This document shows, piece by piece, positions 1-33,610 of a DNA stretch of 33,610 nucleotides; the stretch's first letter is position 1; each line of letters starts with the position of its first letter. The notes under the pieces were generated by a model, which was given only the letters and a program-made list of their open reading frames with translations, had not been told where the DNA came from and ran no database searches. The DNA is from a virus. The stretch spans positions 1 through 33,610 of the IMG/VR virus record IMGVR_UViG_3300032240_001203. One strand, given 5' to 3'. The translations under genes and the position numbers were made by a program.

Positions 1-123
1 CTGAAGGTGAGTACGTATATGTTCAGGCTGCTTCGTCAGTCGCTCAATACGATGCTGTAGCCATCTCCCGTACTTACACAGTAGCGTCTCTGACGACTAC
101 GACTGCTGGTAGCAATACTTTGC
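1..123. repeat. Terminal overlap, identical to 33488-33610 (circular closure or terminal redundancy)
   Basis: Read directly: ctgaaggtgagtacgtatatg...ggtagcaatactttgc occurs at both ends with no mismatch that I can see. Confidence 0.95.
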
Positions 124-389
124 AGATCGGAATCGCTCAGGCTGCACTTGCTACTAACGAGTATGGTTGGGTATGGATTGGCGGCGCTATGGGCGGCGGA
201 ACTGGCAAGGGCGTAAAGGCAAACGTATCGGCAGCTGTATCTGCTGGTGCTAACCTTAACACCACTGCTACTGCTGGATCAGTATCGTCAACTTCTACAA
301 CTCTCATCAAGAATCTCGCTGCCGCTGGCACGACTTCTGGATCGGGAAGCGTTGAGGTTCTTTCGACTGGTTACCTGTCAGTAAACTAG
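1..389 (+). CDS. 3' part of the same junction-spanning gene (stop TAG 387-389)
   Basis: Same frame as 33391 (positions congruent to 0 mod 3). Joined length is 486 nt, i.e. 161 aa plus stop. Followed by a hairpin and T-run. Confidence 0.6.
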   Translation, partial: EGEYVYVQAASSVAQYDAVAISRTYTVASLTTTTAGSNTLQIGIAQAALATNEYGWVWIGGAMGGGTGKGVKANVSAAVSAGANLNTTATAGSVSSTSTTLIKNLAAAGTTSGSGSVEVLSTGYLSVN

Positions 390-396
390 CCAATTA

Positions 397-426
397 GGGG
401 GGTGCTAGTTCAGGCCCCCCGCTTTT
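397..426 (+). terminator. Rho-independent terminator candidate (G6 / C6 stem, then GCTTTT)
   Basis: GGGGGG 397-402 pairs with CCCCCC 415-420; T-run at 423-426; lies 8 nt after the stop codon. Confidence 0.55.
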
Positions 427-437
427 GAGGAGTCTAT

Positions 438-848
438 ATGTCACTCATGACTGATTTGGTTGGCTTGGGGCTCCCGCCTCAGCAGGCTGAAAAGATTGGT
501 ACTCCGACTATTGATGCTCTTCCAGTCTATCCGGCTGGCGCAGCATTAACAGCGGCAGGCTCAAGCATTACTGACGCTCTTTTGCTTACAGCTACGGTCA
601 ACAATGTTACGACCGCAGCAGCAAGCACTGGAGTTAAGCTTAATGCAAATACTCCGATTGGTGCGATTGTTGTAGTGCGAAATGGTGGGGCTAACGATCT
701 TAAGCTCTATCCTTCCTCTGCATCTGATCAGATCAATGGAACAACGGCTGGTTCAGCAATTACGCTGACCACTGCTAATAAGCAGATTGCTACTTGCACT
801 CGTGTTAGCTCAACCCTTTGGGTGGCTACTGTTGCAACTGGTACTTAA
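438..848 (+). CDS. Hypothetical virion-module protein, 136 aa; C-terminal beta-rich motif resembles the C-terminus of the 1027-aa fibre
   Basis: GAGGAG SD 6 nt upstream. Long ORF between two terminator-like hairpins. The motif G.IVVVRN...SDQING...ITL...LWVA parallels GQIYVIKA...SSQTIF...ITM...NWIA at 29300-29478. Confidence 0.7.
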   Translation: MSLMTDLVGLGLPPQQAEKIGTPTIDALPVYPAGAALTAAGSSITDALLLTATVNNVTTAAASTGVKLNANTPIGAIVVVRNGGANDLKLYPSSASDQINGTTAGSAITLTTANKQIATCTRVSSTLWVATVATGT

Positions 849-854
849 TGCACA

Positions 855-881
855 GGGGGGTGAAAGTCCCCCCATATTTTT
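855..881 (+). terminator. Rho-independent terminator candidate (GGGGGG-tgaaagt-CCCCCC then ATATTTTT)
   Basis: Perfect 6-bp G/C stem 855-860 / 868-873, with a T-run at 877-881. Confidence 0.6.
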
Positions 882-890
882 AGGATTCTT

Positions 891-1208
891 ATGACCTGTT
901 ACGCTGGAAATACAACTACCACAACCCCAACAGTAAACTCAGGCGCAAACGTCACTTTGCTTGCAGCTAATCCATTCCGTAAGTTCCTGCTTATTCAAAA
1001 CAATTCGGCTGCTGACATAGCCATAGGGTTTGAAGGTCAGACCCTTACAGGAATTGCCCCAACTTCAACCAATAAGTGTTTTGTACTGAAAAGCACCGCC
1101 GGATTAAACATTGTTAGATTCGACGGCTTTTTTGTACCAGCTAGTGCCATCACGGTTTACCAGACCAGTGGGGCGGCTATTAACACTGTTACGGTTGTTG
1201 AGGCGTAG
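891..1208 (+). CDS. Hypothetical small virion-module protein, 105 aa
   Basis: ORF with TAGGA upstream, in the same operon and orientation; Thr/Asn-rich beta-type composition. Confidence 0.65.
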   Translation: MTCYAGNTTTTTPTVNSGANVTLLAANPFRKFLLIQNNSAADIAIGFEGQTLTGIAPTSTNKCFVLKSTAGLNIVRFDGFFVPASAITVYQTSGAAINTVTVVEA

Positions 1209-1256
1209 TGCTATAAAGTTAGATAGGCATAACGCCTATTTAACCTTAGGAGAATT

Positions 1257-1949
1257 ATGGCACAAATTGACTGGAATAGTTTAATGAATGGGTCATCTCA
1301 ATTCAAGAAACGCTATTCAGGCGCAAATGTGAAGTTTTTTAACGCCTATAACGAGAACAAGCAAAAGAGCCTTGATGCTGGCCGTGCAGTATTTGATGAG
1401 ATCCCTTCTATTTCAATTCAGTGGCCTGGTGGGGATGAGACCGTTAGACGTATTGAGCCACAAGATGTGCAGGACTACCCACAGGAGTACGCTGCATTTA
1501 CGGCTGGTAATGCCCCTATAGAGAATGGCACACCTCTTGCTGAATGGCCCCCTATGAATGGGTCGGCTATGCGAGAACTTCAATACATGGGTTTTAAGAC
1601 CGTTGAGCAACTTGCTGAGACAAACGACGATGTTAAGCGCCGGATGGGTCCGCTTTCTCAGTTTGTACAAAAGGCTAAGGATTGGCTGGATGCAGCTAAT
1701 TCGTCGCAGTTTGAGGTTACATCTCTTCGCCAACAGCTTGAGCGTGAAAAGAAGCGCACGGCTAAGTTGGAGCAGCAGATGGAGCTATTGATGCAACGCA
1801 TAGAGGGCAACGAGGGAATTGACCTTCGTCCACGTCGAAAGGAGGTGATCCAATCACTTGAGGCTGAGGAGCTTCTTGAGGAAGGTTCTCAGGATGACGT
1901 AGGGGATGTAGAGCCTGCTAAACGAAGGGGCAGACCAAGAAAGGTATGA
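1257..1949 (+). CDS. Structural-module protein, 230 aa; coiled-coil and acidic C-terminal half ending in an AT-hook-like KRRGRPRK
   Basis: TAGGAG SD upstream; ATGA overlap with the next gene; GRP core with flanking K/R at 1920-1946. Confidence 0.7.
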   Translation: MAQIDWNSLMNGSSQFKKRYSGANVKFFNAYNENKQKSLDAGRAVFDEIPSISIQWPGGDETVRRIEPQDVQDYPQEYAAFTAGNAPIENGTPLAEWPPMNGSAMRELQYMGFKTVEQLAETNDDVKRRMGPLSQFVQKAKDWLDAANSSQFEVTSLRQQLEREKKRTAKLEQQMELLMQRIEGNEGIDLRPRRKEVIQSLEAEELLEEGSQDDVGDVEPAKRRGRPRKV

Positions 1950-2809
1950 GCTTAAAAACGATAGTTACGAATGTTGCAAATGAAGCTGGCTATACAGTCG
2001 ATAGCAATATCATCTCGTCAACAGACGTAACTACGAAACAGCTCAAAGCGATTGCATCTAGGGTCAGCAGAGAAATGGCATACGCCTATCCCTGGCCCCA
2101 GATGTACGCTTCCGCTTCTATTACAATTCAATCAGGTGTTGCCAGCTATCCGCTTCCATCGGCGTTTAGCTGGTATCACTATGAGACTTTCTGGAACAGC
2201 TCAACTCGCTGGAGAATCTTGGGACCAATGAGTCCGCAAGAGTATGCTGAGCTTAGAGGTTATGGTCTTAACGTAACTGTTTATCAGCGATTTCAAATCA
2301 AAGGCATTGGCAATAACCAGCTATTCATTAGCCCAACGCCACCATCTCAAAACAACGGCAACGTAATCATATTTGAGTATATTGCTGAGCGCAGTGTTAA
2401 ACCTGCTGATTGGGCTTCTGGAACTACCTTTGCCGCTAGTGCTTACACATTCAATGACGGCAACTACTATGTAACTACCGCTGGTGGAGTTTCTGGCTCA
2501 ACTGCCCCAACGCATACGAGCGGCTCAGCATCCGATGGCGGAGTCACTTGGACTTATTACAACGGTCCATACAATGATTTCTTAGCAGATACAGATCAAA
2601 GCGTATTTAATGAAAAAACATTGGAGCTTGGCGTTTTGGAGCGATTTGCTGAGATTCACGGACTCGATACAATTCAGCCGAGGTTCTTGGCTAAGTTGGA
2701 CGAAGATTACTCAAAGAAACAACACAGTAAAATTCTTTACGCTGGCGGTCATACTCGGGCAGAACTTTTTGCTCGTAATGGCACAGCAGTATTTGGGACT
2801 TGGACATAA
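1946..2809 (+). CDS. Virion structural protein, 287 aa (possibly a head-tail adaptor or tail component; function not established)
   Basis: Translationally coupled on both sides (ATGA at 1946, TAATG at 2809); assignment rests on position in the structural block only. Confidence 0.45.
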   Translation: MSLKTIVTNVANEAGYTVDSNIISSTDVTTKQLKAIASRVSREMAYAYPWPQMYASASITIQSGVASYPLPSAFSWYHYETFWNSSTRWRILGPMSPQEYAELRGYGLNVTVYQRFQIKGIGNNQLFISPTPPSQNNGNVIIFEYIAERSVKPADWASGTTFAASAYTFNDGNYYVTTAGGVSGSTAPTHTSGSASDGGVTWTYYNGPYNDFLADTDQSVFNEKTLELGVLERFAEIHGLDTIQPRFLAKLDEDYSKKQHSKILYAGGHTRAELFARNGTAVFGTWT

Positions 2810-4251
2810 TGGCACCACAAGCAACACCACCACCTCCAGCAAAGAATATGAGTCAAATGCAATACTTTATGCAGTTGACTCAAATGGGCTACCCAGTGCC
2901 AGCTGCCTATGCTGCTACTAGCCAATACTTTGGTCCTCAATCTCAAGCCAACGCTCAATCTAATGCGGCATTAGGACAAACGGGTGGAATGATAGCAGGT
3001 CTTGCTGGAGCTTATTTGGCTCGCAATGGGTTTAAACTTCCTACATCGTTAGGTGGTAGCTCTGATGCTAATGTTATTGAAACTAAATCTCAAGTTACTG
3101 AAGTTGGATCGACTACCATGCCTGATGGTTCGCCTGGGACATTGATGTCAGACGGTGGGAAAATTGGGCAAAATGGTAAAATTGTAAATCCAGATGGTAG
3201 TTCTGGCGGATCTTTGCAAGGGCAAGCGCTCGCTGGATTGCAAATCGCTGGGGGAGCAGCGCAAGCATATAACGGATATAAACAATATCAAGGCGGAGAA
3301 AAGCTCGGTGGAGCTGCAAATATGGCAGGCGGAGCGTACGGAACTGCTGCTGGCGCTCAAAGCCTTGCTAATGGAGGAACAGCCGGATCTTTAGGAGAAT
3401 ATGTTCCTGCCGTGGGTACTGCTGTTGCGGCAGCTCAAATCGGACAGAACATGTTGAACGAAAAAGGATCTAGTGAAGATAGAGCGGCAAAATCTCAAGC
3501 AGAAGCAGAAAAAGCTGCATTGCTTTGGATCCCTGGCTATGGATGGGTCGCTTATGCTGCGTTAGCTGGATTAGACGCTATGACTGGCGGCAAAGCCACT
3601 CAAGCGCTCATGAAGTTCAATAAGTTCAGTAACAAACTAACTGATAAAATTGATTTTGGTCTTGGAAAAAGCATCCGAAGTAAAGTGTTTCATCAATCTA
3701 CTAAAGGCGTTCAAGAAATGCACAGTGGGCAATTGATGCAAGAATCTAGTGACCCTCAATGGCGAAATTATGTTGCAGGGATGAGAGGGCAAGTAGAAGA
3801 AGGACCAAAAAATAAAGAAGCTCCGTTCGCTGGCAAATACAAAACATTTGACGAGTACAAACAGGCAGGATTGCAAGCAAACGATCTTACAGGAGTATAC
3901 GGTAACCTTGATGCGTTCAATCCAAGCTATGCAAGCAAAGCCAGCGTACCGGATTGGTCAAAGCTTACGTTTGATCAGCAAAAAGCCGTTACGCAGCGCT
4001 TAATTAATGAAGATATGTATTCATCAAAAAAAGGTGAAGTTGTAATTGGCGATAAAGAAAAAGCTCGTAAAATATACGAAGAAATGGCTAAAACAAATTT
4101 TAGCGCTTCCTCAAAACAACAAAAAAATACAGCTACCTCACAAATTACGGTTAAACCGCCAGTGCCATTAAATACGTCAACAACACCAATACAAAATACT
4201 GCAAAAAAGAAATCTATTAGAGATATTTTAGAATCATACATGAATAAATAA
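2809..4251 (+). CDS. Gly/Ala-rich virion protein, about 480 aa (possible internal/ejection protein)
   Basis: The ATG at 2809 overlaps the upstream TAA. The track start at 2800 is TTG, so I prefer the ATG. Long G/A-rich N-terminal half and Lys-rich C-terminus. Confidence 0.5.
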   Translation: MAPQATPPPPAKNMSQMQYFMQLTQMGYPVPAAYAATSQYFGPQSQANAQSNAALGQTGGMIAGLAGAYLARNGFKLPTSLGGSSDANVIETKSQVTEVGSTTMPDGSPGTLMSDGGKIGQNGKIVNPDGSSGGSLQGQALAGLQIAGGAAQAYNGYKQYQGGEKLGGAANMAGGAYGTAAGAQSLANGGTAGSLGEYVPAVGTAVAAAQIGQNMLNEKGSSEDRAAKSQAEAEKAALLWIPGYGWVAYAALAGLDAMTGGKATQALMKFNKFSNKLTDKIDFGLGKSIRSKVFHQSTKGVQEMHSGQLMQESSDPQWRNYVAGMRGQVEEGPKNKEAPFAGKYKTFDEYKQAGLQANDLTGVYGNLDAFNPSYASKASVPDWSKLTFDQQKAVTQRLINEDMYSSKKGEVVIGDKEKARKIYEEMAKTNFSASSKQQKNTATSQITVKPPVPLNTSTTPIQNTAKKKSIRDILESYMNK

Positions 4252-4260
4252 GGATAAACT

Positions 4261-4950
4261 ATGCAGCGTGGAACAGTTCTAAAAGGTGCTCTCGCTAGAA
4301 TGCCACAAAACTCACCTCGTCCTGCAATGGATGATGGGCGAATATATGCTGGTGGCAATCCCAACTTCAATGAACAGACTGGTAGGTATAACGCTCCTCA
4401 GCAACCAGTTGCGGCGCATTATACAAGTCAGGTTGGTCAGCCGCCTATGCAGCAATCAAATGTAGGGCAATATGTAAACCCTGCTGGTCAGCCTTCAACT
4501 CAAGGCATGGCACCTATGCGACCACACTACATGGAGCAAATTGGACAAGCGCCAATGCAGCCTATGCCGCAACAAGTTAATGGTATGGCACCTGCTGGGC
4601 ACATGCGAGATCCTCGGTTAAATGTTTTTTCCCCTGAGCATCAACAGCCAATGAATCCAGGCAATCCAAGTAATCCTGGGATGGCTATGCCAGCTGGAAT
4701 GCCAACTCAATCAAATTGGAACCCAAATCTGAACGTGTTTTTCCATCAGCCACAAGGAATGGCTCAAAACAATATGCAGCCGATTCCTAAAGCTCCTGGA
4801 TTTGGAATGCAGCCGATTCCTAAAACTCCTGGATTTGGATGGGCAGGAATGGACCCAAGGAGACCTGGAGTATCTTTGCCTGATTATATGAATACTGTTC
4901 AGAATGCGGTACCAGCTAGTCAGCCTCGACCATTCTTTTTTAACCGATAA
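4261..4950 (+). CDS. Pro/Gln/Met/Asn-rich low-complexity protein, 229 aa
   Basis: ORF in the operon; composition read from the translation; contains a 2 x 33-bp tandem repeat. Confidence 0.65.
   Translation: MQRGTVLKGALARMPQNSPRPAMDDGRIYAGGNPNFNEQTGRYNAPQQPVAAHYTSQVGQPPMQQSNVGQYVNPAGQPSTQGMAPMRPHYMEQIGQAPMQPMPQQVNGMAPAGHMRDPRLNVFSPEHQQPMNPGNPSNPGMAMPAGMPTQSNWNPNLNVFFHQPQGMAQNNMQPIPKAPGFGMQPIPKTPGFGWAGMDPRRPGVSLPDYMNTVQNAVPASQPRPFFFNR
4774..4839 (+). repeat. Tandem 2 x 33-bp in-frame repeat (MQPIPKAPGFG / MQPIPKTPGFG)
   Basis: atgcagccgattcctaaaGctcctggatttgga at 4774-4806 is repeated at 4807-4839 with one substitution. Confidence 0.95.
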
Positions 4951-4965
4951 TAGGAATAGTGACTA

Positions 4966-6585
4966 ATGCCATTCCAAGGCTACACAATGCCGCCTCCCTC
5001 GTTGGGATTGGATCTAGTAACTCCAATCGACAACATGGATCCGGCATCAGCATTAGAATTGGTTAACATATTTCCGGGAGCGAGTGCTCCAACGGTCCGC
5101 CTTGGCTATACACAGATTGTTGATTTATCGACTGTTACAGGGGGCACAGCATCGCCAATTAGAATGCTTGCTGAGTTCCCAAGAGCTGATGGAACATCTC
5201 AGCTAATCTCTGCACAGGACACGGCTATATTCTCCACAAGCTCTGCTGGCGTTACAACTAACGTAAGCAGAACCGTCGGAGGGGCATATACTTCTGGCAA
5301 ATGGAACAAGGAGCTGTTTGGTAAGCTAGGTGATGGATACTTCATGTATCTTGCCAATGCCTATGGAGATACGCCTCAGGTGTATAGCGGTACTGGCACG
5401 TTTCAAAATATCAAAGCAACTCTTAGAGGCGGAACTGCCATTACAGAGCTTTCAAACGTAGCTTCATATCGTAATCGATTGTATTGGACTCAACGCAATA
5501 CGTTGACCATGTGGTATGACAAAACGGTAAATAGCACGTTCTATTCTACTTCTGTTGTGATGGATAGTTACGACTTTAGCGGCATTATGCGCCGTGGAGG
5601 TTCGTTACTGTTCATCGGAAACTATACCAATCAAAACGGTATTAACCCTCAAGATTACTTTGTCGCCGTAACAAGCGAAGGTGAGGTGGCTGTTTATACG
5701 GGAAGCAGTCCTGATGCATCATCAACCAACGATACTTGGGCATTAGTATCGCATTTTCAAATTGGCAAGCCGCTTGGACCCAAAGCGTTTATCAGAGTTA
5801 ATCAGGACTTTTGGATCATTACCCAGCAGGGTATTGTTCCAATGTCATCCTTGTTTCAGACCGATCCAGAACAAGCTCTTAACATTGTCAGTTTTAAGAT
5901 CAATCCACTAATCAGTCAGTACGCCACTCAGGTCGCTTTAAGCGAAATGTGGACGGGATTCTTTTGGGGTGCTGGTCGAAGAGTTTACGTCACGTTACCT
6001 GACAGTCCATCATCGGCTACGCTTTTGGTTTATAGCATCGATTCTAAGTCCTGGACGCAGTTTGCTTTGAATCAGGGAGAACATGCCATAGCTTCCTATA
6101 GGTTTAATAACCTGCCTCACTACGGTTCAAATACGGGCATTATATACCAGGGCGAAACTGGGTACGCTGATGCAGTAACTCCTACTTCCGAAGGACAAGC
6201 CATTACTTTCATTTGTAGAACGGCATTTAGCTTTTATGGCTCTCGGGGCAATTTCAAAGCGTTTAAGGATATTCGTCCGCTTCTCAAGTGCAAGCGAGGC
6301 AATACATTCAACATAGGGCTAGACACTAACTTCCAGCGGCAAAGTGTTTTATCTGCTGTAACGGTTCCATCCACGGTATTTACAGCTTGGGGCAGCACTG
6401 GAGGAACTCCAACCTATACGCCTTGGGGATCTTCCTGGTCAGGCGATATTGAATACATATATGACCGTCACGCAACGGCAGGACAGGGGCATTGTGCAGC
6501 CATCCGTTTTGGTGGCGCTATCAAAAACTCATCCTGTCAAATAATAGCTTTTGAAGTACGATATGACATAGGTGGGCAGGTATAG
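4966..6585 (+). CDS. Large structural protein, 539 aa (possible tail tube/nozzle component; function not established)
   Basis: Long ORF in the structural block with beta-rich composition; no motif that I can name. Confidence 0.45.
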   Translation: MPFQGYTMPPPSLGLDLVTPIDNMDPASALELVNIFPGASAPTVRLGYTQIVDLSTVTGGTASPIRMLAEFPRADGTSQLISAQDTAIFSTSSAGVTTNVSRTVGGAYTSGKWNKELFGKLGDGYFMYLANAYGDTPQVYSGTGTFQNIKATLRGGTAITELSNVASYRNRLYWTQRNTLTMWYDKTVNSTFYSTSVVMDSYDFSGIMRRGGSLLFIGNYTNQNGINPQDYFVAVTSEGEVAVYTGSSPDASSTNDTWALVSHFQIGKPLGPKAFIRVNQDFWIITQQGIVPMSSLFQTDPEQALNIVSFKINPLISQYATQVALSEMWTGFFWGAGRRVYVTLPDSPSSATLLVYSIDSKSWTQFALNQGEHAIASYRFNNLPHYGSNTGIIYQGETGYADAVTPTSEGQAITFICRTAFSFYGSRGNFKAFKDIRPLLKCKRGNTFNIGLDTNFQRQSVLSAVTVPSTVFTAWGSTGGTPTYTPWGSSWSGDIEYIYDRHATAGQGHCAAIRFGGAIKNSSCQIIAFEVRYDIGGQV

Positions 6586-6587
6586 TT

Positions 6588-7436
6588 ATGGCAGCAAAAG
6601 GCGCATTAGCAACAAATCCAAGCACTAATTCTGGGACGCATAAAAACGCTTCTGGTCAGTGGGTAAACAACGCTGGGCAACGAGTTGATGGTTATGGTCG
6701 AGTTATCAGTACTAATCCTTCTACTGGTCGGAATAGCAATGCTCCTGGAGCCAATCGAAGGCAGGGTTCGTTAGTTCCTGTTTCTAAATTTATCAAACAG
6801 GATCCTAAAGAGCAGATTAAAACTCTTGGCACTGGCGCAGGTGCTATTGGCGAAAAAGCTATGATTGGTGGATTGCAATATGATCCAAACAATCCAATGG
6901 CTCAATGGAATCCTCAGTTTGCTCAATACGCCGACAAAGCACAGCAAGCAGTAATGAATCAGTTTAATAGATCCATGGAGCCGCAGTTTGGAAGAGAGGA
7001 TGCTGACTTCCAACAGCGCATGGCAGAACAGGGAATAGATCCTAACAGCGGACGATACAAAGCCGAATATCAAAACCTTCAGCAATCGCATGATATGCAG
7101 CGACAAAACGCTATGGACCAGGCATATCAAACTGGACTTGCCGCTCAACAACAAGCGTTCAATCAGAATCAGCAAGCACAAATGACGCCATTCCAATTTG
7201 CTCAGGCGACTAATCCTTACTGGCAAATTCCTTACGAGACTCAGGCAGAGATATTGCGTCAGCAGATGGCTGGAAAAACCGCTATCGGCGTTGCAAACAT
7301 CGGAGCAAACGCATCTATGTTTGGCTCTGCTGTAGATTCTATGTCACGCAATCCATACACTCCATATCCGAGCACAACTAATGCAATCCTTCAAGGAGCT
7401 GTCTCTACACTTCCATATTGGTTTCAGGGATCATAA
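6588..7436 (+). CDS. Gln/Asn-rich virion protein, 282 aa (possible internal/ejection protein)
   Basis: The ATG lies 2 nt after the upstream stop; low-complexity Q/N-rich sequence. Confidence 0.55.
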   Translation: MAAKGALATNPSTNSGTHKNASGQWVNNAGQRVDGYGRVISTNPSTGRNSNAPGANRRQGSLVPVSKFIKQDPKEQIKTLGTGAGAIGEKAMIGGLQYDPNNPMAQWNPQFAQYADKAQQAVMNQFNRSMEPQFGREDADFQQRMAEQGIDPNSGRYKAEYQNLQQSHDMQRQNAMDQAYQTGLAAQQQAFNQNQQAQMTPFQFAQATNPYWQIPYETQAEILRQQMAGKTAIGVANIGANASMFGSAVDSMSRNPYTPYPSTTNAILQGAVSTLPYWFQGS

Positions 7437-7438
7437 CA

Positions 7439-8755
7439 ATGGCTAATAAAGAACTTTTAGCGGCTTTACTAGGCGCACAAGTAAAACCAGAAGATACTCT
7501 ATTTGGAACTGGGCTGGATGCTTTGTCAGCACGAGCACCACAGTTTTACAATCCATATATGAGCACTGGTAAAGCTCTAGGTGTTACTCTTGGGACTGGT
7601 CTTGCTAGTGCTCTTATGGGGCATCTGGCTAAGCTAGATGCAGCGCAGCAGAACGCTGAGATTCAACCATTGCTCGTTAAAGCATTGGGCGCTTCTAAGC
7701 CAGAGGATCTTGCCACAATCATGGCTTCTAAACATGCAGACAAGCTAAGCGGCATAGCTTTAAATGCTTATACAACTAATCTTGAAAACGCTCGCAAAGA
7801 AGCACAAAACAAGGCTGAGTTACAAAACAAGATATTGGAAAAGATTGCTGTTGCTGAAAACACTCCAGCGGCACAGAGAGCTGCAATATACGCACAGCTC
7901 GGAGTTAAACTTCCTGAAGTAGCTGCAACACCAGAATCGAAACCTATTGCCATACAAGAGCCACAGCAAGGAAAGTTTGGAGAGTATAAGCCTTATACAA
8001 CTAAACGAGATGAAATAATTAAAGAACAGATTGATCTTGGATTAACCCCAAATAAAGCTTCTGAAGAGGCTGATAAACGACTTACTCAAGAAACAGCGGC
8101 AAATAAGTCTATAAATAAAAAGATTGAAGATTCCAGAGCTGAAAGCAATAAAATGCAGGCTTTAGCAGCTACCGCAGAAGAAGGTATTGCTGGTGCTGGT
8201 GAAACTGGTGGACCAGCTCCATTGGCTAAAATAAGAGATATATTATCTAGTGTATATCAATATGCCCCCACCGAAGGGGGAGCAATAGAAAAAGAACAAA
8301 GAGCAAAAACAGCTTTGTTAGATTCCATAAAACCTCAAATTGTCAAAGCTAATCGCTCCCCTGGAGCTGTTACTGATTACGAAAATAAAATGATTCTTGG
8401 CGCTGGACCATCTAGCGACAAAACTCCAGCAGAAAATAGATCTTTGCTTAATCGCATGGAAAATGCAGCTAAGTTAGAAAGCGATTACGCAGATTTCTTA
8501 GAAGAATTTAGACAAGACAAAGGCGATGCAATTGGCGCAGATAAGCTTTGGAATGAATACAAAAAAGATGTTGTATTTAAAGGCGGCAAATTCAATTCAG
8601 ATAGAATCAGTTGGGAAGAATATATAAAAAACGCAAAGTTAACCAAAGATAATAAAATTGTTAAATTAGGTAGCGTTGATGATGCTGCTAAACAACGAGA
8701 AGCAATTATTGCCGAAATCAGAAAATTAGAAGCTGAGCAAGCAGCGGGAGAATAA
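7439..8755 (+). CDS. Internal virion/ejection protein candidate, 438 aa
   Basis: The ATG at 7439 lies 2 nt after the upstream TAA (7434-7436); the track start at 7418 is a non-ATG codon. Ala/Lys/Glu-rich helical composition. TAATG coupling to the next gene. Confidence 0.5.
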   Translation: MANKELLAALLGAQVKPEDTLFGTGLDALSARAPQFYNPYMSTGKALGVTLGTGLASALMGHLAKLDAAQQNAEIQPLLVKALGASKPEDLATIMASKHADKLSGIALNAYTTNLENARKEAQNKAELQNKILEKIAVAENTPAAQRAAIYAQLGVKLPEVAATPESKPIAIQEPQQGKFGEYKPYTTKRDEIIKEQIDLGLTPNKASEEADKRLTQETAANKSINKKIEDSRAESNKMQALAATAEEGIAGAGETGGPAPLAKIRDILSSVYQYAPTEGGAIEKEQRAKTALLDSIKPQIVKANRSPGAVTDYENKMILGAGPSSDKTPAENRSLLNRMENAAKLESDYADFLEEFRQDKGDAIGADKLWNEYKKDVVFKGGKFNSDRISWEEYIKNAKLTKDNKIVKLGSVDDAAKQREAIIAEIRKLEAEQAAGE

Positions 8756-10734
8756 TGGCTGATTTAGAAAGCATGACCAACGAAGAGCTACAAGCTCATC
8801 TTGAAAGCCTGAAAGCTAATAAATTAGCAGCTAAACAGGCAGAATTGCCTTGGTATAGCCCAAAACAATTGGCGTTTGATGTTGGTTCAGGAACATATAA
8901 AGCAGCTGCTGGTCTTGGAGATATTTTAACAGCTCCAGTAATTGCTGCTGCCAATATAGAAGGTGCCGAGCTCCCCTATTTCGGCATGTCTAAAATGGCG
9001 GGCAAGGATGTTGAAAATTTTGCCAAAGCGTTAAATGTTGCTCCAGATACAACAGCTCAAGAAATTGCCGCATTCGTTGCGCCATCACCATTGTCTAAAA
9101 CAAAAGTACTCACACAAGCCTTAGAAGGTGGAGCTGCCTATTTGGGTTCTAAAGCGGGAGAGTATGCAACTGGCTCTCCTTATGGTGGATTGATTGGTGG
9201 AATACTTGGTCCAGCCGCTGCAAAAGGAGCTGTTGTCACATCAGCTAAGATTGCCCCAGCATTAGTAGAAGCTGGACAAGGATTGGAAAGAAGTTCTTTA
9301 GGGATTCGCGCAAGCGATTACACTAAAAAACGTGGCAATAGATTTATTAAAGCGGTGGAAAATGAAAATCCAACGATTGAAACATTGCCAAGTGATTATC
9401 AAACTCAAGTAAAAAAAAGCGCTGATAATTTAATTGAAACGAATGCTCTTGGCGCAACAAGAGATGCAAAAAAACTGCATTCTAATTTAGTTGAAGAAAA
9501 AAATAACATAGAAAATCTTCTTCAATCCCGATTAGAAAGTGCTCAAAAAGAAGTTGGCCCGATACCACTACCTGACGCAAGTAGAACTTTAAAATATATT
9601 ATCGATAACGCAGATGTTCATGATGAAGAAAAATATTTAAATAAACTTCAAGAAAAATTAGATACTTTACAACAAAAAGGGGAAGGCAAGCTTACATATC
9701 TTAACGAACAAAAACGTAAACTTGCTAATGAATGGAAAAAAGATCCAAATTTAGATACTGGGTTTTGGAGGAGTTTATATCTTGATTATAAAGATCACAT
9801 TGAAAAATATGCTCCAGAAGTAAAGGATCTTAATAAGCAAAAACAAGATCTTCTTGTTTTAGAGCCAATTTTAGAGCGTGAAGCTCGTGCTTCTGAAACT
9901 GCGATAACTCCACAAAAGCTAGGTAAGGCATTATTATATACTAGTGGTGGACTTGGGATACCTGCGGCTTATGCAGCTGGCGGACCAATTGGAGCAGCTT
10001 TAGCACTTGGTCTTGGAGCACTTGGAACTAAAAAGGGACAAAGTGCAATAGGTAAAACTCTTGGTAGCATTGGCGAAGCATTACCTACCCAAACTGATAT
10101 TTTATCTAATCCATTAGTTAGCGCAGCTATTGTTGCTGGTAAAACTTTGCCTGAAACAAAAGAAAAAGCAGCACAAATAATAACGACAGATCCTAAAATT
10201 GCAAGACAAGCAAGAATTGATAAGCTTAAAGCGCAATTAGAAAAACTTTCATTGCCATCAATAGAAAATAAAAAATCAGAAATTTTTCATGATAAATATA
10301 GCGCGCTTTTAAATGATGCAGCTGCAAAGCACAACATAGATCCTAGTTTGCTTCATGCTGTTGTAGAACAAGAATCTAAATTTAATTCCAAAGCTATTGG
10401 GCCAAATACTCGGTATGGGCGAGCTAAAGGATTGATGCAAATTATGCCGGCGGTTGCAGAGTCTTTGGGAATTACAGACCCATATAACGCTGAACAAAAC
10501 ATAGCTGGGGGAACTCAACTTCTTGCCGATCTAACCAAGCAATATGGGGATGAGAAGTTGGCGCTTGCTGCGTATAATTGGCGGCCAGGAGCGTTAAACA
10601 ATCAACTAAAAATGCTAAAGGCAAAAGGCATTGAGCCAACGTGGGAAAACCTTGTGGCGTATGGTGACGTTCCTTCACAAACTGAAGAGTACGTCCCTTC
10701 TGTTTTAAAGAAGCGTAAGAAATACATAGGATAG
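8755..10734 (+). CDS. Internal virion protein with a C-terminal soluble lytic transglycosylase (SLT) domain, 659 aa
   Basis: Motif LHAVVEQESKFNSKAIGP...AKGLMQIMP...AAYNWRPG at about 10300-10620 matches the family-1 lytic transglycosylase signature (E-S ... GLMQ ... AYN). Confidence 0.8.
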   Translation: MADLESMTNEELQAHLESLKANKLAAKQAELPWYSPKQLAFDVGSGTYKAAAGLGDILTAPVIAAANIEGAELPYFGMSKMAGKDVENFAKALNVAPDTTAQEIAAFVAPSPLSKTKVLTQALEGGAAYLGSKAGEYATGSPYGGLIGGILGPAAAKGAVVTSAKIAPALVEAGQGLERSSLGIRASDYTKKRGNRFIKAVENENPTIETLPSDYQTQVKKSADNLIETNALGATRDAKKLHSNLVEEKNNIENLLQSRLESAQKEVGPIPLPDASRTLKYIIDNADVHDEEKYLNKLQEKLDTLQQKGEGKLTYLNEQKRKLANEWKKDPNLDTGFWRSLYLDYKDHIEKYAPEVKDLNKQKQDLLVLEPILEREARASETAITPQKLGKALLYTSGGLGIPAAYAAGGPIGAALALGLGALGTKKGQSAIGKTLGSIGEALPTQTDILSNPLVSAAIVAGKTLPETKEKAAQIITTDPKIARQARIDKLKAQLEKLSLPSIENKKSEIFHDKYSALLNDAAAKHNIDPSLLHAVVEQESKFNSKAIGPNTRYGRAKGLMQIMPAVAESLGITDPYNAEQNIAGGTQLLADLTKQYGDEKLALAAYNWRPGALNNQLKMLKAKGIEPTWENLVAYGDVPSQTEEYVPSVLKKRKKYIG

Positions 10735-10736
10735 TT

Positions 10737-11855
10737 ATGAGTTGGTCAGGCGGAACATATAGAAAAGGCAACTACGCAACGAATGGTTGGACTGGAGATG
10801 CCTCGCTAGGCATAGGCATTGAGGCTGGTCGTCATGATACTCAGGATGATGACTTTGCTTCTGGTATTAACAATTGCCTTGCCAAGGATGGTACCAACAC
10901 TCCGACGACTAACTTGCCTATGGGTGGGTTTAAGCACACTAACTGCGGCGCTGCATCTGCTGATACTGATTACACAACGCTCGGTGATGTTAAGGCTGGT
11001 ATCAGCACTCAATCGACTGCGCTAACTATAAACAACACTGCGTTTTCTAATGACAATGTTGGACCACGAATAAGCCTTCGTAAGTCTCGTGGCGCAACTG
11101 TTGGAACAAACACTATTGTTCAAAGCGGTGATGCTGTTGGTTCTATTGGTTTTGTTGGAGCGAACGGCACTGGGTATGATTTTGCGGCGTTGATTTCATG
11201 CGAGGTCGATGGAGTTCCTGGGGCTTCATCTGACATGCCTGGTCGATTAAAGTTTTATACGACTGCTGATGGATCTAGTTCTGTTCAAGAGCGCATGCAC
11301 ATCAATAGCAGTGGAAACGTAGGAATTGGTATAACTCCTACATATCGACTGCATGTTGCCTCACCATCGATTGCTGTAGCTGGATCACTTATAGCTACAA
11401 CTACAGCTGGCGATGCTGGAATCAATGGAATGATTATTTCTAAGACAGACAACGTAAGTACTGCTGGAAGTAATTATTTCATTCAGTTTTATATCAATGC
11501 TGGAGCAACTGCTTCAGGGCGTATCGCATCCAACGGAGCGAATGCTGCGGCATTCTTCAGCACTTCTGACATCAACCTGAAAGAGAACATTGTAGATCTG
11601 CCTAGCCAGCTGGATAACATTCTGGCTTTACGACCTGTAGAATTTGATTACAAAGATGGCTCAGGACATCAGATTGGTTTTATCGCTCAAGAGGTCGAGC
11701 AGATTTATCCAGACAATGTGTTTACTGATCCGAGCGGCATTAAGTTCCTTGGTGATATGAGCCGTAACGATGCTCGAGTCATTAAGGCTATTCAGGATCT
11801 CAATGCGAAAGTTGAAGCCCTGACGGCTCGTGTAGCAGCTCTTGAGGCAGCATGA
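10737..11855 (+). CDS. Tail fibre with a C-terminal intramolecular-chaperone (peptidase S74-like) domain, 372 aa
   Basis: The N-terminus (GIEAGRHDTQDDDFASGINNCLAKDGTN...LPMGGFKHTN) is typical of podophage fibre anchors. The C-terminus (SDINLKENI...LRPVEFDYKDGSGHQIGFIAQEVEQIYP, about 11566-11855) matches the S74 autoprocessing chaperone signature. Confidence 0.75.
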   Translation: MSWSGGTYRKGNYATNGWTGDASLGIGIEAGRHDTQDDDFASGINNCLAKDGTNTPTTNLPMGGFKHTNCGAASADTDYTTLGDVKAGISTQSTALTINNTAFSNDNVGPRISLRKSRGATVGTNTIVQSGDAVGSIGFVGANGTGYDFAALISCEVDGVPGASSDMPGRLKFYTTADGSSSVQERMHINSSGNVGIGITPTYRLHVASPSIAVAGSLIATTTAGDAGINGMIISKTDNVSTAGSNYFIQFYINAGATASGRIASNGANAAAFFSTSDINLKENIVDLPSQLDNILALRPVEFDYKDGSGHQIGFIAQEVEQIYPDNVFTDPSGIKFLGDMSRNDARVIKAIQDLNAKVEALTARVAALEAA

Positions 11856-12253
11856 AAGAGTTAAGACTTGTAAGAGTCTCTGAGCATCTTGGTGCTACGT
11901 TGGGAGTGCTTGTCATTGATGGGCAGCCGACGTTTACCACCCTTGAGGATAAGTGGCTTGAAAACGAGAAAAATAGATCGTGTATTCCTCTTGGTAAGTA
12001 CACTTTAAAGCGCCATCAAAGCCCTAAGTTTGGCGATTGCTTTCAGGTAATGGATGTTCCAGACAGAGATGCAATTCTGATTCATTCGGGGAACACGCAT
12101 CACGATACGCACGGTTGTATTCTGTTAGGCATGAGCTTTGGAACGCTTGGAGCGGAGACGGCGGTACTTTCCAGCAAGGTGGCGTTTACTACCTTTATGG
12201 GAATGATGCTTAGAGATTATGAAGCTACTTTGGAGATAACGAAGGGATACTGA
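11852..12253 (+). CDS. Putative endolysin, 133 aa, with a Cys/His motif reminiscent of YkuD L,D-transpeptidase folds (DUF5675-like)
   Basis: Motif ILIHSGNTHHDTHGCILLG. It is the first gene of a cassette followed by TM/coiled-coil, lipoprotein and membrane ORFs. No other free muralytic gene is present in the genome. Confidence 0.45.
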   Translation: MKELRLVRVSEHLGATLGVLVIDGQPTFTTLEDKWLENEKNRSCIPLGKYTLKRHQSPKFGDCFQVMDVPDRDAILIHSGNTHHDTHGCILLGMSFGTLGAETAVLSSKVAFTTFMGMMLRDYEATLEITKGY

Positions 12254-12254
12254 G

Positions 12255-12497
12255 ATGACTGATAGCGACTTACTTCAGCTAAAGTCTTGGATAGATATAG
12301 CGATTAAAGCCATCATTGGTGTCGTTATCAGCATTGTAGGTATGGATTATCGGTCCATGAAGAATTCGCTACAAGAGTTGGAGCAGTCAAAGTATAACCT
12401 AACGATGCAGGTAGAGATTGCTTCTGCCGAGGTTAAGGCGGTTAAGGATCGACTTGAGAGGATAGAGTCTAAGCTGGATAGGGTGCTACAGAGATGA
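12255..12497 (+). CDS. i-spanin-like protein, 80 aa (N-terminal TM segment plus coiled coil)
   Basis: WIDIAIKAIIGVVISIVGM is followed by a heptad-like charged helix; ATGA coupling to the lipoprotein ORF. Confidence 0.45.
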   Translation: MTDSDLLQLKSWIDIAIKAIIGVVISIVGMDYRSMKNSLQELEQSKYNLTMQVEIASAEVKAVKDRLERIESKLDRVLQR

Positions 12498-12709
12498 GAT
12501 TACTAATAGCTGTGCTTTTACTTTTGGCTGGCTGTAGTAAATCTGAACCTATTAGGCAGTGGGATCCTCGGGTTCTCTATTGGAACAATAACGATTTGAG
12601 TTGTACGAAGTTAAACAATGGTGGGATGGATGGGACTTCAATTCAGAAGGAGTTGGATTTCTGCCGTCCTGGTCGTGGCATAATGATTGCGCTTAAAAGG
12701 AGCCTATGA
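12494..12709 (+). CDS. o-spanin-like outer-membrane lipoprotein, 71 aa
   Basis: Signal peptide with lipobox LLLLAG|C (MRLLIAVLLLLAGCSKS); coupled by ATGA overlaps on both sides. Confidence 0.6.
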   Translation: MRLLIAVLLLLAGCSKSEPIRQWDPRVLYWNNNDLSCTKLNNGGMDGTSIQKELDFCRPGRGIMIALKRSL

Positions 12710-12987
12710 ACAGTATAGTGATGTGGATCTTCTCTAAGACTAAGATTGGTCAGATCCTTGATGGGAAAAAGACTGTAATCGGAGCGGTCTTTATAATCCT
12801 CGCTAGAGCCCTAGACGCTCTTCAAATGGTAGCCCCTATGTTTCCTCAATACCCTTGGCTAGGTGACGCTGCGGGGCAAATGGCGGGCTTTATGACCCAG
12901 CTGGAAAGCATCCTGAACAACCTTGGCTTTGGATTGCTAACGGTTGGAGTTCTTCACAAGTCGGTAAAGGCTCAGTTGCCTAATTGA
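12706..12987 (+). CDS. Membrane protein, 93 aa (holin candidate)
   Basis: Two hydrophobic stretches (VIGAVFIILARAL, GFGLLTVGVL); last gene of the lysis cassette. Confidence 0.4.
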   Translation: MNSIVMWIFSKTKIGQILDGKKTVIGAVFIILARALDALQMVAPMFPQYPWLGDAAGQMAGFMTQLESILNNLGFGLLTVGVLHKSVKAQLPN

Positions 12988-13336
12988 ACTTGCGGCGTTT
13001 CACGAGGATGTTTCTTAGACTCAGCCTTGTTCTGATGTAGTTTTGTCGTTCAGCTGGCGTTAGCTCGTGCTTTGCTGCCTTGATTATGCGGCGGCGGATC
13101 TTGTTAGCTGCGTCATCGCCATGGTCAAAGAGCATGTTGCAGATATAATTAAGGTTGCATGGGGTAGGGGTATCGAGAAAGAAGAACCGCTCCAGGTCTC
13201 TTCTCCAACAGAATTCTAACTCGGTGCCCATAATGTAGTCGGCGATTGCTCGTTCGATTACTGCGAGCCAGAGGTTACGCTCGGGGACGTTGTGAGATTC
13301 TCCCTCCAGGTCTCTGAACTCTTCCCATAGTTTCAT
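12980..13336 (-). CDS. Hypothetical early protein, 118 aa
   Basis: ORF with an ATGA overlap to the upstream VRR-NUC gene; its stop overlaps the convergent plus-strand gene by 8 nt. Confidence 0.65.
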   Translation of the reverse strand: MKLWEEFRDLEGESHNVPERNLWLAVIERAIADYIMGTELEFCWRRDLERFFFLDTPTPCNLNYICNMLFDHGDDAANKIRRRIIKAAKHELTPAERQNYIRTRLSLRNILVKRRKFN

Positions 13337-13716
13337 AGTTTATTAGCAAGATACTTATCGAGTGCTTCCATAGCCTCGGCGGCTGACCAGCAGAGTATGG
13401 CATAGTTTCCGACTGAGTTTAGATGCTTTAGTAAAGCAATCTGTTCAGGCGAAGGTTTATTGGGTTTTACCTTCATCTCGATATAGAGGGAATGATACTT
13501 GTCATTGGGCACCGGAACGCAAATATCAGGGATGCCTTTTTTTACTCCGGCTTTAGCCATTGTGATGCGGCGCTGAACGGATGCCTTGCGCTCATTGGGT
13601 ATATGGTATGCCAGGGCGTATGCTGGCTTAACATGAGCCATAGCACGGCAATAATCGAAGAAAGCAATCATCTGCAATTCTTCGGGTCCGTGCTTGAATT
13701 GTCGTCTAGGGGGCAC
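13333..13716 (-). CDS. VRR-NUC domain nuclease, about 127 aa (start uncertain: GTG at 13716, or an internal ATG 15 codons in)
   Basis: GIPDICVPVP...SLYIEMKVKPNKPSPEQIALLKHLNSVGNYAILCWSAAEA fits the VRR-NUC D...E.K core plus the Q...G tail. Confidence 0.75.
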   Translation of the reverse strand: MPPRRQFKHGPEELQMIAFFDYCRAMAHVKPAYALAYHIPNERKASVQRRITMAKAGVKKGIPDICVPVPNDKYHSLYIEMKVKPNKPSPEQIALLKHLNSVGNYAILCWSAAEAMEALDKYLANKL

Positions 13717-13718
13717 TG

Positions 13719-13949
13719 TTATCGTTTAGCGTAGGTCTCGCCTCGCTCTTCGGCGGCGCCTTGGACCTTCTCACGCTTCTCTTGCGCCATGGTCTCATTC
13801 TTGTGTGGAGACTTCTTCTTCTTTTTGGTTACGCCCTTGATGGAACCTTTGTTCTCGCTGGCATAGAACACGGAATCTCCCTTTTCTTTGGAACCGTAAA
13901 ACTCTTCCATCTTTTCTCTGATCTTGAGACCCTTCTTATTGAGCGGCAT
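13719..13949 (-). CDS. Small Lys-rich basic protein, 76 aa
   Basis: CAGGAGAG SD 3 nt upstream of the ATG; lies downstream of a promoter-like element. Confidence 0.65.
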   Translation of the reverse strand: MPLNKKGLKIREKMEEFYGSKEKGDSVFYASENKGSIKGVTKKKKKSPHKNETMAQEKREKVQGAAEERGETYAKR

Positions 13950-13975
13950 AACTCTCCTGGTTAGTTACGGCTTAA

Positions 13976-14003
13976 AGTATAGCACCCTTTGTAGGGCTTG
14001 TAA
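13976..14003 (-). promoter_or_regulatory. Sigma70-like promoter candidate inside the leftward operon (TTACAA-16 nt-TATACT)
   Basis: Minus-strand -35 at 14003-13998 and -10 at 13981-13976, in the only real gap (62 nt) of this operon. Confidence 0.4.
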
Positions 14004-14011
14004 GAGCCTTT

Positions 14012-14221
14012 TTAGGCGTCTGAAAACTCGTCCCTTATCTTTGCCTTAACTTCTTCTACAAGCTCGTTTAGCTCGTCTATACGGTCTTGTACGGCACAAT
14101 TAGACCATCCTGAGAGAAAGGCAGCGTAAAGGTCGTCTATGTCATAGGTGGTTTTTCCTACTGACTCGATGATCTCAAGGTAAATATCAGCGTACTTTTC
14201 GGCTTGGTCTTTGTCGCTCAT
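14012..14221 (-). CDS. Acidic hypothetical protein, 69 aa
   Basis: The ATG at 14221 has a GAGGTGG SD and an ATGA overlap with the upstream stop; preferred over the track start at 14236. Confidence 0.6.
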   Translation of the reverse strand: MSDKDQAEKYADIYLEIIESVGKTTYDIDDLYAAFLSGWSNCAVQDRIDELNELVEEVKAKIRDEFSDA

Positions 14222-14382
14222 GCTGCCACCTCGCAATCATGTCCCTTATCATCCCACCATTCATTCTCACAGTTGAAACAGGTGCAACCGCAATAATCGC
14301 AACACTCTGAACAGATAAGGCTATCGGTGTTTACGTCTGCTCCACAGCATGTGGATACGATGCTTACTTGTGTTGGTCTCAT
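14218..14382 (-). CDS. Cys-rich small protein, 54 aa (10 Cys; probable metal-binding)
   Basis: The ATG at 14382 is preceded by GGAGGGTAT and has an ATGA overlap with the upstream stop. Motifs CC, C..CC..C.C.C..C. Confidence 0.6.
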   Translation of the reverse strand: MRPTQVSIVSTCCGADVNTDSLICSECCDYCGCTCFNCENEWWDDKGHDCEVAA

Positions 14383-14645
14383 ATACCCTCCTTTTCCATA
14401 ATAACTGCGGGACCGCATAGCTGGCTTACCTTAACGCTCTTACAGTGCGTGACCTCAGTTAGAAGCGCCTTAGCTAACTCCTCCGGTGTGGCGTCATAGT
14501 GTTGGTCAATAATCGGCTTGATATCGGGGCGGCTTTGATAGGAATGCTTAAAGTCCGAGGCCTCTCGAATCTTTAAGACTACCTCCCACTTGCCGTCGAT
14601 AACCCTATGCAGCGAATAAATGTTCATAAGCTGCCCAGCTATCAA
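14379..14645 (-). CDS. Hypothetical protein, 82-88 aa (start is TTG at 14645, coupled as TTGA, or ATG at 14627)
   Basis: ORF in the operon; the start cannot be resolved from sequence. Confidence 0.55.
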   Translation of the reverse strand: MIAGQLMNIYSLHRVIDGKWEVVLKIREASDFKHSYQSRPDIKPIIDQHYDATPEELAKALLTEVTHCKSVKVSQLCGPAVIMEKEGI

Positions 14646-14944
14646 AAGGGGATCTCATCATCTGTCAGGTCTTTAACGAGCGCCGCGACAGCAGGGTTTA
14701 CGGGACGTGTATCAACGAATGGCACAGGTTCCCCAAACTCGCTATGCGCCCAGTCAGTAGCTTGCTTGGCTAAGTCTATGAGGATTGCAAGGTCATTAGG
14801 AAAGAGCGTCTTTGTTTCCTTGTACTCGGTAGAGTCCTTAGGCTTGTAGCTCTTGCGGATGGTGAAGCTCACGCCGCCGTTGTTCGTAGGCCATGCGGCG
14901 ATATCCAGTCCTTTGTTGCGCCATGTTTTGAGTGGTCGTGCCAT
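14642..14944 (-). CDS. 100-aa protein ending in an SSB-type C-terminal tip (..LTDDEIPF); candidate non-canonical ssDNA-binding protein or SSB-interactome mimic
   Basis: The last six codons (14662-14645, minus strand) read D-D-E-I-P-F then stop. First gene of the leftward operon; AAGGAG SD. Confidence 0.55.
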   Translation of the reverse strand: MARPLKTWRNKGLDIAAWPTNNGGVSFTIRKSYKPKDSTEYKETKTLFPNDLAILIDLAKQATDWAHSEFGEPVPFVDTRPVNPAVAALVKDLTDDEIPF

Positions 14945-14955
14945 AAACTCCTTTG

Positions 14956-14984
14956 TTGATTATTCAATAGCAACCATTTACACT
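14956..14984 (+). promoter_or_regulatory. Promoter candidate TTGATT-17 nt-TACACT placed for a leaderless or near-leaderless transcript of the 14993 gene
   Basis: -35 at 14956-14961 and -10 at 14979-14984, with the ATG 8 nt downstream. No SD precedes any candidate start of this ORF. Confidence 0.35.
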
Positions 14985-14992
14985 AACATTCT

Positions 14993-15196
14993 ATGGAAGA
15001 CAACCAGAAACAACCAGAACCATACGTTAATATGCACCGGCTAATGGATCACTTTAAGGTTTCACGTCCAAAGGTGGAGGCTATGATTCACGAGGGATTG
15101 CCAATGTTGAGGCTAGGGAGAAGTCGTCGTTTTAAGATTACGGAAGTAGAAGAGTGGCTAAAAGCAAAACAGGAAGATCAGCATGAACGAGCATAA
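14993..15196 (+). CDS. Xis/AlpA/MerR-like helix-turn-helix DNA-binding protein, 67 aa
   Basis: FKVSRPKVEAMIHEGLPMLRLGRSRRFKITEVEEWL fits the excisionase-type HTH pattern. Confidence 0.55.
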   Translation: MEDNQKQPEPYVNMHRLMDHFKVSRPKVEAMIHEGLPMLRLGRSRRFKITEVEEWLKAKQEDQHERA

Positions 15197-15800
15197 TCCA
15201 TGGAAAATAAGCCTTTTAATGGATGATGAAATAATCACAAGCAAAGACCTAACTTGGACTGAGCGAATCGTTTATTCGTACATTCAAGGATTTGTTAGAA
15301 ACAACAAGATCTGTTGGGCTACCAGTAAGACAATAGCAGAACGCTTTCACTTTAATGAGAGTCATGTTCGGGCGGCGAGGTCTCGACTGGTTAAACGAGG
15401 GATGCTTGAAAAGTTTGAGCACAAAGGAAGGTACTATTTTACGACCGCCAAGTCCCCGAGCGGCATCCTTGAGCGGAATGACATCCCAGAAAAAAGTGAA
15501 CAAAATCAAGCGCACGAAATTCCAACACTGTTGGCTACCGCCAACGTTGGAAATTCCAACACTGTTGGTCAGCGCCAACACCCCCTGTTGGCTGGCACCA
15601 ACACCGACCGTTGGCTACCGCCAACACCCCTGTTGGCTAGCGCCAACACATATAATAAAGATAATATAGATCTTAATAGTAAATCTAATATCTCTATGAC
15701 TGAGAAGATGAAATTGGAAGCTGAAGAGGAGTTTGTTTCTAAAAATATCGATGCTCTCAACAAAGCCGCTGAACGATTGGGATTGAATAAAAGGTTCTAA
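15183..15800 (+). CDS. Replication-initiator-like protein, 205 aa (N-terminal winged helix; iterons within its own coding sequence)
   Basis: The N-terminus (ERIVYSYIQGF...SKTIAERFHFNESHVRAARSRLVKRGMLEK) is wHTH-like. The central linker is encoded by the repeat array at 15522-15650, as in lambda O. Confidence 0.5.
   Translation: MNEHNPWKISLLMDDEIITSKDLTWTERIVYSYIQGFVRNNKICWATSKTIAERFHFNESHVRAARSRLVKRGMLEKFEHKGRYYFTTAKSPSGILERNDIPEKSEQNQAHEIPTLLATANVGNSNTVGQRQHPLLAGTNTDRWLPPTPLLASANTYNKDNIDLNSKSNISMTEKMKLEAEEEFVSKNIDALNKAAERLGLNKRF
15522..15700. promoter_or_regulatory. Putative replication origin: seven CCAAC(N0-7)GTTGG-type sites followed by a 50-bp AT-rich tract
   Basis: Sites at 15522-34, 15541-50, 15556-68, 15575-91, 15598-614 and 15621-36, plus a half-site at 15643-50. 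The 6-nt spacers recur (ctaccg x2, ctagcg, tcagcg, ctggca). AT-rich tract at 15651-15700. Confidence 0.6.
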
Positions 15801-15842
15801 TCAATTTTAAGATGTGTTAGGTTTCTCAAAACCCACAAGTTT

Positions 15843-15883
15843 CCCCGCCTAGTGTGATTACCCTCCGCTAGACGGGGTTTTTT
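15843..15883 (+). terminator. Rho-independent terminator (CCCCGCCTAG ... CTAGACGGGG then TTTTTT)
   Basis: 10-bp stem with one mismatch, 15843-52 / 15868-77; T6 at 15878-83; lies between convergent genes. Confidence 0.7.
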
Positions 15884-15887
15884 CTTT

Positions 15888-16151
15888 CTACCTCTCAAAG
15901 CCCAATTCTAATTCGCTTGCATCCCTCAGCCAGAGTATCCCGTCCATCTGCCCTTTCTCGAACTCAGACCTTACTCCTCGCTCGATTGCGTCAGTTAGCC
16001 GTTCAGCTTCAGCATCCAGTACCTCTTTAAAAGCCCGTAAACCGTCCAGGAACGCTTTTTCAGCTATCATCCTATCTCTGATATGGGTCAGCCTCTTAAA
16101 GTGCGTCTGAGAGTATTCTGAGGCTTTAGCCCTTAGTGTCGTTTTGCTCAT
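15888..16151 (-). CDS. Hypothetical helical protein, 87 aa
   Basis: ORF at the end of the leftward operon; overlaps the upstream ORF by 26 nt. Confidence 0.55.
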   Translation of the reverse strand: MSKTTLRAKASEYSQTHFKRLTHIRDRMIAEKAFLDGLRAFKEVLDAEAERLTDAIERGVRSEFEKGQMDGILWLRDASELELGFER

Positions 16152-16323
16152 AGTATGTCCAATTTTCTAATGCTTGTTTTACGCCTTCAGTGATGGTGAC
16201 TTCTTCCTGCTCACAAACGCCCTTAAAGTCGTCCCATAGTTTTTCTAGAACGTAGGTGCAGACTTTTTTATGACCAAGAGTAGGTTTAGACCAAAAAGGA
16301 TTCTTTTTTCGTTTTGTCGCCAT
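16126..16323 (-). CDS. Small protein, 65 aa, possibly ribbon-helix-helix
   Basis: Basic N-terminus, then a strand-helix-helix-like pattern KKVCTYVLEKLWDDFKGVCEQEEVTITEGVKQALENW; weak call. Confidence 0.45.
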   Translation of the reverse strand: MATKRKKNPFWSKPTLGHKKVCTYVLEKLWDDFKGVCEQEEVTITEGVKQALENWTYYEQNDTKG

Positions 16324-16325
16324 GC

Positions 16326-17117
16326 TTACCCCTCAACAATACAAGATTGTAACCGATCAAGGCGTATAGGAGCGGTCCAGATACCGGTCTCCTCGTCGTA
16401 GGTAGCCATGCGCTCCCTTAGGTAGTCACTTGCCTTATCTTGCTGTTCTTGGCTTAGGTTGCGAATGTCATAACGAGTCTTAACCGCCTTATTGGCTTTA
16501 AGCGTACCTGACTCATCCTGTGATACAGGTTGAAACTGTAAGCCTATCACTCGCCCGTTCTTGGTCACTATTTCAGCGTCATCAGTAGCTTCTAGCTTTT
16601 GATTAACTTTCTCCTGATAACTCTGAGAGTAGGTGTCGGGCATCTCCTCTTGAGTGTATAAACCACCCAATTCGTTGATAAAAGCTTCACGAATTGCCAA
16701 GCTCTTAGCACACTTGGATAGCATGATGCTCGGCATCTGTTTCCAGATAGGGGATTGTTTCCCATACTCTGCAAGGTAGGCAATCGCCACCGAGGGAAAC
16801 CGTCGATCCTTTCGGTAAACCTTCGCCGTGGAACTGATGAGCGTCTTTCCATCCTCGGACCACTCGAAAGTTACTTCCATGCCATCGAAGTGTGGGTGTG
16901 AGTTGGCTATCTTTAGGAAGCCGTTGATCCCTGTCATGATCTGGAGTCTGCCACCCGCCTTGATCGCCCATATCTCTTTAGTGATCGGGTTTAAACCAGT
17001 GCTTTTGACCATCTCAGTAAACAGTAAAAATTCACTATCCGTGAGTCCTGGTGCTACCGTATGGCGCAAGGTATTGATCATATCGATGTGGTTAGTTGTG
17101 GTTAGTTCTTTACTCAT
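16326..17117 (-). CDS. bet: Lambda Bet-family single-strand annealing protein, 263 aa
   Basis: GLNPITKEIWA, GINGF, FDGMEV, VYRKDRRFP, W(K)QMPSIMLSKCAKSLAIREAF line up with lambda Bet (GLNPWTKEIYA, GVDGW, FDGMDF, IYRKDRNHP, PKRMLRHKAMIQCARLAF). Confidence 0.85.
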   Translation of the reverse strand: MSKELTTTNHIDMINTLRHTVAPGLTDSEFLLFTEMVKSTGLNPITKEIWAIKAGGRLQIMTGINGFLKIANSHPHFDGMEVTFEWSEDGKTLISSTAKVYRKDRRFPSVAIAYLAEYGKQSPIWKQMPSIMLSKCAKSLAIREAFINELGGLYTQEEMPDTYSQSYQEKVNQKLEATDDAEIVTKNGRVIGLQFQPVSQDESGTLKANKAVKTRYDIRNLSQEQQDKASDYLRERMATYDEETGIWTAPIRLDRLQSCIVEG

Positions 17118-17299
17118 ATTCCCTCTAATTTATTAAGCATTTTGTTTAATTGGTCATGTTGGGCTTGCGTTAGCCGGGGCGGGTATTGACAAACAAATAG
17201 GGGCATCTTGTCCCCTGCCTCGTTTAATCCTAGCGCCACCGCATAGCTAAACCCGTTTACTGTTAGCGTGTAGCCGTCAATGGTTTCCTCAAGCGTCAT
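17114..17299 (-). CDS. Hypothetical protein, 61 aa
   Basis: ATGA coupling to bet; ORF in the operon. Confidence 0.5.
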   Translation of the reverse strand: MTLEETIDGYTLTVNGFSYAVALGLNEAGDKMPLFVCQYPPRLTQAQHDQLNKMLNKLEGI

Positions 17300-17558
17300 G
17301 ATCGTTACCTACCCTTGGTTGACCCTCTGCTATCTGTACCTCGTACCAGAATACGGCTTGGTCGATTAGGTCTAGTAAGCTCTCGGGGTGCGTGTTCGTG
17401 TTGGCGGCTAGTTCACTCCATGCCCTAACCGAATCATCGCCGAATAACTCCCAACGGAGCCAGGGGCGAGTTTCATCGTGGCAAGCAGTGTCGACTACGA
17501 TATTAATCCCTTGGTGTTCCAGCACTAGCAACGTGCCGATCTCTTCTATGACATTCAT
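17289..17558 (-). CDS. Hypothetical acidic protein, 89 aa
   Basis: GAGGGTAATATT-ATG ribosome-binding context shared with neighbouring genes. Confidence 0.6.
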   Translation of the reverse strand: MNVIEEIGTLLVLEHQGINIVVDTACHDETRPWLRWELFGDDSVRAWSELAANTNTHPESLLDLIDQAVFWYEVQIAEGQPRVGNDHDA

Positions 17559-17630
17559 AATATTACCCTCGTAAATTGAGCCTGAATTGACTCACCCCGC
17601 CGTCTAACGTGAGGCGGTAGGGAAAGCCTA

Positions 17631-17738
17631 CTACAAGGCGAAGAATAGAATGGCTAGTGGATAGGCTAGAATGGCGAGCCCGATAAAGGACACGATCTCT
17701 AGCCAGAGGGGATCTGAGTGAACAATTTTGCTACGCAT
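17631..17738 (-). CDS. 35-aa hydrophobic micro-ORF (single predicted TM helix); below the ORF-track cutoff
   Basis: TAGGAGATATT-ATG, with the SD overlapping the upstream stop. Translation: MRSKIVHSDPLWLEIVSFIGLAILAYPLAILFFAL. It fills an otherwise unexplained 188-nt gap. Confidence 0.5.
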   Translation of the reverse strand: MRSKIVHSDPLWLEIVSFIGLAILAYPLAILFFAL

Positions 17739-17746
17739 AATATCTC

Positions 17747-18169
17747 CTAGTTGGTCCTGTAAACAAAGTATTGACCGCACTCGAATTCCTTACCATCGTA
17801 GGAGCTTATAAAGTGACCTCTACCATCGCTTGACATAGCGTCCCGCGCAAAGTGATCAAGGTCTTCGATCAATGCCTCGATGATAGGTAAGGCCGATTCG
17901 CACAACTCGCCTTGCATTTTTTCCAGCGCCTTAATGCACTCGGTGGAAAGCCCATTGCGGGTATGTGAGGCGATAAACGACGCGCTAAAAGCCCATAGGG
18001 TATCCTTGATATGCTCAACGCATCGTTCGTGTGCTTCCTCATCGGTCAAGACAAGGTATTCACGTGCGCCATGGAAAAACTCATTATTTGAGTACTTGCA
18101 AGGATTAATTTCGTCAGCGTCACAAGCAAGGTGTGCGGCTAATGCTTCGATTTTTGTTTGTGTTGTCAT
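17747..18169 (-). CDS. Hypothetical early protein, 140 aa
   Basis: AGAGGGTAT-ATG context; acidic, Cys-containing; no family that I can name with confidence. Confidence 0.65.
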   Translation of the reverse strand: MTTQTKIEALAAHLACDADEINPCKYSNNEFFHGAREYLVLTDEEAHERCVEHIKDTLWAFSASFIASHTRNGLSTECIKALEKMQGELCESALPIIEALIEDLDHFARDAMSSDGRGHFISSYDGKEFECGQYFVYRTN

Positions 18170-18220
18170 ATACCCTCTGTTGTTGGCTTAATTGCCTAGA
18201 CTTATATTCTCACACACACG

Positions 18221-18478
18221 CTAGCATGTCAAGTGGTTGATCACAGCATCGGGGTGAGCCGTTGCCATTCTTGCGATGGTCTCAGTGAGCGCCTTACTGT
18301 TGGCGGTGATTGCCTTGGGGAACGTGTAGCGGTCTAGGATGGCGTCTATGCCGTAGTCCATGACGTAGGCTACACCGTTCACCTCACGCTCCTGGAAACG
18401 CACTAGGACACACTGAACGCCTGCGATCTTGCGGCTACCCATGATTCGAATCGCTTCGATCTGTTTTCTTGTTTGCAT
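18221..18478 (-). CDS. Hypothetical early protein, 85 aa
   Basis: Preceded by repeat-element copy 1 and AGAGGGTAAT-ATG. Confidence 0.65.
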   Translation of the reverse strand: MQTRKQIEAIRIMGSRKIAGVQCVLVRFQEREVNGVAYVMDYGIDAILDRYTFPKAITANSKALTETIARMATAHPDAVINHLTC

Positions 18479-18480
18479 AT

Positions 18481-18549
18481 TACCCTCTTAATCATCGGCA
18501 CTATTACCGATTGATAGAACACCCTCGCAAGGGTGCTCCGGCAATCGTT
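18481..18549 (-). repeat. Intercistronic structured element, copy 1 (69 nt)
   Basis: 40 nt identical to 18834-18873, then a hairpin that co-varies with copy 2, then the shared gctccggcaatcgtt. Confidence 0.85.
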
Positions 18550-18582
18550 TCAATCGGGTACCCCGTGGGATACCCTGTAGGA

Positions 18583-18828
18583 TCAACCAACGATGTGAAA
18601 CTTTGATCGACCGATTCGAGCAATCTGGTTGATCTCGCTAGTGTCTAACTCACCGTTGAATTTAAATGCTTGCCACCGTATCAAGTCGGCGATATCTGCT
18701 AGAGTACAGTGTAAAGGTTCAAAGGCTTGTAACCCGTAGCCGTTGAACAAGTGTAAGTTCGTCTCGCTGAATGGTATATGCCGGACGTGCGCTAGTTCTA
18801 TCGCTTGTTTTAATTGTTGTTTGTCCAT
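18583..18828 (-). CDS. Hypothetical early protein, 81 aa
   Basis: Preceded by repeat-element copy 2 and AGAGGGTACAGAT-ATG. Confidence 0.65.
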   Translation of the reverse strand: MDKQQLKQAIELAHVRHIPFSETNLHLFNGYGLQAFEPLHCTLADIADLIRWQAFKFNGELDTSEINQIARIGRSKFHIVG

Positions 18829-18833
18829 ATCTG

Positions 18834-18900
18834 TACCCTCTTAATCATCGGCACTATTACCGATTGATAGAACGCCCCGTAGGGCGCTCCGGCAATCGTT
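18834..18900 (-). repeat. Intercistronic structured element, copy 2 (67 nt)
   Basis: See copy 1. It fills the whole gap between genes 18901-19152 and 18583-18828. Confidence 0.85.
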
Positions 18901-19152
18901 CTAGCGTGAAGCTACTGCCCACAAATCACCATCCTGCTCAAGGTTGTAACAAGTGCTACCCACCGTGACTGTGACATCTCGCAAGATTGCATCCCAAACT
19001 TCCCAGTAAAGCTCGTGCTCCGGACCGGCTATGAGCGCAGCCATATCCTCATCGTTGTGAACATGGTCGGGGTATCGCTTGGCAAAAATCTGAGGGATGT
19101 AAACCCCGTTGCACTCGTCGATTAGTAAAACTCTGTCTGCGTTGTTGAACAT
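18901..19152 (-). CDS. Hypothetical early protein, 83 aa (first gene of the leftward operon)
   Basis: AGAGGGTACAAC-ATG; acidic small protein. Confidence 0.65.
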   Translation of the reverse strand: MFNNADRVLLIDECNGVYIPQIFAKRYPDHVHNDEDMAALIAGPEHELYWEVWDAILRDVTVTVGSTCYNLEQDGDLWAVASR

Positions 19153-19197
19153 GTTGTACCCTCTTAAATCGGTGAGTCACTCTCACTCAATGATTAG

Positions 19198-19226
19198 AGT
19201 ATGACACGCTAGTGTGTATAGTGCAA
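19198..19226 (-). promoter_or_regulatory. Leftward early promoter candidate (TTGCAC-17 nt-CATACT) with a 14-bp near-palindrome in the spacer
   Basis: Minus-strand -35 at 19226-19221 and -10 at 19203-19198; ACACGCTAGTGTGT at 19204-19217. Confidence 0.3.
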
Positions 19227-19437
19227 CAGAAAAGCACAAACTATTTTCAATCGTAACTACCTAATAACATTAAGCGACGCAAAAAAAGTGAAGAAAAGTG
19301 CAAAAACAATTGAATAAAAACGAGTCTCAGATCGTCCGTTCGGAACTCAGAACGTGAGGCATCGCCGAACTCAACCTGAGCGATCAGCGAAGTATAAACA
19401 GATACAATCTGATACAACGATCATGTATGCTTAAAGG

Positions 19438-19722
19438 GTGAACAACTTAATAATAACACACAACATGATTCAGAAGCCCCTTACAGCCACTAGGATTCGC
19501 AGAGAACGGCGTACAGTAGGCGTGCTATACAGACTACTGAGGTCTAGGCTAGGCGTAACACAGACCGTTATGGGGGCTTTATTGGGCGTATCAAAAGACA
19601 CGATAGTGCAGAGGGAGCGCAACAAACGAGTCTATACCCTCGATGAACTATGCGAGCTGCAGAACGTAAGCGGTATGGGGGATGCAGAATGGTGGGCACT
19701 CATCAAAGAGGTAGCTAAGTAG
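19438..19722 (+). CDS. Cro/CI-type (XRE family) HTH regulator, 85-94 aa (start is GTG 19438 or ATG 19465)
   Basis: LRSRLGVTQTVMGALLGVSKDTIVQRERNKRVYTLDEL fits the XRE HTH pattern; divergent from the leftward early operon. Confidence 0.6.
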   Translation: MNNLIITHNMIQKPLTATRIRRERRTVGVLYRLLRSRLGVTQTVMGALLGVSKDTIVQRERNKRVYTLDELCELQNVSGMGDAEWWALIKEVAK

Positions 19723-19996
19723 TTGGTGCTAGGTAAGATCGTGGAGGGGGGTAGTGTACCCATCACACGATGATCATACGTAACATATTAATATCATTGG
19801 GCATACCTACCTAACGAGAACCAGAAAACTAATAAACTAACTTGGCAAAACGTAATCTTATCCATAACTTAGGCGCCAATTTCCCAGCTAGGCTCTCCTT
19901 TTTCGATCTCAATTTAAAACTGACGTCAATTGTCCACACCCCTACACCCCATCTCCCACATAAAAATCCTGATTTATCTATTCAAACATTGTTTCT

Positions 19997-20596
19997 ATGA
20001 GTCGAGAATTAACTGACAGAATCATGGCTGCGATTGATGCTGTAGCTGATAGAGTTGATTTTGGGACTGGTTTAAACGGAGGGTTACGTATGGGCGACGA
20101 TGAAAAATTTAAAAATCCTGAAGTTTTGAATGGGGATGTTTTGGTGGATTCAAACCTTCAAGCGGCGGAAACTGCTGTAGAGCCTGTGATTGTTAAGCAA
20201 CCGCCTAGGCGTAAGGATTACTCTAACCAGCGGTATGAAAAGGATGGTGAGACGAGTGCGATGGTTACTCGGCTAGCGAGGCTTGGGTTGAGCAAGACTG
20301 CGGTAGCTATAGCGGCTAGGCTTAGTCCCAATGAGCTAACAAAATGGTATGGCGAGGAGTATGCTGCTGGTCAGGCTGGTATGCAGGAGGTAGTTGCTAG
20401 GGGGTTGATGGAGCAGGCTATGGCTGGCAACCCTCAGGTGCTTATGTATTTGGGTAAGTCTAAGTTGGGATGGACTGAGGCGAATGTGGTTGAGCATGTT
20501 GGGACGGTAAACGCTGTTGTGAGTGCTAAGCCGTTGAGCCGTGAAGAGTTTGAGGCGAAATATCTGAATAACGATACGGATTCTGATGAGGAATGA
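19997..20596 (+). CDS. terS: Terminase small subunit, 199 aa
   Basis: HTH-like LARLGLSKTAVAIAARLSPNEL, followed by the AGNPQVLMYLGKSKLGWTE motif typical of small terminases; positioned upstream of terL. Confidence 0.6.
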   Translation: MSRELTDRIMAAIDAVADRVDFGTGLNGGLRMGDDEKFKNPEVLNGDVLVDSNLQAAETAVEPVIVKQPPRRKDYSNQRYEKDGETSAMVTRLARLGLSKTAVAIAARLSPNELTKWYGEEYAAGQAGMQEVVARGLMEQAMAGNPQVLMYLGKSKLGWTEANVVEHVGTVNAVVSAKPLSREEFEAKYLNNDTDSDEE

Positions 20597-20628
20597 TATA
20601 AGGCGTAGTGCCTAGAGGGTATGAGGGT

Positions 20629-20793
20629 ATGAAGGACAGATTAGTCTATTTTCGTTGTCCCAAGTGTAAGGATTTGGGGGTTCAAGTTACAAGCAATAAG
20701 TTTGTTGAGTGTGCCAAGCGTTGGTGTGGCTATAGGTTTTGCTATATCCGGCATCAGGTAAAGAAGGAGTATTACGACCGTGTTTGGGGATAA
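20629..20793 (+). CDS. Zinc-ribbon small protein, 54 aa
   Basis: The ATG at 20629 follows GAGGGT. CPKC ... C....C pattern. The track start at 20608 is GTG. Confidence 0.55.
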   Translation: MKDRLVYFRCPKCKDLGVQVTSNKFVECAKRWCGYRFCYIRHQVKKEYYDRVWG

Positions 20794-20795
20794 GT

Positions 20796-21224
20796 ATGAG
20801 CAAAACACCTGAAGAGTTGGCAGAGGAGTATATGGATCAAGATAAAATAGCTTGTGCCGCTATTAACCACGATGCTGAAGATCTTGTTGAAGCAGCCTTT
20901 CTCGCTGGCTACAAGGCGGCCCAAGCTGAGATTGAAGCGTACAAAGATGGCGCAAAAGATGTAGTAAAAAAGTTTAAGGAGTTGATAGCGGCAAAGGATC
21001 AGGTTGCTGACACCAGCAAGGTGATGCCTCAATGGATTAGCGTAAAGGATAGGCTGCCAAAGGCGGACGACTTCTGTTTGGTAAATACAGAATTTGATTG
21101 CATTAGAATTGCTCAATATGGATGGGAGTCATGGCGATTTAATGACGCTTACAGCAGCAGCGAACATCCAAAAAGCTATGTAACCCACTGGATGCCGCTA
21201 CCTAAGCCACCGGAGAGTAAATGA
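20796..21224 (+). CDS. DUF551-domain protein, 142 aa
   Basis: The C-terminus (WISVKDRLPK...VTHWMPLPKPPE) is the DUF551 signature. The ATG at 20796 lies 2 nt after the upstream TAA. Confidence 0.65.
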   Translation: MSKTPEELAEEYMDQDKIACAAINHDAEDLVEAAFLAGYKAAQAEIEAYKDGAKDVVKKFKELIAAKDQVADTSKVMPQWISVKDRLPKADDFCLVNTEFDCIRIAQYGWESWRFNDAYSSSEHPKSYVTHWMPLPKPPESK

Positions 21225-21523
21225 ACGACCAATCAGTACAAAACAGACTGTATTCTTACATTGTTTTAAACACTAGTGGCGATCAACAGCCTAAAGAGAT
21301 TTGGATTAACAGCGATAATTTTAAAGAGTTGTACGCAGAGTTAAAGGAAATACAACGTTACAATTCATTTGCTATACAAGCTCCATACGACAAACTATTG
21401 GCTGGTTTTAGAGCGGTATTATTTAGCGGTGCGGCAATTATCATAAATTCAAAAGCGCCACCTTTGCCAAAAACCTGCGAAGAAATGAAAGATTGGGTTA
21501 ATGTTCCTTTTAAGGAGAAATAA
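21221..21523 (+). CDS. Hypothetical protein, 100 aa
   Basis: ATGA coupling; ORF in the operon. Confidence 0.6.
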   Translation: MNDQSVQNRLYSYIVLNTSGDQQPKEIWINSDNFKELYAELKEIQRYNSFAIQAPYDKLLAGFRAVLFSGAAIIINSKAPPLPKTCEEMKDWVNVPFKEK

Positions 21524-21529
21524 TTTTAT

Positions 21530-21605
21530 TGAGGTGTAGTTCAGTTGGTAGAACAGGCGGCTGTTAACCGCCATGTCGCAGGTTCGAGACCTGCCACCTC
21601 AGCCA
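21530..21605 (+). tRNA. tRNA-Asn (anticodon GTT at 21563-21565), CCA encoded
   Basis: Hand-folded cloverleaf: acceptor TGAGGTG/CACCTCA, D stem GTTC/GAAC with a GG loop, anticodon stem GGCGG/CCGCC with loop CTGTTAA, T stem GCAGG/CCTGC with loop TTCGAGA, then G-CCA. Confidence 0.93.
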
Positions 21606-21614
21606 ATTAACATT

Positions 21615-21815
21615 ATGGGCATTGAGCATAGTTTCAAAGAATCAGAACATACCCGCAGATGCCCTTGGTGCAAGCATATCAGCACCGTATTCACTCAGGA
21701 TGGTAGAGACTACTATTTCTATTGCCAGAATCCTAAATGCTCCGTAGAGCGTATATATGGCGATAACGCAGTCATGACTACTGGCCATAAGGTTATAACT
21801 CAAACAGATGAGTGA
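21615..21815 (+). CDS. Zinc-ribbon small protein, 66 aa, overlapping the terL start by 8 nt
   Basis: CPWC ... C.NPKC. I moved the start to the first ATG outside the tRNA, because the track start at 21573 lies inside the tRNA T-arm. Confidence 0.5.
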   Translation: MGIEHSFKESEHTRRCPWCKHISTVFTQDGRDYYFYCQNPKCSVERIYGDNAVMTTGHKVITQTDE

Positions 21816-23622
21816 GATTGAAGAACGCATAGTCTGGTCTCCCCAGCCTGGCGCTCAGGAGATGCTTGTTCATTGCCCTATTACGCTTATAGGCTTTGGT
21901 GGTGCACGAGGCGGGGGTAAGACCGATGGGGTTCTAGGTAAGTTTGCTATCCTTCAACAACAGCTAGGAGAATCGTTCAATGCCATCTTTTTTCGTAAAG
22001 AGCTTCCGCAAGCTGATGACCTTATTGAACGAGCTAAGCAGATTTACTTGCCGCTTAGGGCGCATTGGCAAGACCAAAAGAAGCAATTTACTTTTCCGAA
22101 TGGAGCCCGACTCCGCTTCAGACCTCTTGGTGACGATTCGGACGCTGAGAAGTATCAAGGACAGAACCTATCCCATGCTGCTGTTGAAGAAGCCGGAAAT
22201 TACGGAGATCCTTCTCCTATCTGGAAACTGTTTGGAGCTTTACGAGGTAAAGGAAAAGGACAAGTAGTACTTACCTTTAATCCAGGCGGCGTAGGGCATC
22301 ACTGGCTTAAAGAGCTGTTTATACGCCCCGCTCCAATGGGGAAAAAGATTCTAACCAAGGTGTTACCCAATGGCGCTAGTTTTGATTACATCTACATTCC
22401 AAGCCGCATAGCCGATAACCAAATACTTCTTGCTCAAGATCCTGAGTACATAAACCGATTGCACATGGTAGGCTCTCCTGAGCTTGTTCGTGCATGGCTA
22501 GAGGGAGATTTTGAAATACATGAGGGCTCGTACTTTCCTGAGTTCAGTTCACGCCACATTATTCAACCTTTTAACGTACCTAAGCACTGGCCTAGGTATC
22601 TTGGTTATGATTGGGGTTTTCGTAGTCCTTTTGCTGCTGTCTGGGGTGCTGTTAGCAGCGGAAGGGATGATTACGGTAATGAGGTCCCATACCCAAAAGG
22701 AGCCATCATCATTTACCGAGAAATGTGGGGCAAAGGCGTCGACAATGTGGAACAGGCGAATAGGATTGCGGCGGCTTCGGTTGGTGAAAACGTCCACGCA
22801 GCAGCAGACCCAAGCATCTTCAATACCCAAGGCGGACCAAGCATAGCCGATCAATTCCATACGGTGTTTGCTAAATACAAGCACCCTAACTTTAGACCTG
22901 CCGACAACGACCGACTCTCCGGCTGGGCGCAGATAAGACAGAGGCTAGTCGCAAAGCCAGCCTTGCTATATATTTTCGCTAACTGTCCCTATTTGCTTGA
23001 GACCTTACCGTCCATGACCATTGATAAGAAGAAACCAGAGGATCTGGATACTTCTGGCAATGACCATGTATGTCTGACAGGCGATACCCTTGTTATTACA
23101 GATTCAGGTCCGCTTCCAATCAAAGACCTTTGCGGAAACTTTAGCGGCTTTGTTCTTAGCCATAATGGATATTACCAAGAGGCTTGTGGCGCACTTACTC
23201 GCAAAGCAGCAAAAGTTATAACGCTTACTTTTGATGATGATACACAGGTTACTTGTACTCCTGACCATCGCTTTATGCTTGCCGATGGCACATTCAAAAA
23301 AGCATGTTTATTGACATATTCTGATCTGATGCAATGCGTTACATCAGAACTGCAAAATGTCCGCTCGCCGAAGACGGTTAAATCCATTGTTGAAAGCGAA
23401 ACCCCGCAAGATGTCTATTGCTTGAATGTGCCAGAAACAAGTACCTTTGTTCTTGCTAATGGTATCGTGTCCCATAATTGCGACGCCTTGCGCTATTTGT
23501 GCAAAGAACGCTTGATAGATAGTAAGTGGGAGCAGCCAGCAGAAGTATTTAACAAGGGAATTATTAGACTTCAGGCGTATATTGCTCAAATGCGAGCACA
23601 ACGAGGCAGACCCACAATATGA
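21808..23622 (+). CDS. terL: Terminase large subunit precursor, 604 aa, interrupted by a mini-intein
   Basis: Walker A GFGGARGGGKTDG near the N-terminus. After removal of 23071-23478, the C-terminal nuclease motif SGNDHV-CDALRYL is restored. Confidence 0.9.
   Translation: MSEIEERIVWSPQPGAQEMLVHCPITLIGFGGARGGGKTDGVLGKFAILQQQLGESFNAIFFRKELPQADDLIERAKQIYLPLRAHWQDQKKQFTFPNGARLRFRPLGDDSDAEKYQGQNLSHAAVEEAGNYGDPSPIWKLFGALRGKGKGQVVLTFNPGGVGHHWLKELFIRPAPMGKKILTKVLPNGASFDYIYIPSRIADNQILLAQDPEYINRLHMVGSPELVRAWLEGDFEIHEGSYFPEFSSRHIIQPFNVPKHWPRYLGYDWGFRSPFAAVWGAVSSGRDDYGNEVPYPKGAIIIYREMWGKGVDNVEQANRIAAASVGENVHAAADPSIFNTQGGPSIADQFHTVFAKYKHPNFRPADNDRLSGWAQIRQRLVAKPALLYIFANCPYLLETLPSMTIDKKKPEDLDTSGNDHVCLTGDTLVITDSGPLPIKDLCGNFSGFVLSHNGYYQEACGALTRKAAKVITLTFDDDTQVTCTPDHRFMLADGTFKKACLLTYSDLMQCVTSELQNVRSPKTVKSIVESETPQDVYCLNVPETSTFVLANGIVSHNCDALRYLCKERLIDSKWEQPAEVFNKGIIRLQAYIAQMRAQRGRPTI
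23071..23478 (+). mobile_element. Class-1 mini-intein, 136 aa, with no homing-endonuclease domain
   Basis: Block A CLTGDTLVITDSG..IKDL, block B TCTPDHRF, blocks F/G VYCLNVPETSTFVLANGIVSHN, followed by a +1 Cys. Confidence 0.85.
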
Positions 23623-26150
23623 AGAAACCACCGCCATTATTGGATCGCTTTTCCTCAGATTATTGGCGGGCTGAAGTTACTCGGTCTGAAGAACGACGTA
23701 AACGATTCCTTGAAATGGCCGAGGAGTCAATTCGAGTTTACAACGCTCAAAAACAGGTGGGTATTCTCAATGATACTGAAAGACGCCTTAATTCTTGGTG
23801 GTATTGCGTTAATACTTTACTTCCTGCTTATTATAGTTCCACACCCAAAGCAGAAGTTATCCTCCGCAAAAGAACAGGCGGTACACTCGAAGAGATAAGC
23901 GCAACGGTCCTTGAAAGGAACATTCAGTATCACATGGATGTAGCGTTTCCTTTTGATGAGATTGGATACAACGCAGCACTTCAATTCCTTCTTACAGGCC
24001 GTGCCGTCCTCTGGGCTCGTTATAGGGCCGAGTTTGAACAAGAAGAGCAGGAGATTGCGCTATTTCAAGGACAAGATGGAACGCTGCTGGATGAGAAAGG
24101 CCAACCATATCAAGGCGAGATTAGCGATACTCGACCGGGGCCTGGTGGCATTATCCTTGGCAAAGTTCACATTGAGGAAAAAAACCAAGAATGGGCATAC
24201 CTCGATGTAATTCAATATAATGACTACCTTTGCTCAGATGCTCGTAATGAGACTGAAGTAGAATGGCGAGCCCGTAAGGCATACCTTACACGGCCACAAG
24301 CTACAGACCTTTTTGGCAAGGATATTGCTGATGGGCTTTTCTATGATTCATTCCCTGACCGCATAAACAAGGATTGGAACAAAGATTACGCCAAGTTTGA
24401 AGGCAAGGCAGAGCTTTACGAGATTTGGTGCAAAGAATCAGAGAAGGTTTATTGGGGACATAAGTCAGCCGATACCTTTATCATATACGAGTCTGAGCCA
24501 CCTATAGAGTTTCCTGACTTTTTCCCATGTTCAGTAATCTCACAAAGCGCAGACCCAGATAGCGTTTTGCCCGTATCTGATTACACCCATTGTAAAGACC
24601 AGATTCTTGAGATTGAGCGGCTTACTACTCGTATTCATGCCGTTACTCAGGCTATCCGCACCAATGCTCTTTATGACTCAGCCCTCGGCTTGCAGGTAGA
24701 GCAGCTCGTTATTGGCGATCTAAAGATGATCCCAACGATGAACTGGCCGTCCTATAAGAGCCGTGGTGGACTCGCATCCAGCATTGAGTTCATGGATATC
24801 ACTCCATTCGTAAATGCGCTCCAGCAACTTCAGGCGGCTCGACAGCAGGCATTAGACCAGCTTTACGAAACTCTTAAAGTATCTGACCTACTCCGAGGAA
24901 CTTCAGAGCAATATAAGAGCGCAACTGCCAATAGACTTGAAGCACAATGGTCATCCCTTGGGCTTATTGTTCGGCAGAACATGTTCTCTAAGTTTATCTC
25001 AAACGCTATTGAGAAACTTGGAATTGTCATTGCTTCTCACTTTGATCCTGAATCAATCTTTGAGATTGGTGATGCGGATAACCTTATTGGACCAATCCTC
25101 CCTGAGCCGCCAGCGCCGCAAATGGGACCAGATGGGCAGCCGCTACCAATGCCGCCCCCTCCAGATCCTCAGATGCTTATCACTGCGTTTAAACAGAAAA
25201 TCATTAACCTTTACAGGAATGATGATCGTTTCAACTACAGGATTCAGATAACCTCTGATTCTATGATTGCTGTCGATTCGGCGCAGCAACAACAAGAGGC
25301 ATCACAACTTATTCAAACATGCGGTGAGTTTTTCAATCAGATGAGAACTTTGATTGAACAATATCCGCCGCTGTTAGGCTTTTCTATTGAGCTGTTTCAA
25401 AACATGGTGAAACGATTCAAGGGAGGCAAAGAGTTAGATGGGCTCTTTACTAAAGCACTTGTTCAAATTGGCGATATTGCTAAAGCCAAAGAAGAAGCAG
25501 CTAAACAACCACCTCCTCCAGACCCAGCGATGCAAGAGATTCAAGCTCGTATGCAAATCGCTCAGATGGAAGCTCAAACACGAATCCAAGCGGCTCAAAT
25601 GGAGATGCAGGACTCGCATGAGAAGAATATGCTGGCTGCTCAAGAACAGCAGATAAAGATGCAGCGTGAGCAACTTGCAGGCAATATCCAGCTTCAAAAA
25701 GCACAACTTGAACAGTACGTTGCTGAACAAGAGCTTGCTCTTAAACAGCAGGATCTTCAAATCAAGGCACATGCCGTTGAAGTGGATATGCTTAAAGTTC
25801 AGACCGGAGCACAAAGCGACCAGGTTAAGCATGAGATTCAGCAGGAGCACAATCGCCTTACCGGGCTTCTTAAAGTGCAAGAGCTTGATGCTAAGCAGAT
25901 GGAGTTTAGGCTCGCACAGCAAGAAAAGCTCATGGAAGAGCAGCGGCTTGCTCAAGAGCAACAGCTTGAGAAAATCCGTCTCAGCATGGAGACCGCTACA
26001 AAGATTGGTGCCTCAGCAAGTCCAATCCATATTCATAGCGACAATCCTGTAGTGTACGAGAAGCAGGTAAAGCCTAAGCGCAAACGAGGTACAATCATTT
26101 CTGATGCTGAAGGCAACCCAATAGGAATTGATATTCAGGAGCATGAATAA
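23619..26150 (+). CDS. Portal protein, 843 aa, with a C-terminal Gln/Glu-rich coiled-coil extension of about 220 aa
   Basis: ATGA-coupled directly after terL. The size and position are typical for a portal. The C-terminal heptad-like Q/E/K/L region begins at about 25479. Confidence 0.75.
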   Translation: MKKPPPLLDRFSSDYWRAEVTRSEERRKRFLEMAEESIRVYNAQKQVGILNDTERRLNSWWYCVNTLLPAYYSSTPKAEVILRKRTGGTLEEISATVLERNIQYHMDVAFPFDEIGYNAALQFLLTGRAVLWARYRAEFEQEEQEIALFQGQDGTLLDEKGQPYQGEISDTRPGPGGIILGKVHIEEKNQEWAYLDVIQYNDYLCSDARNETEVEWRARKAYLTRPQATDLFGKDIADGLFYDSFPDRINKDWNKDYAKFEGKAELYEIWCKESEKVYWGHKSADTFIIYESEPPIEFPDFFPCSVISQSADPDSVLPVSDYTHCKDQILEIERLTTRIHAVTQAIRTNALYDSALGLQVEQLVIGDLKMIPTMNWPSYKSRGGLASSIEFMDITPFVNALQQLQAARQQALDQLYETLKVSDLLRGTSEQYKSATANRLEAQWSSLGLIVRQNMFSKFISNAIEKLGIVIASHFDPESIFEIGDADNLIGPILPEPPAPQMGPDGQPLPMPPPPDPQMLITAFKQKIINLYRNDDRFNYRIQITSDSMIAVDSAQQQQEASQLIQTCGEFFNQMRTLIEQYPPLLGFSIELFQNMVKRFKGGKELDGLFTKALVQIGDIAKAKEEAAKQPPPPDPAMQEIQARMQIAQMEAQTRIQAAQMEMQDSHEKNMLAAQEQQIKMQREQLAGNIQLQKAQLEQYVAEQELALKQQDLQIKAHAVEVDMLKVQTGAQSDQVKHEIQQEHNRLTGLLKVQELDAKQMEFRLAQQEKLMEEQRLAQEQQLEKIRLSMETATKIGASASPIHIHSDNPVVYEKQVKPKRKRGTIISDAEGNPIGIDIQEHE

Positions 26151-26398
26151 TGAGCACAGTAGTCTCTAACTCAGCTACCGCAGTCAATCCTGACATTCCT
26201 GTAGCAACTACAGTAAAGAACGGATCTGTTTATCAAGAGATCGTAGCTGGCTTAGTCAATCAACCTTATAATGAGATTGTTTTGTCATATACCGGGACTG
26301 ATTTGACTGGGGTAATATATAAGTTATCTGGAACAACGGTAGCTACCCTTACTTTGGGATATACTAGCGGAAACCTTACTTCTGTTGTGAGATCGTAA
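26150..26398 (+). CDS. Hypothetical protein, 82 aa
   Basis: TAATG coupling on both sides. Confidence 0.6.
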   Translation: MSTVVSNSATAVNPDIPVATTVKNGSVYQEIVAGLVNQPYNEIVLSYTGTDLTGVIYKLSGTTVATLTLGYTSGNLTSVVRS

Positions 26399-29300
26399 TG
26401 AGTTATAAGTTTAACCCGTTCACTGGCACATTCGATATTGCGTCATCTCCAGGCGGGTCTACTACTCAAGTACAATTTAATGATGGTGGTTCATTTGGCG
26501 GGGCTAGCCAACTTACTTACGATAAAACTAAATCGTTTACTGGAGTGCAGCAATCTTCGCCTTCAGCTCCATTGCACGTTACTGGTGCTATTGGCACACA
26601 GATCCCTGCACCAACTACATTTACCGCAACACTCGTTGAAGATGTTCCGGTTACGTCTCCTACCAGCGGATCTGTATCCCCAAATTATGGTCCGACAACG
26701 CCTGGAGTTCCAACCGTATCGTTAATACAAATTGATTACATTAATAATTGTACACCTAATCAAAACACTTCTTCTGGGGGTAATTATACGTGTAATGGGC
26801 AAACAATTAACTATCGAATTTATGCTTATAAATTGATAGGTGGGATCAGAGTTTGTACTTCTTCTTATTACAGTACTAGTTTTACTGATACAATTAATGA
26901 TGGGAGTACGCAGTTCAAAGTAGATCTTACTGGATTTACTGCGCCGTATTCGAATCTTGACGGAGTTTTAGTTTCCAAGAGTTTTGATGGTGGCTATACA
27001 TGGCCATATTCCGTGGATGCTGGCTATAACTCATCTTATACAGACGATAATTTTACAAGCACGGATGCTTTTGAAGTATCTCAATATACAGAATCCGGTG
27101 GGAACTGGGATGCATATGTATCGCAATATCAGTTATTTAATGGAACTCCATATACATCTAATTATGATACTAATTACGCTACAGATAGCAACACAGGGCA
27201 AGCTCTAGTTATTTCTGTAACTCTTGCAACTCCCACTACTGCTGATGGATTTATGATCCAACAGCATGATGGTTTTTATCGAGATATTCATACTGGTACT
27301 AGTTATTTTGATTGGGGAAGCACCAATGGACTCGTACCGTCATTTTCTTCCTTTAGTAGCATTGCTTTTCCAATAATGAACACCAGTCTTACTGGCTCTT
27401 CATCTACATCTGCTTCATTCGGATATGGTAGCGGTACATATAATGCTACAGGCAACACTTGGAGCATCAGCGTTTGGGAATATAGGGTTCATCCAGAAAC
27501 CAGCCAGCAATGGTTTGTTTCGACTCCCAATACTTACAGTTTGGGAACTGACGACGGAAGCAATAACTCATTTGTTATCTCGTGGAGCACTTTGCCTGGA
27601 GATGGAACTGGTAGATATGTAGTTGTCAATCAGAATGGAACAGACATCTATGAAGAAGATGTCAGCAGTAACACAAGCGGAAACATTGCTGGATTTGGCA
27701 CTGTTTCATCAAAGCAAGACATATCCTCTTTTACTGGAATTTACCGAGCTTTTGGTTTATACGGGAAAGTAGTTTCTCCCGCAGTTAAGTATTCAAACAG
27801 TGGTTATACTTATAGTATTTCCTGTCCAAATTCAGCTCCATATATTTTACTGCATTCATTGCCTTCTGGAGGTAATGCAACAAACTTCAAAATTGTTGAA
27901 ACATCATACCGGACTGGTTCTGTTTATGATGCGGCAGTTGTATCTAACTTTTATCAATTTTTAACTGGTGTTGGTTCAAGTACTGTAACTCCTAATACAC
28001 TCGGGTTTTTAAGTAATGGAACGAATCTCAATCGAATCTATGCTGCATATTCATCACAAAGTGCGTTCGGTGTAACTGCTTATTCAGCAACTCCAATTAC
28101 TGTAACAACAACAGATCCAAGCAATAATAAATACTATGTTGTGGTATTGGCATGGGCCAGCATCGCCCAAGGTCAGTATAAACTAAAGCGGACAATTGGA
28201 GCATCTGTACTATATCACATTGAGGGAAATACAACCTATACCGATACAACAGAAGCTGCTTGGGCAGACAGTTCAACGCTTACTCCAACTAGCATTCCTA
28301 CAACGGGTGCGATTGTAGAGCGTAGTTGCACATCCACTAGTAACCCTGGCACATTAACTATCCGCAATACATATCCATCATATTTGAATTATGCGGTATT
28401 TGATTCTGTTTCTGGTGGTGGTTCTATATCTGAAGGCGGGCGATTTGGAATTGATGGATCTGCTCAATTCTTTGTGCAAAGTTATCCTGGTAATCTTCTA
28501 ATCAAAACACCAACTGGTACTTCCGCTATTGTTGGCGCACAAACCTATTTGAATTATGAAAATTCCTATTCGGGAGTATTGGGATTCAAAGGCGGAAGTG
28601 GTGGATGGGTTTCATACTTTAGCGCATCTTATGATACTGCTTATTTTGGAACCAACGGAGCGTGGTCATATTCAGATCCGCAATCATCCGTATGCATTGC
28701 TCCAAAAGATGGAAGTGATGTTGCACTACTAATATCCCCGAACCCATCAGCACCAGATCAAACTGGTGCTATTAAAATTACCAATTCCTCACTAACAATT
28801 AAATGGCTTGTTACTAACGATGGTAGAACTGCTATCGGGACTGGCGGCACAGGTAACGGAATTCTTTGCATTGGAGCAGGAGATGCTAATAACGCATCAA
28901 TTCAACTAGCAGCTTCGTCTAGTGTTCCTAATGTAATTGGTGGAATCTTACGATATGGGAATGATTTTTTCGGTGGCGATAATTTGGGAACAATGCGTAA
29001 GTTTTCCTTTGTGCCATCGTCATTTACAGCAAACAGTTTTGCGTATCTTGATGGCACTGGGGCTTTAGTAGCAAACAATAAGCTGTACTGGAATGGCTCA
29101 TATCTTGGTGCAACAACATTAATGTTGTTTGCGGCTGGGCTTTCTATATCAGCAAGTCAATCGATTTCCATGGGAACTGGAGCTTCGATCTCGGGTGGCA
29201 TTATATTCAATTATGCTGCTAAAAGCGCAAACTACACTGTCGCACCTGGTGACTATTGCATCAATGTTACTGCATCAGGGAAAACAATTACATTGCCAAC

Positions 29301-29481
29301 TGCGGTAAGTAAGACTGGGCAGATTTATGTAATCAAAGCCACGCATACGACTGGCACAACCACGCTCAATACCACATCGAGTCAAACAATTTTTACAACT
29401 TCAGCCGTTACTAGCATTACTATGAATGCTGGCGATACGGTGAGAGTTATGTCTAATGGTACAAATTGGATAGCAATATAA
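26398..29481 (+). CDS. Large tail-fibre/receptor-binding-like protein, 1027 aa
   Basis: The N-terminus (MSYKFNPFTGTFD) is typical of fibre proteins. Ser/Thr/Asn/Tyr/Gly-rich beta composition. C-terminal small beta domain (...GQIYVIKA...VRVMSNGTNWIAI). Confidence 0.65.
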   Translation: MSYKFNPFTGTFDIASSPGGSTTQVQFNDGGSFGGASQLTYDKTKSFTGVQQSSPSAPLHVTGAIGTQIPAPTTFTATLVEDVPVTSPTSGSVSPNYGPTTPGVPTVSLIQIDYINNCTPNQNTSSGGNYTCNGQTINYRIYAYKLIGGIRVCTSSYYSTSFTDTINDGSTQFKVDLTGFTAPYSNLDGVLVSKSFDGGYTWPYSVDAGYNSSYTDDNFTSTDAFEVSQYTESGGNWDAYVSQYQLFNGTPYTSNYDTNYATDSNTGQALVISVTLATPTTADGFMIQQHDGFYRDIHTGTSYFDWGSTNGLVPSFSSFSSIAFPIMNTSLTGSSSTSASFGYGSGTYNATGNTWSISVWEYRVHPETSQQWFVSTPNTYSLGTDDGSNNSFVISWSTLPGDGTGRYVVVNQNGTDIYEEDVSSNTSGNIAGFGTVSSKQDISSFTGIYRAFGLYGKVVSPAVKYSNSGYTYSISCPNSAPYILLHSLPSGGNATNFKIVETSYRTGSVYDAAVVSNFYQFLTGVGSSTVTPNTLGFLSNGTNLNRIYAAYSSQSAFGVTAYSATPITVTTTDPSNNKYYVVVLAWASIAQGQYKLKRTIGASVLYHIEGNTTYTDTTEAAWADSSTLTPTSIPTTGAIVERSCTSTSNPGTLTIRNTYPSYLNYAVFDSVSGGGSISEGGRFGIDGSAQFFVQSYPGNLLIKTPTGTSAIVGAQTYLNYENSYSGVLGFKGGSGGWVSYFSASYDTAYFGTNGAWSYSDPQSSVCIAPKDGSDVALLISPNPSAPDQTGAIKITNSSLTIKWLVTNDGRTAIGTGGTGNGILCIGAGDANNASIQLAASSSVPNVIGGILRYGNDFFGGDNLGTMRKFSFVPSSFTANSFAYLDGTGALVANNKLYWNGSYLGATTLMLFAAGLSISASQSISMGTGASISGGIIFNYAAKSANYTVAPGDYCINVTASGKTITLPTAVSKTGQIYVIKATHTTGTTTLNTTSSQTIFTTSAVTSITMNAGDTVRVMSNGTNWIAI

Positions 29482-29489
29482 AAGGTATT

Positions 29490-29624
29490 ATGAACATTGA
29501 CCAAGCACTACAAGTGGTAGCACAAGCAGCACAATCGGCATCGTTGCCATATCAAGCGCATCTTCAAGTACAAGAAGCATTAAAAGTGATTGTTGAAGCT
29601 CTCAAGGAAAAGCAAAATGGCTAA
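29490..29624 (+). CDS. 44-aa helical micro-ORF (below the ORF-track cutoff)
   Basis: AAGG lies 4 nt upstream of the ATG. The stop TAA (29622-24) overlaps the ATG of the next gene at 29617. It fills the gap after the fibre gene. Confidence 0.45.
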   Translation: MNIDQALQVVAQAAQSASLPYQAHLQVQEALKVIVEALKEKQNG

Positions 29625-29919
29625 CATTACATTCAACATTTCCGGCACATTCCCAGCAGAAGATGTGCTAGTATTCGCTAAATCACGAGGCTATCAAGAA
29701 GTTTTGCCGGATGGTTTGGATGATGATGGCAATATTAAAACAAAGCCAAATCCAGAAGCGCCAGAAGTATATGTCGCTAAATACATCAAAGATTATCTCG
29801 TAAAAGAGATTGCTGGAGTTAGTGAGGCTAAGATTCGGTCTGAATACGAAACTCAGCTTAAGGCTAGAATTAGTGGACTTTATAATTCGGTCAAAGGGAA
29901 TGTTAGCGTAAAAGTGTAA
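29617..29919 (+). CDS. Hypothetical protein, 100 aa
   Basis: I prefer the ATG at 29617 to the TTG at 29590, which has no SD and lies inside the micro-ORF. Confidence 0.6.
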   Translation: MANITFNISGTFPAEDVLVFAKSRGYQEVLPDGLDDDGNIKTKPNPEAPEVYVAKYIKDYLVKEIAGVSEAKIRSEYETQLKARISGLYNSVKGNVSVKV

Positions 29920-29976
29920 ATGCTTTTATTTTTTAAGTTGCTGCAAAGCTACTTGCAGGTGCAACTGCGGAGATAG
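29920..29976 (+). pseudogene. 18-codon remnant duplicating the 5' end of gene 30499-30996 (MLLFFKLLQSYLQVQLRR*)
   Basis: 39/48 nt identical to 30499-30546 by hand alignment. Five of the nine differences are synonymous. It ends in a TAG 4 nt before the nuclease ATG. Confidence 0.6.
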
Positions 29977-29979
29977 TAG

Positions 29980-30495
29980 ATGGGTCAGTTTAATCAGCCA
30001 CGAGCACGATTACCCACTTTATCTGACCGTCCCATTACATTCGCCAGCTATGCGGAGTATGCGGCGGGAATGTTGCTAGAGCGTTACATTGGCGATTATG
30101 AATTGAAAATGGGACACACGTTTCAAGTTCCAATAGGTTACAATAAACAATGCGACTTTTTAATTAATGGCGTTTTTGTGGAGTTTCATCCCACTAACCT
30201 AAAGCACGAGTTTTCGGACCGACAAGCGGCCAGGCAATTTGGCGAAGCATTGCGGCACGTCGCTAATCCGTTTCGAGAACGAATAGTAAATGCTGTTAAG
30301 AATGAGCTTGCGGAAAAATACTATGAACGACGTAAGTTTTTAGTGTCGATGCATGCAGGCAAAGATTCAGAATTAATCGTTTGTAAGAATCATATCGATC
30401 TATACCAATCAGTTATTAAACGGTTTGGGGTTGGATATCCAAAGCAAGCAAATTTTATAAATGAGTTTGATGCGCTAGCTCGGCAAAGGTTTTAA
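29980..30495 (+). CDS. Restriction-endonuclease-fold (Vsr/DUF559-like) nuclease candidate, 171 aa; possible free-standing homing endonuclease
   Basis: SYAEYAAGMLLE ... Q.PIGYNKQCDFLINGVFVEFHP matches the S..E ... Q...DF...(h)E.(h)H layout of Vsr-like/PD-(D/E)xK nucleases. Preceded by the 5'-end duplicate at 29920-29967. Confidence 0.45.
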   Translation: MGQFNQPRARLPTLSDRPITFASYAEYAAGMLLERYIGDYELKMGHTFQVPIGYNKQCDFLINGVFVEFHPTNLKHEFSDRQAARQFGEALRHVANPFRERIVNAVKNELAEKYYERRKFLVSMHAGKDSELIVCKNHIDLYQSVIKRFGVGYPKQANFINEFDALARQRF

Positions 30496-30498
30496 GAT

Positions 30499-30996
30499 AT
30501 GTTTTTATTTTTTAAGCCGCCGCAAAGCTATTTGCAAGTTCAGTTGCTTGATCCCGACGGTCCGGCAAAACGTAAAGCCATTGATCTTGAAGAAGCCTAT
30601 GCGATTAAGATTCTTCAGGAGCGGCAAGCTAAGCAAAAGGCTAAGCGCAAAGAAGCTAGCTTTAAGGCGAAGATTAAGAAGCAGCTGGAAGAGGGCAAGA
30701 CCGCCGTTGAAGTAGCCGCTGAGCTTACTCAAGAAATAATAGCTGAGGAGCCAAAGTTTGAGTTTACCGAAGAAATGCGAGCCGATGTTGCTCGTATTAT
30801 GGCAGAATATGAGCGCCAGGTAAGACTTGAAACTCAGGCAATGGTAATTGAGTTCGCTAATCAGCTTGCTCAAACAACGGCATTACTAGAGGCAGAACTT
30901 CAAAGACGAATAGAAGAAAAGCGACGGCGTAGGATTAAGCGCAATCGTATTAAAGCACTGATTCTGTTTGCTTCAATGGATGATAACGATGAGTAA
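30499..30996 (+). CDS. Charged coiled-coil protein, 165 aa
   Basis: ORF in the operon; Lys/Glu/Arg-rich helical sequence; its 5' end is duplicated at 29920. Confidence 0.6.
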   Translation: MFLFFKPPQSYLQVQLLDPDGPAKRKAIDLEEAYAIKILQERQAKQKAKRKEASFKAKIKKQLEEGKTAVEVAAELTQEIIAEEPKFEFTEEMRADVARIMAEYERQVRLETQAMVIEFANQLAQTTALLEAELQRRIEEKRRRRIKRNRIKALILFASMDDNDE

Positions 30997-31306
30997 GTAT
31001 AAGCTATTTCAATGGTGCCCGATTCAGGAAAAAGTAGTTCCTGTAGAGGATGTAATGGTGCGAGTTCATGCTAATGCGGCGCACATGTTTATTCACGATG
31101 AAATGCCGCCAACTAGAAACCCGCTTAACCCTAAAGAAATTTATACAAGCAAAAGTAAATTACGAGCAGCATATAGGGCTGCTGGTGCAATCGAAGTAGG
31201 TGACGCATACGACCGTGGTTATGACCCCGCAAAGGAATCAAAAGCACGAGAGAAACAAATGGTTAAAAGCCTGATGCAACAGGTAAAAGAGAGGATGAAT
31301 GGATAA
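30989..31306 (+). CDS. Hypothetical protein, 105 aa
   Basis: The ATG at 30989 overlaps the upstream stop by 8 nt; the track start at 30968 is a non-ATG codon. Confidence 0.55.
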   Translation: MSKYKLFQWCPIQEKVVPVEDVMVRVHANAAHMFIHDEMPPTRNPLNPKEIYTSKSKLRAAYRAAGAIEVGDAYDRGYDPAKESKAREKQMVKSLMQQVKERMNG

Positions 31307-32363
31307 TGTAGAAACTGGTATTGTAGAAGATTCTTCCAGCACTGAAATTGTTCCTGAGCGTACCCAGGAGAAATTAAGCATCCGAGATGCTCTCGATAAG
31401 GCATTTGAAGAAGCCGATAAAAAGGCAGCTGAAGAGGAGGATGATACCCCTGAAGCTGATGAGGAAGAGGATAAAGCTGAGGAAGTAGAAGCCGCCCCTG
31501 TTGAGGCTAAGCCGGAGCGAATCCCAGTAGTCCCACCTGCGGACATGAATAAGGCTGAAAAGGAAGCGTTCCTTAACCCCACGCCCGAGAACGCCTATAT
31601 CCTCCAACAATACATGAACCGCCGGGCTTATGAGACTAGGACAGATTACCAGCGCAAGATGCAGGAGGTTGAGCAGCTCAAGTCTCAGACCTCTGGTATT
31701 TACGATACCATCAAGCAATACGAAAACGATTATGCTCGTGAGGGTATTTCCATAGGCGATATTGCTAAGCGGTCGATCGCTTGGGATAAGGCTATGAAGT
31801 CCAACCCAATTCAAACAGCGATTGAATGGCTCGATTCCTATGGAGTTAATCTTAACGACCTTGCTTCTTATCAGCCTCAGGATGGCTATCAGCCGCAGCA
31901 ACCGCAGGGGCAATACCTAACTCGGGAAGAGGCTGAACGCATCGCTGAAGAGAAGCTACAAGCCGCACAAGTCGAGCAGCAGAAAAATGCCGTTGCCTAC
32001 TATAACGAGCGTATTGTAGAATCCTTTGTAGCGGCTAAGCCCTTATTTAAAGATCCTGAAACAGCTTCGCAGTTAGAAGCTGAAATGGCTCCGATAGTAA
32101 GTGCGTTGACGAGCACAGGCAAATATAGCTCTCCCGAAGAGATCCTAGAAACTGCCTATAACTACGTCGTAGCTGGCAACCCGACCTTTTCCAGTCTCAA
32201 TCAAGCTATGACTGCAAGGCCGGCGATAGAACAAAAACAAGCTGCCGTGCAAAAAGCAAAGGCGGCTTCTAGGTCAATATCTGGCTCTGCTGGTTCAGGG
32301 ACTCCCAGAATGCAAATTAAAGACATACGGGACAATCTACGCCGACGCATGTCAGGTGAGTAG
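31299..32363 (+). CDS. Scaffolding protein candidate, 354 aa
   Basis: Immediately upstream of the major capsid gene; highly acidic N-terminal region and a helical Q/E/A-rich body. Confidence 0.55.
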   Translation: MDNVETGIVEDSSSTEIVPERTQEKLSIRDALDKAFEEADKKAAEEEDDTPEADEEEDKAEEVEAAPVEAKPERIPVVPPADMNKAEKEAFLNPTPENAYILQQYMNRRAYETRTDYQRKMQEVEQLKSQTSGIYDTIKQYENDYAREGISIGDIAKRSIAWDKAMKSNPIQTAIEWLDSYGVNLNDLASYQPQDGYQPQQPQGQYLTREEAERIAEEKLQAAQVEQQKNAVAYYNERIVESFVAAKPLFKDPETASQLEAEMAPIVSALTSTGKYSSPEEILETAYNYVVAGNPTFSSLNQAMTARPAIEQKQAAVQKAKAASRSISGSAGSGTPRMQIKDIRDNLRRRMSGE

Positions 32364-32414
32364 CTAAAGATTAGCTATAGGTTGTCCCGAAATTAACTTT
32401 TAAGGACAACTAAA

Positions 32415-33374
32415 ATGGCAAATCTTGAGGAAGCACTCGTTGCAACCCTCTTCGACCAGTCGGACAACATTGCGGACGAGGTGCTCCACCACAACCCGCT
32501 TTTGAAGACTCTGGACGATCAGGGTGCTATTCGTAAATTTTCCGGCGGTTACGAGCTTCGTAAGCCGGTTATGTACAATGATTCAGCTGTAGGTGGATTC
32601 TACGCTGGATTCAGCTCGTTCAATCTTAATGCTATCGATGATTCGACTGCATTTAGGTTCGCTATCAAGCAGGTTTATGAGCCTGTAGCAATCAGCGGAC
32701 GTGATCGCCGAGCTAACCGAGATCAGGCTATGTTGCTTGACCTCGCTGAGATGAAGATGAAGGCAGCTATCAGCCGTCTTAAGAATACCGTTTCTACCTC
32801 GCTTCGTGGCGATGGAACAGCAAGCGGAGGACTTGAGTTTGACGGTATCAAGAAGGCTGTATCGTCTTCTCCATCGTCTGGAACTTATGGTCAGATCGAC
32901 CGTACTTCCAATAGCTTCGCTCGTAACCTTGCTGTAACTGGAGTTACCTTCACAGCAGCAAACGTACAAGAGCAACTCACCGATGCTATCAGCCAGATCG
33001 TGCGAGGAGATGAGCAGCCTGACCTTGGTCTTATGGACCGTACGGCTTGGAAGTTCCTCCACAGCTCGCTTACTGCAATTCAGCGTATTCAGCTTCCGGT
33101 TAAGTCCGCAACGGCTGGATTCCGTAGCTTGCAGTATGACGGCGTAGATTTCGTATTCGACGGCGGATACGGCTCAAGTGTTCTTGAGTCCAACACCTGC
33201 CGACTTCTGAATACGAAGTACTGGAGCTTCGACATGGTTCGAGGAGCTGACTTTAAGCCTCTCGCACCTGAGATGAATCGCCCTGTTGACCAGGATGCTT
33301 TCTTCACGGTTATCATCGTTGAAGGAAACCTCTGTTGTGCGGCACCGGCTCTTCAAGCTTATGTTGGCGCTTAA
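32415..33374 (+). CDS. Major capsid protein, 319 aa
   Basis: The scaffold-capsid-small protein-terminator order, and a size typical of HK97-fold coat proteins. The family was not identified by search. Confidence 0.7.
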   Translation: MANLEEALVATLFDQSDNIADEVLHHNPLLKTLDDQGAIRKFSGGYELRKPVMYNDSAVGGFYAGFSSFNLNAIDDSTAFRFAIKQVYEPVAISGRDRRANRDQAMLLDLAEMKMKAAISRLKNTVSTSLRGDGTASGGLEFDGIKKAVSSSPSSGTYGQIDRTSNSFARNLAVTGVTFTAANVQEQLTDAISQIVRGDEQPDLGLMDRTAWKFLHSSLTAIQRIQLPVKSATAGFRSLQYDGVDFVFDGGYGSSVLESNTCRLLNTKYWSFDMVRGADFKPLAPEMNRPVDQDAFFTVIIVEGNLCCAAPALQAYVGA

Positions 33375-33390
33375 TTAAGGAGGAAACACT

Positions 33391-33610
33391 ATGTCACGTT
33401 CTGGATCATTTGGCGTAAATTACAAGAAAACCTACGGAACTGCTCCGTCGATCAATGAGGCTGTACTCGGCGATCTTGGATCAAATCCTGAAGGTGAGTA
33501 CGTATATGTTCAGGCTGCTTCGTCAGTCGCTCAATACGATGCTGTAGCCATCTCCCGTACTTACACAGTAGCGTCTCTGACGACTACGACTGCTGGTAGC
33601 AATACTTTGC
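33391..33610 (+). CDS. 5' part of a 161-aa Ala/Gly/Thr/Ser-rich virion protein (possible capsid decoration/cement protein); continues at window position 124 after the overlap
   Basis: ATG at 33391 lies 7 nt after AAGGAGG. The frame is continuous with the 120-389 track ORF once 33488-33610 is superimposed on 1-123. Sits directly downstream of the major capsid gene. Confidence 0.6.
   Translation, partial: MSRSGSFGVNYKKTYGTAPSINEAVLGDLGSNPEGEYVYVQAASSVAQYDAVAISRTYTVASLTTTTAGSNTL
33488..33610. repeat. Second copy of the 123-bp terminal overlap
   Basis: Identical to 1-123. Confidence 0.95.

Follow-up and report, generated by a model that had tools for sequence, protein, structure and literature searches.

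The window, as we call the whole stretch of 33,610 nucleotides that was analysed, corresponds to an entire phage genome (about 33.5 kb), with bases 1-123 repeated at 33488-33610. Searches for near and for distant nucleotide relatives among GenBank phages found none, and the large terminase encoded in the window shows no more than 42% identity to its counterpart in any cultured phage. The element described here lies in a leftward early operon of small genes that leads to RecT, and no Pfam or PHROG function was found for the small operon genes that neighbour it. The genes of the locus are the following:

19438-19722: Xre-type HTH gene, divergent from the leftward operon
18901-19152: 83-aa gene, first gene transcribed in the leftward operon
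18583-18828: 81-aa gene, second in transcription order
18221-18478: 85-aa gene, third in transcription order
after the 85-aa gene: genes of 140, 89 and 61 aa, in that order
16326-17117: RecT, last listed gene of the leftward operon

Two intercistronic gaps of this operon, one on either side of the 81-aa gene, hold copies of an element of about 70 nt on the minus strand (18476-18552 and 18826-18903), which have an exact 40-mer and an exact 15-mer in common. Each copy can be read as a long two-part helix (hairpin I, made of an outer stem and an inner hairpin), a second hairpin (hairpin II) and a Shine-Dalgarno (SD) sequence, and parts of this arrangement recur elsewhere in the operon:

18826..18903, minus strand: copy 2, complete cassette, bounded by the 83-aa gene's stop codon (18901-18903) and the 81-aa gene's ATG (18826-18828)
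18893..18898, minus strand: copy 2, 5' arm of the outer stem, CGAUUG, which pairs with 18861-18866 in the MFE structure
18869..18890, minus strand: copy 2, inner hairpin GGAGCGCCC-UACG-GGGCGUUCU, with a UNCG-type loop closed by C-G
18861..18866, minus strand: copy 2, 3' arm of the outer stem, CAAUCG, common to the 5' arm of hairpin II
18847..18864, minus strand: copy 2, hairpin II, AUCGGUA-AUAG-UGCCGAU, which forms without the 5' arm of the outer stem
18836..18842, minus strand: copy 2, Shine-Dalgarno AAGAGGG of the 81-aa gene
18476..18552, minus strand: copy 1, complete cassette, ending at the ATG of the 85-aa gene (18476-18478)
18542-18547 with 18508-18513, minus strand: copy 1, outer stem
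18516-18539, minus strand: copy 1, inner hairpin
18494-18511, minus strand: copy 1, hairpin II
18483-18489, minus strand: copy 1, SD
18550..18575, minus strand: extra hairpin upstream of copy 1, GGGUAUCC-CACG-GGGUACCC, then GAUUGA
19159..19189, minus strand: 5' UTR of the first operon gene, with hairpin UGAGU-GAGAGUG-ACUCA (19173-19189), then CCGAUUUAAGAGGGUA
18171..18196, minus strand: junction before the 140-aa gene, with hairpin GGC-AAUUAA-GCC (18185-18196) and SD CAGAGGGUA

Covariance-model scores are 83.6 bits (R1) and 73.5 bits (R2) for copy 2, and 72.0 bits (R1) and 57.2 bits (R2) for copy 1.

An earlier note on this DNA had described the two copies as nearly identical repeats that differ only in a central hairpin. 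The 40 nt that it called identical, TACCCTCTTAATCATCGGCACTATTACCGATTGATAGAAC, occur exactly twice (18481-18520 and 18834-18873; 0 occurrences expected by chance), the 15-nt 3' flank, GCTCCGGCAATCGTT, is the same in both copies, and the difference is indeed confined to the apical hairpin, the rest of the two copies being identical. On the minus strand the central hairpin reads GAGCACCC-UUGCGA-GGGUGUUC in copy 1 and GAGCGCCC-UACG-GGGCGUUC in copy 2, with the one double change from A-U to G-C and the G·U third pair that the note had pointed out; the inner hairpin of copy 2 contains two G·U pairs, which are A/C mismatches on the opposite strand. The claim that the fold works only in the direction of transcription was borne out against shuffled controls: the minus-strand RNAs fold far better than these (minimum free energies of -43.4 kcal/mol for the gap with copy 1 and -32.0 kcal/mol for that with copy 2; z = -4.6, -5.4; equalled by 0 of 200 shuffles), whereas the plus strand is indistinguishable from them (z = -1.3, -1.5). 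The outer stem CGAUUG/CAAUCG is present as described, but the 3x3 internal loop placed above it is not, RNAfold adding a G·U pair to the inner stem to give a 2x2 loop, CC/AU. The alternative hairpin AUCGG..CCGAU exists and reaches 7 bp around an AUAG loop; in copy 2 an automatic count gives the shared arm an overlap of 3 nt, and on direct reading the 7-bp hairpin shares AUCG. The supposed third, partial copy at 19157-19190 consists only of the downstream half of the element, a small hairpin with the same ribosome-binding region, and not of the whole cassette.

Missing from the earlier note were an extra hairpin upstream of copy 1 (18556-18575), the spread of the family across a clade of phages, its position at mosaic joints and the occurrence of its downstream initiation module on its own. 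The stem of the extra hairpin is identical to that of the L061/L160 element and nearly so to those of the L047 elements, and its region gives a partial R2 match (18553-18577, 25.7 bits); it looks like what is left of another element, of class-2 type, that was joined to copy 1. The genes flanking the two copies are unrelated to each other, and gene duplication as the origin of the repeat is ruled out by the flanking proteins being non-paralogues.

Searches of IMG/VR anchored on the terminase and on RecT gave, from about 550 relatives (413 large-terminase and 140 RecT matches), 160 loci of the same clade, in which the synteny of RecT, the small genes, the HTH gene, a 199-aa gene and the terminase is kept. 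Folding of the intercistronic gaps in the early operons of these relatives revealed the same architecture, built from other stem sequences, in several of them. A covariance model made from 7 seeds and applied with a cut-off of E<1e-3 retrieved 43 instances, 41 of them distinct, and second-round models added a few more, for a family total of about 50 instances in about 30 related IMG/VR contigs. The matches all lie in gaps of the leftward early operon, in its sense orientation and within the stretch bounded by the HTH gene and RecT; each matching contig has 1-4 copies, and 25 of the 80 RecT-anchored loci have at least one. Look-alike elements in L017, L025 and other loci are too diverged for the covariance models. 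The variant found in the window had no match in IMG/VR, either to its 27-mer or to a gapped structural pattern. A metagenome scan with the hairpin II 18-mer was discarded, its 45 loci being chance matches, none of them the element. Rfam 15 gave no match at E<=1 for positions 15000-21000 of the window and none at E<=0.1 for four multi-copy relatives, and no description of the element was found in the literature searched.

Comparison of these instances shows that the element is a member of a conserved structured-RNA family in an uncultured phage clade and that it acts in cis, as a structured part of the polycistronic mRNA transcribed early from the leftward operon. Covariation is seen in 41-45 homologues, and the compensated stem and alternative second hairpin first noticed in the window hold family-wide. 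Hairpin I consists of an outer stem of 6-8 bp, a 2x2 or 3x3 internal loop, an inner stem of 8-11 bp and a YNMG/UNCG tetraloop. It is paired in 91.8% of alignment cells against 32-44% in slid controls, on an alignment that is fitted to the model and so favours pairing, a bias that the slid controls carry as well; by helix, 95.4% of cells are paired in the outer stem and 89.3% in the inner. Both-sided changes affect 14 of 15 pairs, in 96 cells, and 6 of 6 pairs in the outer helix; no shuffle out of 500 reaches any of these measures. The stems of the 41 instances hold 64 G·U against 2 A·C, which places the fold on the transcribed-sense strand only. The apical loops, which the earlier note had assigned to the UNCG class, are YNMG/UNCG in 27 of 41 instances (UACG 7, CACG 7, UCCG 5, CAAG 4, UAAG 2, UUCG 2) and are typically closed by C-G, an RNA-specific signature. 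Sequence as well as pairing is kept at the internal loop, where 5' (A)C-A faces 3' G-A(U), and 38 of 41 instances carry an A•G mismatch at the inner stem's base; in the window variant, with its CC/AU loop, G·U takes the place of A•G. The inner stem, by comparison, is free in sequence while its pairing is kept. Hairpin stability ranges from -20 to -34 kcal/mol. In almost every instance 0-10 nt separate the helix from the stop codon of the preceding gene, and this codon usually abuts the outer stem; at copy 1 it is some 30 nt more distant, on the far side of another hairpin.

Hairpin II takes its 5' arm from the nucleotides that form the 3' arm of the outer stem: of 38 instances, 31 share at least 2 nt and 20 share 5 nt. 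When the 5' arm of the outer stem is left out, hairpin II forms in 40 of 41 tails and the SD stays open. On an alignment that was not fitted to it, hairpin II is 83% paired against about 35% when slid, one of its pairs being C-G in 21 instances and G-C in 12; on a fitted alignment the figures are 87.8% against 14-44%, and 5 of 5 pairs have changed on both sides. In L024, an unrelated stem, GGCUCA/UGAGUC, surrounds the same AUAG loop. The outer-stem state is more stable by about 4.3 kcal/mol on average (-25.2 against -20.8), so that hairpin II needs the 5' arm to be cut off or covered; its conservation, in spite of its losing the competition in the intact RNA, means that it must be of importance when that arm is cut or covered. 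After hairpin II come about 10-20 nt of open RNA, followed by the SD and the start codon. This downstream half serves as a common module for translation initiation, which also stands alone at other genes: the small hairpin and the same ribosome-binding region are found without hairpin I at the first operon gene and at some other junctions, among them the one before the 140-aa gene, which has a hairpin-II-like module and the ribosome-binding region only. In the window, the motif RGAGGGUA precedes five consecutive operon genes, at two of which it belongs to the full hairpin cassette and at the others is accompanied by a small hairpin only.

At the DNA level, the element marks points of gene swapping among these phages, a pattern that emerges when the 700 nt on either side of every instance are compared between contigs:

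Pairs sharing the element only: 145 (+30 near contig ends)
Pairs sharing the element and the upstream gene: 14 (+3)
Pairs sharing the element and the downstream gene: 4
Pairs sharing the element and both flanks: 1

Altogether 25 upstream and 35 downstream protein families are joined by the element, with flanking ORFs of 40-170 aa, and the 34 resolved junctions represent different gene-family combinations in 34 of 34 cases. About 10 class-1 copies start with TAGCCTAGTGTGA, which supplies stop codons in all three frames, different upstream ORFs using different ones. RecT is encoded by all these phages, including the genome studied here, in which the 81-aa gene is flanked by 40-nt perfect direct repeats; copy 1, with its class-2-type remnant, looks like the scar of a recombination between element types. 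From the pattern of shared and unshared flanks we infer that the cassette acts as a homology patch of 40-70 nt for the exchange of small early genes between phages.

Several known systems resemble the element in part. The early RNase III signals of phage T7 (R0.3, R0.5, R1, R1.1 and R1.3) are likewise related copies in the intercistronic gaps of one early operon, and likewise have upper and lower helices split by an internal loop, which in T7 confines cleavage to one strand, so that a 3' hairpin remains to protect the RNA upstream (PMC1540722). The element has no sequence homology to these signals, its helix is shorter (mode 18 bp-equivalents), its symmetric internal loop is small and contains an A•G mismatch, and cleavage here is only predicted. 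Its 3' arm doubles as the 5' arm of a second hairpin just before the SD; we know of no T7 RNase III site with such a dual-use arm.

The PeSLs of T4-type phages are cassettes defined by a strong sigma70-like promoter and a terminator, clustered among small ORFans, repeated within each genome and situated at the boundaries of insertions, deletions and replacements, and serve there as homology linkers (Arbiol et al. 2010, PMC2839356; PMC4122927). The element is like them in spanning the interval from stop codon to ATG, in carrying an SD at its 3' end, in its ORFan flanks and in its position at indel or replacement boundaries. It has a stable stem-loop, but none of the 41 instances has a U-tract, taken as 5 or more U within the 8 nt that follow either stem, inner or outer. 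A sigma70-like promoter is lacking too, the best score over the 41 instances being 7.27 of 12 against 7.62 in shuffles, with no promoter-like site at the window copies. In contrast to PeSLs, the element is post-transcriptional, lies inside one operon and shows covariation of the RNA type.

The layout of the operon further recalls the SAS of Cluster K mycobacteriophages, which the sections of Pope et al. (2011, PMC3203893) drawn on here present as a conserved, asymmetric motif, always in one orientation, that overlaps the ribosome-binding site of non-structural genes. According to the same sections, its 13-bp consensus, GGGATAGGAGCCC, lies 3-8 bp upstream of start codons, an imperfect inverted repeat (ESAS), variable in its spacer, lies directly upstream at about half of the SAS sites, both accompany genes belonging to various families, and a role in translation is suggested for them (PMC3203893). 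RGAGGGUA at five genes with the full hairpin cassette at two is a comparable arrangement without homology, a search with GGGATAGGAGCCC having given 0 matches with up to 2 mismatches allowed. Sequence, host and phage group are all different, and the structure of the element is shown by covariation and includes an alternative-pairing arm and tetraloops, whereas SAS and ESAS are presented as consensus sequences, those sections mentioning no covariation analysis (PMC3203893). With neither the promoter of the PeSLs nor the consensus of SAS, the element is a member of neither group. Intercistronic C(UUCG)G hairpins of T4, reportedly extra-stable and capped by C-G-closed UNCG tetraloops, are said to have been described by Tuerk and colleagues in 1988; those hairpins are simple and isolated, whereas here the hairpin is set within an outer stem and an internal loop and is accompanied by a second hairpin.

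Two further comparisons were considered and set aside. The conserved outer stem, the variable centre and the cassettes of same-orientation ORFs had prompted the idea of an integron attC-like site; no integrase turned up in the proteins that were scanned, and the element's loops are tetraloops of the RNA type. The antitermination sites lambda nut and HK022 put occur as one promoter-proximal site per operon, and the presence of several copies between cistrons argues against a site of this kind. For the mechanism, the RNase III sites of the T7 early operon fit best among known systems; the element appears to work like these T7 signals at the RNA level and like the PeSL linkers at the DNA level.

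The cassette probably punctuates and stabilises the long early mRNA. The earlier note had suggested, as candidate functions, an RNase III/E processing site, an mRNA stabiliser or a place where a phage regulator binds. As to how, we tentatively favour a T7-like processing and stability site of the RNase III type, which would assign hairpin I to the 3' end of the upstream message and hairpin II, as a cap, to the 5' end of the downstream one. A host endonuclease specific for double strands (RNase III type) would cut at the internal loop or at the top of the outer stem; hairpin I would stay with the upstream cistron as a 3' cap against exonucleases; and hairpin II, now at the 5' end of the downstream fragment and just ahead of the SD, would shield the downstream cistron and keep its ribosome-binding site open. 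RNase III needs at least 11 bp from tetraloop to cut and leaves 2-nt 3' overhangs, internal loops limit it to one strand, which leaves a protective 3' hairpin, and its full contacts need about 22 bp (PMC1540722). The helix of the element comprises 8-11 bp, 2 mismatches and up to 8 bp (total mode 18, range 12-21 bp-equivalents), with the internal loop 9-11 positions from the tetraloop, a geometry that would fit a site of the RNase III type. Hairpin II begins at nt 14-15 past the apical loop in 28 of 38 instances, in agreement with a cut that lies at least 11 bp from the tetraloop and has a 2-nt 3' overhang; given this spacing, a canonical cut would keep hairpin I on the upstream piece and free a downstream one whose 5' end is that of hairpin II or adjoins it, some 10-20 nt ahead of the SD. 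The corresponding distance is 16 in the variants with a long inner stem, so that a ruler based on the loop is not strict, and the proximal- and distal-box rules of RNase III are, to our knowledge, defined for the E. coli enzyme only. The small hairpins that occur without hairpin I at other genes fit a 5'-proximal hairpin that every cistron wants. Further observations go against the processing model: the helix, with its mode of 18, is above the 11-bp minimum but below the approximately 22 bp of full contact; the occurrence of hairpin II without hairpin I elsewhere may point to a translational role rather than to protection of 5' ends; with a stop codon that usually abuts the outer stem, ribosomes would often melt the proposed substrate; and the variant in the window could be compared with no other genome.

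A broader proposal, to which we give a fairly low probability, is that the element is a portable gene joint working at two levels, which would end the upstream reading frame, be cut by a host RNase and refold its arm as a 5' cap, and which would also be the preferred RecT crossover point for ORFan swaps.

The proximity of the stop codon to the helix in nearly all instances, the covariation of two mutually exclusive helices, the independence of hairpin II and the ribosome-binding region at genes without hairpin I and the conservation of RGAGGGUA ahead of five consecutive operon genes could all be accommodated by a joint linked to translation, an explanation that we consider rather unlikely. On this account a terminating ribosome would melt the outer stem, hairpin II would form and compact the spacer, and the nearby SD would be presented for re-initiation or efficient fresh initiation, while hairpin I would mainly insulate the ribosome-binding site from the upstream coding sequence. 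However, masking the 5' arm leaves the predicted accessibility of the SD the same (0.68 against 0.66 over the 41 instances), which argues against a classical SD-sequestration switch, whether ermC-like or of the translational coupling type, across the family; the more distant stop codon of copy 1, screened by another hairpin, also fits poorly. We know of no coupling mechanism that requires a 20-nt GC-rich tetraloop hairpin, which counts against this explanation too. A few copies seemed to pair the 3' arm of hairpin II with the SD, which is not a property of the family.

It is unlikely that the element is simply a passive decay barrier or insulator, comparable to REP elements or to the T4 C(UUCG)G hairpins, in which hairpin I would block 3'-to-5' exonucleases and set the stability of operon segments with no endonucleolytic cut. 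Such a barrier would leave the conserved A•G internal loop, the conserved outer stem and the covariation of the out-competed hairpin II unexplained, even though very stable hairpins with C-G-closed YNMG/UNCG loops in intercistronic positions, free in inner-stem sequence as long as pairing is maintained, are what it would call for.

Conservation of the internal loop beyond pairing, retention of the AUAG loop of hairpin II over unrelated stems (as in L024) and the suitability of several identical copies per operon for co-regulation would be in keeping with a binding site for a phage or host protein, such as a translational repressor or an antiterminator, that recognizes the internal loop, the loop of hairpin II or both and co-regulates early genes. 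We regard this as improbable: no candidate RNA-binding protein was found within the operon, where the neighbouring genes lack Pfam or PHROG functions, the loops of hairpin II differ within one genome (CUAA and AUUA in L047), and the two pairings that the shared arm has to satisfy can on their own account for slow sequence change.

A purely DNA-level role, as a recombination linker or a single-stranded-DNA hairpin used in RecT-dependent exchange with no RNA function, is highly improbable. The mosaic-joint pattern, the presence of RecT in all these phages, the fusion of two element types in copy 1 and the three-frame stops at the start of about 10 class-1 copies would suit it, but a hairpin is superfluous for a homology patch; the compensatory changes, the 64:2 ratio of G·U to A·C and the RNA-specific tetraloops point to selection on the transcript, and the constant register that the element keeps with stop codon, SD and ATG is characteristic of an mRNA. 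Finally, although a GC-rich hairpin between genes with an alternative pairing recalls attenuators, very little credence can be given to intrinsic termination or attenuation with outer stem and hairpin II as a terminator/antiterminator pair, since no U-run follows either hairpin of the window, in line with the earlier note, U-tracts are lacking in all 41 instances, a terminator scan returned nothing at the window copies and up to four copies upstream of the conserved RecT would silence the operon.

To return to the processing and stability site that we tentatively favour, the novelty of the element lies in features that occur together in an uncultured clade: a two-state helix that covaries and shares an arm, an internal loop with a conserved A•G, a module for ribosome binding and a systematic position at the boundaries of ORFan cassettes. 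With about 50 instances, strong covariation and no match in Rfam, it adds a well-supported structured-RNA family from the 'dark matter' of phages, and it joins two themes that are usually separate, the punctuation and stabilisation of early polycistronic mRNA and the shuffling of small accessory genes. The dual-use arm makes a concrete prediction, namely a cut followed by refolding to a 5' hairpin. If the proposed role is true, the cassette would be a compact natural part with which to insulate and stabilise cistrons in synthetic operons; and if the element is in addition a gene joint at both the RNA and the DNA level, it would be a post-transcriptional counterpart of PeSLs or integron cassettes in an abundant uncultured clade of phages.

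In the leftward operon, the minus-strand early genes in which small ORFs are followed by RecT, five genes in a row have the same ribosome-binding motif, RGAGGGUA, ahead of them:

17564-17572, minus strand, RGAGGGUA site
18171-18179, minus strand, RGAGGGUA site
18481-18489, minus strand, RGAGGGUA site
18834-18842, minus strand, RGAGGGUA site
19157-19165, minus strand, RGAGGGUA site

Genome-wide, with at most one mismatch allowed, the motif has 14 matches against 6.7 expected. RGAGGGUA is a start-associated sequence specific to the leftward operon, resembling the SAS of Cluster K mycobacteriophages, which overlap the ribosome-binding site before ATG starts. In the same region, the 188-nt gap ahead of the 89-aa gene holds a mini-ORF followed by two hairpins:

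17631-17738, minus strand, 35-aa hydrophobic mini-ORF, MRSKIVHSDPLWLEIVSFIGLAILAYPLAILFFAL

Similar small peptides, ending ..LAYP.AI.LFAL, are encoded in the equivalent gaps of the related loci L076, L074/L075 and L072; the mini-ORF probably encodes a small, conserved membrane peptide, one too short to pass ordinary ORF length cut-offs.

The window is a complete genome, and the exact 123-nt repeat at its ends (1-123 = 33488-33610) is either an overlap from assembly of a circular molecule or a pair of direct terminal repeats. Further repeats lie within or beside genes:

4774-4839, tandem duplication of 33 nt (11 codons), 97% identical and in perfect register, inside ORF 4261-4950
15516-15650, four to five iteron-like direct repeats, inside ORF 15183-15800
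29920-29968 and 30499-30547, 49-nt direct repeat, 82% identical

The iteron-like array comprises GAAATTCCAACACTGTTGGCTACCGCCAAC and 22-23-nt subrepeats CCCCTGTTGGCTRGCRCCAACAC, and the ORF that contains it matches replication-initiator (O-like/DnaD-like) PHROGs; the array is probably the replication origin, embedded in its own initiator gene, a layout like that of lambda. The 49-nt copies, each sitting shortly ahead of one of the adjacent late-region genes 29980-30495 and 30499-30996 or at its beginning, suggest that the two genes are paralogues or have an upstream signal in common. Comparison of related loci L002-L045 with L046-L081 indicates that the match to the same 604-aa terminase query spans about 2270 nt in one set and about 1400 nt (best segment) in the other, which hints that some members of the clade have a terminase gene that is split or carries an insertion (intein, intron or homing endonuclease).

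About ten class-1 elements, intercistronic cassettes of hairpin I, hairpin II and a Shine-Dalgarno sequence in related phages, open with TAGCCTAGTGTGA (or TAGCTTAGTGTGA), which puts a stop codon in each of the three frames:

L083, 2868-3588, class-1 elements with three-frame stops
L141, 39-1397, the same
L084, 1253-1326, the same
L018, 2870-2938, the same
L027, 724-797, the same
others

Different stops within this opening are used by different upstream ORFs, and the elements would thus end any incoming ORF, whatever its frame.

Follow-up and report, generated by a model that had tools for sequence, protein, structure and literature searches.

Introduction

Among the closest described counterparts of the ORF studied here, which we call N, are the free-standing homing-endonuclease genes of T4-like phages (seg, mob), which move by "intronless homing" (PMC2988022). 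Like these genes, N is an intergenic ORF between conserved genes; close relatives either have it or show a precise empty site, and it differs less between genomes than the sequence around it does. It likewise lacks a promoter of its own, and recombination boundaries adjoin it. Unlike seg and mob genes, N contains neither a GIY-YIG nor an HNH motif, and in contrast to most phage homing endonucleases it lacks a DNA-binding module.

A second point of reference is one-sided ("illegitimate") double-strand-break repair during homing of the td intron of T4, where an ectopic invasion leaves a microhomology junction (Parker, Belisle & Belfort 1999, as cited in PMC2988022). As far as that account goes, our locus shares with the td case a one-sided homology (here on the side of the downstream gene, D), a microhomology on the opposite side (the 5-nt motif ACTGC, on the side of the upstream gene, U) and an ectopic site. 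The td case concerns an intron in a laboratory system, whereas ours arose in nature, involves an intergenic ORF and left behind a partial gene duplicate of 48 nt whose sequence later diverged.

At the protein level, N is best compared with the EDxHD or Vsr-like homing endonucleases (I-Bth0305I, Hef). This family has free-standing phage members, and a BLASTP E-value below 1e-3 has been used as the criterion for a Vsr catalytic domain (PMC3239194). N has the same order of residues, with a glutamate on helix 1, an aspartate on strand 2 and then a histidine. In contrast to the EDxHD/Vsr enzymes it shows no significant sequence or profile similarity to Vsr, no invariant residue corresponds to the final Asp of the composite motif (Tyr-114 and Arg-118 are invariant instead), the spacing is shorter than in I-Bth0305I (D59-E68-H70), and there is no NUMOD/HTH N-terminal domain.

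Homing-endonuclease genes have also been reported at exchange boundaries, in "HEG islands" with cargo-gene fragments, and the same study already proposes that such fragments are recombination substrates (Barth, Dunham & Seed 2023, PMC10055350). Our locus resembles these cases in that the nuclease-like N lies at the edge of a conserved, exchanged tail-fiber block and a small ORF is a fragment of the neighboring gene. It differs in protein family and phage group, and here an empty-site relative and several haplotypes resolve the junction to the nucleotide. Finally, partial gene duplicates flank homing-endonuclease ORFs in fungal mitochondrial genomes, at atp6 and cob (PMC6279837). There too, a mobile endonuclease ORF is accompanied by part of the gene next to it in a diverged second copy. 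The fungal duplicates are C-terminal, reside in an organelle and often accompany degenerate LAGLIDADG/GIY-YIG ORFs, whereas here the 5' end of a phage gene is duplicated next to an intact ORF.

Results

We analyzed a window of 33,610 nt, positions 1 to 33,610 of the IMG/VR virus record IMGVR_UViG_3300032240_001203, and define the following features in it.

29617-29919, + strand: gene U, small (100 aa), located after the tail-fiber gene (ORF list).
29859-30513, + strand: tract departing from the empty-site relative (mismatch map, identity profile, mosaic haplotypes).
29920-29979, + strand: copy A, a remnant of the D start; the first 16 codons of gene D correspond to 29920-29967.
29964-29968, + strand: ACTGC junction microhomology (junction sequences of the window, L001, L042, L083 and L074).
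29964-30498, + strand: N cassette as shared with other phages, 535 nt, 91-94% identity to L001, L042, L083 and L099.
29980-30495, + strand: ORF N, 171 aa, 516 nt (homologues, alignments, AlphaFold models, Foldseek, dN/dS).
30499-30996, + strand: gene D, 165 aa, the functional copy, with copy B (30499-30547) as its true start (ORF list).

In two related contigs, L088 and L091, the TAA of U is followed directly by the ATG of D (TAAATG) and there is no N between them, an arrangement that the first-pass annotation had suggested relatives might have. The same 100-aa gene U is called in these contigs and in L257-L260. L088/L091 and the window are 99.0% identical over 30499-33505; gene D is 99% identical from nt 16 on, and P0035 is likewise 99% identical. 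Outside the tract 29859-30513, which runs from the 3' end of U through copy A and N to nt 15 of D, the window is 97-100% identical to the empty-site relative. Compared with L091, no mismatch occurs in 29690-29858; mismatches then appear at 29859, 29880, 29889, 29902 and 29916, such that the last ∼61 nt of U (29859-29919) are inside the differing tract. On the other side, copy B and the start of D in L091 differ only at positions 30510 and 30513 within the first 81 nt. The mismatches cluster at 29859-29967 and at 30510/30513, and the tract reads as imported or converted sequence. That donor flanks arrived with the cassette, as had been proposed, agrees with these clusters, which are compatible with the co-conversion of flanking markers known from seg and mob genes and also with ordinary recombination. 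The flank haplotypes of the same tract are mosaic in L256-L260. In one of these contigs, L260, U and copy A occur joined with N and with a D gene of the type found in genomes that have a different upstream gene, U'; this contig looks like the primary recombinant.

A deletion between copies A and B as the origin of L091 was rejected: L091 has C at nt 12 and 15 of D where both window copies have T, and U also abuts D in more distant contigs of the U type. The window and L091 are in addition distinguished by a separate swap of the fiber module.

The junction of U, copy A and N is also present in five contigs from other samples (L256-L260, reached only via an exact-protein look-up), and is therefore no assembly artefact. 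A chimeric contig joining two strains at shared sequence could be suspected since, within one sample, N can be common to several strains that differ in their flanks, and since assemblies break inside N, where L256 and L109 overlap by 123 identical nt. Yet U, copy A, N and D are spanned by independent contigs of different projects, with L257 (Logan) being 100% identical over 6.2 kb and L258 (ENA) as well as L259 and L260 (JGI) also crossing the region, and we regard the chance of an artefact as negligible.

The TAA of U immediately precedes copy A, whose ORF reads MLLFFKLLQSYLQVQLRR followed by TAG TAG and adjoins the ATG of N. The repeat coordinates and the 39/48 identity between 29920-29967 and 30499-30546 given in the first-pass annotation are correct, and our repeat search lengthens the direct repeat to 49 nt (29920-29968 and 30499-30547, 82%, spacing 579 nt). 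The runner-up ungapped 48-mer match to copy A on both strands of the window is 26/48, 100 Markov-simulated windows contain no match better than 30/48, and the binomial probability of a 39/48 match is 7e-16 per position; the similarity thus exceeds the randomized controls. Of the nine differences counted earlier, five are indeed synonymous (codons 11 and 13-16), and the remaining four nucleotides fall into three non-synonymous codons (2, 7 and 8). The stop after 18 codons holds as well, and the 18-codon ORF consists of the D remnant and of cassette sequence, with TAG TAG just 5' of the N start codon.

Copy A is the remnant of a D 5' end, and its unique changes hit invariant residues. Codon 2 (TTT) and codons 7-8 (CCN CCN) are constant in all real D starts that we examined, and copy A has decayed at these codons (F2L, P7L, P8L). 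A second copy A haplotype in L259 retains the intact residues; the haplotypes A1 and A2 differ at 5/16 residues, with A1 altered at residues invariant in D. Copies A and B bear different lineage markers. As proposed in the first-pass annotation, copy A was once a coding D start, and it does not derive from the L091-like backbone: it matches the D start of L091 at only 37/48, while copy B departs from L091 at 2 positions in the first 75 nt.

The wobble-position differences had also been interpreted as resistance to self-cleavage, and this part of the proposal finds no support. The synonymous variants of copy A are standing variation, all of them present in N-less genomes, copy B is nearly the empty-site allele, and alleles with and without N can match over nt 1-69 of D, which are identical in L109 (with N) and in L105 and L074 (without N). 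Unlike in seg and mob systems, no protective difference or immunity signature is visible in D nt 1-69 of N carriers; a target spanning the insertion point is still compatible with this result.

The arrangement bears on how N is expressed. No promoter-like or terminator-like site is found on the + strand of 29300-31100, and N, having no promoter of its own, would probably be translated by coupling, from the U stop through the copy A mini-ORF to TAGTAG-ATG. Copy A might accordingly have been kept as a short leader ORF that couples N translation to the late gene U, a regulatory element and not a passive scar. Its ATG directly after the U TAA, its TAG TAG directly before the N ATG, a frame open in 6/6 contigs (including the divergent L259 haplotype) and the coupling likewise seen in U'-type genomes, where N overlaps the U' end by 14 nt, are what such a leader would have. 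Descent from D, however, wholly accounts for the copy A sequence, the peptide is not conserved between A1 and A2, the coupling would be a by-product of the junction position, and the arrangement occurs in one small lineage only. We thus consider a leader function very unlikely.

Similarity of the window to U'-type genomes in blastn starts at 29964, with none further left. The shared cassette is composed of a 16-nt leader, ACTGCGGAGATAGTAG, which contains a GGAG ribosome-binding motif, of the N ORF and of a 3-nt spacer, and its edges are tight in four contexts (16 nt 5' of the start codon and 0-3 nt past the stop codon). At the left edge, ACTGC is common to D codons 15-17 (CAACTGC/TTGAC) and to the donor-type U' 3' end (ACTACTGC/GGAGA). 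The junction reads ...ACTACTGCGGAGATAGTAGATG in U'-type genomes and ...CAACTGCGGAGATAGTAGATG in the window, and the corresponding D sequence is CAACTGCTTGAC; at the junction point, TAATG is found in the U' genomes that lack N (L074, L092 and L105). A different setting is seen in L117 and L118, where ∼25-37 nt of the U'-type 3' end accompany the cassette, and scans of metagenome and viral collections for the left junction of N returned only U'-type and L117/L118-type contexts. The 579-bp cassette (29920-30498) of the first-pass annotation therefore stands as the formal insertion relative to the empty site, whereas 29964-30498 is the unit shared between phages and divergence from the empty-site relative spans ∼29859-30513.

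Other mobile elements were considered and rejected. An insertion sequence or transposon is at odds with the lack of a transposase domain and with a direct repeat that is 49 nt long, 82% identical, coding and different in lineage markers between its copies. N lies between a stop and a start codon, out of frame with D, and the only Rfam hit in the window is a tRNA, which speaks against a group I/II intron or intein. The GC content of N (41.7%, compared with 44.8% for the window) is unremarkable, and the idea of a foreign base composition was dropped.

N belongs to an unannotated protein family of ∼440 clusters at 50% identity. In 72 diverse homologues (mean identity 28%), Ser-23, Glu-26, Asp-59, Glu-68, His-70, Tyr-114 and Arg-118 are invariant. 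Two AlphaFold models (pLDDT 88.9 and 87.0) predict core elements in the order H24-36, E48-51, E57-62, E65-69, H98-126 and E132-135 (LIVC). Two short helices separate E65-69 from H98-126, and the second model shows the same order, which agrees with the PD-(D/E)xK layout as defined in PMC3424549. Members of this superfamily have Asp at the beginning of strand 2 and (D/E)-x-K on strand 3, often together with a Glu on helix 1. In the predicted fold, Glu-26 is located on helix 1 and Asp-59 on strand 2, and strand 3 contributes E68-x-H70, in which His replaces Lys. The whole protein forms a single predicted structural unit of 171 aa with no recognizable DNA-binding module; HTH matches are sub-threshold and confined to some long relatives.

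Foldseek searches of the PDB with two independent models both returned the I-Bth0305I catalytic domain (3r3p) as the top match, at non-significant E-values of 2.0 and 2.6 (probability 0.08, TM-score normalized by target length 0.39-0.42). Over the two PDB searches and BFVD nothing significant was found for N (E-values of 0.12 or worse), and the weak viral fold matches are rich in homing, VSR and DUF559 endonucleases. Searches of Pfam, PHROGs, NCBIfam, PADLOC and PDB sequences and profiles with N, its paralogues and long fusion relatives gave nothing usable. In hhalign, the 72-member N profile matched E. coli Vsr at 0.35% probability, and the N family matched a VRR-NUC profile built from 66 sequences at ∼1%. 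PDB profile searches with N retrieved neither Vsr nor 3r3p; Vsr itself retrieves 3r3p at E = 4e-4. The nuclease assignment of the first-pass annotation is weakly supported by its residues, with Ser-23, Glu-26, Asp-59-Phe-60, Glu-68 and His-70 invariant or near-invariant in the 72 homologues, and by the top rank of I-Bth0305I for both models; the Vsr profile comparison is negative, no library names the family and the fold matches have E = 2-2.6. From the models and the alignment, N is most likely a small PD-(D/E)xK/Vsr-like DNA endonuclease of an undescribed family.

Window positions 29964-30560 share 89.3% identity with L001, a genome in which TerL, portal and capsid genes reach 66-73%, and the cassette DNA is 91-94% identical to L042, L083 and L099. 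The earlier description of the ORF as a moving cassette agrees with this contrast of 89-94% identity inside genomes that are 66-73% identical around it. Synonymous divergence (dS) of N is 0.22-0.40 compared with 1.06-1.25 for the capsid gene, and is saturated for D, E and the scaffold gene. N is found in only 3/80 phage loci with capsid proteins 84-92% identical. Genes of the same D type occur in 8 haplotypes with N and 12 without, behind at least 5 different upstream genes, and N itself has at least 4 contexts. N is thus horizontally mobile, being more similar than its neighbors, absent from most relatives and present in at least four contexts.

In U'-type genomes, identity is 80-100% (mostly >90%) over U', N and the first ∼60 nt of D and then collapses, and recombination breakpoints recur within ∼60-70 nt of the N end. 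Several related freshwater phages carry N at the right edge of the tail-fiber module, between the small gene U' and the conserved D 5' end. Paralogues of N (49-71% identical) occupy a second site in an early operon in some relatives and not in others; this site is empty in the window. These paralogues always adjoin a nuclease gene, VRR-NUC or PDDEXK_15, where the recombination (RecT/ERF) operon ends, and when we looked for a similar duplication at their insertions, none was seen. No contig has more than one member of the N family, though the sites differ, and some genomes lack N at the late and early sites alike. GenBank phages gave no match in a DNA search with 29400-31400 or in tblastn with N, and the closest cultured relatives by capsid protein are only ∼33% identical (e.g. 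Mx8 and a Bradyrhizobium phage). A scan with the 133-aa neighbor protein yielded too few loci for use.

The dN/dS of N is 0.04-0.13, all late-type copies are intact and full-length at 171 aa, and N is under strong purifying selection. N may be an ordinary accessory or semi-essential gene, coding for a recombination, repair or DNA-processing nuclease or for an anti-defense factor, that cleaves no homing site and was passively carried along by general and illegitimate recombination, through which co-infecting phages shuffle their tail-fiber modules; copy A would then be a scar of module exchange. The constraint on full-length copies, the single family member per contig and the position of the early paralogues beside nuclease genes of the RecT/ERF operon are consistent with such a role. 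So are the fiber-module swap between the window and L091, the lack of an immunity signature and of a DNA-binding domain, and the finding that in U'-type genomes N travels with the fiber-U' block, 93-100% identical with the downstream sequence otherwise at 20-80%. Against it, genomes without a late or early copy exist and N is therefore dispensable, the cassette boundary is tight in four contexts, N of the window moved without the fiber-U' block, breakpoints recur ∼60-70 nt from the N end as expected if breaks were made there, and the weak fold matches point specifically to homing endonucleases. We consider an accessory gene possible but doubtful. Purifying selection, one family member per genome and neighboring nuclease genes would by themselves fit a useful phage gene or a selfish one alike.

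Discussion

In our judgment there is slightly better than an even chance that N is a free-standing mobile, homing-endonuclease-like cassette bearing the scar of a one-sided repair event, known in kind and new in family. The data establish the presence/absence polymorphism and its exact empty site, the horizontal transfer, the anatomy of the junction, the decay of copy A, the mosaic nature of the flanks and the purifying selection on N. By inference, N is a nuclease whose cutting of N-less genomes near the D start drives the transfers. N would have entered, in a mixed infection, a lineage whose upstream gene, U, is unrelated. Homology would have served repair or recombination on the D side but was absent on the U side, and there the broken end of the recipient, still bearing D codons 1-16, would have been joined through the 5-nt microhomology ACTGC to the donor at a point 16 nt 5' of the ATG of N. 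This would have left the D start of the recipient stranded upstream as copy A, with a complete D start (copy B) 3' of N. Copy A has since gained its three amino acid changes at otherwise invariant residues, and later homologous exchanges would have reshuffled both flanks, giving rise to the window, in which the sequence downstream of N is nearly identical to that of an N-less relative. The order of these events is read from a handful of haplotypes, and the history requires at least two recombination events.

A further and unlikely possibility is that copy A is more than a scar, that it and the complete D start serve as portable homology arms of the cassette, and that the enzyme stands for a new homing-endonuclease family (∼440 clusters), only distantly related to the Vsr/EDxHD enzymes. 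If so, nt 1-48 of D would form the left arm and D the right one, the upstream gene would be irrelevant to the entry of N, and any phage with a conserved D 5' end would be open to it. An intergenic nuclease gene would in this way have become an element inside a conserved gene that carries a replacement 5' end, with no intron or intein.

For the mobile cassette with a one-sided scar that we favor, the principle is already known, namely nuclease genes at exchange boundaries together with fragments of neighboring genes; the value lies in a clean case and a new protein family. The locus would be a natural, nucleotide-level record of an ectopic invasion with one homologous flank, an event earlier seen mainly in T4 laboratory crosses, and would preserve the microhomology join, the stranded gene fragment and the later reshuffling of both flanks. 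Members of the N family are annotated as "hypothetical" in environmental phage genomes because no current library names the family. The ∼440 clusters found here would make up a widespread family of homing endonucleases, with N as its founder, if N cuts DNA site-specifically. In uncultured freshwater phages of an abundant group, the cassette marks the right-hand boundary at which tail-fiber modules are exchanged, and so bears on how host-range modules move among them.

Results

A decaying remnant of D precedes N

The window, a whole 33.6-kb phage contig, contains recognisable terminase, portal and major capsid genes, and the capsid protein of its closest cultured relatives is only about 33% identical to its own. 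Rfam and ARAGORN give a single match in the window, a tRNA-Asn (GTT) gene at 21530–21605 (+); one small ORF separates it from the terminase gene, which lies ∼200 nt downstream (21808). The 100-aa gene U (29617–29919) ends in TAA, and the next base opens copy A (29920–29967; ATGCTTTTATTTTTTAAGTTGCTGCAAAGCTACTTGCAGGTGCAACTG), a second version of the start of gene D. The features downstream of copy A are:

29980–30495, N, ORF of 171 aa
starting at 30499, D, gene of 165 aa whose start matches copy A

Copy A is identical to the true D start (copy B) at 39 of 48 nt, with five synonymous and three non-synonymous codon differences, and its frame comprises 18 codons, ending TAG TAG against the ATG of N, as the first-pass annotation had described. 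A repeat search of the window reports the pair as 49 nt with 82% identity and 579-nt spacing. The second-best 48-mer match to copy A on both strands of the whole window reaches 26/48, the best match across 100 Markov-simulated windows does not exceed 30, and the binomial probability of the copy A/B match is 7e-16 per position. A 21-nt inverted repeat (29701–29721/30551–30571, 81% complementary, perfect 10-nt core GTTTTGCCGG/CCGGCAAAAC) brackets the cassette with arms in U and D, about as expected by chance for a 2.5-kb region.

The genuine D starts examined have TTT as codon 2 and CCN CCN as codons 7–8; CTT, TTG and CTG at these positions (four transitions) are unique to copy A. The changes at codons 2, 7 and 8 argue that copy A, proposed earlier to be a former coding homologue, is a D remnant undergoing decay. 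The synonymous variants of copy A (TAC, CAG, GTG, CAA and CTG) are all present in D of N-less genomes; the suggestion that the wobble differences protect against self-cleavage is thus abandoned in favour of lineage polymorphism.

An empty-site relative and five haplotypes

The nearest D homologue (99% identical) is found on a 17-kb contig (L088/L091) without N, where the 100-aa U ends ...GTCTAA and is followed directly by ATGTTTTTATTCTTC..., the direct TAAATG junction predicted for a relative.

Identity of the window to the empty-site contig L091
30499–33505: 99.0%
29790–29889: 97%
29690–29789: 100%
26597–29689 (tail-fibre body to first third of U): 40–75% per 100-nt block, mostly 55–75%; separate module swap
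Remaining common backbone: 95–100%

There are no mismatches to L091 in 29690–29858, five in 29859–29916 and eleven in copy A. On the right side of N there are just two differences, at 30510 and 30513, before mismatches fall to the ∼1% background. This map indicates that copy B is essentially the empty-site allele, and that the L091-type backbone is not the source of copy A or of the last ∼61 nt of U. The 26597–29689 segment (fibre body, 52-aa ORF and first third of U) represents a separate exchange of a host-range module, ending 170 nt to the left of the N-associated tract. A second mobile-element polymorphism between the two genomes is a ∼465-nt intein (Pfam Intein_splicing; L091 2755–3221) in the L091 large terminase (760 aa), which the window terminase (TerL 21808–23622, 604 aa; corresponding point ∼23343) lacks.

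An exact-protein look-up with U returned five more contigs with U, copy A and N from independent projects, which rules out an assembly artefact. Together with the window they represent five haplotypes.

Haplotypes of contigs carrying U, copy A and N
Window, L257: copy A form A1; D start downstream of N L091-like except nt 12 and 15
L258: A1; D start exactly the L091 allele, after a different N 3' end
L259: A2; D start exactly the L091 allele
L260: A1; U'-type D start
L256: A1; contig ends within N, D start not covered

A2 retains an intact MFLIFKPPQSYLQVQL with overlapping TAATG and equals A1 only over its last 15 nt and the junction. L260 looks like the primary recombinant.

Cassette boundaries

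In the common arrangement (L001, L042, L083, L099, L112 and L113), N follows U', a 109-aa gene unrelated in sequence to U. The junction there reads ...GACGCAGCCACTACTGCGGAGATAGTAGATGGG, with U' overlapping N by 14 nt; in N-less U' genomes it reads ...GACGTACCCAGTGCGTAATGTTT, with overlapping stop and start codons. Comparison of the window junction (...CAGGTGCAACTGCGGAGATAGTAGATGGG) with intact D genes (CAACTGCTTGAC) and the U'-type junction places the switch from D to cassette sequence inside a shared pentamer, ACTGC. In L117 and L118, which belong to another phage type, N copies 85–88% identical to that of the window follow a tail-fibre gene and a small gene, and ∼25–37 nt of the U'-type 3' end precede N behind this different gene. 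The right cassette boundary is sharp in all contexts, 0–3 nt from the stop codon.

N is a predicted nuclease

N has no match in Pfam, PHROGs, NCBIfam, PADLOC or PDB sequences. Its family comprises 442 cluster representatives (E ≤ 0.001), and in relatives of 370–740 aa (P0160, P0175, P0209, P0227, P0228 and others) the N domain forms the C-terminal part; their N-terminal parts match only sub-threshold helix-turn-helix models. Ser-23, Glu-26, Asp-59, Glu-68, His-70, Tyr-114 and Arg-118 are invariant among 72 members (mean identity 28%). AlphaFold models of N and a 40%-identical paralogue (pLDDT 88.9 and 87.0) share the order helix, three strands, long helix and hydrophobic fourth strand, with Glu-26 on the first helix, Asp-59 on strand 2 and Glu-68-x-His-70 on strand 3. 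The predicted element order is that of the PD-(D/E)xK layout (PMC3424549), with His replacing Lys. The top PDB fold match of both models is the I-Bth0305I catalytic domain, at non-significant E values of 2.0 and 2.6, and homing, VSR, DUF559 and restriction endonucleases are frequent among the weak viral fold matches (best E = 0.12). Profile comparisons of the N family with Vsr and VRR-NUC were negative. Of the Vsr/DUF559-type nuclease initially claimed, the resemblance of predicted fold and conserved residues to PD-(D/E)xK enzymes remains and the Vsr profile relationship does not; N is likely a nuclease. Two defining features of the EDxHD family are lacking from N.

N moves between phages

L001 shares 66–73% DNA identity with the window in the terminase, portal and capsid genes and 89.3% over 29964–30560. 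The 535-nt cassette (29964–30498) is 91–94% identical to L001, L042, L083 and L099, and this similarity ends exactly at 29964. The dS of N in these comparisons is 0.22–0.40 versus 1.06–1.25 for the capsid gene, and that of D, E and the scaffold gene is saturated. These divergences, which bear out the mobile cassette claimed initially, argue that N moves horizontally. Its dN/dS of 0.04–0.13 indicates strong purifying selection.

Only 3 of 80 loci with capsid proteins 84–92% identical to the window's contain N, and among the haplotypes from a pattern scan for D starts N was present in 8 and absent from 12, with at least five different genes upstream. In many relatives, more distant N paralogues (49–71% identical) occupy a second site, which closes the early RecT/ERF operon and immediately precedes a nuclease gene of the VRR-NUC or PDDEXK_15 type. 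The window lacks a paralogue at this site, as do ∼20 of 30 comparable loci; some contigs are empty at both sites, and no contig carries two N-family copies. In the window, the VRR-NUC gene (13333–13716, −) is adjoined by a 76-aa gene at the empty site (13716–13722); in relatives, the N-family paralogue lies directly upstream of the VRR-NUC counterpart or PDDEXK_15 gene. In the main rival explanation, a plausible one, N is a useful phage nuclease passively carried by module exchange; this fits both the pairing with resolvase-like genes and an intact, constrained, one-per-genome N.

The last 123 nt of L256 equal the first 123 nt of L109 inside N; both come from JGI sample 3300032332 and run into very different backbones beyond the overlap. 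The assembly evidently split because several strains in the sample have N, which points indirectly to the coexistence of phages that carry N in different contexts.

U'-type genomes are highly identical across U', N and the first ∼60 nt of D, after which identity collapses in several independent pairs. D is mosaic, with a breakpoint near nt 60–72 (window 30559–30570) in L001, L042, L083 and L089. Conservation across lineages extends over the first 21 codons of D; just beyond, several genome pairs change abruptly from one D variant to an unrelated one, and the L042 D, for example, becomes L089-like from nt 66. Taken together, the identity collapse, the mosaic D and the haplotypes mark the N–D region as a recombination hotspot.

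Discussion

We favour reading N as a free-standing gene resembling those for homing endonucleases. Its entry into the U lineage would have been a one-sided repair of a break, with homology available in D and the opposite end joined at the ACTGC microhomology. The proposed entry resembles the one-sided repair obtained experimentally when T4 intron homing has to proceed without one of the exons (PMC2988022). A break near D nt 48–70 would explain where copy A ends, the recurrent D breakpoint and the position of N just upstream. Against this reading, genomes with N and genomes lacking it can share the same sequence over D nt 1–69; any target would have to span the insertion point, or protection would take another form. 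At least two events are required to produce the window arrangement: first a one-sided entry, which made the copy-A junction, and then a homologous flank exchange. No promoter-like or terminator-like site was found near N, which is probably translated by coupling via the copy-A mini-ORF.

Nuclease genes at genetic-exchange boundaries, with neighbour-gene fragments beside them as possible recombination substrates, have been reported (PMC10055350), as have intronless homing and illegitimate one-sided repair in T4 (PMC2988022) and, in fungal mitochondria, endonuclease ORFs accompanied by partial duplicates of genes (PMC6279837). New here are the N protein family and, for a group of uncultured freshwater phages, a natural history resolved to the nucleotide.
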